Assembly: GCA_050950825.1 (NCBI GenBank)
Contig: JBMNIH010000002.1
Span: forward strand, 64,001 to 128,000
DNA: 64,000 nt
Direction: 5' to 3'
Origin: Clostridia bacterium
GTDB taxonomy: Bacteria; Bacillota; Clostridia; JAAYHZ01
A program made the position numbers and the translations under genes. The notes under the pieces were generated by a model, which saw nothing but the letters and a program-made list of their open reading frames with translations, was not told where the DNA came from and ran no database searches. Positions 1 to 64,000 of the stretch are shown here, in pieces; positions within the stretch are counted from its first letter, which is position 1; each line of letters begins with the position of its first letter.

Positions 1-1820
1 CCTTCCCAATCCAAGGTATCTTCCGCTAGCGGCAAATAATATTCCCAAGTGATTTCATTCGTTCTTTTGGTTGAATCCAATTCAAAGGTTGTATCTTCGG
101 GAAAATACGTGTATTCGATACCATAGTCTTTTTTCATGTCGTAAACATAGTTTTTTCCTTCAGGACGATATGTCATAGCCTCCAATTCCGGACTGAATCT
201 TATTATAACTTTATCGGCATAACCGTCTGTAAAAACTTTGATTTTTACTTTCTCCAAGCTTAAGAATCGATGATCATTTTTTGGTAATACATTCCCGTGA
301 ATATCCGTTCCTCCATCCCATCGGTTAATGCTGCCTTCAATGGTCGCACTCACCTTCAGCTCCGGATCCACGATCTTGAAAAATACATAATGCCTCGGGA
401 TTCTCATGGGAGGTACCAAATTGTATAAATAGTGCATATCGTATAAATTCGTCAGATATTTTGCCGGCACATTGTAATTGTATCCGTAGTTTATATCTTT
501 AAGAATCTCACGTTTTCCATTGCCAACTAAAGAAAAGTACACTCCTGAAAAATTAGGATCGGTATCCGGTATGACATTTTGCAATATCAAAGTATCCGGC
601 ATGCTTTCCACTTCAATAGGATTGTTGTAATTGTCGTTTACCAGCCGATTATTCTTGTCATAGAGGTAAAAATCTACGAAAAAAGGAATCTCGTTTTCAT
701 ACTTTAGCTTTGTATACGCCGAAATCGTTATACTCACGGGATCCATCCGGGTTGAGTAAACCGTTAATCGGAAAGTTTCCGCTTCTATGTATGTCGTATG
801 ACGATAAGAGTAGATCGGTATGCTTTTTTGGTCTAGCAGTACCCAGTTGTTTCCGGACTTTCTTTCCAGCTTCACCATGGTTATTGTATTGTTATGAATC
901 TCATAATCCATATGCAAATCCAAGTAAGCAGGATAATTATCGACAAACACCGGATAATCGGGATTATTGGTTGCCACATAGTCATTGCAAGTGGCATGGA
1001 AATATACATTTAAAGAAGGCGTACTGTCGGGAGGGTCTTCCGGAAGATCCGGGATTTCCACGGGATCCGGTGCCAGAAACTCGAAGATGATGGAATTTAT
1101 GAAAAAGTAACCGACCGCACCTCCGTCTTGAAATGTACCGTTACCTATTTTCAAATCATTAAGGTAATACTCGGTTTCTACACCATAGTTGGATACCTTA
1201 ACGATAGGATTGCTAGGATGATACAATTCCCCGGATTTTCCTTGAATCCAATTGTAATCAAAACCATCCTTCGCCGCCAAAACACCCAACAATTGATTCG
1301 TGGTCTTGTGATAGATGGAAAACTTGATGTAGTCACTGCTATAATGAGGAGCAGGTATATTAAAATCTAAGTAATAACTTTCTAATTTTAATTTGTAGTA
1401 AGGTTTAAATGAAACAAATAGTTTTCGATTCTGTACATCAAGTTCGTAGTAAAATGTTCCTTCTACATATAAATACTCTGTCGCTTTATCATTATCATTT
1501 ATAATATTAATCCTTAAGTTTTTAATATCTCCTCCATTATCTAAGTATCGGTTAAGTTCTTCTGTAAATGGTTTTACAATAGTAATTTGTTCGCTAATAC
1601 AATTTGTAAAGTTTTCAGATGCTTCTTCATTGTTAATTAGTTCCCCTATTTCTTTATCATTAATGGTTCGCGAGATATTGCCAGTCCAATAACCTCCCGA
1701 GTGATGCCAAACTTCTGTATACCATGTTGCGGTAATTCTTCCTAAATTGGTTTCTGCTTTAACCACAGGTGTGAAAAGAAAAACCAATAATGTTATTGTA
1801 AAGAATATTATCTTTTTCAT
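1..1820 (-). CDS. Large secreted/cell-surface protein, >606 aa, truncated by window edge; resembles clostridial Athe_2463-type surface proteins
   Basis: Translated by hand: open frame from ATG at 1820 to the window edge. Signal peptide MKKIIFFTITLLVFLFTPVVKA, motif GTFQDGGAVGYFF, Pro-rich linker PDPVEIPDLPEDPPDS, C-terminal HRFLSLEKV...IRFSPELEAM...WEYYLPLA. Family name is from recall. Confidence 0.8.
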   Translation of the reverse strand, partial: MKKIIFFTITLLVFLFTPVVKAETNLGRITATWYTEVWHHSGGYWTGNISRTINDKEIGELINNEEASENFTNCISEQITIVKPFTEELNRYLDNGGDIKNLRINIINDNDKATEYLYVEGTFYYELDVQNRKLFVSFKPYYKLKLESYYLDFNIPAPHYSSDYIKFSIYHKTTNQLLGVLAAKDGFDYNWIQGKSGELYHPSNPIVKVSNYGVETEYYLNDLKIGNGTFQDGGAVGYFFINSIIFEFLAPDPVEIPDLPEDPPDSTPSLNVYFHATCNDYVATNNPDYPVFVDNYPAYLDLHMDYEIHNNTITMVKLERKSGNNWVLLDQKSIPIYSYRHTTYIEAETFRLTVYSTRMDPVSITISAYTKLKYENEIPFFVDFYLYDKNNRLVNDNYNNPIEVESMPDTLILQNVIPDTDPNFSGVYFSLVGNGKREILKDINYGYNYNVPAKYLTNLYDMHYLYNLVPPMRIPRHYVFFKIVDPELKVSATIEGSINRWDGGTDIHGNVLPKNDHRFLSLEKVKIKVFTDGYADKVIIRFSPELEAMTYRPEGKNYVYDMKKDYGIEYTYFPEDTTFELDSTKRTNEITWEYYLPLAEDTLDWE

Positions 1821-1857
1821 AGTGTTTTCTCTTTCGTAAGAAAAATTTACTTATAAC

Positions 1858-3066
1858 TTACCAATCGGTAAACTCAAACTTCCATGTGATCTCTATTTCT
1901 TTTTCTACTCTTCCAAAATCATCATACATATAACAAGCTGCTTTTGGGAACTTATACCTGAATGTATAATTATACCAACTATTATTTCCATAATATTCCG
2001 AAAACGATATTAAGTATAGTATAGATATGTTATCAATTTTATTAAAATCATATTCCGCTCTATACTCATACCATTTACCTGTTTCAAGAGGTGGAACACC
2101 GCCTGCAGTTCCATACAAAATTTCTGTAAACCATAATTTATCAATATTCTCACCTGTAGTGCCTTCTTTATATTGGACACTAACTATATTAGATGCAGTA
2201 AAACCTTCCGGCAATTTCGGCATATAGAATCTAACTCTTCCATCCTCGCTGAATTGAAAGGATTTGAAATGAGTCAAAGCGAAATGTTCCTGCATTTCTT
2301 TACTCATATAATAATCGACACTGTATTCCGTTTCTTCCTTGATCAAATCCTTTTCGTAATCAAATATCACACCTTCGACTTCCACTTTCCCTTTAGGTGG
2401 AGTAAAGCCTACGTCAGGGTAGATTCTCCTTGAAGGATCAACAACTCTTGCCAATACGGCAGCAGCTTCCGCCCTAGTTAATTGATTTTTGTTTCCAAAT
2501 GATCCGTCCGGATATCCGGTTATTAGCCCTATTGCGTAAATATGAAGTAGAAAGTACGATGAACCGTCGATCTGAGAATATGGGGAAAAAGATATTCCCC
2601 TCTCGTATTCGGATAGCTTGTACATCAAGTTTACCCTTCCGCCATTCATTTGAACACCCGGGATTTCATCGATTGCGGCATATAATATGACACCCATTTG
2701 TTCTCTGTTGATGGGAACCGTGTAATCTTTAAACTCCCTGTCATCATTCACATATGCCATCCAATTCATTTCTTTTGCCGTATCGATAAATCCCTGTGCC
2801 CAATAATCGCTTGTTGTCTCAGCAGGCTTGTAGTTTAGTGCCAAAACAAGACATTTTAAAAATTCATCGATTCTGAACGGTTCATTAGGTTTGAAAGTAC
2901 CGTCAGGAAAACCGTTAATAATTCCTAGGTCCATCAACAGCCGAACATCTTCGGCAAACCATTCATTCCCAACTACATCTTTCATTAGTCTATCAGCTCT
3001 AGATGCTCTTGGTAAAATCATCAAAGACAGCGTAACCGCTAAAAGAACACATAATATCTTTTTCAT
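1858..3066 (-). CDS. S-layer homology (SLH) domain protein
   Basis: Signal peptide; SLH motifs GIINGFPDGTFKPNEP and GLITGYPDGSFGNKNQLTRAEAA. Confidence 0.9.
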   Translation of the reverse strand: MKKILCVLLAVTLSLMILPRASRADRLMKDVVGNEWFAEDVRLLMDLGIINGFPDGTFKPNEPFRIDEFLKCLVLALNYKPAETTSDYWAQGFIDTAKEMNWMAYVNDDREFKDYTVPINREQMGVILYAAIDEIPGVQMNGGRVNLMYKLSEYERGISFSPYSQIDGSSYFLLHIYAIGLITGYPDGSFGNKNQLTRAEAAAVLARVVDPSRRIYPDVGFTPPKGKVEVEGVIFDYEKDLIKEETEYSVDYYMSKEMQEHFALTHFKSFQFSEDGRVRFYMPKLPEGFTASNIVSVQYKEGTTGENIDKLWFTEILYGTAGGVPPLETGKWYEYRAEYDFNKIDNISILYLISFSEYYGNNSWYNYTFRYKFPKAACYMYDDFGRVEKEIEITWKFEFTDW

Positions 3067-3157
3067 TCGTTATCTTCTCCTTAATTTTTCTTTTGCTCAG
3101 CGCATATTATACCATATAATTTTCCTTTTTTCCCACATGTAGAGTTGTGTCACATTT

Positions 3158-3164
3158 TGTCGAA
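3158..3164 (+). promoter_or_regulatory. Putative Spo0A box
   Basis: TGTCGAA matches the 0A-box consensus, about 90 bp upstream of the SLH gene; a 7-mer can occur by chance. Confidence 0.35.
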
Positions 3165-3243
3165 TTATGGTTCAACAAATGAATTAAATGGTTTCCGTTC
3201 TTTATTTTCGCAATAAAAATATAAGAGAATAATATGGAATAAC

Positions 3244-3753
3244 TCAGAAAAGTTCTTTAGATTTTAATGTTTTAATAATAATGTCTAAGATTTGCTCGAC
3301 ATTTTTTCCATCGCTATTTACGGTGATATCGGCATATTGTTCATATAAAGGGATTCTTTCCAAATAAAGATCTTTAAGAGATTGCCCTTTTTTAAGCACA
3401 ATACCTCTGGTGGTAATATTCCTGATTCTACGTATCATCTCTTCATAAGAAATTTTTAAATAAATAATAATCCCTTCTTGTTTTAATGCTCTCATCGCCT
3501 TATTGCTGTAGACTACACTACCTCCGGTAGCAATAACGGCATTTTTAAAGCAGGCTTCACAAATACATGCTTCCTCGATCTCCAAAAACCTCTGAATTCC
3601 TGCTTGTTTGATAATGTCTTGTAAAAGCCTTCCCTCTTTTTGTTGAATTAATATATCGGTATCTATAAAATCTAAACCCAACGTTTTAGCCGCAAGTACT
3701 CCTATCGTACTTTTTCCTGCACCCGGCATACCGATTAACACAATATTATTCAT
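3244..3753 (-). CDS. aroK: Shikimate kinase
   Basis: GMPGAGKST Walker A, FIDTD, ATGGS, R..LY motifs; 169 aa. Confidence 0.92.
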   Translation of the reverse strand: MNNIVLIGMPGAGKSTIGVLAAKTLGLDFIDTDILIQQKEGRLLQDIIKQAGIQRFLEIEEACICEACFKNAVIATGGSVVYSNKAMRALKQEGIIIYLKISYEEMIRRIRNITTRGIVLKKGQSLKDLYLERIPLYEQYADITVNSDGKNVEQILDIIIKTLKSKELF

Positions 3754-3885
3754 AGCTCACCTCTTTTTGTTCAGTCTATACTACCATAGAAAACAGTACC
3801 TATCAACATTATGGAATTTATATACATCCTATGGTACAATGAAAAAAATTGAGAAGCGTCCCCTACATTCAAAGGATGGTGTCGT

Positions 3886-5811
3886 ATGAGAAAACAGCTT
3901 GATCGATTCCTTGGGCCTCTAATTGAACAAATAAACTTTAGGATTATTCCTGTTAGCGGCGAACCGTTAGAACTTGATTCCTTTGACCTTTCTATCTACA
4001 ATACCGAAGACAAAATAATTATGGACGGGTCCAATGCATATTCAAAAATGCAATGGCGCTTTGAACAAGCGGCAGGAGGATGGAAAGTTACACTTTCTAT
4101 CAATTTTGCGAATCCCATAGCAATAAAATCCATAACTCCTTTGCAATTTTATTTTAACATCACTGAAGATATCTCTGTCGAAGATTTTAATCTTTGGCTT
4201 ATTCCCGTGTCGGGAGATAACGTAACAAGTACCGGTTTTATGAAAGTTCAAGATTTATACTTCAGCGATGCCAATCCTTTTTTGGATAAGCCGAAAAAAG
4301 ATTTTTATTCAACCGGAACCGGCATCTTCAAAAATGCATGCCATAAAGGTATATATCTTTCCGCATTGTATCCGTTAAAATTTAACGTTAACTGTTCTGT
4401 CGTAAGAACGACCCGAAGACAGCTTTGCTTTACCGCCGTAACGGATTTTAACGGGAATGAAGTAAAAAATGCTTGGCAAAGCGAAGCCTTTTGGATCTCT
4501 ACAAATAGGACCATGTATGAAGCCGTAGAATCACTTGCGTCCCTTTATGAAGAAAAACCGATAAAACCCACCGATATTCCTGTCGGTTGGAATTCATGGG
4601 ACTATTATTTCCGTACCGTTTCACTCGACGATGTAATTGAGAACATGGAAGCAATAAGAAAAGATCCGGATTTATCCGAAAGTATCAAATATATTGTAGT
4701 GGATGACGGCTGGTCCCATAATTGGGGCGAATGGCAACCGAACTATCGATTCCCGGGCGGATTAGAACGGTTGGCAGAGGAAATAAAAAGCAGAGGATTT
4801 ATACCCGGTATATGGACCGCACCTTTGCAAATAGAAGCTCTATCTTATCCCGCCATGCGCACGCCCGAGATATTGATCAAAAACCAAAACGGCGATCCTT
4901 TGCCTTCCGATGCCGGCGGGCATTACTTGGTTGATCCGACACACCCTGCCGGAAAAAAGTTTTTACAAGAGTTATATACTCGTTTATACCATATCGGTTT
5001 CAGGCTTTTTAAGATAGATTATCTTCGAAGTCTTCTTAAAGTACAAAAATTCTACGAAAAAGGTGTGGGTCCCTACGACGCTTTACGAGAGTTGTTCCGA
5101 ATCATCAGGGATTGTATAAAAGACAGCCATATCATCGGCTGCTCATTACCGAAAGAATGCGGACCTTTTGTGGCAGATTCCGGACGTATCAGCGTAGATA
5201 TTCATAATCATTGGAGCCATGTGGAATGGGTTGTCGATTCGATTCTCCACAACTATTGGTTACATAACAGAATATGGATAAATGATCCTGACTTTTTAAT
5301 AGTCCGAGGTATGGATACTTCAACGGAAAAAGAAACCAATGTAATGAATCCGAATGCAAACAATCCGAATCCCGTAGGGCTCGCAAAACGCTGGCGGTAC
5401 GGTCCCGTGTTTAATGAAATTGAAGCGAAGACATGGACGAATATTGTAATGATGACCGGAGGCAGTGTATTCTTAGGAGACCGAATAGCCATGTTAAACG
5501 AAAAAGGCTTAAGCCTTGTAAAAAAAGCATTGAAACCTACCGGCATCGCGGCCAAGCCGTTGGATTTGGGAAACGATTTGAGGCCTTTTTATTGGCTTCA
5601 AGATTTGAACGACGAATATCGTTTGCTAATTATCAATTGGAACCATACACCAAACAAAATGTCCTTTGATTTTCTCCATTACGGCTTATCTGTGCCCGTT
5701 GAAATCAAAGATGTATGGAGCAAAACAATATATTGTACATCGGATAATCAATTATCCCTTGATCTGGGTCCTCATGAAAGCGCTTTACTTGCTTGGAGCA
5801 AGACATTATAA
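3886..5811 (+). CDS. Clan GH-D glycoside hydrolase (GH36/GH27-like alpha-galactosidase family)
   Basis: PVGWNSWDYY, VVDDGW, FKIDY nucleophile motif, WINDPD. Confidence 0.8.
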   Translation: MRKQLDRFLGPLIEQINFRIIPVSGEPLELDSFDLSIYNTEDKIIMDGSNAYSKMQWRFEQAAGGWKVTLSINFANPIAIKSITPLQFYFNITEDISVEDFNLWLIPVSGDNVTSTGFMKVQDLYFSDANPFLDKPKKDFYSTGTGIFKNACHKGIYLSALYPLKFNVNCSVVRTTRRQLCFTAVTDFNGNEVKNAWQSEAFWISTNRTMYEAVESLASLYEEKPIKPTDIPVGWNSWDYYFRTVSLDDVIENMEAIRKDPDLSESIKYIVVDDGWSHNWGEWQPNYRFPGGLERLAEEIKSRGFIPGIWTAPLQIEALSYPAMRTPEILIKNQNGDPLPSDAGGHYLVDPTHPAGKKFLQELYTRLYHIGFRLFKIDYLRSLLKVQKFYEKGVGPYDALRELFRIIRDCIKDSHIIGCSLPKECGPFVADSGRISVDIHNHWSHVEWVVDSILHNYWLHNRIWINDPDFLIVRGMDTSTEKETNVMNPNANNPNPVGLAKRWRYGPVFNEIEAKTWTNIVMMTGGSVFLGDRIAMLNEKGLSLVKKALKPTGIAAKPLDLGNDLRPFYWLQDLNDEYRLLIINWNHTPNKMSFDFLHYGLSVPVEIKDVWSKTIYCTSDNQLSLDLGPHESALLAWSKTL

Positions 5812-5874
5812 AATGCTTATATCTGAAAACATTTGCTGATTTATTCGAAGAACAAAGGCAGAAGCAGGGTCCGC

Positions 5875-7068
5875 CTACTCTGCCTTGCTCTTCAAGTATT
5901 CAATAAATTGACGAGCGACTCGAGGTGAACGGCCGTTAGCGGCAAACCGCTCGGCTTGAATTTCCAATTCCTCGTCGTCTATATCTATTTTATACTGATC
6001 TTTTAATTCGCGAACAATCCTTAAATATGTTTCTTTGTTCGGTCTGAAAAAGCCGACTTTGATTCCGAATCGGGCGGCTAAGGATGTGAGCTCTTGTATC
6101 GTCTCATTTCGATGTACGTCGTCTCCTTCTCTGTCCGAGAATTTTTCTTTTATTAAATGTCTTCGATTCCCGGTTGCGTATATGACGACATTATCCGGTT
6201 TTGCATAAGCCGTTCCTTCCAAAATCGCTTTCAATGCATAAAAATCATCGTTTTCTTGGAAAAACGAAAGATCGTCTATAAAAAGGATGAATTTCAGCGG
6301 ATTATCGTATAAACCTTCTATAACTTCATTTAAGTATTCCATTTGTTTTTTCGGTATTTCGATCAGTCGCAATCCCAAGTGATAATATTCGTTTACTATG
6401 GCTTTCACCGTCGAAGATTTCCCTGTTCCCGCATCACCGTATAAAAGAACATTCGAAGCAGGTTTACCCTTTAATAATGCCAAAGTATTGTCGATTACAA
6501 TATTACGTTGGTTTTCATAACCTTTCAAATCGAAAAGCCTTATAGGGTCCGGTCTTTTTACCGGAACGACGGTGCGTTCGAGTACGGTAAACATTCTGTA
6601 CAAAGAATACATACCGAAACCGATTTTCTCTATCCGGTCTATTCTTTCTTTGTATGAGGTGAAAAAATCTGTCTTTGCTATTGTCCATTCCGGCAAATAG
6701 CCTTGGTAGCCTATTTTCTCTTTTACATCCTTTGCATTTATCTGTGAAAGCTCCTCTAAAACGGACAATTCATAGCGAAGGCATTCTTCCAAAACGGGGT
6801 CAACGGCTTCATTTCGTAAATACCTCGCAATATAACTGTTCTCACATGCCAACGTTTGCCGTAATACATAATCCGTCCAACAAGTGGTTCTGTTAAATAA
6901 CATGGATGCAAAGGATGAATAAGCCTTTACTCGATTATGGATATCATCATGAACGGAGCCTAACATAAAAACGGCTCTCTTTATAACCGGATCCTCCAAA
7001 AGATCGTGAAATATAACCAATGAATGTATCTTAAGAAACAGGTTTTCTATTTTGTCCAACGCTTGCAT
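5875..7068 (-). CDS. AAA+ ATPase, DUF815 family
   Basis: LLYGDAGTGKSS Walker A, FIDDLSF Walker B, YATGNRRHLIKE. Confidence 0.88.
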   Translation of the reverse strand: MQALDKIENLFLKIHSLVIFHDLLEDPVIKRAVFMLGSVHDDIHNRVKAYSSFASMLFNRTTCWTDYVLRQTLACENSYIARYLRNEAVDPVLEECLRYELSVLEELSQINAKDVKEKIGYQGYLPEWTIAKTDFFTSYKERIDRIEKIGFGMYSLYRMFTVLERTVVPVKRPDPIRLFDLKGYENQRNIVIDNTLALLKGKPASNVLLYGDAGTGKSSTVKAIVNEYYHLGLRLIEIPKKQMEYLNEVIEGLYDNPLKFILFIDDLSFFQENDDFYALKAILEGTAYAKPDNVVIYATGNRRHLIKEKFSDREGDDVHRNETIQELTSLAARFGIKVGFFRPNKETYLRIVRELKDQYKIDIDDEELEIQAERFAANGRSPRVARQFIEYLKSKAE

Positions 7069-7258
7069 TCCTTTCGTGTTTTTATCCGTATGCTTCTATC
7101 ATTCGTAACCCATATTTTATCATAAATTTTTTATGTAAAAACACGAAATCGTAAAGTGCCTTTTCGAGTATGTTATTATCCGATTTTTCTGTTATAAATC
7201 GTCGATAATAATGAAAAAATATAAATATAAGAAGTGAAATATATAAAGGAGTGTCGAC

Positions 7259-7432
7259 ATGAGCTATTTATTAAACAAGTATGCGGAATGGCGTGCTTCG
7301 GGAAAAAGTAATTTCGACGGAGATATTCTTGATGAGTGTAAAAGATTTTCAAGGTTCGCCGGATTAACCGAAACCATACCGGAATTCGAATTAAGAAAGC
7401 TTGCCCATGAATACGATCAAAGAATGAATTAG
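7259..7432 (+). CDS. Small hypothetical protein, 57 aa (MSYLLNKYAEWRASGKSNFDGDILDECKRFSRFAGLTETIPEFELRKLAHEYDQRMN)
   Basis: AAGGAG Shine-Dalgarno upstream of ATG, open to TAG, followed by a terminator; below the ORF-track size cutoff. Confidence 0.7.
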   Translation: MSYLLNKYAEWRASGKSNFDGDILDECKRFSRFAGLTETIPEFELRKLAHEYDQRMN

Positions 7433-7453
7433 CCTTTGATGATTTATAAAGTT

Positions 7454-7485
7454 CCCGCATCCCTCTTTGATGCGGGTTTTCTTTT
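7454..7485 (+). terminator. Intrinsic terminator after the small ORF
   Basis: CCCGCATC-loop-GATGCGGG followed by TTTTCTTTT. Confidence 0.7.
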
Positions 7486-7494
7486 AAGTATAAA

Positions 7495-7526
7495 GAATCC
7501 CGTAACCTTTAAGGATACGGGATTCG
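7495..7526 (-). terminator. Likely rrn terminator
   Basis: Inverted repeat GAATCCCGTA...TACGGGATTC just downstream of 5S. Confidence 0.65.
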
Positions 7527-7532
7527 TATAAT

Positions 7533-7648
7533 TCCGGCAGCGACCTATCTTCCCGGGGCGCCACGCCCCGGTATTTTCAGCACCGAGAAGCTTAACTGCC
7601 GTGTTCGGGATGGGAACGGGTGGGTCCTTCTCGTTATTGCCACCGAAA
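7533..7648 (-). rRNA. rrf: 5S rRNA
   Basis: Reverse complement contains CCCGTTCCCATCCCGAACACGGCAGTTAAG; about 116 nt. Confidence 0.95.
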
Positions 7649-7725
7649 ATCTTTATTCTCTTCGCGCGCTTTTTATCGCACCCTCAAAACTGCATAATAC
7701 GTCTTTTTTTCTTCAGCGACGACCT

Positions 7726-10647
<2,922 letters not shown>

Positions 10648-10905
10648 TTTCCTTTGGTCCATCATTTCATATAGGTTGATTGTCCCAAGCTCGTCGCTTT
10701 TCCTGATTATTTTTTTAGCATTGTTTCAGCATTGTTTTTTTGTCGTTTTCGATAAAATTGCAGACTCAGTGAGTCACTCGTTACCGTTTTTTATTTCGGC
10801 TTCTCGTTTTAACTCTCTTTGTCTTCCTTTTTGTCGCGGTTCCATTCTTCATGGAACCTTTTGACGCATTATGCAGTTTTCAAGGTGCGATCGCTTGCGC
10901 GTTCT

Positions 10906-10982
<77 letters not shown>

Positions 10983-11064
10983 TCAAATCCTTGATCATGT
11001 ACAGTGTATTGAACCGTCAATCGACCTTATACGATTACGGCGAAATTTCTTCCGTCGTCAATCT

Positions 11065-12608
<1,544 letters not shown>

Positions 12609-12800
12609 AATTCAATCTTCAAACCCTCTTCGGGTCTCTTGTTTGTCCTGTCTTTTTTTAGACTTTTTGTCCCGTGCGATTTTCTCGCACTTTGGATTTA
12701 CTTTTAAATGTTAAACTCTCGCTTTTTCAAGCTTAAGTTTGACGGGTTCAATACACTGTTCATTTTTCAAGGTTCTGTGCCGTCTCGCGACGGCTTGCTT

Positions 12801-12829
12801 ATGGTAACATATCAGTTTTGGGCTGTCAA
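12801..12829 (-). promoter_or_regulatory. SigA promoter of the rrn operon
   Basis: TTGACA-17 nt-TACCAT with extended TG and an A-rich upstream element. Confidence 0.75.
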
Positions 12830-13046
12830 TACCTTTTTTACTTTTTTCTTTTACCCAAGTTTCCCAAGTTACCAAGTACCAAAATCCTCTCAAATTGAAT
12901 AACGAAAGGCATTTGAAGCACGGCAACTGAAAATTATATATTTTCTTAAAAAGCAAAAATAAAAAAGCTTTTCGCTTTTTATCCTATCGAGATACCGTGA
13001 ATATTATTATGCAGAATTTTTAAACATGGAACGAAAAGCCTTTATC

Positions 13047-15008
13047 TTAGGATCGTTTTTGTTTCAGTTCTTCCATTTTGATACTCGAATAGCGTCGATA
13101 AATCTCCGATCCCGATACTTTTTTGTAGTACATACCGGCGGTTCTTTTGTTTCCGAGTTTTTGCTCCGACAAGGCCAAACCTATGTAAAACAAGTCTTTT
13201 GCTTCAAGTCTGTCTTTGTATTTGTGTCGTACTGCTTTTTTAAATAATTCTTGTGCCGCGTCCAATGAACCTTGCACCGTATAAAGCATTCCCAAAAGAA
13301 AAGTTGCAACCATTCCGTATCGGTTGGTTATATCCGCAGACGCTCTTTCCAATATATGAAGAGCCTCCTCGTATTGCTTCGATAAAATTAAAGCCAAAGC
13401 GTATGTATTGGTCAGCATCCCGCCTAAACGTCTTTTGTTCGTATGTTTTCGGACGGTAGCAATCGCTTGATCGTATTTGCCTTGGGATATATATACCTTT
13501 GCCAATAGGTCGAGAATAGGTTCCTTGGGTTTGATCTTTACAAAAGACAAATCGGATTCCATCGCCTCGTTTAGGAAAAATTCGGCGTCGTTCAGACAGT
13601 TTTCCGCTTCGTCTTTCATACCGAACATCGAATAAACAACATACAGCTTTAAATTGCTGTGCCCTAAATTCGTCAATTTATCAATACCGTTGACAATCCA
13701 ATTCGGAGATACGCAATCGGACAGCTTTGCATTCGGTAAGCATCCCGTTTCGCATTCGGCATTCCAGCAGGCCACATAATACTTTAACGCATTTTCCGTG
13801 TTTTCCAAAACATCTCGTCTTAGATTGAAGTCGGGAATATGATAGATTCCCAAATAAAAATCCGTTGCATTCCAGTCGATGGCAGACAGCTCGTCATACG
13901 CCATACCTAAGCACGCCAAGGATTGAATATATTCTTTTTTATAGGCTTCCTTTAATTCCTTTTGCTTCGGATCGTAATCCTTATACCCTTGCCAACGGTT
14001 TATAAGCTTCTCAAGAACTTCGATTCCTTCAATGATCTTAAGATCCTTATCTTGCTCCGAATCTTTTTTACGGCTTGATTGTTGCATAACCTCCCGGTAT
14101 TTTACCGTTAACAAATACCCCATCCGAAACATATCCGTGATACGATTCGGGTCCAATTCCACGGCTTTTTGAAAGCATTGTACCGCTTCTTCCAGCTCAA
14201 ACAGCGGATCGCCGTCATTTCTTCCTTTTCTTGCCGTTAGCTCCTCAACGTTTCGATAGTGAAGATTCCCTAAATCGGAATGATAGACAGGATTTTTCGG
14301 ATCCAATTCCATGCATCTTTTAAGCAAGAATTCTACATCCGCCCGTTTTAATCTTTTATCATTTAAATATTCATTTCTTCTAAATAAATCGTATTTTACA
14401 TCCGTCGGTATACTATTGATTTCGGCCAGTTTCCCGGCCGCATATGCAATATAGCGCAGCGCGCCGGGATCGTTCCATACTTTCGGCTGGTTTTCACTGA
14501 TTTTTTCGACAGGCTTGAAAGGATCGTACATTTTGTACCAAAGCTCTTGCTCTTTTAAATATAAAAGCCGATCCTTCAGCGTCAATGCATTTCTTTTTCG
14601 GTAATCCATGCCGGGATTCAGCAAATATTCAAATTGCAAATCGTCCAAGACACACCAAAACGGAAGTTGTCCGTATCGATCGATTTTTCCGTCACCGATT
14701 AAACGCCGTTGTGCCGAAGACAGAACTTCATCCGAAGAAATATTTAAAATGTCCGATATGGAATAAAAGACCTTAAGCTTTCTTTCTCCTCTTTGATAAG
14801 AGTTTAATTTCAAAAGATATGCAGGCTTGTATCGTTCATCTTTATGAGCAAAAACACCGATGGCTTGATCGGGAAGTATAAAATCCTTTGACGCAAGCTC
14901 AGGAAATACCTGCACCGTTTCGTCATAATATCTCCCGCTTAATGTGGTAACGCCGTAATTTATTTGGTCCGCTCGTAAAAATTTGATCAATAAGTTCATA
15001 AGACCCAT
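13047..15008 (-). CDS. Tetratricopeptide-repeat protein
   Basis: TPR-like units (ELDPKNPVYHSDLGNL, EAVQCFQKAVELDPN, LAKVYISQGKYDQAI, LGMLYTVQGSLDAAQELFKKA). Confidence 0.75.
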   Translation of the reverse strand: MGLMNLLIKFLRADQINYGVTTLSGRYYDETVQVFPELASKDFILPDQAIGVFAHKDERYKPAYLLKLNSYQRGERKLKVFYSISDILNISSDEVLSSAQRRLIGDGKIDRYGQLPFWCVLDDLQFEYLLNPGMDYRKRNALTLKDRLLYLKEQELWYKMYDPFKPVEKISENQPKVWNDPGALRYIAYAAGKLAEINSIPTDVKYDLFRRNEYLNDKRLKRADVEFLLKRCMELDPKNPVYHSDLGNLHYRNVEELTARKGRNDGDPLFELEEAVQCFQKAVELDPNRITDMFRMGYLLTVKYREVMQQSSRKKDSEQDKDLKIIEGIEVLEKLINRWQGYKDYDPKQKELKEAYKKEYIQSLACLGMAYDELSAIDWNATDFYLGIYHIPDFNLRRDVLENTENALKYYVACWNAECETGCLPNAKLSDCVSPNWIVNGIDKLTNLGHSNLKLYVVYSMFGMKDEAENCLNDAEFFLNEAMESDLSFVKIKPKEPILDLLAKVYISQGKYDQAIATVRKHTNKRRLGGMLTNTYALALILSKQYEEALHILERASADITNRYGMVATFLLGMLYTVQGSLDAAQELFKKAVRHKYKDRLEAKDLFYIGLALSEQKLGNKRTAGMYYKKVSGSEIYRRYSSIKMEELKQKRS

Positions 15009-15149
15009 GACCCGCCTTTCTATCTATATATATGACGGTCACGGGAAATATATTTCATAATAGAAAGATTCTCATACCGAAGAGGAATGATGTAAAATAA
15101 AAACGGTGTCGACTTGGTTTTGAACGTCCTCGTCTTTACCGCAAATACT

Positions 15150-15442
15150 TCACATATTTTCCGGCGATTCTTTTTTACGGTTTATCTTTTTTCTTTTGTT
15201 TACGACCTCGCTAGGTACGGTGATTTCTTTGCCACACGAATTGCAGAAAAATTTATATCGTTTCTCCAAAAGCTTCTAATATCTATTTTCTTTGATTTAA
15301 CCCATGTCCCTCCGCACTTGCATTTTTCATTGTTGTATTTCGCTTTTTCCAAAGCTTTTATAACATAATTCCCCGCTATAGTTGCCAAAGCACTCGTTAT
15401 AGCACCTATTGAAAGTTCAATCAACAGATTCAAATCTAGCAT
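15150..15442 (-). pseudogene. Membrane-anchored zinc-ribbon protein, apparently frameshifted
   Basis: Frame 1: hydrophobic N-terminus then CKCGGTW. Shifted frame continues EKRYKFFCNSCGKEITV to TGA at 15150-15152. Confidence 0.5.
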
Positions 15443-15473
15443 TTATTTCCTCTATTTGCAGGTCTTATTACTT

Positions 15474-16421
15474 CTACTTTTCCATGTGCTCGGCATGATA
15501 AGAAAGACATCGGTCAAAGTAATCATCCAATAGCTCTATATCAAATTCTTGAATGATGTCATCGATGGAAAATTCCTCGGTTTCCGAAGTCAATAGAACG
15601 GACCCCAGATACCCCGGATCGTACATTTTCACTTTACTTCCGTACTTCGTCAAGGCATTTCGAATTTTTCCCCAATTGTAATCCAAATGGACCACCTTGT
15701 AATCTAAATTGATGCTATGGGTAATGTAGCCGAAGTAATTGGTGGATCTTGCAACCACATCTCCCACGGGATTAATGATTGTGTTTTCCAGATTCATGAT
15801 GGAGCCGATAAAATAGGAGCGCAATTGGTACGCTCTGTAGTTTTGCATAAGTCCTCCGTGATATGCGGAGGAGAACAGAACGATATCCGGTTTTTGAGGC
15901 TTGTACTTTTCCCACAAAGGATCGAAATTCAAATCAAAGCAAATGGCGCAGGCAACCTTTCCGAAGTCGCACGGAATAACGCGAGCATCCTTCCCCGGCA
16001 GTATTTTGCCGTCTTCCGTTTCCCCTATGGTAGGATGATTCTTATTATACAAGCCTGCGATTTCGCCTTTTCGATCAATCAGCTGCGTTGTGTTTCGGTA
16101 GGTTCCGTCTTCCAGCTTTCGCACAGCGGAATAAGCTATGTAACAGGAGTTTTCGTACGCCTTTTCCTTGAAGAAGCGAAGAAGCCGATCTCCTCGGACC
16201 TCATAGTATTCCAGTCTTCTCGAAAGCGGATAATTGTGATAACGATCGCATGCCTCCGGCAACACGATCAAATCCGGTTTTTCCGGCAATACACGACTTA
16301 ACAACCGATTCCAACTGTCAATCATTCGATCCGTTTCAAGCTTTAAATCTCTGCTCGGATCTCCGGAGTAATTGACACCGTCTTTTACCGATACGGAACT
16401 GACTTTAACATACCTTGCCAT
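15474..16421 (-). CDS. Carbon-nitrogen hydrolase (nitrilase superfamily)
   Basis: Catalytic triad LPE, YNKNHP, AICFD. Confidence 0.88.
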   Translation of the reverse strand: MARYVKVSSVSVKDGVNYSGDPSRDLKLETDRMIDSWNRLLSRVLPEKPDLIVLPEACDRYHNYPLSRRLEYYEVRGDRLLRFFKEKAYENSCYIAYSAVRKLEDGTYRNTTQLIDRKGEIAGLYNKNHPTIGETEDGKILPGKDARVIPCDFGKVACAICFDLNFDPLWEKYKPQKPDIVLFSSAYHGGLMQNYRAYQLRSYFIGSIMNLENTIINPVGDVVARSTNYFGYITHSINLDYKVVHLDYNWGKIRNALTKYGSKVKMYDPGYLGSVLLTSETEEFSIDDIIQEFDIELLDDYFDRCLSYHAEHMEK

Positions 16422-16446
16422 ACGTTATTCTCCTTTCATTCTCCGT

Positions 16447-17238
16447 TTAAAAGCGTCGGCTGCTCCCGCCGCCTCCCGACGAGCCGCCTCCTCCACGAAA
16501 GCTTCCGCCTCCGAACCCGCCTCGGCCTCCGCTTCCGAATCCTCCTGTGCTCCTTCCCGAGCCTCCTCTTCCGCCAAAGATGTTACTGTAGAAAATCACT
16601 TGAAATATAAAGCGTGTTGTTCTGCCTTTTAAAAACACAAGGTCGAAAATAATAAAGATGATGACCAAGATCGGCAAAGATATTTCTATGCCGCCGTCGT
16701 CCGAGTAGGGGCTTTCCGGAACACCGGTCAGTTCCACTCCGTATTCTGCTGCAATTTCCGCCGCCAATACCTTCGCCGTTTCCAATACGCCTCGGTCGTA
16801 GTCTCCCTCCAGTAAATAGGGAATTAAGTAATCGTCTTGTATACGGCCGGTTTTCCCGTCGGTCAACCTTCCCTCCAATCCGTATCCTACCTCAATCCGT
16901 GTTGATCGTTCGTTAGGCGCAATCAACAAAAGAACGCCGTTGTTTTTGTCCTTTTGGCCGATTCCCCATTCTCGAAAAAGTGCATTGGCAAAATCATTAA
17001 TGGGTACTCCTTGAAGCGAATCGATCATAACGACGACCAGCTGGGCTCCCGTTTTTTGTTCCAATTCCATGGAAATCCCTTCAACGGTTGCTTCCGTTTG
17101 GCTGCTTAAAATACCGGCAAAATCATTGACAAAATAGCCGGTTGACTTCGGTAACGTAAGAGCACCGAAAACTCCGGTGCATGCAATGCCCGCTAACAGA
17201 AGCGCCAAAACGAGTACGGTCGTAATTTTCTTCAACAT
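16447..17238 (-). CDS. TPM domain (YgcG-like) membrane protein
   Basis: WGIGQKDKNNGVLLLIA, IEVGYGLEG, TM segment, Gly-rich tail GGGGSSGGGGSSRRF. Confidence 0.92.
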   Translation of the reverse strand: MLKKITTVLVLALLLAGIACTGVFGALTLPKSTGYFVNDFAGILSSQTEATVEGISMELEQKTGAQLVVVMIDSLQGVPINDFANALFREWGIGQKDKNNGVLLLIAPNERSTRIEVGYGLEGRLTDGKTGRIQDDYLIPYLLEGDYDRGVLETAKVLAAEIAAEYGVELTGVPESPYSDDGGIEISLPILVIIFIIFDLVFLKGRTTRFIFQVIFYSNIFGGRGGSGRSTGGFGSGGRGGFGGGSFRGGGGSSGGGGSSRRF

Positions 17239-17280
17239 TTTTTAAATATCCTTACTCCAAATTCTTGTTATCCTACGCTA

Positions 17281-17844
17281 TTAAAACGAAACCTCCGGCA
17301 CCGTTTGGCTATTTTCGCTTGCTTGGAAGTATTGGCGCTTCTCAAAGTTAAATAAACCGGCAAATACATTCATCGGGAATTTTTGAATATGAGTATTGTA
17401 TTTTTGCACCGTGTCGTTATAGTCTTTCCTGGAGATGGCGATTCTGTTCTCCGTATTCTCCAGATTGTCCATCAGCTGTATGAAATTCTTATCGGCCTTT
17501 AATTGCGGGTAATTCTCCACAACCACCAACAATCTGCTTATGGCACCGGACAATTCGTCATTCGCTTCCGCCAGTTCATTCATATTGCCGGCGCCCACCA
17601 GCTTGGAACGAGCTTCGGCAATATCCGTATAGATCTTTTCCTCATGTTGGGCATACCCTTTTACCGTGGACACCAAATTGGGAATCAAATCCGCTCTTCT
17701 TTGCAGGTTGTTTTCAACTTGGCTCCATTTATTATCGACGTCTTCGTTCAGTTCCACCATAGTATTGTAAGCTCCGATAACCTGAGCAACGATTATCACG
17801 ATTAGAACAACAATAACAATTAAAGCAACGAGTCCTTTTTTCAT
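17281..17844 (-). CDS. lemA: LemA family protein
   Basis: N-terminal TM, LQRRADLIPNLV, ENYPQLKA, TENRIA. Confidence 0.93.
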   Translation of the reverse strand: MKKGLVALIVIVVLIVIIVAQVIGAYNTMVELNEDVDNKWSQVENNLQRRADLIPNLVSTVKGYAQHEEKIYTDIAEARSKLVGAGNMNELAEANDELSGAISRLLVVVENYPQLKADKNFIQLMDNLENTENRIAISRKDYNDTVQKYNTHIQKFPMNVFAGLFNFEKRQYFQASENSQTVPEVSF

Positions 17845-18055
17845 CGTTTATCATTCTCCTTTTCTAATATATATAAACCGGATCAATGAGATTATAACAT
17901 ATTTTTACCTGTTATTTCTTTTCCCCTCATCTTTTATCTTCATCCCCATTTTGCAATTCTTTATATTCGTTCTTCTTCATAAGGAGTCAAATTGTTTAAA
18001 ATAGCTGTTCATTATTCGGTTTATTGTGTTATAATAAGCCCCGAGGTGATTTTTC

Positions 18056-19321
18056 ATGAAATTTGGAGTCGCGAAAGACATAATATCTCCGGATATTCGA
18101 ATGGGCATGTCCGGTTACGGTTCTCGCTATAACAAAGATTTTAAGGACATCCATGACGATTTGTACGTTCGATGCCTTTATACCGAAAACGGCGATGATA
18201 GATTACTGATGGTTGTTTATGATTTGGCTTTCCATGATTTTTGTCTTACAACGGCCGTCAGAGAATATATCAGTGAAAAATACGGTTTGACAGCGGACCA
18301 ATTGGTTTTATCTTATACCCATACCCATGCCGCAACGGCCATAAAAGGATTTTCACCCGGGGAACACAAGGACGAATACGAAGATATGCTCCTTGCCCGA
18401 ACAAAAAGCTGTATCGACCGCTGCATGCTGAACATGTATGAAGGATCCGTATCCTTCTGCCAAATAGAAGGCGATTGGAACATTAATCGCAGAAAGCTTG
18501 TAAACGGTAAATTGGTAGGCGGCCCTTATCCCGAGGGTCTTACGGATAAAACCATGAATCTTTTAAAGTTCGCCGATAACGACGGCATTATTCGCGCCCT
18601 TTTATTTAACTACGCTTGCCATCCCGTTACGCTAGGCGATACCTACAGCATTTCCGCCGAATACCCGGGAAGAGTTTGCGAAATTCTTCAAGGAAAATAC
18701 TACGGCTTAACTCCGTTATTCTTCCAAGGTGCCGGTGCTCATGAACGTCCGAAAATCACATTTAACGGACATCGGTTTTTCAACTGCAGCTTCGATCATG
18801 TAAACGAAATGGCCCAGCAAATCGCTGCACGTATCGAATCCGCCCTTGTAACCGGTCAATTCAAGCCCATTGATTTCTCTCCGAAGGCAAAAGCGTTTGA
18901 AATCAATGTACCCATTAAGCCGCATTCGAAGGAAGATTTGCAGCAAAGATTGCAAAAATCCGTCGGTTTTATGGCGAATGCAATCCAAGCGGTTTTGGCG
19001 GAATACGATTCCACTCCGGATTACCTGCCCTTAAGAGGCGGAGTCATTAAACTCAATGACGATGTCTATATGGCATGGCTTACAGGCGAAGTCATTGTAG
19101 AAGTAAAGAACATAATCCATAAAGCCATCGGAGAAGACAAGAAACTGATATTTATCGGATACGCGGACTCCATCGGTTATATCCCCGATTCCACCGTCAT
19201 CGAACAAGGCGGATATGAAGGCGGAGATTCCATGCTAGGGTTTGCAAGAAAAGGTGTTTTCACACCTGAAATAGATCAAATTTTATACGACGCTTTTAAA
19301 GAAACGAAATCTAAGATTTAA
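18056..19321 (+). CDS. Neutral/alkaline ceramidase-like metallohydrolase
   Basis: IHDDLYVRCL, SYTHTHA, FNYACHPV, ISAEYPG, FFQGAG, GGYE. Confidence 0.75.
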   Translation: MKFGVAKDIISPDIRMGMSGYGSRYNKDFKDIHDDLYVRCLYTENGDDRLLMVVYDLAFHDFCLTTAVREYISEKYGLTADQLVLSYTHTHAATAIKGFSPGEHKDEYEDMLLARTKSCIDRCMLNMYEGSVSFCQIEGDWNINRRKLVNGKLVGGPYPEGLTDKTMNLLKFADNDGIIRALLFNYACHPVTLGDTYSISAEYPGRVCEILQGKYYGLTPLFFQGAGAHERPKITFNGHRFFNCSFDHVNEMAQQIAARIESALVTGQFKPIDFSPKAKAFEINVPIKPHSKEDLQQRLQKSVGFMANAIQAVLAEYDSTPDYLPLRGGVIKLNDDVYMAWLTGEVIVEVKNIIHKAIGEDKKLIFIGYADSIGYIPDSTVIEQGGYEGGDSMLGFARKGVFTPEIDQILYDAFKETKSKI

Positions 19322-19334
19322 CGGCAAACGAGCG

Positions 19335-19371
19335 AAAAGAAGGACACTTTCAAACCGGAGTGTCCCTTTTC
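19335..19371. terminator. Bidirectional terminator between convergent genes
   Basis: GAAAAGAAGGACACT...AGTGTCCCTTTTC inverted repeat. Confidence 0.6.
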
Positions 19372-19384
19372 GTTTTATTTATAT

Positions 19385-21097
19385 TTACAAAAATTCGCAC
19401 AAGTATCGGCCTGTAACCGGATGCTTTTCGCTGTAGTCGATTCGAACAAGCCTGACTTCGTCTTCATCTGCAATCCTTTTAAAAAGAGACAAGGATTTTA
19501 GTTTGCGCCTTTTCGTGTTGAATATTTCCAAAGCCTTTCGGTTCGGTTCGTATGTTTTTACAAAAGGATTGTCTTGGCGTTTTTCCTTGAGGGAATAATC
19601 CAATTCCTTTTTCAATGCCGCAGGCAGCTTGTGATAAGAAAAACAGCTAATCAGATCAATCTGTAGCAATACCGATAAAATCTCTTTGTGTTCTTCCTCT
19701 ACCTTTTGGCATTCTTTCATAAAGGATGCGAATATTTCGTAGCATTCGTATGCCGAAAGAGGGCGAGATAAATAACCGTTTTCTTTTAAATAGGCTCCTA
19801 ATGATGAAAAGAATTGAAAAGGCGAAAAAATTTCGTTCCGAAAAATATACTCCAGAACAATCGTAAAATGACCGGAGTTATGGAAACGCTCCACGGCGTT
19901 TTCCGTATCTTTTAAAACCAAAAGATCCTCGTAACCGAGCCAAGGTGTTTTTAAAATCTCGTAGGGAGCTTTTTCCGTGTATTTGCTATCGTTTCGGTCA
20001 TACTCATCCTTTATTTTCGTTCCCTTTAGCAGCTTCAAAAAGCCTAATTGCAAATGATGCCCCCCTATTCGATAGACATCGTCAAAAGACCGTTCAAAGC
20101 TATTTATATCCTCATAAGGCAAACCGGCAATAAGATCCGTATGCACATGAACGTTTCCGTTTTCTATCACCTTTTGCAATTGCCCAAAGGATCGCTCAAA
20201 GGAAATCCTTCGGCAAATGGCCTCCAATGTTTTCGGATTCGTCGTTTGAATACCGGCTTCGATTTGAACCCTTCCGGCAGGCAGCCGTTTTAATGTCTCG
20301 ATGAAATCATCGTCCAACAAATCGGCGGCGATTTCAAAGTGAAAAGAGGTTTCGGTATTCAAAGAAGCAATTCGATTCAAGATTTCCAAGGCTCTTTTCC
20401 GATCCGCATTGAAGGTACGGTCCGTCAGTTTTACCAACGGGACGCCCAATCGATGAAAGATTTCCAACTCCTTTATTACCTTATTCAAAGACTTTTTTCG
20501 GTACGTTTTGTCGATAGACGAAATGCAGTAGCTGCAGGAATAGGGGCAGCCTCGAGACGTTTCATAGTAAAAAATTTTATTCTTGTTGTTTTCGATATAC
20601 ACCTCGTCGTAAGGAAAATCCAATTCGTCCAAATCCTCGATTAAACCTACCGTTCGGTTGGGGAATATTTTCTCTCCTTGGCGGTACGCCACGTTCGAAG
20701 GTATTTTCGTATCGGCTCCGTGAAAAAGCTCCATTAAGGCTTCAAAAGCTTCTTCCCCTTCGCCTGCAATACAATAGTCTACCGCAGGATTTCTTCTTAA
20801 AAAATCCTCGCAATCGTAGGACACTTCCGGACCCCCGCACAGAATAATAACATCAGGTAAGACTTTTTTTATGTCCTTTAGCAATGCTTCGATAATTTCA
20901 ATATTCCAAATGTAACAGGAAAAACATAAAACATCCGGCCGATACCGAAAGATGTCCGATAAAAAATCACCGTATCGGCCGTTAATGGTGTGTTCGATAA
21001 TTTTCGGCTCGAAACGCCGAATGCTTTTTCCCAAGGAATGTAAGGCCAAGGCGGTATGGGTATAGCTCGAATTCAATCCAAACAGTAATATTCTCAT
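19385..21097 (-). CDS. B12-binding domain radical SAM protein (DUF4080-type C-terminus)
   Basis: FSCYIWNI, GGPEVSY, GEGE, SRGCPYSCSYC (CxxxCxxC). Confidence 0.9.
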   Translation of the reverse strand: MRILLFGLNSSYTHTALALHSLGKSIRRFEPKIIEHTINGRYGDFLSDIFRYRPDVLCFSCYIWNIEIIEALLKDIKKVLPDVIILCGGPEVSYDCEDFLRRNPAVDYCIAGEGEEAFEALMELFHGADTKIPSNVAYRQGEKIFPNRTVGLIEDLDELDFPYDEVYIENNKNKIFYYETSRGCPYSCSYCISSIDKTYRKKSLNKVIKELEIFHRLGVPLVKLTDRTFNADRKRALEILNRIASLNTETSFHFEIAADLLDDDFIETLKRLPAGRVQIEAGIQTTNPKTLEAICRRISFERSFGQLQKVIENGNVHVHTDLIAGLPYEDINSFERSFDDVYRIGGHHLQLGFLKLLKGTKIKDEYDRNDSKYTEKAPYEILKTPWLGYEDLLVLKDTENAVERFHNSGHFTIVLEYIFRNEIFSPFQFFSSLGAYLKENGYLSRPLSAYECYEIFASFMKECQKVEEEHKEILSVLLQIDLISCFSYHKLPAALKKELDYSLKEKRQDNPFVKTYEPNRKALEIFNTKRRKLKSLSLFKRIADEDEVRLVRIDYSEKHPVTGRYLCEFL

Positions 21098-21159
21098 AAT
21101 CTCTTCGACTCCTTACCGCCATTATACTATATTCCCTTCGTATTTTGCAGGATGACGGA

Positions 21160-22323
21160 TTATCTCATCAAATCCATCAAATTCTTTCCGATTTCCTTCA
21201 AATAGTAGATCGTATTTCGAACTCCTACATCCTCTGCCGCTACCAAAGGGATATCCAGCAACACTTCATTTCCCCGAGTTATTTTCAGCTTTCCTACTTC
21301 CGTCCCCTGTATTACGGGAGCCGTCAATGATTCCGGAAAGATGCAGGTATATTTCAAACCGGCTACGTCTTTTTTCGCCAAAAGCATTCTTATGTCTTCA
21401 CGGACTACGAGATCCACTTCCCGTTGTATCCCCTTTTTAACGGTAACATCGGCAAATCGTTCTCCCTTGCTCACGATAGGAAAATAATCGAAGTTGTCAA
21501 AAACATAATCCAGTATTCGAATGGTCGAAATCGTCCGAGCCTTCTTCGTAGGGCTGTTCAACACCACCGTAATGACATTCAGATCTCCCCTTTTTGCGGA
21601 TGTAACCAAGCATCTTCCCGCTTTATTGGTAAACCCGGTTTTTAATCCGTATACTCCTTCGTAATAGCCTAAAAGCTCGTTGGTGTTCGTTAAATTTCTT
21701 CCCGCTATATGAGCAAATTTGGTACCAACAATCTCCTTTATGATATCGTGGCTTAAAGCGTACGCACCGATTTTCGCCAATTCGTAAGCATTGGAATAAT
21801 GTCCTTCTGCGTCCAAGCCGTGAGAATTGACAAAATGCGTATCCTTTAATCCCAATTCTTCGGCTTTTTCATTCATCAATCGAGCAAAGGATTCCATATC
21901 TCCTCCGATATGCTCGGCTAAGGCAACGGCGGCATCGTTCCCCGAACACAGCAATAGACCGTAAAGCAGTTCTTTTACGGTCAACTGTTGCCCGGTATAA
22001 AGACCCATAACCGACCCGTCCATACCGGCCGCTTTTCTTGATATTGTCACGATATCGTCAAGATTACTGTTTTCAACGGTCACAATCGCGGTCATCATTT
22101 TCGTGGTACTTGCGGGGGCATTTCTTAATAAAGCGTTTTTTTCATATAGAATTTTGCCCGAATCCAAGTCCACGGCAACGGCACACAAGGCTTGTACATT
22201 CGGTTCTTTTACGTTTTCCGAAACATACTGCAGGGTGCTTTCTGTAAAAACGTCTTTACCGTATACCGTATTCGTCGTCATTACCAATAGAATTATGAAA
22301 ACGGATAGAAGTATTTTTTTCAT
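21160..22323 (-). CDS. D-alanyl-D-alanine carboxypeptidase (peptidase S11, DacB/DacF-like)
   Basis: Signal peptide; ASTTK (SxxK), SGN, KTG; PBP5 C-terminal domain. Confidence 0.92.
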   Translation of the reverse strand: MKKILLSVFIILLVMTTNTVYGKDVFTESTLQYVSENVKEPNVQALCAVAVDLDSGKILYEKNALLRNAPASTTKMMTAIVTVENSNLDDIVTISRKAAGMDGSVMGLYTGQQLTVKELLYGLLLCSGNDAAVALAEHIGGDMESFARLMNEKAEELGLKDTHFVNSHGLDAEGHYSNAYELAKIGAYALSHDIIKEIVGTKFAHIAGRNLTNTNELLGYYEGVYGLKTGFTNKAGRCLVTSAKRGDLNVITVVLNSPTKKARTISTIRILDYVFDNFDYFPIVSKGERFADVTVKKGIQREVDLVVREDIRMLLAKKDVAGLKYTCIFPESLTAPVIQGTEVGKLKITRGNEVLLDIPLVAAEDVGVRNTIYYLKEIGKNLMDLMR

Positions 22324-22463
22324 CGATTCACTCCATAATAGAATATGAATTTTTTAATTCATTTTTATCTTGCTATATTGTTACCAAAAAGAATTTTTTC
22401 TATCGATATTTCATTTCCGAATAAATTATGATAACAAATCGTCTCTCCGGCAAAAGTTACATC

Positions 22464-22492
22464 TAATAATTTGAATGTTCGTGACCATAATA
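22464..22492 (+). promoter_or_regulatory. Putative SigG-type promoter of the SASP gene
   Basis: TAATA-17 nt-CATAATA resembles the SigG consensus; SASP genes are SigG-dependent. Confidence 0.45.
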
Positions 22493-22513
22493 AGTAGCAA
22501 GGAGGTGAGATTT

Positions 22514-22699
22514 ATGGCAACAAACAATAGCAATCGCCCTTCAGCTTTTGAAAACATGAAATATGAAGTAGCAAAAGAAGTTGGTGTTAACTTGAACCAA
22601 GGTTACAACGGTGACATTTCTGCCCGTGATGCAGGTAAAATTGGCGGAACAATCGTAAAGAAAGTTTTCGCTCAATACAGAAACAGCCAAGGAATGTAA
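22514..22699 (+). CDS. Alpha/beta-type small acid-soluble spore protein
   Basis: KYEVAKEVGV, ARDAGKIGGTIVKK; SD AAGGAGGTGA before ATG 22514. Confidence 0.93.
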   Translation: MATNNSNRPSAFENMKYEVAKEVGVNLNQGYNGDISARDAGKIGGTIVKKVFAQYRNSQGM

Positions 22700-22797
22700 C
22701 GGTACCATTAACGAACAGTGGAAAAGATCTTCTTTTCCGCTTATCTTACACCGAATAAGGCTTGTTTCCTCTTAAGGAACAAGTGATCACTAAAAAA

Positions 22798-22824
22798 GTG
22801 AAAACCCGTTTTACGGGTTTTCAC
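22798..22824. terminator. Terminator-like hairpin downstream of the SASP gene
   Basis: Perfect stem GTGAAAACCCG-TTTTA-CGGGTTTTCAC. Confidence 0.6.
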
Positions 22825-22923
22825 CAAATAAAGGCAAATAAATCGATACGATCGGTTATCAATTAACAGAGGGGCTTTCACGGCCCTTCATGTTATGCTA
22901 TCGAATATTTTCAGGAGCGATCC

Positions 22924-23616
22924 ATGACCTATGTAATAAGGACAATTGTTTTGTATATCATTGTAATTGCCGTCATGCGGTTAATGGGCAAAAGACAAAT
23001 CGGAGAATTGCAGCCCTATGAGTTGGCTGTCGCCATTATGATATCGGAATTGGCTACCGTGCCCATGCAGGAAACCGGGATGCCGATGGTAAACGGCATT
23101 ATTCCGATTCTGACCATACTGCTGATGCAGCTTACGTTTTCATTTCTTTCTTTAAAAAGCATCAAATTGCGGGCCATTATCAGCGGGAAGCCGGTAATTA
23201 TAATCGAAAAAGGACGTATCGTAGAAGACAATATGAAAAAAGAGCTTTATACCGTCAACGAATTGGCCGAACAGCTGCGTATAAAAAACATAGCCAATAT
23301 CTCGGACGTTGAATATGCCATACTGGAAACCAACGGCCAATTAAGCGTTATACCGAAAGTACAAAATCGAGCGGTAACCTGCGGCGATTTGAATATACCG
23401 GGAAAATACGAGAGCTACCCGTATTATTTGGTTATTGACGGAAAAGTTTTGCCTGAGAATTTTTCAAAAGCCGGTGTCAAAGAAAAAGATTTTTTAAATT
23501 ACATTCATTCTAAAAAGATCGACTCCGTGAAAGACATTTTGTATGCTAACATCGATGATAACAAGAAAATTTTTATACAATTAAAGCTTGAAAAGGGTGG
23601 TAAAATCGTTGAATGA
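22924..23616 (+). CDS. DUF421 (YrbG/YetF family) membrane protein
   Basis: RLMGKRQIGELQP, AILETNGQLSVIPK. Confidence 0.92.
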   Translation: MTYVIRTIVLYIIVIAVMRLMGKRQIGELQPYELAVAIMISELATVPMQETGMPMVNGIIPILTILLMQLTFSFLSLKSIKLRAIISGKPVIIIEKGRIVEDNMKKELYTVNELAEQLRIKNIANISDVEYAILETNGQLSVIPKVQNRAVTCGDLNIPGKYESYPYYLVIDGKVLPENFSKAGVKEKDFLNYIHSKKIDSVKDILYANIDDNKKIFIQLKLEKGGKIVE

Positions 23617-24001
23617 TACGACTCGTTTTGTTATAGAAATATCCGTTATAATCGCAATCATATTTGTTCTTTTGGCCGTTCCTACGGCTTATATAAAAGG
23701 GTCTACCGAAGAATTTATTTTGATTGTAGACCGCTTAATCGACGAGATTTATAACGAAGAATTTCAAAAGGCGGAAAAAACATTTGACGAACTTTCGGAA
23801 AAGTGGGATAAAGAAAAGGGTCTTTATTCCGTTATCATAGAAGAAAAATTCATCATGGACTTAGACGACAGCTTGACCCAATGCAAATCGGCGGTGAAAA
23901 TCCGACACAAGCCCAATGCCTACGAATACGCTAATATACTTAAAAATGATTTTCGAGAATCCTACTCATCCATCTCGTTTAAGATTTGGAATATATTCTA
24001 A
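23609..24001 (+). CDS. DUF4363-like sporulation-associated protein
   Basis: N-terminal TM then helical bundle; overlaps the DUF421 stop, the usual partner gene; start uncertain (23588 or 23609). Confidence 0.65.
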   Translation: MNDTTRFVIEISVIIAIIFVLLAVPTAYIKGSTEEFILIVDRLIDEIYNEEFQKAEKTFDELSEKWDKEKGLYSVIIEEKFIMDLDDSLTQCKSAVKIRHKPNAYEYANILKNDFRESYSSISFKIWNIF

Positions 24002-24792
24002 CGCCCCTTTCCCAAACGGTATCGAACCGTCTCGTATATGGCCAAGGATGCGGCAACGGCGGCGTTTAAAGACTCGCTGTATCCCGGCATCGGGATAAAA
24101 ACCGATCGGTCGCATTTTTCGACGGTGCTTTTTTGAAGCCCGTTGGATTCGTTACCGATAAAAAGCGCTACCCCTTCCCATCTATGAATATCGTAGATGG
24201 TATTGTCCTCCGTTAATGCCAATGCATACGTGAGGATTTTGTTTTCTTTAAAAAAGGCAATCGCTTTATCGGATCCGGGAAAGTGCTTGTATTGAATATG
24301 AAAAATACCTCCCATGGAGGATCGCACGGTTTTCGGAGAAAAAAGATCGACACAGTCCCCGCAGGTTACAAGTCCTTTCACTCCTGCGGCGGCACAAGAA
24401 CGTATAATGGTGCCCATATTGCCTGGATCCTGCAGGTTTTCCAGTACCACGAAAACATCCTTTGGCTCTATTTTTTCTATCGGCTTGATTTCTTTTTTAT
24501 CCAGCACCGCTAAAACTCCTTGAGGTGTTTGCGTATCGGAAATCTTCGAGAACAAGGAAGAGTCAAACAGGACCGTTTGGCCGATTTTCAAGGCGGATAT
24601 CCGAAGGCTTTCCGCCAACTGTTCGTACCTGTCTTCGGAAAAGCAAAGCATCTCAAAAGAAGCACCGGCCTTCGACGCTTCTTCAACGTTCTTAATGCCT
24701 TCGATTATAAAGAAATTTTCTCTGTTCTTTTTATCCAAAAGACCTTTTACAAATTTAAATGTCTTGTTCTCCTTACTCGTTATGACCTTCAT
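23998..24792 (-). CDS. TrmH/SpoU family RNA methyltransferase
   Basis: LQDPGNMGTIIRS, IGNESNGL, IPMPGYSESLNAAVA. Confidence 0.93.
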   Translation of the reverse strand: MKVITSKENKTFKFVKGLLDKKNRENFFIIEGIKNVEEASKAGASFEMLCFSEDRYEQLAESLRISALKIGQTVLFDSSLFSKISDTQTPQGVLAVLDKKEIKPIEKIEPKDVFVVLENLQDPGNMGTIIRSCAAAGVKGLVTCGDCVDLFSPKTVRSSMGGIFHIQYKHFPGSDKAIAFFKENKILTYALALTEDNTIYDIHRWEGVALFIGNESNGLQKSTVEKCDRSVFIPMPGYSESLNAAVAASLAIYETVRYRLGKGR

Positions 24793-24887
24793 CGGATTCC
24801 TTTCGCCATTTTTTTATTTTTAAAAAGGGAGCGGAACATCCCCTCCCTTTGCAAAATCAATCTTCGTGTTTATATAAAGTTTATATA

Positions 24888-25238
24888 TCAAGCCTTTTTA
24901 GCAATTTCAACTAATTGAGCAAATGCTTCCTTATCATTAACAGCCATTTCAGCCAGCATTTTTCTATTGATTTCGATATTGTGCTTTTTCAGTCCGCCCA
25001 TGAACTTCGAATAAGATAATCCGTTGATACGAGCGGCGGCATTGATTCTGTTGATCCATAATTGACGCATATTACGCTTTCTGGCTCTTCTATCCCTGTA
25101 AGCATATACGCCGGATTTCATAACCGCTTGCTTCGCGATTCTGAATTGTCTGCTTTTTGCTCCGAAATATCCTTTTGCTAATTTTAATATCTTTCTACGT
25201 TTTTTATGTGCGTGTACCGCAGCTTTAACTCTTGCCAT
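24888..25238 (-). CDS. rplT: 50S ribosomal protein L20
   Basis: MARVK...[10 protein letters not shown]...[11 protein letters not shown]. Confidence 0.98.
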
Positions 25239-25259
25239 TCTTTCTTCGCCTCCTTCTTC

Positions 25260-25457
25260 TTATTTATAAGGGATCATTTTTTTGATGGTTGCTTCATCGG
25301 CTTTCGATGCAAAATTACCTAGCCTATGATGCTTTTTGGCTTTCTTGTCCTTGGATATAAGCCGGTGGCTTCTATAAGCATGTGACATCTTGATCTTTCC
25401 GGACGCCGTTTTCTTAAATCTTTTCTTAGATGAACTATGAGTTTTTTGCTTAGGCAT
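25260..25457 (-). CDS. rpmI: 50S ribosomal protein L35
   Basis: MPKQKTHSSSKKRFKKTASGK; between infC and rplT. Confidence 0.97.
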   Translation of the reverse strand: MPKQKTHSSSKKRFKKTASGKIKMSHAYRSHRLISKDKKAKKHHRLGNFASKADEATIKKMIPYK

Positions 25458-25593
25458 AATTCTATCTCCTCTCTTTTAACAACTTATATATAAACCAATC
25501 CGAATGTACATTTTATACAAATAGAACGGCATGTTACCCGCCCGGTACACATGCCCGCTCAGATCAAATCAATGTACTTTCGCACTTTTCTCA

Positions 25594-26121
25594 TCAAGCT
25601 TTCGGATTGATAATGATACCGATGCTTTTTCCTTCCATTTTCGGGTTCTTATCAATCTCACCGTACTCCTTTAATGCTTCCGCAAATTTCATGAGGACTT
25701 CTTTACCCGAATCCATATAATTCATTTCTCTGCCTCTGAATTTTACCGTCACCTTAACTTTATCTCCATCCTGTAAAAATTTCGAGGCATTTTTCACTTT
25801 GAAGTTGAAGTCGTGTTCTTCGATTTTGGGCTTTAACCAAATCTCTTTTACCGAAACAACTTTCTGTTTTTTCTTGGCATCTTTCAGCTTCTTGTTTTGT
25901 TCAAAAATGAACTTGCCGTAATCAATGATTTTGCAAACCGGCGGCGTTGCTTTAGGAGTCAGCAGTACCAAGTCCATTCCGTATTCATCGGCTTTCGCCT
26001 GTGCTTCGCTGATTGACATGATCCCTAGCTGCTTGCCGTCGTTTGTTACAACCCTCACTTCTTTTGCTCTAATTTGATCATTGACTAAATAATCAAAATT
26101 TTTGCCGTCAACCTTACTGAT
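25594..26121 (-). CDS. infC: Translation initiation factor IF-3 (non-AUG start, ATC 26121 or ATT 26124)
   Basis: NDQIRAKEVRV, PPVCKIIDYGKF, DKVKVTVKFRGRE; SD GGAGGT directly upstream of ATT-ATC. Confidence 0.95.
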   Translation of the reverse strand: MSKVDGKNFDYLVNDQIRAKEVRVVTNDGKQLGIMSISEAQAKADEYGMDLVLLTPKATPPVCKIIDYGKFIFEQNKKLKDAKKKQKVVSVKEIWLKPKIEEHDFNFKVKNASKFLQDGDKVKVTVKFRGREMNYMDSGKEVLMKFAEALKEYGEIDKNPKMEGKSIGIIINPKA

Positions 26122-26134
26122 AATAACACCTCCA

Positions 26135-26245
26135 TGAAATAAAAAAAGTGGACACACTTATCCACCTCAATGAAAACACAAAAGCGTTTTATTTACCGAT
26201 ACAAAGCAATTTTCGTACGGTGAGAAGTGGATCTTCTACTTCATT
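26135..26245 (-). ncRNA. L20 leader
   Basis: AAGTAGAAGATCCACTTCTCACC ... GAGGTGGATAAGTGTGTCCACTTTTTT upstream of infC-rpmI-rplT. Confidence 0.8.
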
Positions 26246-26253
26246 TGATAAAC

Positions 26254-26282
26254 ACTCTAACATAAGGTTTTACGGTTGTCAA
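26254..26282 (-). promoter_or_regulatory. SigA promoter of the infC operon
   Basis: TTGACA-17 nt-TAGAGT with extended TG. Confidence 0.65.
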
Positions 26283-26404
26283 CAAAAAATTTTACATAAA
26301 CCCGATTTCTTCGGGCGATCCCTTGCCTTTCGCTATGTTCTATGTAAAAGAAGATGACAACAATTCAAATGAAAGAAGCTGCCATCTTCTTTTTTATTCA
26401 TACC

Positions 26405-28000
26405 TTATACCATCGCTTCGGCACCGATGCTTTTTGTATGCCGGGCCGTGACGATCCACGAGCTTTCTTTATCGGACAGAACAAACCATTCGAACGAAAT
26501 TTTCTCGCCCGGCTTAACGTCAGACTTCAAAATGGTTTTATTCATACCCCCAACAAGCCTTCCTCCCTTAGGCTCCGCTAAGCTTATCTCAACAGGGGTT
26601 TTTGCGGATCGACCCTTTGAAGCAATCATACCGTTGGCAGGAAGCATACCTTTGTTGGTCAAGGTTCCCGTTATTCGGTATAAATTTCCCTCCAAATGCT
26701 CCTTTTTCATGTTTTCGAAAACGAAACGAGGACACATCATGGCATGCCGGATCAAGCCTTCGAAAGCCTTCGGGGGTACCGTATCATTTGGAAAGCTCAG
26801 TCCGTATGCATTCGCCGTGGTGATACCGCCGATTTCCACCTTTCCGATTTGGGGATGATCAAACTCGGTCCAAGGATAAAAGAATTCCGTTCCTCTTTCA
26901 TCGTGAAATTTTAAAAGCTCCAAAACATATTTGTCGTTGTTTTTGTAAAAGTCCTTGGTCATCACCATATCAATGGTATTACGCCCCATTTGGTTGAAAC
27001 CGTTTCCCAATTCCATGGAATAAAAGCTGATACCCAGCATAAAATGTACAAACTCGTCCGAAGTGCCGCCGTAACCGGATATGAGGGGCTCGGTTTCATA
27101 ACGATATCCGCTGACCAAATAAGGAAATCCGGTCGCTTCGCTTATGGCGTTCCCTACTTTTTTCATCAATTCCAGGTCTTCTTTATCGTAAAAGTCATCC
27201 GGCAAGCTGCCCGGTCTAAAAACGGCATTCGAACCGTTGTGAATGTCTATACCCGCAAAAATGTTGGGCCTTGACAAAAGAAAATCCGCTACACTTTTTA
27301 TTTCCTGTTCGCTTAACGGATATTTTCCCGCTAACGGGTTATTCGGCTGCCAATAAACGGGATAATTACGATTAAAGTCAACGACGGTGCTTTGGGGATT
27401 GTAAAATTCCCCTCCGGAGTAATCGTGAATAATCCCTTCCGTATAAACTTTGTAAAAAGGACCTTCCGTATCGTCGCTTTTTCTCGGTACCATATATCTC
27501 GGATCGTCCGGATGCGGTTTCATGTTGCCGTCATCGCACCGGATCCTCATTTTCAATATCTTTCCGTCTCCGTTAATATCCTTCGGAATGATATGATCCT
27601 TGACATAATGCACGGTTGCTCTGCTTCGAACCACGTATTTTTGCTTTACGGCCAGTTCCGCACCGTCAGGATTAACGCGGGGAACAATGTAAAAAGCCAT
27701 ATCATTTAAAAGGTCTCGATATTGCGGATCACTGCATATTTTTTGCGCAAAGTAAAGACAAACGGTTGTGCCCTCCGCTTCATTGGAATGGACATTGGCT
27801 TGCATGTAATAAGCCGGCTTTTGGTCATGTTTTTTCTCTTTGGATGATATAATCAGCAAAGGCAAATCTCTTCCTTCGAAGGATGTTCCAATCGAAGAAA
27901 CCTCAACCAGGTCGGGATAGGCATCCGCTAAAATCCTTATGGCTTCAATCATTTCGTCGTAGCCGTAGAAACCGTCCAGCTTAATATTCATCGCTTTCAA
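26405..28000 (-). CDS. M14 family zinc carboxypeptidase
   Basis: SIGTSFEGRDL, ANVHSNE (HxxE), VNPDG, DFNRNY, DIHN. Confidence 0.88.
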   Translation of the reverse strand: MKAMNIKLDGFYGYDEMIEAIRILADAYPDLVEVSSIGTSFEGRDLPLLIISSKEKKHDQKPAYYMQANVHSNEAEGTTVCLYFAQKICSDPQYRDLLNDMAFYIVPRVNPDGAELAVKQKYVVRSRATVHYVKDHIIPKDINGDGKILKMRIRCDDGNMKPHPDDPRYMVPRKSDDTEGPFYKVYTEGIIHDYSGGEFYNPQSTVVDFNRNYPVYWQPNNPLAGKYPLSEQEIKSVADFLLSRPNIFAGIDIHNGSNAVFRPGSLPDDFYDKEDLELMKKVGNAISEATGFPYLVSGYRYETEPLISGYGGTSDEFVHFMLGISFYSMELGNGFNQMGRNTIDMVMTKDFYKNNDKYVLELLKFHDERGTEFFYPWTEFDHPQIGKVEIGGITTANAYGLSFPNDTVPPKAFEGLIRHAMMCPRFVFENMKKEHLEGNLYRITGTLTNKGMLPANGMIASKGRSAKTPVEISLAEPKGGRLVGGMNKTILKSDVKPGEKISFEWFVLSDKESSWIVTARHTKSIGAEAMV

Positions 28001-28052
28001 ATCTCCTTTATATTTATATAATACTTCATTCCATTTTTTCGTAACGTTATGA

Positions 28053-28790
28053 CTACATATCTTTTAAAGACTCTTTAAAAGATTGAAATGCAGCCTGTGC
28101 ATCAATGTCTTCCTCATAAGACCCGATTGAAAACCATCCGTCAAAGCTGCGGGCCAATAATATGGACGCCATTTCCTTTACTTCCGCGTTTCCCGTTCCG
28201 GGTAACACCGCCTTTTTCGTTTTGTAAAGGCAATCGTTTACCCTCATGATAAGAATATCGTTTTTCAATCGACTTCGATAGAATCGGTGAAAGAAAGGAT
28301 GTACCTTCTCCTTAACATATTCTGCGGGATTAAAAATGAATTTCGGCTTTACCGTAAGATCGTTCTTGAATAAATCTTCAAAAAAGTTAATAACAGCGGT
28401 TTCTCCCGCACGGTTTTCCACTAAAACATCAATGTTATAAGCTTTTGCAACGGTACACAATTCGAAAAAAGCATCCTGCTTTCCCGGGTCCGTAGCAATG
28501 TCCAAATCCATTAAAGGCTGTACGCACTTGACTCCGAGTAATACCGCTCTTTTAAATAATTCTTTATGGAAGTCGACTTCATAATACGGAACCTCGGTAT
28601 GAATATTGATAATGATTTTCTGGCTTTCGATGAGTAAGTTTCGTATGTCCTCCAAATGATCCCATGATATAAAGTCACCGTCTTGGAATAAGAAGTTTCC
28701 CGTTTCCAGATAGTTAATTTTCATACTATCGGCCTTATCAACCAACTTCGTTAAACTCAACGCCTTATCGTATATGCTGTACTTAAACAT
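28053..28790 (-). CDS. Sugar phosphate isomerase/epimerase-like TIM barrel, degenerate metal motifs
   Basis: VLVEN, FNPAEY, RVND, LPGTGNAEV, FDGWFSI pattern of the xylose isomerase/AP endonuclease 2 fold. Confidence 0.6.
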   Translation of the reverse strand: MFKYSIYDKALSLTKLVDKADSMKINYLETGNFLFQDGDFISWDHLEDIRNLLIESQKIIINIHTEVPYYEVDFHKELFKRAVLLGVKCVQPLMDLDIATDPGKQDAFFELCTVAKAYNIDVLVENRAGETAVINFFEDLFKNDLTVKPKFIFNPAEYVKEKVHPFFHRFYRSRLKNDILIMRVNDCLYKTKKAVLPGTGNAEVKEMASILLARSFDGWFSIGSYEEDIDAQAAFQSFKESLKDM

Positions 28791-28801
28791 GTTTTTCCCC
28801 C

Positions 28802-29653
28802 CTATATTACGCAGATTTCACATTGATCGTCTTCACAGCCGTTACCATGATAGAGGCTTAGGTCGATCTCGTCCGAGCCGTATAGCTTCCTAGACCAGTT
28901 ACACGAATTGCATACCTCCTTTTCGCAAATGAAGAATAAGGGATCCTTTTCCAATACGCCAAGACCTATTTCAAATAAGTCATTGATGTTCATGATTTTA
29001 ACCGATGCAAGCCCGATATATCCTTGAATTAATTTGCCCTTTCGTCTTAAATAAGGGGTCAGCTTTAAAAAATCTCGATGCCCCGGGGGGAATTTCTTTA
29101 AAGTAAACGTTTTTTTATGATAATCATGAATATACGTAGGTGCAGGAATATCAAGCGTTCTTAAGTACTTTGCATCAATGGCCTCTTCTAACGAATGCAT
29201 AATGGTGTTCCTGTCCATATCCACCCCTAAAAGCATTACTTTTGCATCAAATTCCCGCAGTTTTAAATACGGAGTTCCTTCTCCGCAACCGGTTTCACAT
29301 TTATCATGGTCCGCCGTTATATATTCGGCATTCTTTCCAAAAGCGGCAACGGAATGAACGGGATGCAAGCTTCTTTTAACCCCCGGCATTTTTCTGAACA
29401 CTTCCGAAATAATCCCTACCGCCGACGGTGTTTTTTCAGGGTCAAAGGCTTTATCCCACATTGTTAATGTGGACATTACCAAAGTACCTTCTTCGCCTAA
29501 AAGATCCAACAAAGCTCTGATAACCGTCGCAGGACCTCCGTCTACCTTACCCATGGAAGACAATGCGCTATGGACCAGTAAAGTATCCCCTTCTTTGATG
29601 CCTAAAACACGCAAGTTCGTTACTATGTCTTCATACCTTACAACCTTCTCCAT
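28802..29653 (-). CDS. AAC(3) family (YokD-like) N-acetyltransferase
   Basis: LLVHSALSSMG, RSLHPVHSVAAFG, LLGV..DRNTIMHSLEE; Cys-rich tail. Confidence 0.9.
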   Translation of the reverse strand: MEKVVRYEDIVTNLRVLGIKEGDTLLVHSALSSMGKVDGGPATVIRALLDLLGEEGTLVMSTLTMWDKAFDPEKTPSAVGIISEVFRKMPGVKRSLHPVHSVAAFGKNAEYITADHDKCETGCGEGTPYLKLREFDAKVMLLGVDMDRNTIMHSLEEAIDAKYLRTLDIPAPTYIHDYHKKTFTLKKFPPGHRDFLKLTPYLRRKGKLIQGYIGLASVKIMNINDLFEIGLGVLEKDPLFFICEKEVCNSCNWSRKLYGSDEIDLSLYHGNGCEDDQCEICVI

Positions 29654-30350
29654 GATAACCCATCTCCTCTACAATAACCGCTCTGCAAGGCGTGCAGCTT
29701 GTTCCTTCAATCTTTAAAGGAAGAACCGTCAGTTTGCACCTTACAGAACTTATTTTATGTAAATTTACACATGGTGCCAACATTAAAATGTTCGCATCAT
29801 AAAAAGCTTGAAAAAATCCTTCCGATTTCCTTATGTTATCCCAGCGCGGGAAATCGCTTCCTAAAAGATACGGTTTCAATGAAATCAAATATTCCATAGC
29901 CTCTTTTTTAATATACGGAGACTTGTCCAAAAAATATTCCTTCTCCCAAGCGGCACCCCAACCCGTACTTAAGAGGATGGCACTGCCTTCACAGGGAGAA
30001 TCCTTTTCCAAAACGTCTTTCAGCATGGAAATCGTAATGCAAGCTTGTTCCTTTTTTTGCTCTGATTCTTCAAAATACCGCTCCAAATGTACGATCGTAC
30101 AATTCATTTCATACAGCTTTTCGACCGGAACATCGGTTATAAGGTAAGACCGGTCATTGCCAAAATAATGTGCGGGAGTTTCAAGGTAGGTCCCGGTTTG
30201 GGAATGAAGACCTTCGAATATTTCGCAAAATACTTTTCCCTTGACCCAAGGAACTTCCGGAAGAGGTTGGAGACAAAATTTAGGGAAAGGCGGTTCGTAG
30301 TTCCACATACCGGTATAAACAGAGCCTGTAATGTCGGTGATTTTTTTCAT
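29631..30350 (-). CDS. Cyclase/kynurenine formamidase family protein
   Basis: HSQTGTYLETPAHY, LLSTGW, LGSD, LPLKIEGTSCTPCRA; SD AAGGGAG before ATG 30350. Confidence 0.82.
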   Translation of the reverse strand: MKKITDITGSVYTGMWNYEPPFPKFCLQPLPEVPWVKGKVFCEIFEGLHSQTGTYLETPAHYFGNDRSYLITDVPVEKLYEMNCTIVHLERYFEESEQKKEQACITISMLKDVLEKDSPCEGSAILLSTGWGAAWEKEYFLDKSPYIKKEAMEYLISLKPYLLGSDFPRWDNIRKSEGFFQAFYDANILMLAPCVNLHKISSVRCKLTVLPLKIEGTSCTPCRAVIVEEMGYHGEGCKV

Positions 30351-30442
30351 TCGAAAACACTCCCTTTTGTTACCATTCATGGTCATTTTGATTGTACCAT
30401 ATTCATGCATTTTTATCATTAGGTGCATGGAAATTTTGGTGA

Positions 30443-30471
30443 TTGCGACTTTTTTCCTGAACGATTATAAT
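30443..30471 (+). promoter_or_regulatory. SigA promoter of the UROD-like gene
   Basis: TTGCGA-17 nt-TATAAT. Confidence 0.6.
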
Positions 30472-30500
30472 GAAGGAAAACGAATCCAATGAGGTATATT

Positions 30501-31649
30501 ATGGACAAGCAATTAGATCTTATGATTCGCTATCTGGAAAATAACAAAGAACAATACAAAGAGGCGGTAAGAAAGCAATACCGGTTTTGGACGGAAGAAA
30601 CGGAAGATGCACCGCCTTTGCTGCTGCAGCGAAAAGATATGCCTGATTTAGGTTTCGCTCCGAATTCCTACGATTTTGAAGAAATACAATACGATGATAG
30701 GAAAATGCTTTACGCAGGGCTTCGCGGAGCTTTAACAGCCGCCGGAGATTCGGTTCCCTCCATTCGAGCCAATAAAGGCTGCGGCATCTATGCCAACTTG
30801 TTAGGGGTAAAATCCGATTACTTTCCGGATAAAATGCCTTGGGTCAAACAGCATTTGACGAAAGAACAAATATCCGCTATGGAACCGGATTCCGTTTCCT
30901 TTAACGACCAATTTAAAAAAGGCCTGGAAACCATGGCTTATATGGCGGAACGTTTGAAGGGTACCGGATGCTTGGTGTATCCTTTGGATTTGCAAGGAGC
31001 CGTAGATACCGCTCATCTGGTGTACGGCGACGATTATTTTTACGATCTTTACGACGATCCTCCTTTTATTCATCATCTGATGAATATCACGGTGCAGGCT
31101 CTTATTAAAGGCTGTAAAGCGGTACTTGATTTGCTGGACGAAACCGGCAACACAAGCTTGGATCATCTTTCTTTTATACCTCATTATAACAACCTGATCA
31201 TACCGAAATCGAAAGGCGGGCTCAAATTCAGCGAAGATACCACCACTCTTTTGAATCCCGACCAGATCGATGAGTTTGCCATACCGTACCTTGAGCAAGT
31301 ATCCAATGCCTTTAATGGCGGCTATGTACACTACTGCGGGAAGAACAACCATTTGTATGAACGGATAATGAACATACCTTCCGTATGCGGCATCAATTTC
31401 GGGAATCCCGAAAAGCACAATATGGAGGAAGTTTTAAATCGTTGCGCTCAAACCGGTAAAGTATATTACGGCGATTTGAGCCATGTCGGCATAGGGAAAG
31501 ATCTTTTCGACTATTTTTACAAATGCTTGAAGGCTTCCTATAACGGTCGATCCTTTAAATTCTTACCCGTTTATTCTTGCTATTCTCATGAGATTCCCGA
31601 TGTAATAAAGACTTGGAAGGATGCGGCCAAAGCCGTTATTGAGGGTTGA
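30501..31649 (+). CDS. Uroporphyrinogen decarboxylase/MetE-like barrel protein
   Basis: DLQGAVDTAHLVYGDDYFYDLYDDP, SEDTTTLLNP, VHYCG; start 30501 or 30489. Confidence 0.65.
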   Translation: MDKQLDLMIRYLENNKEQYKEAVRKQYRFWTEETEDAPPLLLQRKDMPDLGFAPNSYDFEEIQYDDRKMLYAGLRGALTAAGDSVPSIRANKGCGIYANLLGVKSDYFPDKMPWVKQHLTKEQISAMEPDSVSFNDQFKKGLETMAYMAERLKGTGCLVYPLDLQGAVDTAHLVYGDDYFYDLYDDPPFIHHLMNITVQALIKGCKAVLDLLDETGNTSLDHLSFIPHYNNLIIPKSKGGLKFSEDTTTLLNPDQIDEFAIPYLEQVSNAFNGGYVHYCGKNNHLYERIMNIPSVCGINFGNPEKHNMEEVLNRCAQTGKVYYGDLSHVGIGKDLFDYFYKCLKASYNGRSFKFLPVYSCYSHEIPDVIKTWKDAAKAVIEG

Positions 31650-31847
31650 TTATCATACACGGCATTTGAGAAAAAAGGAACTTTGTAAATAAAAGAGAAA
31701 CGTTTTGAATACAAAAGGCGGCTTTATCGGCTGCCTTCTCTTTTTTTCTCCGGTAAAAACATATTATTGAACATTTTTACCGATACTTAACCGAAGTACC
31801 GGTCCGAACGTCAAAAATTGAAGACCGGTATCATCGGTGTTGTTTTT

Positions 31848-33041
31848 CTATTGAGTATTTGAAATCTCTTCCGACCTTGTATCCTTTTTTGCTTCTCTGC
31901 AAGCTTCGCAAGGATAATATCGGTTAAGCCAATCCAACTCGGTACGCTCATCGTTCCGTTCGTACCATCCTTCACCATGAAGTCGGTTAATCCTTTGAAA
32001 GTACTCCTCGTACATGCCGCTGATTCGGTCAAGCGAATAGTTCTTTATCGCCCACTCCCTGCAAGTTTCGGGTTTAATTCTCCAAATGTTATTCACAGCC
32101 CAACAAAACTCTTCGAAAACCCTGCAGCGATAACCGGTTAAACCGTGGAGGACCGTTTCGGGAAAAGCTCCCCAATCGCTCGTGATTACAGGAGTCCCGC
32201 ACATTTGTGCTTCCACATTAACACCGCCAAAGGGCTCAAGATAATAAGTAGGCATCAAGACGGCTTTTGCATTCCCTAGAAGTTTGGCTCTTTCTTCCGG
32301 ACCTACGGCAGGATGATAAACGATATGCTTTTCATTACTCAAATGAATGCCTTCGTTCGGGTCTTCCAAAGAACCTTGGCCTACAATGTACAATAAATTG
32401 TTTGTAGCTTTTGCAACGTCAGACGCTACTTGAACACCCTTACGATGGATGATTCTGCCGAAATACAGCAAGTAATCTTGCTTTTTAGGCCGGAAGGGGA
32501 AATCCTCAGGTTCGAAATAATTGGGTATAACGGCATCGTACCATACGCCGTCATCTTGATTGATCAATCCGTAAATATAATGCATCCAAGCGTATGACTC
32601 GAATACACGAAAACAGGAGAATACTCCGGTATAACCGATTCCGGGTTCTACCGTTATAAGGTCAACGGCATCGGCAACGGGCTTTTGATAATTACCCATA
32701 GGACATAGCAATATATCTTGAGGTTGTTTGCGTTCCAATATAGCTTTTATGGCATTTTGATTAAAAGATTGGTGAGCGAAATCATGGGGATCATGTTTAA
32801 AGAATGTTCGGGATCTGTCATAATCTCCGTATGTTTGCGAAAGAATATCTTGCGTTAATACCGGAATAAATTCATCGCATAAAACATCGGATCCTTCGAC
32901 GCCGTAGAAATAGATGGTGTGTCCGTACTTTTTTAGCATTTTCGAAAGCTTTATGATTTTCTGGGTATAAGCACATGCTGAATTTTTTCTGTTGGTTTCT
33001 AAATGAGCCAATCCTAATAAATGAAATCTTAAGTGTGACAT
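31848..33041 (-). CDS. Glycosyltransferase family 4 (GT-B)
   Basis: YFGRIIHRKG, EPFGGVNVEAQMCGTPVITSDWGAFPE. Confidence 0.9.
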   Translation of the reverse strand: MSHLRFHLLGLAHLETNRKNSACAYTQKIIKLSKMLKKYGHTIYFYGVEGSDVLCDEFIPVLTQDILSQTYGDYDRSRTFFKHDPHDFAHQSFNQNAIKAILERKQPQDILLCPMGNYQKPVADAVDLITVEPGIGYTGVFSCFRVFESYAWMHYIYGLINQDDGVWYDAVIPNYFEPEDFPFRPKKQDYLLYFGRIIHRKGVQVASDVAKATNNLLYIVGQGSLEDPNEGIHLSNEKHIVYHPAVGPEERAKLLGNAKAVLMPTYYLEPFGGVNVEAQMCGTPVITSDWGAFPETVLHGLTGYRCRVFEEFCWAVNNIWRIKPETCREWAIKNYSLDRISGMYEEYFQRINRLHGEGWYERNDERTELDWLNRYYPCEACREAKKDTRSEEISNTQ

Positions 33042-33107
33042 ATCTTACCTCTCAAAAGTTTTTATGTAGGTTACGGGCTATGTTAAACATACCCCGTAAG
33101 ATCCTTT

Positions 33108-34028
33108 TTAAGAAATAACTTCCACAAGACAGGTGGAAACGGCTATTTGGTTACCCAAGATAGCAACACCAAATGCGGTTCTCGTTACCAACTCATTATC
33201 TGTTGAACTGCCTCCGGCACTAACATTTACATTGGTACCGGTTCCAACAAAGGATTGCAGTGTAGCTCTTACACCGGCTTCACATTCCGCTTCACATCCG
33301 GTCGGTAGCGGAGAAGGCGGGTCTAAGAAAGAAAAATCGGTGAAGTTGTCATTGCCTGTCAGAGAGATAAATGCAATCCGACATATACTAATGCGTTCGG
33401 TTATAGTTCCTGCATCATTGGCTAAGTTGAAAATCGTATTATTCGTGATGCTGTGAGGTCTTCCGCTCACGGATCCGCCGGTGTCTATATTCACGACAAT
33501 ATTCGATGTCGGGAATCTCGTGATGATTTGCATAATGAGATTCTTCATTTGTGCAATACATGCGCAAGTAGCATCGGATCCCGGAGGTCCCTGAGGACCT
33601 GTTGCACCCGTTGCTCCGCTTGCTCCGCTCGGACCGGTAGCACCCGTTGCGCCGCTTGCCCCGCTCGGACCGGTAGCACCCGTTGCGCCGCTTGCCCCGC
33701 TCGGACCGGTAGCACCCGTTGCGCCGCTTGCTCCGCTCGGACCGGTAGCACCCGTTGCACCGATTGCTCCGCTCGGACCGGTGGCTCCCGTTGCTCCGCT
33801 TGCTCCGCTCGGACCGGTTGCTCCCGTCGCCCCGGTTTTTCCTCTTAAACCCATCGGACCGGTTTCGCCTTTCGGACCGGGAGGGCCGGGCGGGCCGGAA
33901 GGGCCGGGTATACAACAACAGCAATGGCATAAATTATCACAGTAGTAAGAACATTTCCATACGTTCATGCCGTTTCTGACCTCAACAAGTTTACACTCGA
34001 CATTAAAAATAGGTTTATGCTTATTAAT
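33108..34028 (-). CDS. Collagen-like, Cys-rich spore-surface (BclA-like) protein
   Basis: [10 protein letters not shown] followed by a Gly-X-Y tract and a Cys-containing C-terminal domain; start uncertain (ATT 34028, GTG 34037 or ATG 33968). Confidence 0.85.
33595..33830 (-). repeat. 36-bp tandem repeat encoding [12 protein letters not shown], about 6 copies
   Basis: Repeated GGACCGGTAGCACCCGTTGCGCCGCTTGCYCCGCTC. Confidence 0.9.
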
Positions 34029-34050
34029 AGTGATCACCTCCTTTTGCTAA

Positions 34051-34080
34051 CAGTATATGAACAGGGAGGTGTTAGTGTGT
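34051..34080 (-). promoter_or_regulatory. Putative mother-cell (SigK/SigE-type) promoter
   Basis: ACAC...CATATACTG immediately upstream of the collagen gene SD. Confidence 0.5.
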
Positions 34081-34347
34081 ACGAACGGATCCGAGAAAAA
34101 ATTATTATGTAAACAACAAAAAAGGAACATTTGAATGAACTGCTAATAGAGTTGAAAAAAAATCGGGTAGGAGACTACTCATTAATTGAGTAGCCGTCCT
34201 CCCACACCACCGTACGTACCGTTCGGTATACGGCGGTTCAACAAGAGTTCAATTTCTTAAGCAAGTTCAGCTATAAAGCCAGTGTATCCGCGCTTCTGAA
34301 GGCGCTCGTTCGTAATGGTTTGTGAAAGTATGGGGCTATTGGCAATT

Positions 34348-34415
34348 CTCCAGTAGCCTTTTCTTGTATTGGCAAATTTCCCTCCAGTAGCCTTTTCTTG
34401 TATTGGCAAATTTCC
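34348..34415. repeat. Perfect 34-bp tandem duplication
   Basis: CTCCAGTAGCCTTTTCTTGTATTGGCAAATTTCC x2. Confidence 0.95.
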
Positions 34416-34985
34416 ATGCTTTCTGTCTGTCCAATCCCAGTTTCACTAGATTTTGAAAACGGGTACGGATTTTCTTCCATTGTTTCCAGATACACATTCG
34501 CAGTCGCCTGCGTGTCCATTCATCCAGTGAACGTGCGAGAGATTTCATGTCCGCAATTCTGAAGTAGTTGACCCATCCTTTGATGAGTTGCTTTATCTTC
34601 TGCAGGCGAACGTCTATACTCACCCCGTTGCTCCTTGATGTTATGTTGCGTATCTTTTCCTTTAATCTCTCTACGGACTTTTTGTGTACCCGGATTCTCA
34701 CGCCTTCTTTCCCGTGATAGAATGAGAATCCAAGGAACTTTCTCTTCCACGGTCTGTCAACCGCGCTCTTCTCGCGGTTAACTCTTAACCTCAGTTTTCC
34801 TTCCAGAAATTTAGTGACACTCTGCATCGTGCGTTCAGCCGCTTTCCTGCTTCTCACATAAATATTGCAGTCATCAGCATAACGGCAGAATTTATGTCCC
34901 CTCTTCTCCAGTTCTTTATCCAGTTCGTTCAGCATAATGTTGCTTAACAGGGGACTGAGTGGTCCGCCCTGTGGGCATCCTTCTT

Positions 34986-35033
34986 CAGTTTCGATTACGA
35001 CCCCGTTTACAGTTTCGATTACGACCCCGTTTA
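34986..35033. repeat. Perfect 24-bp tandem duplication
   Basis: CAGTTTCGATTACGACCCCGTTTA x2 (NGVVIETV-NGVVIETE). Confidence 0.95.
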
Positions 35034-35613
35034 TCATGACGCCCGCTTTCAGATATTCCCGGATAAGCTTCAGTACCCTCTTGTCTTTTACCCTCCTTGC
35101 CACCAGCGCCATGAGTTTATCATGGTTCACAGTATCAAAATATTTCGCAAGGTCGATGTCCACTACCCAGTCATACCCTTCATTTATATATCCCTGTGCT
35201 CTTTTTATTGCTTGGTGAGCACTTCTTCCCGGCCGAAATCCAAAGCTGTTCTCCGAGAATTCAGGGTCAAATATGGATGCAAGTACTTGGGCAATGGCCT
35301 GCTGAACCATCCTGTCGACTACCGTGGGAATCCCCAGTAACCTGACTCCTCCGTCCGGTTTCGGTATCTCCACTCTCCGAACGGGCTTGGGACGATACGT
35401 CCCTGCCTTCAATTCCCCGATTAGATTATTGCCCTTCTCTTTCAGGTATGGCAGAAGTTCATCCACCTTCATACCGTCAATTCCATGGGAGCCTTTGTTC
35501 CTTACCACCTGTTTATAGGCAGCGTTCATGTTGTTTCTACTCAATATCTTCTCGAGCAAATCAAAGGTACTTACTTCTCCATTGTCCTGTCCGTTTGTTT
35601 CCGCCGGAAGGGT

Positions 35614-35637
35614 TCTCCGCACTCCTCTCCGCACTCC
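35614..35637. repeat. Perfect 12-bp tandem duplication
   Basis: TCTCCGCACTCC x2 (GVRR-GVRR). Confidence 0.9.
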
Positions 35638-36144
35638 TGCCATATCTCGGGGTTCCACCCCTGCCTCTGGCAGGTAGTCTTCATATGAAGTTGTCTGCTC
35701 TCTACAAATCCTTCCCGAGTCCTTCAATCTTTCAGAACCTCCTGTTGTTCGGCCCTTCCGCTCCGTTCATGACCGCTGCGTACTATGGCCTCTGCTGACT
35801 TCTGACCGTTCAGCCGTACATTGCTGCACGGGTTGCCTTGTGGAAGTTCATCCGACTCAGCGTACCGGTCAGATCTCCGCGGGTAAGCGCGCGCCCCTTC
35901 ATCCCATATACCTGCTTCATTTACACCGCAAGCCTCGGATAGCATTGGACTTCGTTTTGTTATGCAAACTCGTCCGACTTGCATATGCCTCATATGAAGT
36001 TCCTGTTCGTCAGGCCGGGATTTTGCCTCCGACTTCCTTCAGATTCCACCTCACGATGGACACCCTTGTCTTTGGCTAACGGTTGGTGCTATCAACCCCC
36101 GTAACGGACTTTCACCGTCAAGGTCGCGCGCATGCCGCGCGCAC

Positions 36145-36183
36145 ATAAAAAAGGTATATCAAGTATAAAACTTGATATACCCG
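36145..36183 (-). terminator. Intrinsic terminator of the mscS-parB gene; intron target
   Basis: GGTATATCAAGT-loop-ACTTGATATACC followed by a T-tract on the minus strand, then the intron 5' end. Confidence 0.85.
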
Positions 36184-36197
36184 TCTTAACGGAATTT

Positions 36198-37427
36198 CTA
36201 ATGTTCTTTGCTGTCTCGAATATCGGATTTTTCTCCTTGGATAATGGCCGGGATTGTTCTCCATCCTAATCGTTTACATGCTTCATAGCGCAAGTGACCG
36301 GCCAATATTTCATAGGTTCCTTTAATCGGATTTCTATTCAGCAAAATCGGCTGCAGGAGTCCTTGGGTGGAAATGCTTTCAATAATCGGCTCAAGCTCCG
36401 CATAATCCACTTTCAAATCCGGTTCTTGGATATGGGACATATCGATGTCCTGAATATGAGGCATGCTTTTATGCTTGCTGGCGTCCGCTTCTTTACGTTC
36501 CGCTCCGGCTTTCGAAGAATATATATAAGGTATGGCCATATCCACATTCGGATTATTCTGAAACTCTTGGAATATCATCTTGTTGATATTATACGATATT
36601 TCCGCTCTTCTCTGTACTTGGGTTTGGTATCGTAATCTCAAATAAACCCCGTAATCATACAGGTCGGATCGTATGTAGGGCTCGCTGCCTGTTTTCTCGA
36701 TGATCTCTTTTGTTACCTGTCTTGCAGCATCCAATAGAATCCGCTCCGCCGTCTTCCAGTCGGAATCATATGTGATACGAATAACGACTTCGTCCAGCAT
36801 ATATGCCGCTTCCTGTTTTACCGTATAGTTGATGACTACCTGATTAAATAGCATGGCGTTCGGAACCAATATGTATCGGCCTACGGCTTCTTCACTTCCG
36901 ATGCTACCTCCTACTTGGTCCAACCGGGTGTACATCGCGCCGATGTCCTTTACGTCACCTACCAGTCCGAGGGAAGGGAATTGTATACGATCACCCGGTC
37001 GGAAAGGTCTTTTTACCGATACAAGAATCCATGCGGCAAAACCACTGACAGGAGCTTGCAAGGACCAACCTAAAAGCATTCCGCCGAACATAGCAAAGAA
37101 ATCGCTGAAGGCTTTTAACTTTCCGAATGCAAAACCGATGCTTAAGATCACCGCAAAAAAAGCTATCAGTTTGTAAAGGCGTGATAACATCATCCCTTCC
37201 GCTATGGGTTTTTGCTTTGCTTGCATCAACCAAACCGTAACAACCGTTAACAGAAACGTTGCCGCTAAAATCAAAGCGACATTCATAAACATTCGGGGAA
37301 TCGTAATACCGGATTCTAATACTTGCCAATCAAACGGAAGGTAGTTTTCTGCCGCAAAAAAGACAACCGCAACCGCAGCGGAAATTGCCAGCGAAACTAT
37401 CGTTTTCTTTTTAAATTGATTCTCCAT
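36198..37427 (-). CDS. MscS-family mechanosensitive channel fused to a C-terminal ParB/sulfiredoxin-like domain
   Basis: TM helices, PFRPGDRIQF..GDVKDIG..YTRL, VPNAML, ITYDSD; from about residue 322 SISTQGLLQPILL...YEILAGHLRYEACKRLGWRTIPAII. Confidence 0.85.
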   Translation of the reverse strand: MENQFKKKTIVSLAISAAVAVVFFAAENYLPFDWQVLESGITIPRMFMNVALILAATFLLTVVTVWLMQAKQKPIAEGMMLSRLYKLIAFFAVILSIGFAFGKLKAFSDFFAMFGGMLLGWSLQAPVSGFAAWILVSVKRPFRPGDRIQFPSLGLVGDVKDIGAMYTRLDQVGGSIGSEEAVGRYILVPNAMLFNQVVINYTVKQEAAYMLDEVVIRITYDSDWKTAERILLDAARQVTKEIIEKTGSEPYIRSDLYDYGVYLRLRYQTQVQRRAEISYNINKMIFQEFQNNPNVDMAIPYIYSSKAGAERKEADASKHKSMPHIQDIDMSHIQEPDLKVDYAELEPIIESISTQGLLQPILLNRNPIKGTYEILAGHLRYEACKRLGWRTIPAIIQGEKSDIRDSKEH

Positions 37428-37641
37428 AAGCGTACCTCATCTTTTTAAGATTAGCTATATTTATTATATATTTTAAACTTCGCATTGACAACCGGCTGAA
37501 TGAAGGGTTGAAGATATAGTATAAAATATCCTTGCTTCCAAAAATATCTATATCATGAAAGCAAGGATGAGGGTTCGACGGATTGTATTCTTGCCCAAAT
37601 TCCGAGTTACGAAAACAGTAAAAGGCATAAATTACATCTTT

Positions 37642-38283
37642 TTATATCTTCGTATACCCGTCATGAAAAACAATGGCATCCAGCTTACGACCTTCTTTAC
37701 ACATTTCGCAATCCTTCGGGTCAAATAACTTGTACCCGGGAATATCTTCGCTCGTAAACAAAGAGTGAATCTTTTGGGTGAGTTTTTCCGGATAAGCATT
37801 GAATAAAGCGGAAATCCATGCAAGCCGGCCCCCGTAATAGGACAAAAGCTCCAAAATACCGTTCACCGTTATTCCCGTCGATATGGACGATATGAGAAGC
37901 AGTACGTTTTGATTGAAAACCATTTCTTTTACATTGTCCTGAAACATTAATTTTCTGTGGATATTATTCAGCGGCGTCACAACATGAATATCTTTTCCGC
38001 TGTTAATGACGGATGTTCCCGATTTTCGGAGTTCGTCCGCCATATAGGCACCTATAACCTCCGTTCCTTCGATACAAACAATGGTATCGATCGGAGTCGC
38101 GGCTAAATAAGGGGTTATTAATTCTACAGCTACCTCTTTGGCAATCCGTGCATTTGTTTTTAGATCACACAGATCAAGATAATAATTCAGATGGGAGTGG
38201 CTGGTCGTAAAATGCCCGGGTATCACTCTGACGGCAATGGACGGATTTCTTGTCAACGAGATTTTAAAGCTCCGTCTTTCCAT
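37642..38283 (-). CDS. Type I phosphoribosyltransferase-fold protein (orotate PRT-like) with C-terminal CxxC
   Basis: GHFTTSHSHLNYYLD, IVCIEGTEVIG, VLLLISSISTG at the PRPP-loop position, CEMCK. Confidence 0.7.
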   Translation of the reverse strand: MERRSFKISLTRNPSIAVRVIPGHFTTSHSHLNYYLDLCDLKTNARIAKEVAVELITPYLAATPIDTIVCIEGTEVIGAYMADELRKSGTSVINSGKDIHVVTPLNNIHRKLMFQDNVKEMVFNQNVLLLISSISTGITVNGILELLSYYGGRLAWISALFNAYPEKLTQKIHSLFTSEDIPGYKLFDPKDCEMCKEGRKLDAIVFHDGYTKI

Positions 38284-38698
38284 TTTTCATTCCTCCTTTT
38301 CACACCCATTATTTACTTACAATATATATCAATATATATAAGCCTTATGGTAATCGATGCATCCGTGTAAAAATTGCATTTGCAATGCCGGTTATAGAAT
38401 GAAGCCGTCTGCAAATAAAAACGGATGTCTCAAATCGCCCGGTCAAAAATCTTCAAAATGAAAAGTAAGAAGAAGACAGAACTTACATATTACCCGATAC
38501 CGTGTCACAAGCCTTCGATTGATTTTTGTCGATTCCGTCTTTTAACGATCTCTCTAATATATATGCCTTTAATATAAGCAATAAATGGTTCGCCTTTAAA
38601 CCTTTAAGCCTTTAATATACAATGAGTTGTATTAATGTCGATGGATTCCCTTTAAAAATATCTTAGCATGATTATTTTCGAATATCAATATGATCGGT

Positions 38699-39568
38699 TT
38701 ATTTGTTATTAATTGAGAACCGTCCCTTCAAATTGACGATGACCAGCTCGGGAGGATTAAAGAATCGAAGCAGGATGCTTTTACTCAATCCTCGGCTGAC
38801 TACCAAAAAGGCTTCGTTTAACGGATAACAGCCGCCGGTATATTTCGGGAAGAAGCCTTGGTGAGGTGCATAAAAACCGTTAAGGATAAACGGTATACGA
38901 AATTGTCCCCCGTGAGCATGTCCGGAAACGATCAAATCGTAACCGCTTTCCACATACTCGTCTATCAATTCGGGGCGGTGAGACAGCAAAACGGAGTAAT
39001 AGGATTCTTCCCTTTGCGTTTTGCAATTGTGCAGTTGGTCATAAAAGCTCTCTCCCTTGGTGTGTTCCGTTCGATAACGAGGATGAAACGCTTCGGGATC
39101 GTCCAAACCCGACACCTGTATTTTTTGTCCGTCTATTGATAGGACTTTTGTTTCTCCCTCCAAAACGGTCACACCGTAGGATCGAATCATATCTTTGATT
39201 TGATCGGCATGTCCGGACCATATTTCATGATTTCCGGACACATAAAAGCAAGGATACTTCGATCCGATTACGGACAGAAGCTCCTCGACGGCATCATGAG
39301 GCTTACGATCGTCGGCAATATCACCAACCAGAAGAATCATATCGGGTTCTTGGTTTCGGATGGCTTTTATGAGTCCTTCTTGATTCTTTCCGAAATAGCA
39401 ATCGTGTAAATCCGCAATAACCGCTATCTTCACCGAAGCTTTCACCTTATCCGACGAGATATTATAGGTTTTTACGACGATGCCGTGCCAAAAAGCCGTA
39501 ACAAATACCCCGATAAGCAAAGCGATAAAAAGGTATGGAATCATGATTTTCTTTTGACCGAATGTCAT
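38699..39568 (-). CDS. Metallophosphoesterase (YkuE-like), membrane-anchored
   Basis: DLH, GD, GNHE, SHRP, GHAHGGQ. Confidence 0.92.
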   Translation of the reverse strand: MTFGQKKIMIPYLFIALLIGVFVTAFWHGIVVKTYNISSDKVKASVKIAVIADLHDCYFGKNQEGLIKAIRNQEPDMILLVGDIADDRKPHDAVEELLSVIGSKYPCFYVSGNHEIWSGHADQIKDMIRSYGVTVLEGETKVLSIDGQKIQVSGLDDPEAFHPRYRTEHTKGESFYDQLHNCKTQREESYYSVLLSHRPELIDEYVESGYDLIVSGHAHGGQFRIPFILNGFYAPHQGFFPKYTGGCYPLNEAFLVVSRGLSKSILLRFFNPPELVIVNLKGRFSINNK

Positions 39569-39781
39569 TTGTCCCCCGTTTCTTTATATTTCATTCATTC
39601 CCATTATACACATTTATTCCGTGAAACTCATTCCATCCTTTTATTTTTACTTCAATATCCGTGAAAATTTGATTAGAAACACCGTGACTTCGAATCGATC
39701 TATGATACAATGGATGTATGTAAAGCGAAGATCCAAGGTTTTTAAAGCAACGAAATTGAAAACTTATAAGGAGGATCTTTC

Positions 39782-41050
39782 ATGGAGAAACTGGCAATTC
39801 TTGGCGGCGCAAAAGCCGTAAAAAGTGATGTAGGCGACATATTCACTTGGCCCATCATAACCGACGAGGATCGGAACGCCGTTTTGGATGTGTTGAACGA
39901 TCGAGCCATGTCGGGTACGGATATTACAAGGTTGTTTGAAGTAGAATATGCCGCTTGGATCGGCAGAAGGTACGCATTAGGCTTCAATAACGGTACTTCC
40001 GCATTGCATGCTGCAATGTATGCCGTTGGAATCGGAAAAGGCGACGAAATCATTTGCCAAAGCAATACGTATTGGGCTTCTTGTCTTCCCTGTTTTTCTT
40101 TAAAGGCAACCGTCGTTTTTGCCGATATTGAAAGACACACCCTATGCATAGACCCGCAAGATATCGAACATCGAATTTCGGAAGATACCAAAGCGATCGT
40201 TGTCGTTCATTACAACGGATATCCCGCGCCCATGGACGAAATTTTACGCATTGCAAAAAAGTACAATTTGAAAGTCATAGAGGACGTTTCCCATGCCCAC
40301 GGTGCCTTATACAAAGGAAAGCCGGTCGGCACTTTCGGTGATGTTGCAGCCATGTCCTTGATGACGGGAAAAGCATTTGCCATCGGTGAAGCAGGCATGT
40401 TGGTTACCGACGATAAAAAAATCTACCAAAGAGCGCTGGCATTCGGTCATTACGAGAGGAATTCATCCCAATACATCGATGAAGAAGAGCTTCTTCCTTA
40501 TCTCGGTCTTCCCTTGGGAGGATACAAATACAGAATGCATCAAATGAGTGCCGCCGTAGGTCGGGTTCAATTAAAGCACTATAATGAACGAATGGAAGAG
40601 ATTCAACGGTCCATGAATTACTTTTGGGACTTGTTGGAAGGAGTCCCGGGAATCAAGGCACACCGGCCCGATAAGAACTCCGGAAGTACCATGGGAGGAT
40701 GGTACAATCCGAAAGGCTTGTATTATGCGGAAGAATTGGGGGGCTTAAGTATCGAAACGTACATAAAAGCGTTGAAAGCGGAAGGAGTTTCTTCCTCCGC
40801 AGGCGGAAACATACCTTTGCATACCCATCGACTGTTCCGGGATTGTGATATATACAACGACGGCAAACCCACCCGAATCGCCCATGCCAAACGGGACGTA
40901 AGAGAATTGGATAAATCCATCGTAATAGGAGAAAAAATCAACCGCATGTCTTTAAGAGTTCCATGGTTTAAAAAGTTCCATAAAGACATCATCGAAGAGC
41001 ATGCGGAAGCTTTCCGGAAAATCGGCGAGCAATACAAGGATCTGTTGTAA
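39782..41050 (+). CDS. DegT/DnrJ/EryC1/StrS family PLP aminotransferase
   Basis: NNGTSALH, VFADI, IEDVSHAHGA, SLMTGK (PLP lysine), GEAGML. Confidence 0.9.
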   Translation: MEKLAILGGAKAVKSDVGDIFTWPIITDEDRNAVLDVLNDRAMSGTDITRLFEVEYAAWIGRRYALGFNNGTSALHAAMYAVGIGKGDEIICQSNTYWASCLPCFSLKATVVFADIERHTLCIDPQDIEHRISEDTKAIVVVHYNGYPAPMDEILRIAKKYNLKVIEDVSHAHGALYKGKPVGTFGDVAAMSLMTGKAFAIGEAGMLVTDDKKIYQRALAFGHYERNSSQYIDEEELLPYLGLPLGGYKYRMHQMSAAVGRVQLKHYNERMEEIQRSMNYFWDLLEGVPGIKAHRPDKNSGSTMGGWYNPKGLYYAEELGGLSIETYIKALKAEGVSSSAGGNIPLHTHRLFRDCDIYNDGKPTRIAHAKRDVRELDKSIVIGEKINRMSLRVPWFKKFHKDIIEEHAEAFRKIGEQYKDLL

Positions 41051-41055
41051 AATAA

Positions 41056-41108
41056 GAAGGCATGTGTCTTGACTATGAATCGCTCACTGTTTTGACACAT
41101 GCCTTTTC
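41056..41108. terminator. Terminator hairpin between convergent genes
   Basis: AAGGCATGTGTC...GACACATGCCTT. Confidence 0.6.
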
Positions 41109-41164
41109 GTATCATTTTTTCTTTGTTGTCTCAATCGTAACCGTAATCGATCGACGATTCTCCT

Positions 41165-42562
41165 CTATCGTTCCGCAATCGGAACGTATTCCTTGCGCGA
41201 AGCCACGCTTTTGTATGCGGGTCGAATGATTTTTCCCGCGTTTATCAGCTCTTCCATTCGATGTGCACTCCAGCCGGCAATACGGGCGACGGCAAAGATC
41301 GGAGTGTACAGCTCGACGGGCAGATCTAGCATGTCATAAAGAAAACCGCTGTAGAAATCCACGTTTGCCGATACGCCTTTAAAAATCCGTCGTTTCTCCG
41401 CTATCACTTTCGGTGCAATTTCTTCGACTAAAGAATACAAATTGTATTCGTCTTCTTTTCCCTTTTCTAGAGACAAAGTTTTCACGTATTCTTTCAATAT
41501 TTCCGACCTCGGGTCCGAAAGAGAATATACGGCATGCCCCATACCGTAGATAAGACCGGACCGATCAAAAGCCTCCTTGTTAAGCAGCTTTCTCAGATAA
41601 TGCGCAATTTTGTCTTGGTCCTTCCAATCGTCCACGTTCTTCTTCAGGTCTTCAAACATCTGTACAACTTTAATATTCGCACCGCCGTGCTTCGGACCTT
41701 TCAAAGAACATATGGCGGCGGCAATTGCGGAATACGTGTCGGTTCCGGATGAGGTAACCACGTGCGTTGTAAAGGTGGAGTTGTTTCCTCCCCCGTGTTC
41801 GGCATGTAACACCAAAGCGATATCCAATACTTTTGCTTCCAAAGACGTATACTTTTTATCCGGCCGCAACAGTCTTAAAAAATTCTCCGCCGTCGAAAGC
41901 TCCGGTAAAGGTGTATGGATGTAGAGACTTTCTCCTTTATGATAATGCCGATATGAATGGTATCCGTATACGGACAAAAGAGGAAATATGGCGATCAACT
42001 GGAGGCACTGTCTTAAGACGTTCGGAAGAGAAGTGTCGTCCCCCTTATCGTCATACGGGTAAAGAGTAAGAACGCTTCTTGACAACGTGTTCATCATGTC
42101 GTGACTGGGAGCCTTCATAATGATATCTCTTACAAAATTCGTAGGCAGCGAGCGATAACGAGTCAACAAACCGTTAAATTCTTTTAACTCCTGCTCCGTA
42201 GGCAATTCTCCGAACAAAAGTAAATACGTCGTTTCTTCAAAGCCGAACCGCCCTTCTTTTGCGAAGCCGTTAACCAAATCCTTTACGTTAACACCTCGAT
42301 AATACAGCTCCCCGTAAGCGGGAACGCTTTCTCCTTGTTCATCTTCTTTTGTTGCAACGATCTCCGAGATTTCCGTTAAGCCGGTTAAAACGCCTTTTCC
42401 TTGTAAATCTCTCAAACCTCTTTTGACGTCGTATTTTTGATAAAGTTCAGGATCAATGGAGCTGTTTTTTATACATAATTCGGAAAGCTGAATTAATCCG
42501 GGCGTGACTTCAGTGAACGGATTCGTTTTCTTCATACTTATCCCTTCTTTCTCCAAATTCAT
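41165..42562 (-). CDS. gltA: Citrate (Si)-synthase
   Basis: LHAEHGGGNNST, GPKHGGAN, GMGHAVY..DPR, ANVDFYSG, ARIAGW. Confidence 0.93.
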   Translation of the reverse strand: MNLEKEGISMKKTNPFTEVTPGLIQLSELCIKNSSIDPELYQKYDVKRGLRDLQGKGVLTGLTEISEIVATKEDEQGESVPAYGELYYRGVNVKDLVNGFAKEGRFGFEETTYLLLFGELPTEQELKEFNGLLTRYRSLPTNFVRDIIMKAPSHDMMNTLSRSVLTLYPYDDKGDDTSLPNVLRQCLQLIAIFPLLSVYGYHSYRHYHKGESLYIHTPLPELSTAENFLRLLRPDKKYTSLEAKVLDIALVLHAEHGGGNNSTFTTHVVTSSGTDTYSAIAAAICSLKGPKHGGANIKVVQMFEDLKKNVDDWKDQDKIAHYLRKLLNKEAFDRSGLIYGMGHAVYSLSDPRSEILKEYVKTLSLEKGKEDEYNLYSLVEEIAPKVIAEKRRIFKGVSANVDFYSGFLYDMLDLPVELYTPIFAVARIAGWSAHRMEELINAGKIIRPAYKSVASRKEYVPIAER

Positions 42563-42878
42563 TGCAATTGTTATGTTTAATTTTGTTGATTATTCCGACC
42601 CGTACCTTAATTAAATATGGTAATAAATTAAAGAAAATTATACCGGGAAGCGCATATGAAGTAAAGATAAAATTTTTCAATGAAAGTCGGGAACAGAAGT
42701 AACCAATCGGTATTTACTTTTATAGCGGTTGTGATATCATGATATTTATCAATGAACCATGAATAGTTTTTAGTATTAATAAAAGAAAGGTGGTGTAGTA
42801 CCCGGTTTTTAGGCGAATCGAATAAAAGAACATGGATTTTTTCTTTTTGACTTTCGATTATGAAACCGGGTAATCCAA

Positions 42879-44042
42879 ATGATTGTTGGTATTCCGAAAG
42901 AAATAATGCCTGGTGAAAACCGTGTGGCTGCTATTCCGGCAACGGTTTCGAAAATGATCCAAGACGGTGTAGAAGTTTTAGTTCAAAAATCCGCCGGAGA
43001 CGGGTCTTTTTATCACGATGATGAATACATAGCGGCAGGAGCAAAAATTATTGATAATCCTGCAGAGCTGTATCAAAAGTCCGATTTAATCCTTAAAGTT
43101 AAAGAGCCCCAATTTAACGAAGCGTTAAATGTTCATGAAGTGGACTTGATGCACGAAGGTCAGTATCTGATTACATTTTTACATCCTGCTGCACCTGCCA
43201 ATCATGAAATGGTCAATCGATTGGCTCAAAAAGGAGTTATCGGACTTACGTTAGACGGTATTCCTCGAATTTCCCGAGCTCAAAACATGGACGCGCTTAC
43301 CTCCATGAGTACATGCGCGGGGTACAAAGGCATGCTTATGGCTGCCAATTACTTACCGAAATTCGTTCCTCAGATATTCACCGCAACCGGTATGATTAAA
43401 CCGGTCAACGTTCTCGTCATCGGAACGGGAGTTGCGGGTCTTCAAGCCATAGCCACCGCCAAAAGACTCGGTGCCGTTGTTTATGCGGCGGATATTCGTA
43501 AAGAAGCTGCCGAGCATGCAAAAAGCTTAGGTGCCAACATCATTGATATCGGTGTGCCCGACCGTGTGTCTGTAGGAAAAGGCGGCTACGCCAACGAACT
43601 GCCGGAACAATGGCTGGAGGTCGAACGAAAAGCATTAGCGGAAAAACTGCCTTCGATGGATATCGTATTTTTAAGCGCTTTGGTTCCCGGAAAAATTGCT
43701 CCCGTTTTGTTAACCGACGAAATGGTTGCCTCCATGGCTCCGGGCTCATCCATCGTAGATATCTCCATTGACCAAGGCGGTAACTGCGCCTTGACCGTTC
43801 CCGGCGAGGTTGCCGTAAAGCACGGCGTTACCATCATTGGTATCAAAAATATTCCGGGATTGCTGCCTACAAGCTCAACATGGATGTTTGCCAATAACAT
43901 ATACAATCTATTTAAATATATGTTGAAAGACAAGAAAATCGTATTGGATAAAAAAGACGAGATCGTTTCATCGATTTTGACCACCATCGACGGAAAAGTC
44001 GTTCACAAAGGTGCCCTTGAAGCGATGAAAAAAATGAAGTAA
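42879..44042 (+). CDS. pntAA: NAD(P) transhydrogenase subunit alpha, domain I
   Basis: GIPKE..GENRVA, RISRAQNMDALTSM, GTGVAGLQA, DQGGNC. Confidence 0.92.
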   Translation: MIVGIPKEIMPGENRVAAIPATVSKMIQDGVEVLVQKSAGDGSFYHDDEYIAAGAKIIDNPAELYQKSDLILKVKEPQFNEALNVHEVDLMHEGQYLITFLHPAAPANHEMVNRLAQKGVIGLTLDGIPRISRAQNMDALTSMSTCAGYKGMLMAANYLPKFVPQIFTATGMIKPVNVLVIGTGVAGLQAIATAKRLGAVVYAADIRKEAAEHAKSLGANIIDIGVPDRVSVGKGGYANELPEQWLEVERKALAEKLPSMDIVFLSALVPGKIAPVLLTDEMVASMAPGSSIVDISIDQGGNCALTVPGEVAVKHGVTIIGIKNIPGLLPTSSTWMFANNIYNLFKYMLKDKKIVLDKKDEIVSSILTTIDGKVVHKGALEAMKKMK

Positions 44043-44105
44043 AAATCAAAAAATTGTGACCGTTTTCTCCGACCGGTTCGGAAAAACGTCGGAAAGGAGT
44101 TTTCA

Positions 44106-44396
44106 ATGCAGGCTCTCTTACTGATTCTCGTATTCCTCGTAAGCACCGTAGTCGGCTACATGATTATTAAAAACGTGCCTAGTCTTTTACACACTCCTTT
44201 AATGTCCGGAATGAACGCCTTGTCCGGGATTACCGTTTTGGGTGCCTTGACAACCGCAGCCATTGCGATACAGACGGGAAGCAAAATCCTAGGCTATTTG
44301 GCCATCGTATTGGCGATGATTAATGTAGCCGGAGGTTTTACCGTTACCGGAAGAATGCTAAAAATGTTTAAGAACAAAGGAGATGACAACAGATGA
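44106..44396 (+). CDS. pntAB: NAD(P) transhydrogenase subunit alpha, membrane part
   Basis: LHTPLMSGMNALSG, INVAGGFTVTGRMLKMF. Confidence 0.93.
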   Translation: MQALLLILVFLVSTVVGYMIIKNVPSLLHTPLMSGMNALSGITVLGALTTAAIAIQTGSKILGYLAIVLAMINVAGGFTVTGRMLKMFKNKGDDNR

Positions 44397-45772
44397 GTGA
44401 CATTGTTTTCTATATCCTTTGCGGGATATTGTCGGTTGCGGTCTTAATCGGTATAGCCATGATGAGTAAAGTCAAAACGGCCGTTACGGGAAATCGAATC
44501 AGCGCTATTGCCATGGTTTGTGCCATTGCTCTGGTTTTGGTCAAATACGAAATCATTTCCGTTCTTTCATTGTGGATATGTATGGCCTTAGGTCTTGCTA
44601 TCGGTATCCTGTGGGCGTACAAAGTAAAAATGATCGAAATGCCTCAAATGGTAGCCTTGTTAAACGGGTTCGGCGGAATCGCTTCGGCTATTGTCGGAAC
44701 AATTTTGATGGTAGATTCCTCCGGTATGAACTCGTTTGAGTTGATTACCGCCGCCTTGGCATTGGTCGTCGGTATTGCCACCTTTACCGGTAGTATGGTG
44801 GCTGCAGGAAAGCTGCATAAAGTCATCTCCCAGAAACCGATTATTTTAAAGTATCATCAATTGATTACCGTTGTTTTATTGATATTATCCGTTCTGTCCG
44901 TTGTTTTGGCAATTTTATTACCCGATGCTCTTTTCGTAAGCATCGCTGCAGGCTGGATAGCGGGCGGCTTGTTCGGTATCGTTTTTACCGTAAGAGTCGG
45001 CGGTGCGGATATGCCCATTACCATCTCTCTTTTAAATTCCCTTTCGGGTGTGGCAGGTTCCATTGCCGGTATGGCGGCTAACAATTACCTTACCGTTGCC
45101 GTCGGCGGCATTGTCGGAGCTTCGGGACTTTTGTTGACGCAAATTATGTGCCGATCCATGAACAGACGGCTAGGCGATATTCTTTTAGGAAAAACCACCG
45201 TAGCCTCCTCCGGCGGTGCGACGAAAAAGGATTCCGCAGAGGAAAGTGCGGATGAAAAACCGGAAGAATCCCTCGATTTGGCCGGAATAATAAAAGCGGC
45301 GAAACGAGTGATTATTGTTCCCGGCTACGGTATGGCTTTGGCCCAAGCCCAACACTTGGTTTCTCGCCTCTCGGAAGCGCTGGAGAAAAAGGGTGCAACG
45401 GTAGATTTCGCCATTCATCCGGTAGCGGGAAGAATGCCGGGGCACATGAACGTATTGTTGGCCGAAGCCAATGTCCCCTATGAAAAGCTAAAAGAAATGG
45501 ACGATATCAACCCGGAATTCGCAAACTGCGATCTGGCAATCGTTGTCGGTGCCAACGACGTTATTAACCCTGCCGCAAATACGGCGGAAGGAACACCGAT
45601 CTACGGAATGCCGGTACTTAACGTGGAACAAGCAAAGCACATCGTCATATGCAATTACGACTTAAATCCGGGATATGCGGGCGTCGAAAATGCATTGTAC
45701 AAAAAGAAGAATGTTATCATGAAGTTGGGAGACGCAAAAGAAACCGTTTCCATGCTTATCGATTTGATATAA
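44393..45772 (+). CDS. pntB: NAD(P) transhydrogenase subunit beta
   Basis: VGGADMPITISLLNS, VPGYGMA, HPVAGRMPGHMNVLLAEA, GANDVINPAA. Confidence 0.95.
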   Translation: MSDIVFYILCGILSVAVLIGIAMMSKVKTAVTGNRISAIAMVCAIALVLVKYEIISVLSLWICMALGLAIGILWAYKVKMIEMPQMVALLNGFGGIASAIVGTILMVDSSGMNSFELITAALALVVGIATFTGSMVAAGKLHKVISQKPIILKYHQLITVVLLILSVLSVVLAILLPDALFVSIAAGWIAGGLFGIVFTVRVGGADMPITISLLNSLSGVAGSIAGMAANNYLTVAVGGIVGASGLLLTQIMCRSMNRRLGDILLGKTTVASSGGATKKDSAEESADEKPEESLDLAGIIKAAKRVIIVPGYGMALAQAQHLVSRLSEALEKKGATVDFAIHPVAGRMPGHMNVLLAEANVPYEKLKEMDDINPEFANCDLAIVVGANDVINPAANTAEGTPIYGMPVLNVEQAKHIVICNYDLNPGYAGVENALYKKKNVIMKLGDAKETVSMLIDLI

Positions 45773-45799
45773 CGAAACAATAAAATATATACTGATTTT

Positions 45800-45826
45800 A
45801 ACAGGGTTTTATACCCTGTTTTTTTC
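45800..45826 (+). terminator. Intrinsic terminator of the pnt operon
   Basis: ACAGGGT-loop-ACCCTGT followed by a T-tract. Confidence 0.75.
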
Positions 45827-45912
45827 ATCTTTTTATACCGGAAGAAAACAGTTGATTATTCCGGGTTTCTTTGGTAACATTTGAATATGCTAAGGAAAGA
45901 AAGGTTTTTAGG

Positions 45913-46299
45913 TTGAAAGTATACGAGTCTGCAGAAAACTATTTGGAAACCATTTTAATACTGAAAAGGCGAAACGGGTACGTTCGATCCATCGACATCG
46001 CAAAAGAAATGAACTTTTCAAAGCCGAGTATCAGCAATGCCATGAAGCAATTTCGCAAATCCGGTTATATTGAAATGGATGAAAACGGATTTATCGAGCT
46101 GACGGAAAAAGGGTTGGCTTTGGCGGAACGTGTTTATGAGCGACATTGCCTGCTGACCCAATACCTGGTGTCTCTCGGTGTTCGAAAAGAAACGGCAAAA
46201 GAAGATGCGTGTCGCATCGAGCATGTTATCAGCGACGAATCCTTCGAAAAGCTGAAAGAACATACCGGCAAACTCATGGAACAAAACAAGAATGAATAA
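45913..46299 (+). CDS. DtxR/MntR family metal-dependent regulator
   Basis: ESAENYLETI, VRSIDIA..SKPS, ERH..L, DACRIEHVIS. Confidence 0.92.
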   Translation: MKVYESAENYLETILILKRRNGYVRSIDIAKEMNFSKPSISNAMKQFRKSGYIEMDENGFIELTEKGLALAERVYERHCLLTQYLVSLGVRKETAKEDACRIEHVISDESFEKLKEHTGKLMEQNKNE

Positions 46300-46301
46300 T
46301 A

Positions 46302-46330
46302 AAATCCGCCGTCACTGCGGCGGATTTTTT
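46302..46330. terminator. Bidirectional terminator
   Basis: AAAATCCGCCG...CGGCGGATTTT. Confidence 0.8.
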
Positions 46331-46339
46331 ATGTCTTTT

Positions 46340-47497
46340 CTATTTTAATAGCCAAGCCTCGTCAAAAATCGCAAAGTCAAGATCGCTGGTTGGCGGGGGT
46401 ACGCTCCGATAATGACTGATTCCCAACAAGATACGGCCGTCGTCCAATTGGATGACACCGTGGTTGCTCAATTGGTTGGTCCCGGTTTCGTTGCCGATGA
46501 TTTTCGCTTCGCTCCAAGTAGTGCCGCCGTCCTTCGACAAAGCCGCAACAAGAGGATATCTCGGTCTTTGGGTTGTTGAAGAAACATTGTTCCATACGGC
46601 TAAAAGGTTTCCGCTTTGAAGCTTGATCATACGGGTCATGGATTCCGGCGCCGTCAGCGGAGACGGTTCCGATTCGCTCCAGGTTTCTCCCCCGTCGGAT
46701 GAATAGGTTCGATATACATATCCCCCTTTGGTTCGAAACATGGCGATCAGCTTGTTCGGCGCAATTTCAGCCATTTGAATTTCCATAACTCCTCTCGGTG
46801 TCGTAGATATGATTTCACCGCTTCGCCGCCAAGTTTCACCTTCATCGTCCGAGAGCAAGCAAGCGCCGGTAAAATGTTGAACAGGATTTGATAAATCGCC
46901 GATGCGTTCGGGATCCATAAACGTAAATGCCGCTATGATACGGCCGCTCGAAAGCTGTATAACATTATCGATGGATCCGTAAAACTTGGTGTAGGGCAAT
47001 TCTTTTCCGCCTGAAATTAGCGACCAAGGAATTTCCTTTCCGTGATCAAAGGTTTCCCCTCCGTCTTCGGAAATTTTTAAGAAAATACGGGTGCTGCTTT
47101 TGAAATAGTTGCTTCCTCTGACAAGACGGTGTGTTTTTCGGTCGACCTCAATGTGATGGCGAGTGCGAGTATGAAGCATTAACGTTTTTGACGAATCCCG
47201 AAGACGCAGCATATGCACGAAGTACGGTACTCCCCCGAGAAAATCCGCCATAAACACTTGGGGATCCGACCAAGTGAGACCTCGGTCTTCGGATACGGAA
47301 TAAAGCTTAACGGCGTTACCGGAGCATTCATCATAATCGTATGCACTCCAGTACATTAAAACTCTGCCGTCGGCATACTGATAGAATTTAGGCTCCTGAT
47401 GATAATCGCTCCCAATGCCGCCTCGAATGAATTGGTAATATGAAAGCTCACCGGGCTTGTAATCCATGGATCGGATGTTCGTAATAATCATTTTCAT
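46340..47497 (-). CDS. BNR/Asp-box beta-propeller (sialidase-like) protein
   Basis: Five Asp boxes: SEDRGLTW, SEDGGETF, SDDEGETW, SSDGGETW, SKDGGTTW. Confidence 0.85.
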   Translation of the reverse strand: MKMIITNIRSMDYKPGELSYYQFIRGGIGSDYHQEPKFYQYADGRVLMYWSAYDYDECSGNAVKLYSVSEDRGLTWSDPQVFMADFLGGVPYFVHMLRLRDSSKTLMLHTRTRHHIEVDRKTHRLVRGSNYFKSSTRIFLKISEDGGETFDHGKEIPWSLISGGKELPYTKFYGSIDNVIQLSSGRIIAAFTFMDPERIGDLSNPVQHFTGACLLSDDEGETWRRSGEIISTTPRGVMEIQMAEIAPNKLIAMFRTKGGYVYRTYSSDGGETWSESEPSPLTAPESMTRMIKLQSGNLLAVWNNVSSTTQRPRYPLVAALSKDGGTTWSEAKIIGNETGTNQLSNHGVIQLDDGRILLGISHYRSVPPPTSDLDFAIFDEAWLLK

Positions 47498-47515
47498 TTC
47501 CCCCTTAATCCGAGT

Positions 47516-48001
47516 TTAATAATCCTCACGATTTCCGAACTCGGCGGATTCCACCCAATCTTCGGCTTTCGTCAACAGCTCGATCAAGCCTTCAAACACA
47601 TTGTAGTGCTCTGTCTCCTGCTTTATCAACAATTCGAAAATTTCCTTTTCCTTCGGATCTTTCGCCTCGTTTTTCATTTCCTTGTAAAGGTCGATACTTT
47701 CTTGCTCCTTCCGAAGGGCGCTTTCGTACACATCCCGCTGCCGAGGAATGTCAAAGGTTTCGCTTTTGATGAACTCCCCGTCATTAAAAATCTTCTCGGC
47801 TTTGGTCAGAGCGGTGCTTACCTTTATTTCATAAGGCAATCCGTTCAGCTTGCTTTCCAATATCTTCGCATGATGTTCTTCTTCATTCGCCAAAGATAGA
47901 AATACCGCTTTCAAGCCCTCATCTTCGCTCAGCTCCGCCTGTTTCAAGTAAAAGTCCCGGCCTTCATACTCAATCCGGATCGCAAATTCCAAAGTATTCA
48001 T
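47516..48001 (-). CDS. Ferritin-like/rubrerythrin family di-iron protein
   Basis: Two E..Y / ExxH repeats (EEEHH, ETEH). Confidence 0.88.
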   Translation of the reverse strand: MNTLEFAIRIEYEGRDFYLKQAELSEDEGLKAVFLSLANEEEHHAKILESKLNGLPYEIKVSTALTKAEKIFNDGEFIKSETFDIPRQRDVYESALRKEQESIDLYKEMKNEAKDPKEKEIFELLIKQETEHYNVFEGLIELLTKAEDWVESAEFGNREDY

Positions 48002-48222
48002 ACCGTGCTCCTTTCCATGACTTTTTCTATTTATTTAAAATTATTTTCCAAAGTCGATGCCCCGCGGCAATAAAGATCGACCGCTTATAAGAAATTATTG
48101 TAAATTTAGCTTTGAGTTCATTATAACACAAAAATGCATATTTCAAGTTGAAAGATTTCACAAATCCTTCGTTAAGGTTATATATTATATAAAAAACTTT
48201 ACTTCAAATTAACGCTGAATAC

Positions 48223-48250
48223 TTGACAGACAAACGGAGTGTTATATAAT
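48223..48250 (+). promoter_or_regulatory. SigA promoter of aspartokinase
   Basis: TTGACA-16 nt-TATAAT. Confidence 0.7.
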
Positions 48251-48299
48251 TGCTTATCAGAACTTAAAAATAGTGAATTGTTTTTTTACGGAGGTAGAG

Positions 48300-49649
48300 A
48301 TGAAAGTTGCAAAATTCGGCGGTTCCTCATTAGCGGATGCCAATCAAATAAAAAAAGTGTGTAAGATCATAACAAGCGATCCCGAGCGTAAGATCATTGT
48401 CGTATCGGCACCCGGGAAAAGGTTTAAGACGGATATCAAAGTTACCGACATGTTGATCCAATGTGCCGAAGCCATGTTGACAACAGGTAACGCCGATAAA
48501 GAAGTAAAGGATGTGATTGCTCGTTTTGAGAGCATTGCAAACGATTTGGCTATGTCCTCGGATATTATCCGGGTTATCTACGATGATATTATGGACAGAG
48601 TCAACTTCTCTACCGAACACAAAGGTAAATATATCGATAACTTAAAGGCGGCGGGAGAAGACAACTGCGCCAAGCTGGTTGCGGAATACTTGAACAGTAT
48701 CGGGATAAAAGCTCAATACGTAAGTCCGAAAGACGCCGGCTTGTACTTGACGGAATCCTTCGGAAACGCAAGAATTCTTCCCGAATCCTACGAAAATTTA
48801 GGCAAGCTAGCGCATATGGACGGCATTGTCGTATTCCCCGGCTTTTTCGGATATACCAAAAACGGCAATGTAGTCACCTTCTCGAGAGGAGGCTCCGACA
48901 TCACCGGTTCCATTTTGGCCGCTGCGGTCAATGCGGATCTTTATGAAAACTTTACCGACGTGGACTGCATCTATGCCGTTAATCCCAATCTGGTGGAAAA
49001 TCCGACGGCAATAACGGAATTGACGTATCGTGAAATGAGGGAGCTGGCCTATGCCGGTTTCAGCGTCTTTCACGAAGAAGCCCTCACACCGGTTTACTAC
49101 AGCAACATCCCGGTGAATGTAAAGAATACCAACAATCCTTCGGCCCCCGGCACCACCATACTGCCGAAGCTGGAAAATCCCACACGACCGGTGGTAGGAG
49201 TAGCCGGAGACAAGGGCTTTTGCAGTATCTACGTTCGTAAGTACTTGATGAACCACGAAATCGGTTTCGGGAGAAAGCTCTTGGAAATTCTGGAAAGCGA
49301 AGGCATTTCCTACGAACACTCTCCTACCGGTATCGACGATATTTCCGTTGTTATTCGTGAAAAGCAATTGACGGAAGAAATCGAAAAACGATTGGTTCAA
49401 AACATTAAAGAAAAGCTGAAGCCGGACGATATTTATATCCAAAGAGGCCAAGCGTTGATTATGCTGGTAGGCGAGGGCTGCAAAAACACCATCGGTATTG
49501 CGTCGAAAGCCACGAAAGCATTGGCCGATGCCGGTATCAACATCGAAATGATCAACCAAGGTTCCTCGGAAGCCAGTATTATGTTCGGCATCCGAGGAGA
49601 CCGCTGTAACGACGCTATCGTAGCGTTGTACAAAGCCTTTTTCGAATAA
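48300..49649 (+). CDS. Aspartate kinase (YclM/ThrD-like, ACT domains)
   Basis: KFGGSSLA, VVSAPG, FSRGGSDITG, NFTDVD; SD GGAGG before ATG 48300. Confidence 0.93.
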   Translation: MKVAKFGGSSLADANQIKKVCKIITSDPERKIIVVSAPGKRFKTDIKVTDMLIQCAEAMLTTGNADKEVKDVIARFESIANDLAMSSDIIRVIYDDIMDRVNFSTEHKGKYIDNLKAAGEDNCAKLVAEYLNSIGIKAQYVSPKDAGLYLTESFGNARILPESYENLGKLAHMDGIVVFPGFFGYTKNGNVVTFSRGGSDITGSILAAAVNADLYENFTDVDCIYAVNPNLVENPTAITELTYREMRELAYAGFSVFHEEALTPVYYSNIPVNVKNTNNPSAPGTTILPKLENPTRPVVGVAGDKGFCSIYVRKYLMNHEIGFGRKLLEILESEGISYEHSPTGIDDISVVIREKQLTEEIEKRLVQNIKEKLKPDDIYIQRGQALIMLVGEGCKNTIGIASKATKALADAGINIEMINQGSSEASIMFGIRGDRCNDAIVALYKAFFE

Positions 49650-49655
49650 TCGGCA

Positions 49656-52600
49656 TTATTGACGTAAAATGGTAACCAATATACTGTGCATATTACCGGG
49701 CAGATCCACAGGGACTCTGCCCTCTTTGTATTTCATCCCGTCTACCATGATTTCAATAGGTCCTTGGCAGACACCGTAGGGGTTTTGCACCGTTATGAAG
49801 AACTTGGAGTCCTTTACTTCCATATAGACGGAATAGGTTTTCCAATTTCTCGGTACGCAAGGCTCTACGACGATGTGTCCGTCTTCGATTCGTATTCCCA
49901 AGATATAGTTTAAACCGGCTTGGTACAGCCATCCGGCGGATCCCGTGTACCAGCTCCATCCTCCCCTGCCCGAGTATTCGGGAGAAGAATAGACATCGGC
50001 GGCTACGGCATAAGGCTCGGTTTTGTATTTCATCATACTCCAATAGTCTCCGGTATGATTGACCGGGTTGATCAAATTGAAAAGCTCATAGGCTTCGTCC
50101 CCTTTGCCCAGCTTGGTATAAGCCACGATGTTCCAAACGGCACCGTGGGTATACTGACCTCCGTTTTCGCGGATACCGGGGAAATACCCTCGGATGTATC
50201 CCGGATTCGGCTCAAAGCGTTCGAAAGGCGGTGTCAAAAGCTTGACCAGCCGTTCCTTTTTATCCACCAGATATTTGGCCACGGATTCCATGGCTTTATG
50301 TTTTCGTTCCGAATCGGTTCCGTCGGATATGACAGCCCATGATTGGGATATGGAGTCGATCATGCATTCCGAATTGTTTTTCGAACCGATAACCGAGCCG
50401 TCATCGCAATATGCTCGAACGAACCAATTTCCGTCCCAGCATTCCCGGTTTATCGCATCTTTGTATTCTTCGATTCGCTTCAATAGCTCCTCGGCATAAT
50501 CACAGTCGCCCGTCCTTATTGCAATGGGAATAAACTCCCTCATTACGGTAATTAAGAACCAAGTTAGCCACACGCTTTCTCCCTTACCCCGGATGCCTAC
50601 TCGATTCATACCGTCGTTCCAGTCGCCGCCCCCCATCAAAGCTATTCCTCGTTCTCCTTTTGTATAGCCTTTTTCAATGGCTCTTTTGCAGTGCATATAT
50701 ACGTCCTCGCATACACTGCTTACTTCCGGTATCTTGTAGGATTCATGTTCTTTTTCTCCTAAAAGATCCGATTGAATGTAATAAACCTTTTCTTTGAGGA
50801 TGGAGGTGTCCCCGGTGACCTTGATGTAATAGGAAAGAACGTAAGGAAGCCATAAGAGGTCATCGGATATTTTGGTTCGTACTCCTCTTCCGTCTTCGTC
50901 GTGCCACCAATGCAAAACGTCCCCTTCCGTAAACTGATGCATGCAACAGCGGATGATTTGCTCCCTTGTGATGGACGGATCAAAATAAAGTAAAGAAAGA
51001 GTATCCTGCAGCTGGTCTCGGAATCCGTATGCGCCGCCGCTTTGGTAATAGGCGGACCTTGCGTACATTCGGCACACCAGGTTTTGGTACATTAAATGGC
51101 CGTTCATGATGGTATTGAAGGAGTCGTCCGGTGTATTGACGCGAACCCGATTCAAAAATTCCATGTTGTGCCGCTTTACTTCATCGAAGCAGGCCGCCAC
51201 ATTTGCAATATCGGAATAACGGCTGCACATCTCGATGATCTTTGCATAGTCGTCGCTTTGTCCGAACATAAAAGCGATATGTTTATCCGAATTCGCCTGC
51301 AGGGTGCAGTTTACCGATATGACACCGCAGGGGATGTAGCCTGCACCTACATTGCAGGACAGGTTGACCCCGTAAGCGCTTATAGGAGATCGTAAGGACC
51401 CGCTCTTCCCTATAAATTCGGTCTTATCTCCGGTCCATGAGTCCACGGTCTCGCTGCAGCCGATAAAAGCAATATGGTTCTTAAAATCTTCCGTATATGA
51501 ATTTTTTGCATAAAAGATGTTGTTCTTTATATCCATCTCCGTGAGGATATAGGGAGCGCTGACCTCCCTGTCCACACCCAGTACCAAATCCACGTAAAAG
51601 TACAGAACCACGGATCGGGTCGCGTCGGTATTGTTCCTGATATTCAACCAATAAATCTTCACGGGATCGTTCTTATCGGCAAACAGGTTCATGGTCATGG
51701 ACAAACCCGCCGTATTGTGCAAAAACGTCGTATAGCCGTATCCGTGGCGGATGCGGTATTCCTCGTCATCTCTTACGGGAAGGGCCGTAGGTGAGCACAA
51801 ACGTCCGCTTGACATGTCGTATACATACACGATTTCCGACGGCATGTCCGTCACGGGATCGTTTCTCCATGCGGACAGCTTGTTTTCTCTTGAGTTTTTA
51901 AACCATGTATATCCCCCTCCGGATTCCGTTACCGTGAATCCGAATATTTTGTTAGCGATGACATTGATCCAAGGCAAGGGCGTGGTCTCTCGATTTCTCA
52001 GATGGATCACATATTCGTTTCCGTCGTAAGAGAAGCCCCCGATTCCGTTGTAATATTTCAGGTTTTCCATAGGCAGCTCTTCATTGACGAATTCGGTTTT
52101 CTGCGTACGTATCACTTCTTTTTTGACAATGCTGTCTTCGTACAGGATTCGGCGGGTTTTCTTTAAATTGAATCCCGATTTTGAATCAATCACGATTCTT
52201 GCAACGGATGTGACCAATGTAACAAAATCTTTCTCCACCTCGGAGGTACTTAAAATATGAATCCCTTTATTAACGGAGCCGGGATAAAACACCTTCACGT
52301 CGGCCAAAATGTCTCGTATCCGATTGGACAAGTTGCTGTGGTATCCGGAGGACTCGTCGGTTAAAATGACCAAATCGGAGTCGATACCGTTCTTGTTAAA
52401 ATACTCGTAGCAAGACACCATTTCTTTTACCGTCGGCAGATCTTTTTCATTGTATATTTTCACTAAAATGATCGGATGATCGCCGGAAATGCCGTATTTC
52501 CAAAAGCTTTTTTGACCCAAGACATTTTGCTTTAATACATCTACCGGTCCTCGCAATAAACGGGAGGGATAATACAAGCTCCCTACCAAGTTCAAGTATT

Positions 52601-55600
52601 GGTTCACCTTATGCTTATCCAGCCCCAGGTATTTCATTTCCACTTCGCTGTCCACACGAGCTACATTGAATATATCATCGCAATAGTTGCTGTTTTGGTA
52701 CAATTCCGCAATGGCCGTCGCCTCTTTCGCGGAATCGGCAACACCGATTATGAAAAAAACCACGGCCTTCTTTCCGGGAGGGATGCTTAAGTGCACCCTT
52801 TCCGCCATTACCGTATCCAATCGGTTTCCCGCGTTGTTTGACAAAGGCAGATCGGATTTCATGGCATTCGGCGAACGAAGGCTTCCGTGTCTTCCTAAGA
52901 ATTGGTAGCGATCCGTTTCATACTCCACGGAATGGGATTGTCTCCCGTCCGTTATACAAGTTAAAAAAGCATATCTTTCTTTTTCATCTCCTTGGCGAGG
53001 ACGTCTTCGTACCAACAAAACGTTCTTGTCCCTTACATATTCCGTGCTCAAGAACATCTTCGAAAAAGCGGGATGGGCATTGTCGTTGGCCATCAAATCC
53101 AACACCGGCTCAAAGTACAAGGTGGCATCCATATCCGCTTTTTCTTTACGGCGGTTGATAATGGAGACTTTACGTATTTCCACATTATGCTTCGGCGATA
53201 CGGTGATCTCGGTCTTCGTTTCGATATTAAAATCCTCTCTTAAGAATTCCGCCCGGTCCGGATGGAATTCCACACTGTACCGGTCCGGAGTTAAGCATAC
53301 CGGCATATAGGAGGTGCTCCACATCTTGTTTTCGTTGTGCAGCCGAATATAGATAAAAATTCCTTGAGGTTGCCCGATGGAGTCGGATTTCCATCGATTA
53401 ATCATTTTATCCCCGTATTTGCTGAAGCCTTCACCCGTGGAAGTCAGCATCACCGTATACCCGTTGTTGGAAATGACATGGCATACCGGATATTTGGGAT
53501 TGCATATTCCGATCCTTCGGTAATCGGCCTTCACCGGCTTAGCCGCTTCTTCCTTGTATGGTTTTTGAACAATGACGGGATCGTCCTTTACGATCAATCC
53601 GCTGGGACTGCGTTCTTCCAATATCAAATCCACGCTTTTGGTTTCGTCGTTACGGTTGAAGCGCTTGACGGTAATAAAGTCATTTAAAAGATTGTTAAAG
53701 GCCGCCAAAGTCATGCCTTGGTGGTGGATCATATAGCTTTTGATCAATTTGCATTCCGGTTTCATGTTTTTGGCCGGCTCCATAAAATCCATGGCTTCAT
53801 AAAACCCGAGCATATCTTCTCCGCCGTATTCTCGAAGCCTATGCATATTGTCGTAGGCACGGTAAACGGCAAAGGGCATGGCGATAAAGCAGGCATAAGG
53901 AGCGATGACCAAGGATTTTTTAATATCCGACCGCAAACCGATGCCCGGAACGCCGAAGGCTCGGTATTGGTAATTGAGCTTCTTATCAAATTTGTAATAG
54001 CCGGATTCCGATATCCCCCAAGGCACGTTTTTAGAAAGGCAGTATTCGATTTGCTTTTCGATCACCTTGCGACATGTAACATCCATCATACTTCCTTTGA
54101 TTTGCTTTAAGAAAATCGAGGGCAGCAAATATTCAAACATGGTACCGCTCCATGACAGCAGGGTTGCTTTTCTTCGTATCACCGTAAAAGGACGGCCTAA
54201 CTTGAACCAATGCTTTAAGGGTACCTGGTTCCTTGCAATGGCCAAATAGCTTGCCAATCGGGCTTCGGAAGCCAACAAATCGTAATGGGTACGGTCGTAC
54301 TCCCCTGTGGTGCTATTGTAACCGATATGGAAAAGATGCTTCTTGCTATCGTACAATTTGGAGAAGTCCATTTGATACAGCAGAGCTCTGCATTTTTCCG
54401 TCAAGGTATCGATTCTCTTTAAAAGAGCCTCCTTATCTTCCTCGTTCGCATGGGTAATGGATATTGTACCGTCCTTCAGCAATGTTTTAACGTCCCTTTG
54501 GAATCGTTCGCACATCACGTAAAAAATGGACGTCCATTCCGCGCTTTTCCCCTGTCGATTTCGGTCCTTTAAGACGCAATCCAATAAAGATACAAGATCC
54601 GCATCCTCGTCAAAAGCATTTTCTTTAAAGTCAGCCAATTTTTTTGTCATGTGAACCGCATCCAAAATGTCCTTTTGATCCCACTTTCTTTGGGGCAGCT
54701 CCTTTAAAGCTTCGATGGCCACTATCAAGCATGCGGCAAGGTTGCCGCTGTCCGCCGTCGACACGTAGCCCGGCGGAAGCACCTTGTTTTTCACGGTATC
54801 GTACCAATTGAACAAGTGACCGTTCCACTTTTCCATATCCGTCATGATATCGACCAAGTTTTCCGTGATTTCAAGAAAACCGTGAACTCCGATAAAGCCC
54901 ATATCCAAAGCGCAAATCCCGGAAAGAAGCTGAAATCCTAAGTTGGTAGGCGAAGTACGGTTTGCCTGCATAAACGTAGGAATGATCTGGCAGTTGTCCG
55001 GAACCGGTCGGTTCGGATTTTTGATCATAAAATATTCAAAATATCCCCATACCTTGCGAGCGACAAAACGAATGTCCTCTCGGATATGCAGAGGCAATTC
55101 CTCTTTGTCTTCGATTTTTCTTCCGATGGCCGCCGTTATGAAGGGAGATAAAACCAAAAACACGCCTAAAACCGACTTGAACACAGGTTCGCTTTTCATA
55201 ATGACAATAGGATACAGCATCAGAAACAGTCCGATCCCTATGCTCGGTATCATTTTAACGACATATTTGGCGGTCTCACTCTCCCCTAAGCTTTCGCAAG
55301 CCTCTGCCGTTTGCCATTCGAGCAAATTCCTTTTGCTAATATACAACCGAAACAAGGTTCTTAAAACAGCGTCAACGGCAATATGGGCTTTTAGCGGCAG
55401 GAACAAAAAGTTGAAAAACAGCTTTGAAAGGGATTTTCCCAAAGTCTCATAGAAATTGGACACGAATATCCCTACCGTAGCGGTTCGTATTTTCACCCAT
55501 AAAAATACAAGAATGTCTTTCGTCAAAAGGATCAAATCGCCGGCAAATATCACGAAAAGCATTTTTAATACCGGCACCTCGGTAAAAATGCAAAAAAGCA

Positions 55601-58073
55601 GTATCCAGATTTGGGACACCGGATACAAGGACCGGATCAAGTTGTCGGCGATTTTAAACCGAGACAAGCAGGACATTCCCTTCTTTTTAGAAAGCCAAGG
55701 GAGCAGCTGCCAGTCTCCTCGAATCCAGCGGTGTTCCCGTTTAAAAAAGGCGATAGGAGTTGTGGGAAAACCGTCCATTAACATGATGTCGCCGGCATAA
55801 GCGGCTCGTAAATAGCAGCTTTCCAAAAGGTCGTGGCTTAAGATGGCGTTTTCCGGCAGCTTTTTGCCCAAAACGGTGTGGAATGCATCCACGTCGTAAA
55901 TCCCTTTGCCGGTAAATATCCCTTCTTCAAAATAGTCTTGGTACAAATCATAGGTTTGGGAGGAATAGCAGTCAATCCCCGTAAGCCCGGCAAACAACTT
56001 GGAAAACCGTGTTGCCAGCGCATTTTCCATCCTCACTCCTACCTTAGGCTGAATAATCCCGTAGCCGTCAATGACTCTCGACCGGCTCTCGTCCACCACC
56101 GCTTTGTTAAGGGGATGGGCAATGATACCGCATAACTCATGGGCGGTGCCTTTGTTCAATTCCGTATCCGCATCAACGGTAATTACGTACTTTATGCTTT
56201 GTAACAGCTCCTCGTCGTATTCATGAGGAAAGAAGGTCGTGTCCTTGCTTCCCCTTAACAGAGCATTGAACTCTTCCAGCTTTCCTCTTTTTCTTTCGTA
56301 TCCCATCCAACAATGTTGCTTGGGATTGTACAAGCGTTTACGAAAAAAAACCATAAAACGATTCTCAATGCCGCTTTTATCTTTAAAATACGCTTTTATT
56401 TCGGGAGAATCCGACACTTCTTGTATACATTTTTTAGCATACTCCATCAACTCCCGGTCGTATGGAGCGGTTTCTTCTTTATAATCTTTAAAATCCGCCA
56501 AGACCGCCATATACAAGTTTTTGTCCCGATTGGCCAGCCAATATATTTTAAGTTTTTCAATATACTCCTTCATTTTTTCCTTCGAATCGGTGATAACCGG
56601 AATAACGGCAACGGTTCTGCTTTCATCCGGTATGCCGAATCGATAGTCCAATTGAGGCAGGATTCCCTGCTTTGACATTTTTCCGATGGAATCGTTCACA
56701 AGGGATTTCGAAATTTGATACCCCAAAGGAAACCCGGTGACCACAAGCAAAAGGGTCTTCCATGAAAACACGGGGTAACCGAATAAATATCTCGTAAAGA
56801 ACCCTGTTAAAATTAAACCGAACAAAACCACCGACAAAGCATAGAAGGCAAACCTGCTTTTTAAGTTGCCCTTGTAGGTATCGGAGATTATTTGGTTAAA
56901 GTTTCGATTGATCAAGTAGTAGCCGATATAGACGCTTTTATCCTCCTTACCGGGTTTCGAATCGGCTGCTTTCACCCGCTCCTTGCATCGTGCCACAATT
57001 TTGCTTGCAATGTCCCATTCCTTCAGTCCGGTTTTGCGTGCAATTTCTTCAATTTTTTTATGGTAGGCCACCTTCGTTTTAAAATTGCATCGGTTGTATA
57101 CGCCGGTAGGGTCATTGGCCAATACGGATTCTACCTTGCTCAGCTGCAAGTAAATGTCTTCCCATAAAAGCGAAGAAATATCGTTTAAGCCCATAATCAA
57201 GGAAGTGATACGGACCTGCAAGTGGGCCTGCTCGGAGGTTTCGGAGGAAATCACGTCGTTGACGTTTTCTTCTTTCAGGTAAAGGCGTTCGATAATTTCT
57301 TTGATTTGATTCGTCTCTTCCGAATCCATTTCCTGACACCGATAAAAGATATGGCTTAAGTATTTCTTTGTGTCCTCCGGACTCTTGCTCAGTTTTTTTA
57401 TTAAATAGCCTTCGATATTGCTGCTTTCCATAGCTTCTTTCAATATCCGGTCGGCTTTTTTCTTTTGACGAATGATTTTAACGGTTTTTTCCGCTAAAGC
57501 CGTGATATGCTCCAGCATACAAAGCTTTAAAATCAAAGGCATAAGCCAGATTTCGGAACCTAAAAGCGGATCTTTCTCTTGAAACCGGTTAATGGCTTGC
57601 ACCAATTGGATGTCATTCACATGAAAAGAATGACTGTTCAATATACGATTCGCCAAATGATAGATTCGAGCCACACGCCGCCCGTTGGCATAGTAAGGCA
57701 GCTTGCGGATCGTTTTGCGATGGATGCTTCTGCTGATATTGCTTTGCTCCCGATTGATGACGTAATAATTGTCTACCAGCCAATTAACGGCGGGAATCAA
57801 ATCCGCATATCCGTCCCGAGATTTGTATATGATACGCACCAACTTTTTTAATTTAGCAGTATAGTGTATACGAAGCTTAATATCCCAATAAGAGTAATCG
57901 GAACCTTTGTAATATGTCTTTTGCTCTTTTTGCAAATCCGGACGATCTTCGTTTTCTCCGGTAAAGCTTTCATACTTATGCCGATACTCGTGCTTAATTT
58001 CGTAAAGATAACGCTGAAATAACCCGTAAACAAAAAAGACGAGTATCAGGACTGCTGCTAAAATAGGTACCAT
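49656..58073 (-). CDS. ndvB: Cyclic beta-1,2-glucan synthase (Cgs/NdvB: GT84 + cyclisation domain + GH94 phosphorylase)
   Basis: About 2800 aa; ERKRGK, DADT, GKGIYD, LSHDLLE, RWIRGDWQ; SWSGTMFEY, WGISES; SGGAYGFRDQLQD, GDWNDGMN, ENGGQYTH; SD AAGGAG before ATG 58073. Confidence 0.9.
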   Translation of the reverse strand: MVPILAAVLILVFFVYGLFQRYLYEIKHEYRHKYESFTGENEDRPDLQKEQKTYYKGSDYSYWDIKLRIHYTAKLKKLVRIIYKSRDGYADLIPAVNWLVDNYYVINREQSNISRSIHRKTIRKLPYYANGRRVARIYHLANRILNSHSFHVNDIQLVQAINRFQEKDPLLGSEIWLMPLILKLCMLEHITALAEKTVKIIRQKKKADRILKEAMESSNIEGYLIKKLSKSPEDTKKYLSHIFYRCQEMDSEETNQIKEIIERLYLKEENVNDVISSETSEQAHLQVRITSLIMGLNDISSLLWEDIYLQLSKVESVLANDPTGVYNRCNFKTKVAYHKKIEEIARKTGLKEWDIASKIVARCKERVKAADSKPGKEDKSVYIGYYLINRNFNQIISDTYKGNLKSRFAFYALSVVLFGLILTGFFTRYLFGYPVFSWKTLLLVVTGFPLGYQISKSLVNDSIGKMSKQGILPQLDYRFGIPDESRTVAVIPVITDSKEKMKEYIEKLKIYWLANRDKNLYMAVLADFKDYKEETAPYDRELMEYAKKCIQEVSDSPEIKAYFKDKSGIENRFMVFFRKRLYNPKQHCWMGYERKRGKLEEFNALLRGSKDTTFFPHEYDEELLQSIKYVITVDADTELNKGTAHELCGIIAHPLNKAVVDESRSRVIDGYGIIQPKVGVRMENALATRFSKLFAGLTGIDCYSSQTYDLYQDYFEEGIFTGKGIYDVDAFHTVLGKKLPENAILSHDLLESCYLRAAYAGDIMLMDGFPTTPIAFFKREHRWIRGDWQLLPWLSKKKGMSCLSRFKIADNLIRSLYPVSQIWILLFCIFTEVPVLKMLFVIFAGDLILLTKDILVFLWVKIRTATVGIFVSNFYETLGKSLSKLFFNFLFLPLKAHIAVDAVLRTLFRLYISKRNLLEWQTAEACESLGESETAKYVVKMIPSIGIGLFLMLYPIVIMKSEPVFKSVLGVFLVLSPFITAAIGRKIEDKEELPLHIREDIRFVARKVWGYFEYFMIKNPNRPVPDNCQIIPTFMQANRTSPTNLGFQLLSGICALDMGFIGVHGFLEITENLVDIMTDMEKWNGHLFNWYDTVKNKVLPPGYVSTADSGNLAACLIVAIEALKELPQRKWDQKDILDAVHMTKKLADFKENAFDEDADLVSLLDCVLKDRNRQGKSAEWTSIFYVMCERFQRDVKTLLKDGTISITHANEEDKEALLKRIDTLTEKCRALLYQMDFSKLYDSKKHLFHIGYNSTTGEYDRTHYDLLASEARLASYLAIARNQVPLKHWFKLGRPFTVIRRKATLLSWSGTMFEYLLPSIFLKQIKGSMMDVTCRKVIEKQIEYCLSKNVPWGISESGYYKFDKKLNYQYRAFGVPGIGLRSDIKKSLVIAPYACFIAMPFAVYRAYDNMHRLREYGGEDMLGFYEAMDFMEPAKNMKPECKLIKSYMIHHQGMTLAAFNNLLNDFITVKRFNRNDETKSVDLILEERSPSGLIVKDDPVIVQKPYKEEAAKPVKADYRRIGICNPKYPVCHVISNNGYTVMLTSTGEGFSKYGDKMINRWKSDSIGQPQGIFIYIRLHNENKMWSTSYMPVCLTPDRYSVEFHPDRAEFLREDFNIETKTEITVSPKHNVEIRKVSIINRRKEKADMDATLYFEPVLDLMANDNAHPAFSKMFLSTEYVRDKNVLLVRRRPRQGDEKERYAFLTCITDGRQSHSVEYETDRYQFLGRHGSLRSPNAMKSDLPLSNNAGNRLDTVMAERVHLSIPPGKKAVVFFIIGVADSAKEATAIAELYQNSNYCDDIFNVARVDSEVEMKYLGLDKHKVNQYLNLVGSLYYPSRLLRGPVDVLKQNVLGQKSFWKYGISGDHPIILVKIYNEKDLPTVKEMVSCYEYFNKNGIDSDLVILTDESSGYHSNLSNRIRDILADVKVFYPGSVNKGIHILSTSEVEKDFVTLVTSVARIVIDSKSGFNLKKTRRILYEDSIVKKEVIRTQKTEFVNEELPMENLKYYNGIGGFSYDGNEYVIHLRNRETTPLPWINVIANKIFGFTVTESGGGYTWFKNSRENKLSAWRNDPVTDMPSEIVYVYDMSSGRLCSPTALPVRDDEEYRIRHGYGYTTFLHNTAGLSMTMNLFADKNDPVKIYWLNIRNNTDATRSVVLYFYVDLVLGVDREVSAPYILTEMDIKNNIFYAKNSYTEDFKNHIAFIGCSETVDSWTGDKTEFIGKSGSLRSPISAYGVNLSCNVGAGYIPCGVISVNCTLQANSDKHIAFMFGQSDDYAKIIEMCSRYSDIANVAACFDEVKRHNMEFLNRVRVNTPDDSFNTIMNGHLMYQNLVCRMYARSAYYQSGGAYGFRDQLQDTLSLLYFDPSITREQIIRCCMHQFTEGDVLHWWHDEDGRGVRTKISDDLLWLPYVLSYYIKVTGDTSILKEKVYYIQSDLLGEKEHESYKIPEVSSVCEDVYMHCKRAIEKGYTKGERGIALMGGGDWNDGMNRVGIRGKGESVWLTWFLITVMREFIPIAIRTGDCDYAEELLKRIEEYKDAINRECWDGNWFVRAYCDDGSVIGSKNNSECMIDSISQSWAVISDGTDSERKHKAMESVAKYLVDKKERLVKLLTPPFERFEPNPGYIRGYFPGIRENGGQYTHGAVWNIVAYTKLGKGDEAYELFNLINPVNHTGDYWSMMKYKTEPYAVAADVYSSPEYSGRGGWSWYTGSAGWLYQAGLNYILGIRIEDGHIVVEPCVPRNWKTYSVYMEVKDSKFFITVQNPYGVCQGPIEIMVDGMKYKEGRVPVDLPGNMHSILVTILRQ

Positions 58074-58199
58074 TTGCGACTCCTTTTCGTTCTTTGATCC
58101 ATAGAATAATAATGACCGCCTTTTTGAAAATAAAGGCAGCATACAATATCATGTCCGAATCGAACGAAAAGTATACGTAAAGCCGCTATTTCTATAACG

Positions 58200-59126
58200 T
58201 TACATTCCCGTAAAGTACTGAATAATCGCCGCGATAATCGGGATGGTGGCGATGGAAAAGATCGTAGAAAAAGCTACGTTTTTCGATGCGGTTAAAATGT
58301 TTTTATCGAACTTTTCCGCAAACAACACCGTATTGGCTGCAACCGGCATACCGGATAAAATCGTGCACACGGCCGTTACGGTAGAGGGAAGCTTTAGCAA
58401 TAGAGCAGCGAAAAGAATGATGCAAGGCATGACAAGAAGGCGCAAAAAAGAAACAATGTACGTATCCGTTCCCTTGAATACCTCTTTTAAAGGTGTTCCT
58501 GCAATGGTAGAGCCGATCATGATCATCGACAGCGTAATGGTGATTCCCCCTGTGGTTTCCAAGGCTTCTGCAACCTGAGAAGGAAACTTGATTTGAAATA
58601 TAAAGGTCAGCATGCCCAAGAAAATGGCGATGATGCTGGGGTTTTTCAATACGGCGATAAGGGATTTAAAGCTTTTCTTCCCTGTAAAAAGCATCAAACC
58701 GTACGTCCACAAAAGGACATTAAAGTGGATGATGAAAATGGAGGTTAAAAAGATTCCTTCTTTTCCCAAAAAACTGCCGATTACGGGAAAGCCCATAAAT
58801 GCGCAGTTGGAGAATATTAATGAGAATTGAAAAATGGCTCTTTGTTCGGGCTTGCACTTCCTTGATACGATAAAGGCAAATACGATCATGATAAAATAAA
58901 CCAAAAGTCCGAAAAGAAAGGTTTGCCATGCCATTTTGACACGATCGGATGTCAATTCGATTTGGTAAGACGATAGTATTAAAACCGGAATCGTGACATA
59001 GATCAGCAAGTCGGTAAAAACCTTATTGGACTTCTCATTGATTACCTTTGCTTTTCGGGCGATATACCCGATGATCATAATAAAAAGGAGTACCATGACC
59101 CTGTCGAATACCGTATTGATCGTCAT
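58200..59126 (-). CDS. AEC family transporter
   Basis: About 10 TM; FSNCAFMGFP, LKNPSIIA, GMPVAAN. Confidence 0.9.
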   Translation of the reverse strand: MTINTVFDRVMVLLFIMIIGYIARKAKVINEKSNKVFTDLLIYVTIPVLILSSYQIELTSDRVKMAWQTFLFGLLVYFIMIVFAFIVSRKCKPEQRAIFQFSLIFSNCAFMGFPVIGSFLGKEGIFLTSIFIIHFNVLLWTYGLMLFTGKKSFKSLIAVLKNPSIIAIFLGMLTFIFQIKFPSQVAEALETTGGITITLSMIMIGSTIAGTPLKEVFKGTDTYIVSFLRLLVMPCIILFAALLLKLPSTVTAVCTILSGMPVAANTVLFAEKFDKNILTASKNVAFSTIFSIATIPIIAAIIQYFTGM

Positions 59127-59273
59127 TTTTTCGTTTTCCTCTCTCTTTTGTCAATATAAATATATCGAATTATATCATACAACGGCATGCAAAGAAAAAA
59201 GAATAGAGCGAATTCTCGCTTTTGATGATATAATAGGTGTTATCGTTTGACTAAAAGAAAACGGAGTACACAT

Positions 59274-60221
59274 ATGGCGAATATTATCTTTACCGTTAAT
59301 TGCGTTTTACCTGTATTTCTTGTTATTTTAATCGGATATTTTTTAAAGAGGTTCGGATTAATGAAGCAATCCTTTGCCGACAATGCATCCGATCTTGTAT
59401 TCTGGCTCTTCTTACCTGCCATGATATTCAGGCAAATATCCGCGGTGGACCCGAGCACCCTTCAAGGATTTGAGAAAACGGCTCTTGTAGGTGGATTGAG
59501 CGTAACGGTTCACTTTCTTTTGCTCACTGTCATATTCAATAAAGTCATCAAAGATCCTCTTTCAAGAGGCGCTTTCATACAAGGATCCTTTCGCTGCAAT
59601 TACGCTTTAATCGGCGTTCCTCTGGCCATCAATTTGTTCGGCTCGGAGGGTGCCGTCAAAAGCGCCGTAATGTTAGCGGTGACAATGCCTTTTTTTAATA
59701 TTTATGCGGTAATCACCTTGTCTCTTAATTCCGGCAACGGAGAAAAAATCAGCATTCCCAAAATGCTTTTAAAAATATTAAAAAATCCCTATATCATCGC
59801 CATCATTTTAGGCTTGATATTTTCCTTTTTCACCATCCCGGTTCCCGAAGTCATCGGAAAGACCTTGGACTATATGGCAAGCACGGCTACGCCGTTGGCA
59901 TTGTTGACCATCGGAGCCTTCTTAAACGTTTCGGATGTCAAGAACAACATAAAGCTTGCTCTATCGGCTTCTTTGATAAAAACGGTGGCGATTCCCTTGA
60001 TATGTCTTCCTTTGGTTCTTTTGGCCGGGTTCAGGGGTACGGATTTGGGCGTTTTGTTTATCCTCTATACCGCCCCGGCTTCCGTTACCAGCTTTATTAT
60101 GGCGAAAGGAATGAAATCCGATGCTTCTTTAGCGGCCAATATCATTGTTATATCCACGGCTCTTTCCTGCTTTACGGTATTTATCGGCGTGCTGCTTTTA
60201 AAAAACTTCGGATTCATCTAG
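59274..60221 (+). CDS. AEC family transporter
   Basis: About 10 TM; SFRCNYALIGVP, LKNPYIIA, TPLALL. Confidence 0.9.
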   Translation: MANIIFTVNCVLPVFLVILIGYFLKRFGLMKQSFADNASDLVFWLFLPAMIFRQISAVDPSTLQGFEKTALVGGLSVTVHFLLLTVIFNKVIKDPLSRGAFIQGSFRCNYALIGVPLAINLFGSEGAVKSAVMLAVTMPFFNIYAVITLSLNSGNGEKISIPKMLLKILKNPYIIAIILGLIFSFFTIPVPEVIGKTLDYMASTATPLALLTIGAFLNVSDVKNNIKLALSASLIKTVAIPLICLPLVLLAGFRGTDLGVLFILYTAPASVTSFIMAKGMKSDASLAANIIVISTALSCFTVFIGVLLLKNFGFI

Positions 60222-60305
60222 AGAAGAACCGGAACGATTTGCATATTTTTGATAAAATACATAAAGTATTCAAGGAAAACGATTCCGTGAAGAAGGTTTT
60301 CATAC

Positions 60306-61073
60306 ATGACAGACAATAGCCAAAAAAATCGTCCAAATAAAAAGAACGGACAAATCAAATTGGGAGCCCGATTTTATATTCTCCTCGGCATCCTTGTCCT
60401 TTTTATCGGACTTCTTTTCATAATTCCCGATGTTCGCGCCTTCATCGAACGTTTGTGGCATGTCATGAAGAATCCGGATGATCTGCAGCAGTACATTCGC
60501 GAAGAAGGAAAATGGGCGCCCCTTGTATTTATTTTCGTTCAGATCCTCCAAGTGATTATCGCACCGATCCCGGGCAACGTAACAACCCTTGTCGGAGGGC
60601 TTTTGTTCGGCTATACCTTAGGATTTATATACGGAGCAACCGGCTTAATCATAGGATCCTCCTTGGCTTTCGGGCTGGCCCGATACTACGGAAAACCGGT
60701 CATTATCCGCTTTGCCGGTATGGAGCGATATGAAAAATACAGCCGGCTTTTTACAAAGAAGGGCCGCGTTCTTTTGTTCATGCTGTTTTTAATGCCCTTT
60801 TTCCCGGATGATATTCTTTGCTTAATCGCCGGCGTCTCTTCCATGACCTATTGGAATTTTTTGCTTTTTGTCATTTTCGGCCGCTTGCCCGGAGTATTTG
60901 TTACGGTATTCATCGGAAGTGGAAGCTTAAAGCTGCCGGTTTTTGCTTGGGTGTTGCTCGGTTTGGGAACCGGCGTTGTCCTCTATTTTTCCGCTCGCTA
61001 CGGAGAAAAAATCGAAGACTTTCTTTTAACCAAGCTTAAAAAACTGTCTAAAAGCGATTTAAAAGGAGATTAA
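60306..61073 (+). CDS. TVP38/TMEM64 (DedA/VTT domain) membrane protein
   Basis: QVIIAPIPG, GGLLFG, PFFPDDILCLIAG, GRLPG. Confidence 0.9.
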   Translation: MTDNSQKNRPNKKNGQIKLGARFYILLGILVLFIGLLFIIPDVRAFIERLWHVMKNPDDLQQYIREEGKWAPLVFIFVQILQVIIAPIPGNVTTLVGGLLFGYTLGFIYGATGLIIGSSLAFGLARYYGKPVIIRFAGMERYEKYSRLFTKKGRVLLFMLFLMPFFPDDILCLIAGVSSMTYWNFLLFVIFGRLPGVFVTVFIGSGSLKLPVFAWVLLGLGTGVVLYFSARYGEKIEDFLLTKLKKLSKSDLKGD

Positions 61074-64000
61074 CCTCATAATCGACACGGCATAGATATA
61101 GACATTGTTTACTTTTTCGCCGGTGATTCTTTCCAACGCTTTTTTATATAAAGAAAGCTGTACTCCGTACCTTTCCAAGAAGGTTTCCGTAACATTTTCA
61201 AAAATTCGGTCCGTTTTGTAATCCACAACGGTGATTCCTTCTTCGTCTTTGTACCACAAATCGATAATTCCCTGCATCAGGATGGGAGGCATTCCTTCGC
61301 AGGAATCGCACAAGGCTTCTCCTTTAAAGGCGTAGTATTCCGCAGGGTCCAACAGCAAGTAAAAAGGCATTTCACGGCGGTATTCTTTTGCATCCAACCA
61401 CCTTCTTCCGGGCCGTGTGAAGAAAAAGTCGGCTAGCCTCCTGCTGTTTATTACGCTTGCTTGATCCTCACGAATAATCTTTTTCGAAACCATGTCGCGA
61501 ATCAAGTCGTCAATTGTTTCCGTAATTTTTTCACGGCTTCGGTCATTTTTGAACTTTTCGATATCGATATGCTGGTAGATATAGTGAACCGTATTCCCAT
61601 AGTCCAAGTACCGATTGTCCTCGCTTAGGAAAGAAGGTTCTTTAAAAGCGGGATCCTCGCGGACCAAAGGAGTATCCTCGTCGGAAGACTCCTCGTTTCC
61701 CATTCTTTTCAGTTCGGTAACCGTTATTTTCGCCGGAATTTTGGCATAGTCTTGGTAAGGGTATTCCCAATCCAACAAGCTTTTCACGTTTTTCATTACC
61801 GAGGGATCCGGTTCAGGCCATGCCGTTTCTTCCGCCGTTTCCTCTTCCTCCGGATCCGGTACCGAAGGCTCTATGATCTTCATTATGAAATCGGAAAATT
61901 CGTAGCTTATACGGTCTTCCGTTATTTGATAGCGAGGGTTTTTCCATACCCCGTACAAGATCCATTCCAAAAAGCTTTTTCCGTGAGCCAAAAAGGATTG
62001 AGGTACCCGCCGGATATTTAAAAGCTCCAATAAGCGGCATTTTTCGATTACGCCATCGATATCCTTGCTGCATCCTACAAAAAACAGCTTGTTTTTCGCC
62101 CTTGTCGCCGCCACGTACAAAATCCTCATTTCTTCCGCCAAGGATTCTTCTTTATGCTTAATTAAAAGCGCTTCTTTCTGCAGGGTCGTGCAGGTAAATC
62201 TCAGCACGGGATCTACGTAATCCGCTCCGATGCCGTACTTATGGTGTATAACGGCCAAAGAGGATTTTGTTCTGAGATTGAACCCTTTGCCGCATCCGGC
62301 TACAAACACAACCGGAAACTCCAAGCCTTTGCTCTTATGAATGGACATGACACGGACCACGTTTTCGTTTTCCCCTAAGGTAACCGTTCCGGGAGAATCG
62401 GCTTCACTTAAAACCGCTTTATCGATATACCGTAGGAATTGGTAAACGCCGCTCCACCCCAACTTTTTAACACCTTTGGCTTTTTCATACAAAAGCTTTA
62501 AATTGCCGTTTCGTTGAAGTCCCTCCGGCAACGCCGTCACGTAATCCAAATAACCGGTTTCCACATACAAATGCCATAGCAATTCGTCTACCGGAATTTC
62601 TCCCGCCAATTCTCTCCATTTTTTTAACCGCTCCAAAAAGCTTCTCGTCTTCTTTGCCAACAGAGGGTCATAGAGATTTTTTGGTATTTCCTCATGCGAT
62701 TTTTCTCCGTAGCTTTTTAATGCGCTGTAGACGGTATTTTCTCGATCCGTCAAACGGATCTTCGCAACTTCCTCTTCTGTAAAATCGCCGATAGGCGATA
62801 ACAAAACGGCGGTTAAGTATATATCCTGCAAAGGATTGTCAATGATGCGAAGAAGCGCCAATGCGGTATTGACTTCAACGGTGTCATAGTATCCTCCCCC
62901 CACATCGCAATAGGCGGGTATGCCGCATTTGTTTAGCTCCGCCGTAAAAGGCTCCGCCCAATTGGTTTTTACCCTTGTCAATACGGCGAAGTCCTTGTAT
63001 TCGACTTTCCTGTACTCGTTTTTCTTTGCATCGAAAATCTCATAGCCGGATCCCGTCATTTCTTTAATGATTTTGGAAATGACATGTGCTTCCGGTATAC
63101 AGTTTTGCGGTTTTTCTTCGTCTTTATATATTTCATCCAAACGGCTTGTATCAACAACGATGATTTCCGTTTTTTCATCGTCTTTGACGGGTTCGGTTCT
63201 ATCCGATTTCGGAATCAATTTTTCTTCTTCGGTATAGTCGATTTCGAACATTCCACCCGTCATGATCCTTTCAAAGATACGATTGACCGCGTCAATGATA
63301 CAATTTTCGCTTCGGAAGTTTTTGTACAGCTTAATCAAAATACCGGGTTTTTTCGTTTTCGTATCTTCCGAATAGGTTGCAAACTTTTCCAAAAACAACA
63401 AGGGTACCGATTGTCGGAATCGGTATATACTTTGTTTTACGTCTCCCACCATAAAAATGTTGCTTGAGTTCTTGGATACGGCCGTCAAAATGGCTTCCTG
63501 GACATAATTGCTGTCTTGGTATTCGTCAATTAAAATCTCTTCAAAGGTTTCCGAATACTCCCTTGCAATCGGAGACGGCTTCATTCCTTCCGGTGTTTCT
63601 TCATACAAAACCTTTAATGCCATATGCTCAAGGTCGGAAAAATCCAAAAGCCTTCTTTTTTTCTTCTCTTCCGAAAAGGCTTCCTCCAGCAAACGCACCG
63701 TCCGACATAAAGTCTTTAATACGGGGTATTGCTTGTTCATGACCTCTCGTATTTGCTCGTTGCTCCAAGAAAGGTATTTTTCCGTAAGAAGAGCAATCGT
63801 GTCTTTCGCATTTTGTCGAACTCTCTTCACCTGCTCTCGTATCTCTTCGTCGTATTCTCCCTTTATGCGTTTTAGCGTTTTGAAAGATATTTCGCTCGAA
63901 AGATGCAAAAGGTCGTCCCAACACCCGATACCCTTCAAAGCTCCGGCCAGCTGCTCGATGATGCCCGATATCTGTTGTGCATCCGATTTCAACGTTTCCG
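61059..64000 (-). CDS. addA: ATP-dependent helicase/nuclease AddA, 5'-truncated by window edge
   Basis: LIDEYQD, MVGDVKQSIYRFR, NFRS, MSIHKSKGLEFP, YVAATRA, nuclease GIID..VDYKT..QL..Y. Confidence 0.95.
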   Translation of the reverse strand, partial: ETLKSDAQQISGIIEQLAGALKGIGCWDDLLHLSSEISFKTLKRIKGEYDEEIREQVKRVRQNAKDTIALLTEKYLSWSNEQIREVMNKQYPVLKTLCRTVRLLEEAFSEEKKKRRLLDFSDLEHMALKVLYEETPEGMKPSPIAREYSETFEEILIDEYQDSNYVQEAILTAVSKNSSNIFMVGDVKQSIYRFRQSVPLLFLEKFATYSEDTKTKKPGILIKLYKNFRSENCIIDAVNRIFERIMTGGMFEIDYTEEEKLIPKSDRTEPVKDDEKTEIIVVDTSRLDEIYKDEEKPQNCIPEAHVISKIIKEMTGSGYEIFDAKKNEYRKVEYKDFAVLTRVKTNWAEPFTAELNKCGIPAYCDVGGGYYDTVEVNTALALLRIIDNPLQDIYLTAVLLSPIGDFTEEEVAKIRLTDRENTVYSALKSYGEKSHEEIPKNLYDPLLAKKTRSFLERLKKWRELAGEIPVDELLWHLYVETGYLDYVTALPEGLQRNGNLKLLYEKAKGVKKLGWSGVYQFLRYIDKAVLSEADSPGTVTLGENENVVRVMSIHKSKGLEFPVVFVAGCGKGFNLRTKSSLAVIHHKYGIGADYVDPVLRFTCTTLQKEALLIKHKEESLAEEMRILYVAATRAKNKLFFVGCSKDIDGVIEKCRLLELLNIRRVPQSFLAHGKSFLEWILYGVWKNPRYQITEDRISYEFSDFIMKIIEPSVPDPEEEETAEETAWPEPDPSVMKNVKSLLDWEYPYQDYAKIPAKITVTELKRMGNEESSDEDTPLVREDPAFKEPSFLSEDNRYLDYGNTVHYIYQHIDIEKFKNDRSREKITETIDDLIRDMVSKKIIREDQASVINSRRLADFFFTRPGRRWLDAKEYRREMPFYLLLDPAEYYAFKGEALCDSCEGMPPILMQGIIDLWYKDEEGITVVDYKTDRIFENVTETFLERYGVQLSLYKKALERITGEKVNNVYIYAVSIMRLISF

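Follow-up and report, generated by a model that had tools for sequence, protein, structure and literature searches.

Channels of the MscS family are known to acquire sensor domains, and in the bCNG-type MscS-like channels a cyclic-nucleotide-binding domain is carried at the C-terminus. The ParB-CTPase fold is now known outside chromosome segregation, and the ParB/Srx superfamily also includes sulfiredoxin, whose GCHR motif holds the catalytic Cys after the Gly. The account given for Caulobacter ParB describes seven residues at each of which one substitution was enough to abolish CTP binding or weaken it, among them R60, R103, N136 and R139; it proposes Q58 and E102 as catalytic residues, finds that S74 and G79 help distinguish CTP from UTP, and places helix alpha3 along the pocket, where it pairs with the opposite subunit (PMC8367383). 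In the main text of the 2025 survey of ParB-fold proteins by Kaljevic et al., Box III is often missing from non-canonical members, and of 28 purified proteins 11 bound CTP, ATP or GTP and 17 bound no NTP; the minimal elements analysed in the non-canonical NTP binders comprise the C-motif and the GxxR arginine, GLLQS is among the C-motif loops of the CTP binders, and replacing the GxxR arginine by alanine abolished binding (bioRxiv 10.1101/2025.10.10.680097). The two kinds of protein meet in the parBL-mscS operon of S. aureus, for which it is reported that co-expression of the ParB-like gene and mscS, but of neither alone, lowers oxacillin resistance and that expression of both is associated with lower K+, while the biochemical function of ParBL, by annotation a putative transcriptional regulator, is unclear to the authors (bioRxiv 10.64898/2026.05.29.728642). 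A fusion of the two is described neither in the literature searched nor in the main text of the 2025 survey, where the terms mechanosensitive, MscS, channel, transmembrane and PF00924 do not occur; the first-pass annotation of the locus reported here had likewise named no characterised protein of this architecture.

In the window (the whole 64,000-nt stretch of DNA that was analysed), one intact gene encodes an MscS-type channel and a ParB/Srx-fold domain as a single polypeptide (Table 1). The ORF of 409 aa plus TAG lies on the minus strand, 37427..36198, and fills nearly all of an open frame of only 412 codons, while the plus-strand frame across the same interval contains many stops; the first-pass annotation had the coordinates and the single 409-aa ORF right but left the strand unstated. 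It also held that no Shine-Dalgarno sequence precedes the internal ATG at 36464 (M322), and inspection of the upstream sequence, cagcaagcataaaagc, found no GGAGG-like element there. The gene has a promoter-like site, a Shine-Dalgarno-like element and a terminator-like hairpin of its own, although promoter-like sites are as frequent here as in shuffled sequence (4 found, 4.3 expected). Contigs from four RNA libraries cover the gene and cross the domain junction without change, which is weak evidence because such libraries can contain DNA. One of these contigs starts at 37454, a weak hint for the promoter-like site; contig ends near 36190-36197 and 37442-37454 were not taken as transcript ends.

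Table 1. Features of the channel-ParB gene and its flanks (positions in the window)
Feature	Positions	Strand	Basis
Whole ORF, MscS-type channel + ParB/Srx-like domain	36198..37427	minus	ORF translation, Pfam
Promoter-like TTGTCA-17-TATAAT, 11/12 matches, 36 nt upstream of ATG	37463..37491	minus	consensus match only
Shine-Dalgarno-like GAGG, 8-11 nt ahead of ATG at 37427	37435..37438	minus	sequence inspection
Residues 1-103, three predicted membrane helices (H2-29, H43-70, H75-100)	37119..37427	minus	model, alignment
Residues 104-140, pore helix TM3a/TM3b	37008..37118	minus	alignment to MscS part of YnaI-MscS chimera
Residues 141-205, MscS beta domain	36813..37007	minus	Pfam, alignment, conservation
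Residues 206-305, alpha/beta cage + last MscS strand (DMAIPYIYSS)	36513..36812	minus	model, Foldseek, conservation
Residues 306-325, charged linker, variable sequence	36453..36512	minus	model, conservation
Residues 326-397, minimal ParB/Srx-fold domain, beta-alpha-beta-beta-alpha-beta	36237..36452	minus	Pfam, alignment, domain model
C-motif (Box I) equivalent S351-ISTQ-G356-LLQ-P360	36348..36377	minus	alignment, family conservation
Box II remnant G377-H378-L379-R380, replacing GERR	36288..36299	minus	alignment, family conservation
Residues 398-409 + stop, short variable tail	36198..36236	minus	alignment; canonical ParB continues into Box III + HTH
Intrinsic-terminator-like hairpin (13 pairs) then T-run, 16 nt past stop codon	36146..36182	minus	computed

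That the protein begins with a complete MscS channel, as had been proposed, is borne out by profile and fold. Pfam MS_channel_2nd matches residues 127-202 (E 2.7e-10, 40.6 bits against a cut-off of 20.2), MS_channel_3rd is weak in the same scan (E 0.091), and the PF00924 beta-domain match is above cut-off in 40 of 40 rescanned relatives as well. A Foldseek search with the AF2 model of the full-length protein (pLDDT 81.3) ranks structures of E. coli MscS first (best E 6e-13), and the top 50 consist of MscS-family channels (named MscS, YnaI, MscK, YbiO, MSL1, MSL10 and Flycatcher1) or of entries titled only 'membrane protein'. The pore helix TM3 and the RPF(R/K)xGD segment that follows it can be aligned to a YnaI-MscS chimera and to MscS (phmmer, E 9e-11 to 2e-6); in the alignment to the chimera, M117 and W121, each conserved in at least 90% of the family, fall under the two Leu of GLAVGLALQGS, and A125-P126, with the Pro invariant, under its G-S. 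Conservation is lowest in residues 1-103 (24-39% mean pairwise identity), where the K-rich N-terminus suggests an N-in topology, and highest in the beta domain (84.6%), whose invariant 9-residue insertion (Q171-E179, QVGGSIGSE, nt 36891-36917) sets it apart from that of E. coli MscS. The linker of about 20 residues is modelled with low confidence (pLDDT <50 at 304-321).

The C-terminus had been described at first pass as ParB-like, with the motifs SISTQGLLQPILL and AGHLRYEAC, both of which are present in the translation, and the HMM scan agrees: Pfam ParB_N (PF02195) matches residues 326-397 with E 6.8e-13 and 48.9 bits against a cut-off of 26.3, the match spanning only profile positions 9-78 of 95, and NCBIfam noc/parB_part models give domain-level matches at ~1e-13, far under their whole-protein cut-offs. 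Canonical ParB and Noc are the best matches of this segment in both sequence and structure, and the model of the isolated domain (pLDDT 85.6) compares with ParB/Noc nucleotide complexes at TMq 0.63-0.70. Alignment to Caulobacter ParB and to the genome's own ParB/Noc proteins places S351 at S74, G356 at G79 and the GxxR arginine R380 at R104. G356, L357, L358, Q359 and P360 of the C-motif, the helix and loop that touch the base, and G377 and R380 of the Box II remnant are kept in 40 of 40 relatives, S351 and L379 in 36 of 40 each and H378 in 32 (otherwise D, Q or N), while the flanking surface positions of the domain vary, the invariant residues being those of the pocket motifs. Since the C-motif and the GxxR arginine remain, nucleotide sensing is plausible on sequence grounds, and we tentatively favor the reading that the tail module is a regulatory attachment of the cytoplasmic cage that binds a nucleotide without hydrolysing it.

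Less probable, though the strongest of the alternatives, is that the module binds no nucleotide and has a structural or protein-binding role instead: on its tether it could plug or cap the openings of the cage, it could mediate self-association, or it could dock another protein, for example the N-domain of the cell's own ParB/Noc. Several observations lend themselves to such an adaptor: (i) most phosphate-contacting motifs of the canonical pocket are gone, as is its helix alpha3, and with four of the seven Caulobacter CTP-binding residues (R60, R103, N136 and R139) lacking a counterpart, as do Q58 and E102, the pocket may be dead; (ii) there is conservation beyond the known nucleotide motifs, in L387-G388-W389, which is invariant and specific to the family, and in C384; (iii) the tether is flexible; (iv) the genome encodes three canonical ParB/Noc proteins; and (v) the majority of the purified proteins in the survey cited above were non-binders. 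Two further points count against the sensor reading: since the conserved motifs also belong to the fold's structural core, their invariance is no proof of a ligand, and identity is higher in the MscS cage than in the ParB-like domain (71-85% against 52%), so that the main constraint may lie elsewhere. On the other hand, no residues of the domain are more invariant than those of the base-contacting C-motif and the GxxR arginine, which would not be expected of a pure adaptor, two members of the family occur in archaeal MAG bins, and no partner gene is conserved nearby in 80 related loci. ORF clustering of these loci, in which the target gene was called correctly in 61 of 80 and high-GC loci gave antisense shadow ORFs, brought out no conserved operon partner, the commonest neighbor cluster, a generic ABC ATPase, being present at 15 of the 80 loci and the next, an oxidoreductase-like protein, at 7. 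A neighboring parA, whose absence had been remarked on at first pass, was not found among the ORFs of at least 140 aa scanned at 26.4-46.3 kb, and the parA-parB pair of this genome is on another contig. The lack of conserved neighbors fits a one-gene function and counts for the favored sensor reading, as do the gene's own promoter-like site, Shine-Dalgarno-like element and terminator-like hairpin. A two-copy complex prediction for residues 318-409 (score 0.00, mark 0.42) carries no weight either way.

A true ParB-type CTPase switch, in which CTP binding, an N-engagement dimer and hydrolysis would drive channel gating, is improbable. The closest relatives in sequence and fold are CTP-binding ParB and Noc, and the equivalents of S74 and G79, which help to tell CTP from UTP in Caulobacter, are kept. 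However, P-motif 1 (QPR; Q58, R60) has no counterpart in the alignment, where this stretch is shorter and variable within the family; the full GERR with its E102 and R103 equivalents is not kept, the E position being H, D, Q or N and the R103 position L; and Box III/P-motif 3 (ENLQRE; N136, R139) and helix alpha3 are missing, as the protein ends 12 residues past the last strand. The sevenfold ring, if formed as in known MscS, would also leave uneven dimer pairing. The protein has no HTH either, as the first-pass annotation had noted: PF17762 and PF23552 are found in none of the 40 rescanned relatives, and the end comes 12 residues after the ParB_N match. The general property that ParB N-domains bind and hydrolyse CTP, invoked in that annotation, therefore cannot be assumed to transfer to a domain that lacks QPR and Box III and has G-[H/D/Q/N]-L-R for GERR; of the CTP/NTP-gated channel it proposed, nucleotide sensing stands as plausible given the retained C-motif and GxxR arginine, while a ParB-type CTPase clamp cycle appears unlikely.

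More improbable again is an enzymatic role for the channel-anchored tail within the ParB/Srx superfamily, as a sulfiredoxin, as a kinase of the SerK/SbnI type or as a ParB-like nuclease. The domain is the size of sulfiredoxin, its model compares with the Arabidopsis enzyme at TMt 0.74 and rmsd 1.6 A across 78 columns, and there are matches to free serine kinase, SbnI and sulfiredoxin, all weaker in sequence and fold than those to ParB and Noc. However, GHLR replaces GCHR, so that His and not Cys follows the GxxR Gly; the SerK and SbnI matches span only the shared core, 73-79 aligned columns of proteins of 232-254 residues; and no substrate-related neighbor gene is conserved in the 80 loci.

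Whether the fusion is conserved had been left as a question by the first-pass annotation, which allowed that its homologues might always be split. Pfam rescanning found both domains in 40 of 40 family members, and relatives are encoded in at least 177 stretches of species-representative genomes, of which the best 80 loci belong to MAGs of about a dozen bacterial phyla and to the two archaeal bins, all 80 matching into the ParB-like part; the fusion recurs in many mostly uncultured anaerobes. That it is an artefact, arising from an assembly or frameshift join or from a decaying pseudogene, is scarcely credible, given that 120 of 120 listed homologues from several independent data sources carry both domains in the same architecture, that same-genus and same-family genomes hold syntenic fusions at 82% and 74% identity, and that the exact protein occurs on 29 contigs and its domain junction is crossed unchanged in the four RNA libraries. 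Among 61 same-class genomes, separate MscS-part and ParB-part matches were found in 8, in none of them nearby on the same contig. Searching the 99-aa domain against 1.84 billion representatives gave 3954 matches at E <=1e-3 and 27 at <=1e-10; with 62 of the 150 listed matches Pfam-scanned and 20 sequences inspected, no clear stand-alone version was seen among the matches inspected. Of 12 short matches (93-135 aa), 7 start with the last MscS strand and are fusion fragments, one has the same sequence as the C-terminus of P0063, and P0123, P0134, P0145 and P0146 may be either fragments or genuinely small proteins. None of 88 matching plasmid records covers at least 80% of the protein, and no phage match to it was found. 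A foreign-island origin was rejected on the GC content of the gene (0.40-0.46, similar to its surroundings) and on its synteny in the same-genus and same-family genomes, and an anti-phage defence role was dropped because PADLOC matched 0 families at E up to 0.01.

Under the nucleotide-sensor reading, which we prefer, the protein would be a self-contained MscS-family channel, presumably a heptamer, with four predicted membrane helices, the N-terminus probably inside, and the usual cytoplasmic cage. Every subunit would end in a sulfiredoxin-sized ParB/Srx module on its flexible tether of about 20 residues, acting as a cytoplasmic ligand sensor that may hold a nucleotide through the C-motif (S351, G356-LLQP) and R380, neither hydrolysing it nor forming a ParB-type N-engaged clamp; that the ligand is a cytidine nucleotide is a weak guess. 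Docking of the module on the cage, or its release, might bias opening or conduction, and such a bias would couple solute or K+ efflux to nucleotide status.

The family joins an MscS channel to a stripped ParB/Srx domain and is conserved across about a dozen phyla. Should the domain bind a nucleotide and bias gating, turgor or ion release would be linked through it to nucleotide status, and it would offer a compact model for a minimal ParB fold without Box III; should it bind none, what is left is an MscS subfamily that is uncharacterised and unusually conserved, but no more than an ordinary addition to MscS architectures. The fusion also suggests a direct hypothesis for ParBL of the S. aureus operon, which is in turn an independent hint, by analogy, of cooperation between both protein kinds. 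Speculatively, and with more doubt than belief, ParB-fold modules might be general cytoplasmic regulators of MscS channels, fused here as a nucleotide-gated, possibly cytidine-nucleotide-gated, efflux valve and split in S. aureus as parBL-mscS, controlling K+ and beta-lactam tolerance; if true, this would be the first link of the ParB-CTPase fold to membrane transport.

Compared with E. coli MscS and YnaI (PF00924), the fused family shares the pore helix, beta domain, alpha/beta cage and last strand by HMM and fold, but adds one N-terminal helix, has Met and Trp where the alignment puts the two Leu of GLAVGLALQGS and an invariant Pro at the TM3a/b hinge, and carries the invariant QVGGSIGSE insertion and the C-terminal ParB/Srx domain. 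With the bCNG-type channels it has in common the design of an MscS core followed by a C-terminal cytoplasmic ligand-binding domain, putatively so in our case, whereas the domain is of ParB/Srx and not cNMP-binding fold, and the Pfam scan of the 409-aa protein gave no cNMP-binding family. The tail domain equals sulfiredoxin in size and topology but has GHLR for GCHR and is tethered to a membrane channel. With canonical ParB/Spo0J and Noc it shares the C-motif and the second GERR arginine, but it has GHLR for GERR and is without QPR, Box III, HTH, dimerisation domain and ParA partner. The non-canonical fusions described in the main text of the survey of Kaljevic et al. likewise combine the ParB fold with a lineage-specific partner, often lack Box III and vary in nucleotide preference, with GLLQS among the CTP-binder loops against GLLQP here. 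The S. aureus parBL-mscS operon, as reported, also couples a ParB-like protein and an MscS channel genetically, a putative split-gene parallel with two separate genes there and one fused gene here.

The 409-residue MscS-ParB protein combines, in one conserved chain, an MscS-type channel and a minimal ParB/Srx domain retaining the base motif and the key arginine. Both domains exceed the curated Pfam cut-offs (MS_channel_2nd, residues 127-202, E 2.7e-10; ParB_N, residues 326-397, E 6.8e-13), and the full-length AlphaFold2 model (40 homologues as input, mean pLDDT 81.3) has an MscS fold, its best Foldseek matches being E. coli MscS, YnaI, MscK and plant MSL channels (E down to 6e-13); the HMM scan proposed by the first-pass annotation, run with Pfam, and its assignment of the two domains to a single chain thus hold. 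In the model, five helices are followed by a beta domain and then an alpha/beta domain; confidence is low at residues 304-321, and residues 325-397 fold into a compact beta-alpha-beta-beta-alpha-beta module. NCBIfam returned domain-level matches only, to noc/parB_part, MscS and SerK, all far under the whole-protein cut-offs. The coordinates and uninterrupted ORF reported from the sequence were correct; the strand is minus, the plus-strand frame being full of stops. Upstream of ATG 37427, which has a Shine-Dalgarno-like GAGG 8-11 nt on its 5' side, the frame stays open for just three codons (open frame 412 aa), and the internal ATG at 36464 lacks an upstream SD-like element, as had been claimed. 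Gene GC content is unremarkable, and promoter-like sites are no more frequent than in shuffled sequence. Near-identical DNA is present in metagenome runs (bioreactor, sludge, unspecified), and the gene is spanned over its full length by contigs of four metatranscriptome libraries made from biogas or anaerobic digesters (e.g., 36183-38400 and 36197-37454); since such libraries can contain DNA, these contigs argue only weakly for expression.

Conservation of the fusion, which the first-pass annotation had proposed to check, is extensive. Scoring of 8000 candidates gave 1011 matching proteins at E <=1e-3; among the matches listed, PF00924 and PF02195 occur together in 120/120 (identity 54-99%), and both were found again in all 40 of these that were rescanned. 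A pattern scan of 185,579 species, each represented by a single genome, yielded 189 stretches, 177 of which encode relatives. The best 80 of the 177 are all MAGs, match the query to residue 395-409, i.e., into the ParB-like part, and belong by title to Planctomycetota, Lentisphaerae, Kiritimatiellia, Verrucomicrobiota, Chloroflexota/Anaerolineae, Bacillota, Armatimonadota, Spirochaetota, Gemmatimonadota, Latescibacterota, Thermodesulfobacteriota and Handelsmanbacteria, together with two archaeal bins (Thermococci, Hadarchaeota; identity 61-62%). The archaeal-bin members and homologue P0034 (proteins P0030, P0034 and P0045; loci L011, L014 and relatives) carry an insertion of ~70 residues in the first loop predicted to lie outside, and a weak DUF4815 match occurs in 3/40 aligned sequences. 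On a quick ML tree of 58 rows (the window protein and 57 correctly called ORFs of 330-520 aa; 23/80 loci were left out because ORF calling failed or the gene was cut), the phylum changes 15 times, against a minimum of 9 and 29.9 in shuffles; Bacillota occupy at least three separate places, and a three-member Clostridia clade with the window protein lies amid Planctomycetota, adjoining the archaeal pair. This pattern looks like vertical descent within lineages with some interphylum transfer, MAG binning errors being possible. In 61 genomes of the same class, the full-length fusion was found in five: the window's own, a congeneric one (82%), another member of its family (74%) and two from other families (48% and 43%); the other matches in the 61 genomes are separate, weak hits to MscS or canonical ParB. 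Synteny at the locus is kept inside the window's family, with citrate synthase next to the gene. That the fusion is an artefact can practically be dismissed, given its conservation, its synteny and the RNA-library contigs spanning the domain junction. None of 88 matching plasmid records reached >=80% coverage, and neither phage records nor PADLOC defence models matched the protein.

ORF clustering across the best 80 of the 177 related loci revealed no conserved neighbour gene, the commonest clusters being a generic ABC ATPase (15/80) and an oxidoreductase-like protein (7/80), and the reported lack of an adjacent parA was confirmed among the neighbouring ORFs scanned. In the window, the neighbours also include a metallophosphoesterase and a DegT aminotransferase. 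The upstream 213-aa ORF is 68% conserved in the same-genus MAG and missing from the same-family locus, where the collagen-like protein and the group II intron are also missing. The intron, present in five copies in the genome (one at 100%, four at 96%), starts with GUGCG directly past the T-run and 'AT' that trail the terminator hairpin of the MscS-ParB gene, and another copy in RNA-library contigs likewise has a hairpin and TTTTTTATG ahead of it; this setting fits the bacterial intron class inserting after intrinsic terminators. The genome has one other MscS gene and, on another contig, an ordinary parA-parB pair together with two Noc-like ParBs; PNxxQPRK, GERR and ENLQRE are intact in both Noc-like paralogues and in the genome's ParB.

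Features of the MscS-ParB locus and of parB genes elsewhere in the same genome (window positions unless a locus is named)
Feature	Position	Strand	Remarks
MscS-ParB ORF	36198-37427	minus	409 codons + TAG; single open frame
Promoter-like TTGTCA-17-TATAAT	37491-37463	minus	consensus match only
13-pair hairpin + T-run	36182-36146	minus	16 nt past stop codon; consensus match only
213-aa ORF	37642-38283	minus	directly upstream; no Pfam match; faint PRTase-like (PurR C-terminal) NCBIfam match, E 0.0024
Group II intron, complete, 1983 nt	34162-36144	minus	Rfam D1-D4 + domain V/VI matches
Intron RT-maturase ORF	35727..34336		RVT_1 + GIIM present; endonuclease domain absent
Collagen-like protein	33108-34037	minus	long GxT/GxS triplet repeats; Pfam Collagen E 1.9e-17
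Group-1 glycosyltransferase	31848-33041		adjoins collagen-like protein
Two tandem Noc-like ParB paralogues	L002 96-950, 1000-1836	minus	beside rsmG/mnmG
parA-parB pair	L001 605-2280		elsewhere on contig of Noc-like paralogues

When the channel part is aligned with the MscS portion of a solved YnaI-MscS chimera, FAMFGGMLLGWSLQAP falls under VLGAAGLAVGLALQGS, and M117 and W121 (both >=90% conserved) therefore fall under the two leucines that form the hydrophobic seal in E. coli MscS, L105 and L109; A125-P126, of which P126 is invariant, align with the G-S of the TM3a/b hinge. Mean pairwise identity in the 40 aligned sequences is 24% in the N-terminal helix, 39% in the next two helices, 76% in the pore helix, 71% in the alpha/beta domain, 36% in the linker, 52% in the ParB-like domain and 10% in the tail, values that, with that of the beta domain, mark the cage as unusually constrained for cross-phylum sequences. 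The beta domain (36813-37007, residues 141-205) is the most conserved region between phyla, at 85% average identity, and differs from that of E. coli MscS by a 9-residue insertion, QVGGSIGSE, most positions of which are invariant or near-invariant in the family. The abundance of K in the N-terminus and in the loop at 70-75 points to four membrane helices in an N-in arrangement, which would place the C-terminal module in the cytoplasm.

By sequence, the nearest solved relatives of the ParB-like domain are Noc, Caulobacter and Myxococcus ParB and B. subtilis Spo0J (E 1e-8 to 1e-6), followed by free serine kinase, a P. furiosus hypothetical protein and H. pylori ParB (8e-5 to 8e-4), with sulfiredoxin at 9e-3. 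The domain-only model (pLDDT 85.6) superposes on ParB and Noc nucleotide complexes (TMq 0.63-0.70) and spans nearly the entire 89-residue chain of Arabidopsis sulfiredoxin (78 columns, TMt 0.74, rmsd 1.6 A); as modelled, it is a minimal ParB/Srx fold. Since an exhaustive domain-only search ranked above the canonical ParBs only fused proteins or fragments thereof, the module seems to derive from a ParB/Noc N-domain that was shortened before becoming fixed on the channel. The reported absence of an HTH is upheld, as the protein stops 12 residues beyond the ParB_N match and PF17762 occurs in 0/40 relatives.

Pairwise alignment with Caulobacter ParB (offset of 10; the genome's own ParB and Noc proteins were also aligned) equates S351, G356, G377, H378, L379 and R380 with S74, G79, G101, E102, R103 and R104. 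Jalal et al. (2021, PMC8367383) describe contacts of S74 and G79 with the cytosine, report that CTP binding is lost or weakened by the single substitutions R60A, R103A, R104A, R139A, N136A, G79S and S74A, propose Q58 and E102 as catalytic, and show the nucleotide sandwiched by helices alpha1-3 and the other subunit's alpha3. The MscS-ParB family keeps S74, G79 and R104. It has no counterpart of Q58 or R60, its PNxxQPRK stretch being shorter and variable, none of E102 or R103, and, since the chain stops too early, none of N136, R139 or helix alpha3. G356, L357, L358, Q359, P360, G377 and R380 are invariant (40/40), S351 and L379 are each found in 36/40, and H378 in 32/40, with D, Q or N in the rest.

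Four readings of the module were weighed: (i) it may be a cytoplasmic nucleotide sensor, which we favor tentatively; it would work without hydrolysis or a clamp cycle and, tethered under the cage, would modulate the channel; (ii) somewhat unlikely, it is a nucleotide-dead structural or protein-binding appendage; (iii) it is a true CTPase switch, which is improbable since the catalytic and phosphate residues and alpha3 are missing; (iv) very improbably, it is a Srx-, SerK- or nuclease-type enzyme. According to the main text of a 2025 survey of ParB-CTPase-fold proteins (Kaljevic et al., bioRxiv 10.1101/2025.10.10.680097), non-canonical members often lack Box III, 11/28 purified proteins bound CTP, ATP or GTP and 17/28 none, the GxxR arginine is needed for binding, and specificity is unpredictable from sequence; the C-motif loops of CTP binders there include GLLQS, compared with GLLQP in the MscS-ParB family. 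The observation behind the earlier proposal of a CTP/NTP-gated channel is confirmed, and the proposal itself is partly supported: the base motif and key arginine are kept, but the proposed catalytic residues and alpha3 are missing.

Where family members have database names, these already reflect the two domains ('ParB N-terminal domain-containing protein', 'mechanosensitive ion channel', 'small-conductance mechanosensitive channel'), and the ESM Atlas holds two clusters with both families (114 and 58 members). We found no published description of the architecture among the papers listed for MscS with ParB or sulfiredoxin; 'mechanosensitive', 'MscS', 'channel', 'transmembrane' and 'PF00924' do not occur in the main text of the 2025 survey, whose supplementary tables might list the pairing. 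The family is uncharacterized, widespread among uncultured anaerobes and open to direct testing. According to the one relevant paper among them, a 2026 preprint on S. aureus (10.64898/2026.05.29.728642), a ParB-like gene and mscS form one operon induced by lipoteichoic-acid defects, lower oxacillin resistance requires their co-expression, K+ and c-di-AMP levels are lower in association with parBL/mscS expression, and the biochemical function of ParBL is unclear to its authors; by analogy, this operon is possibly a split-gene counterpart of the fusion, which itself varies two known designs, the MscS channel extended by a putative sensor domain and the ParB fold, here paired with a new partner.
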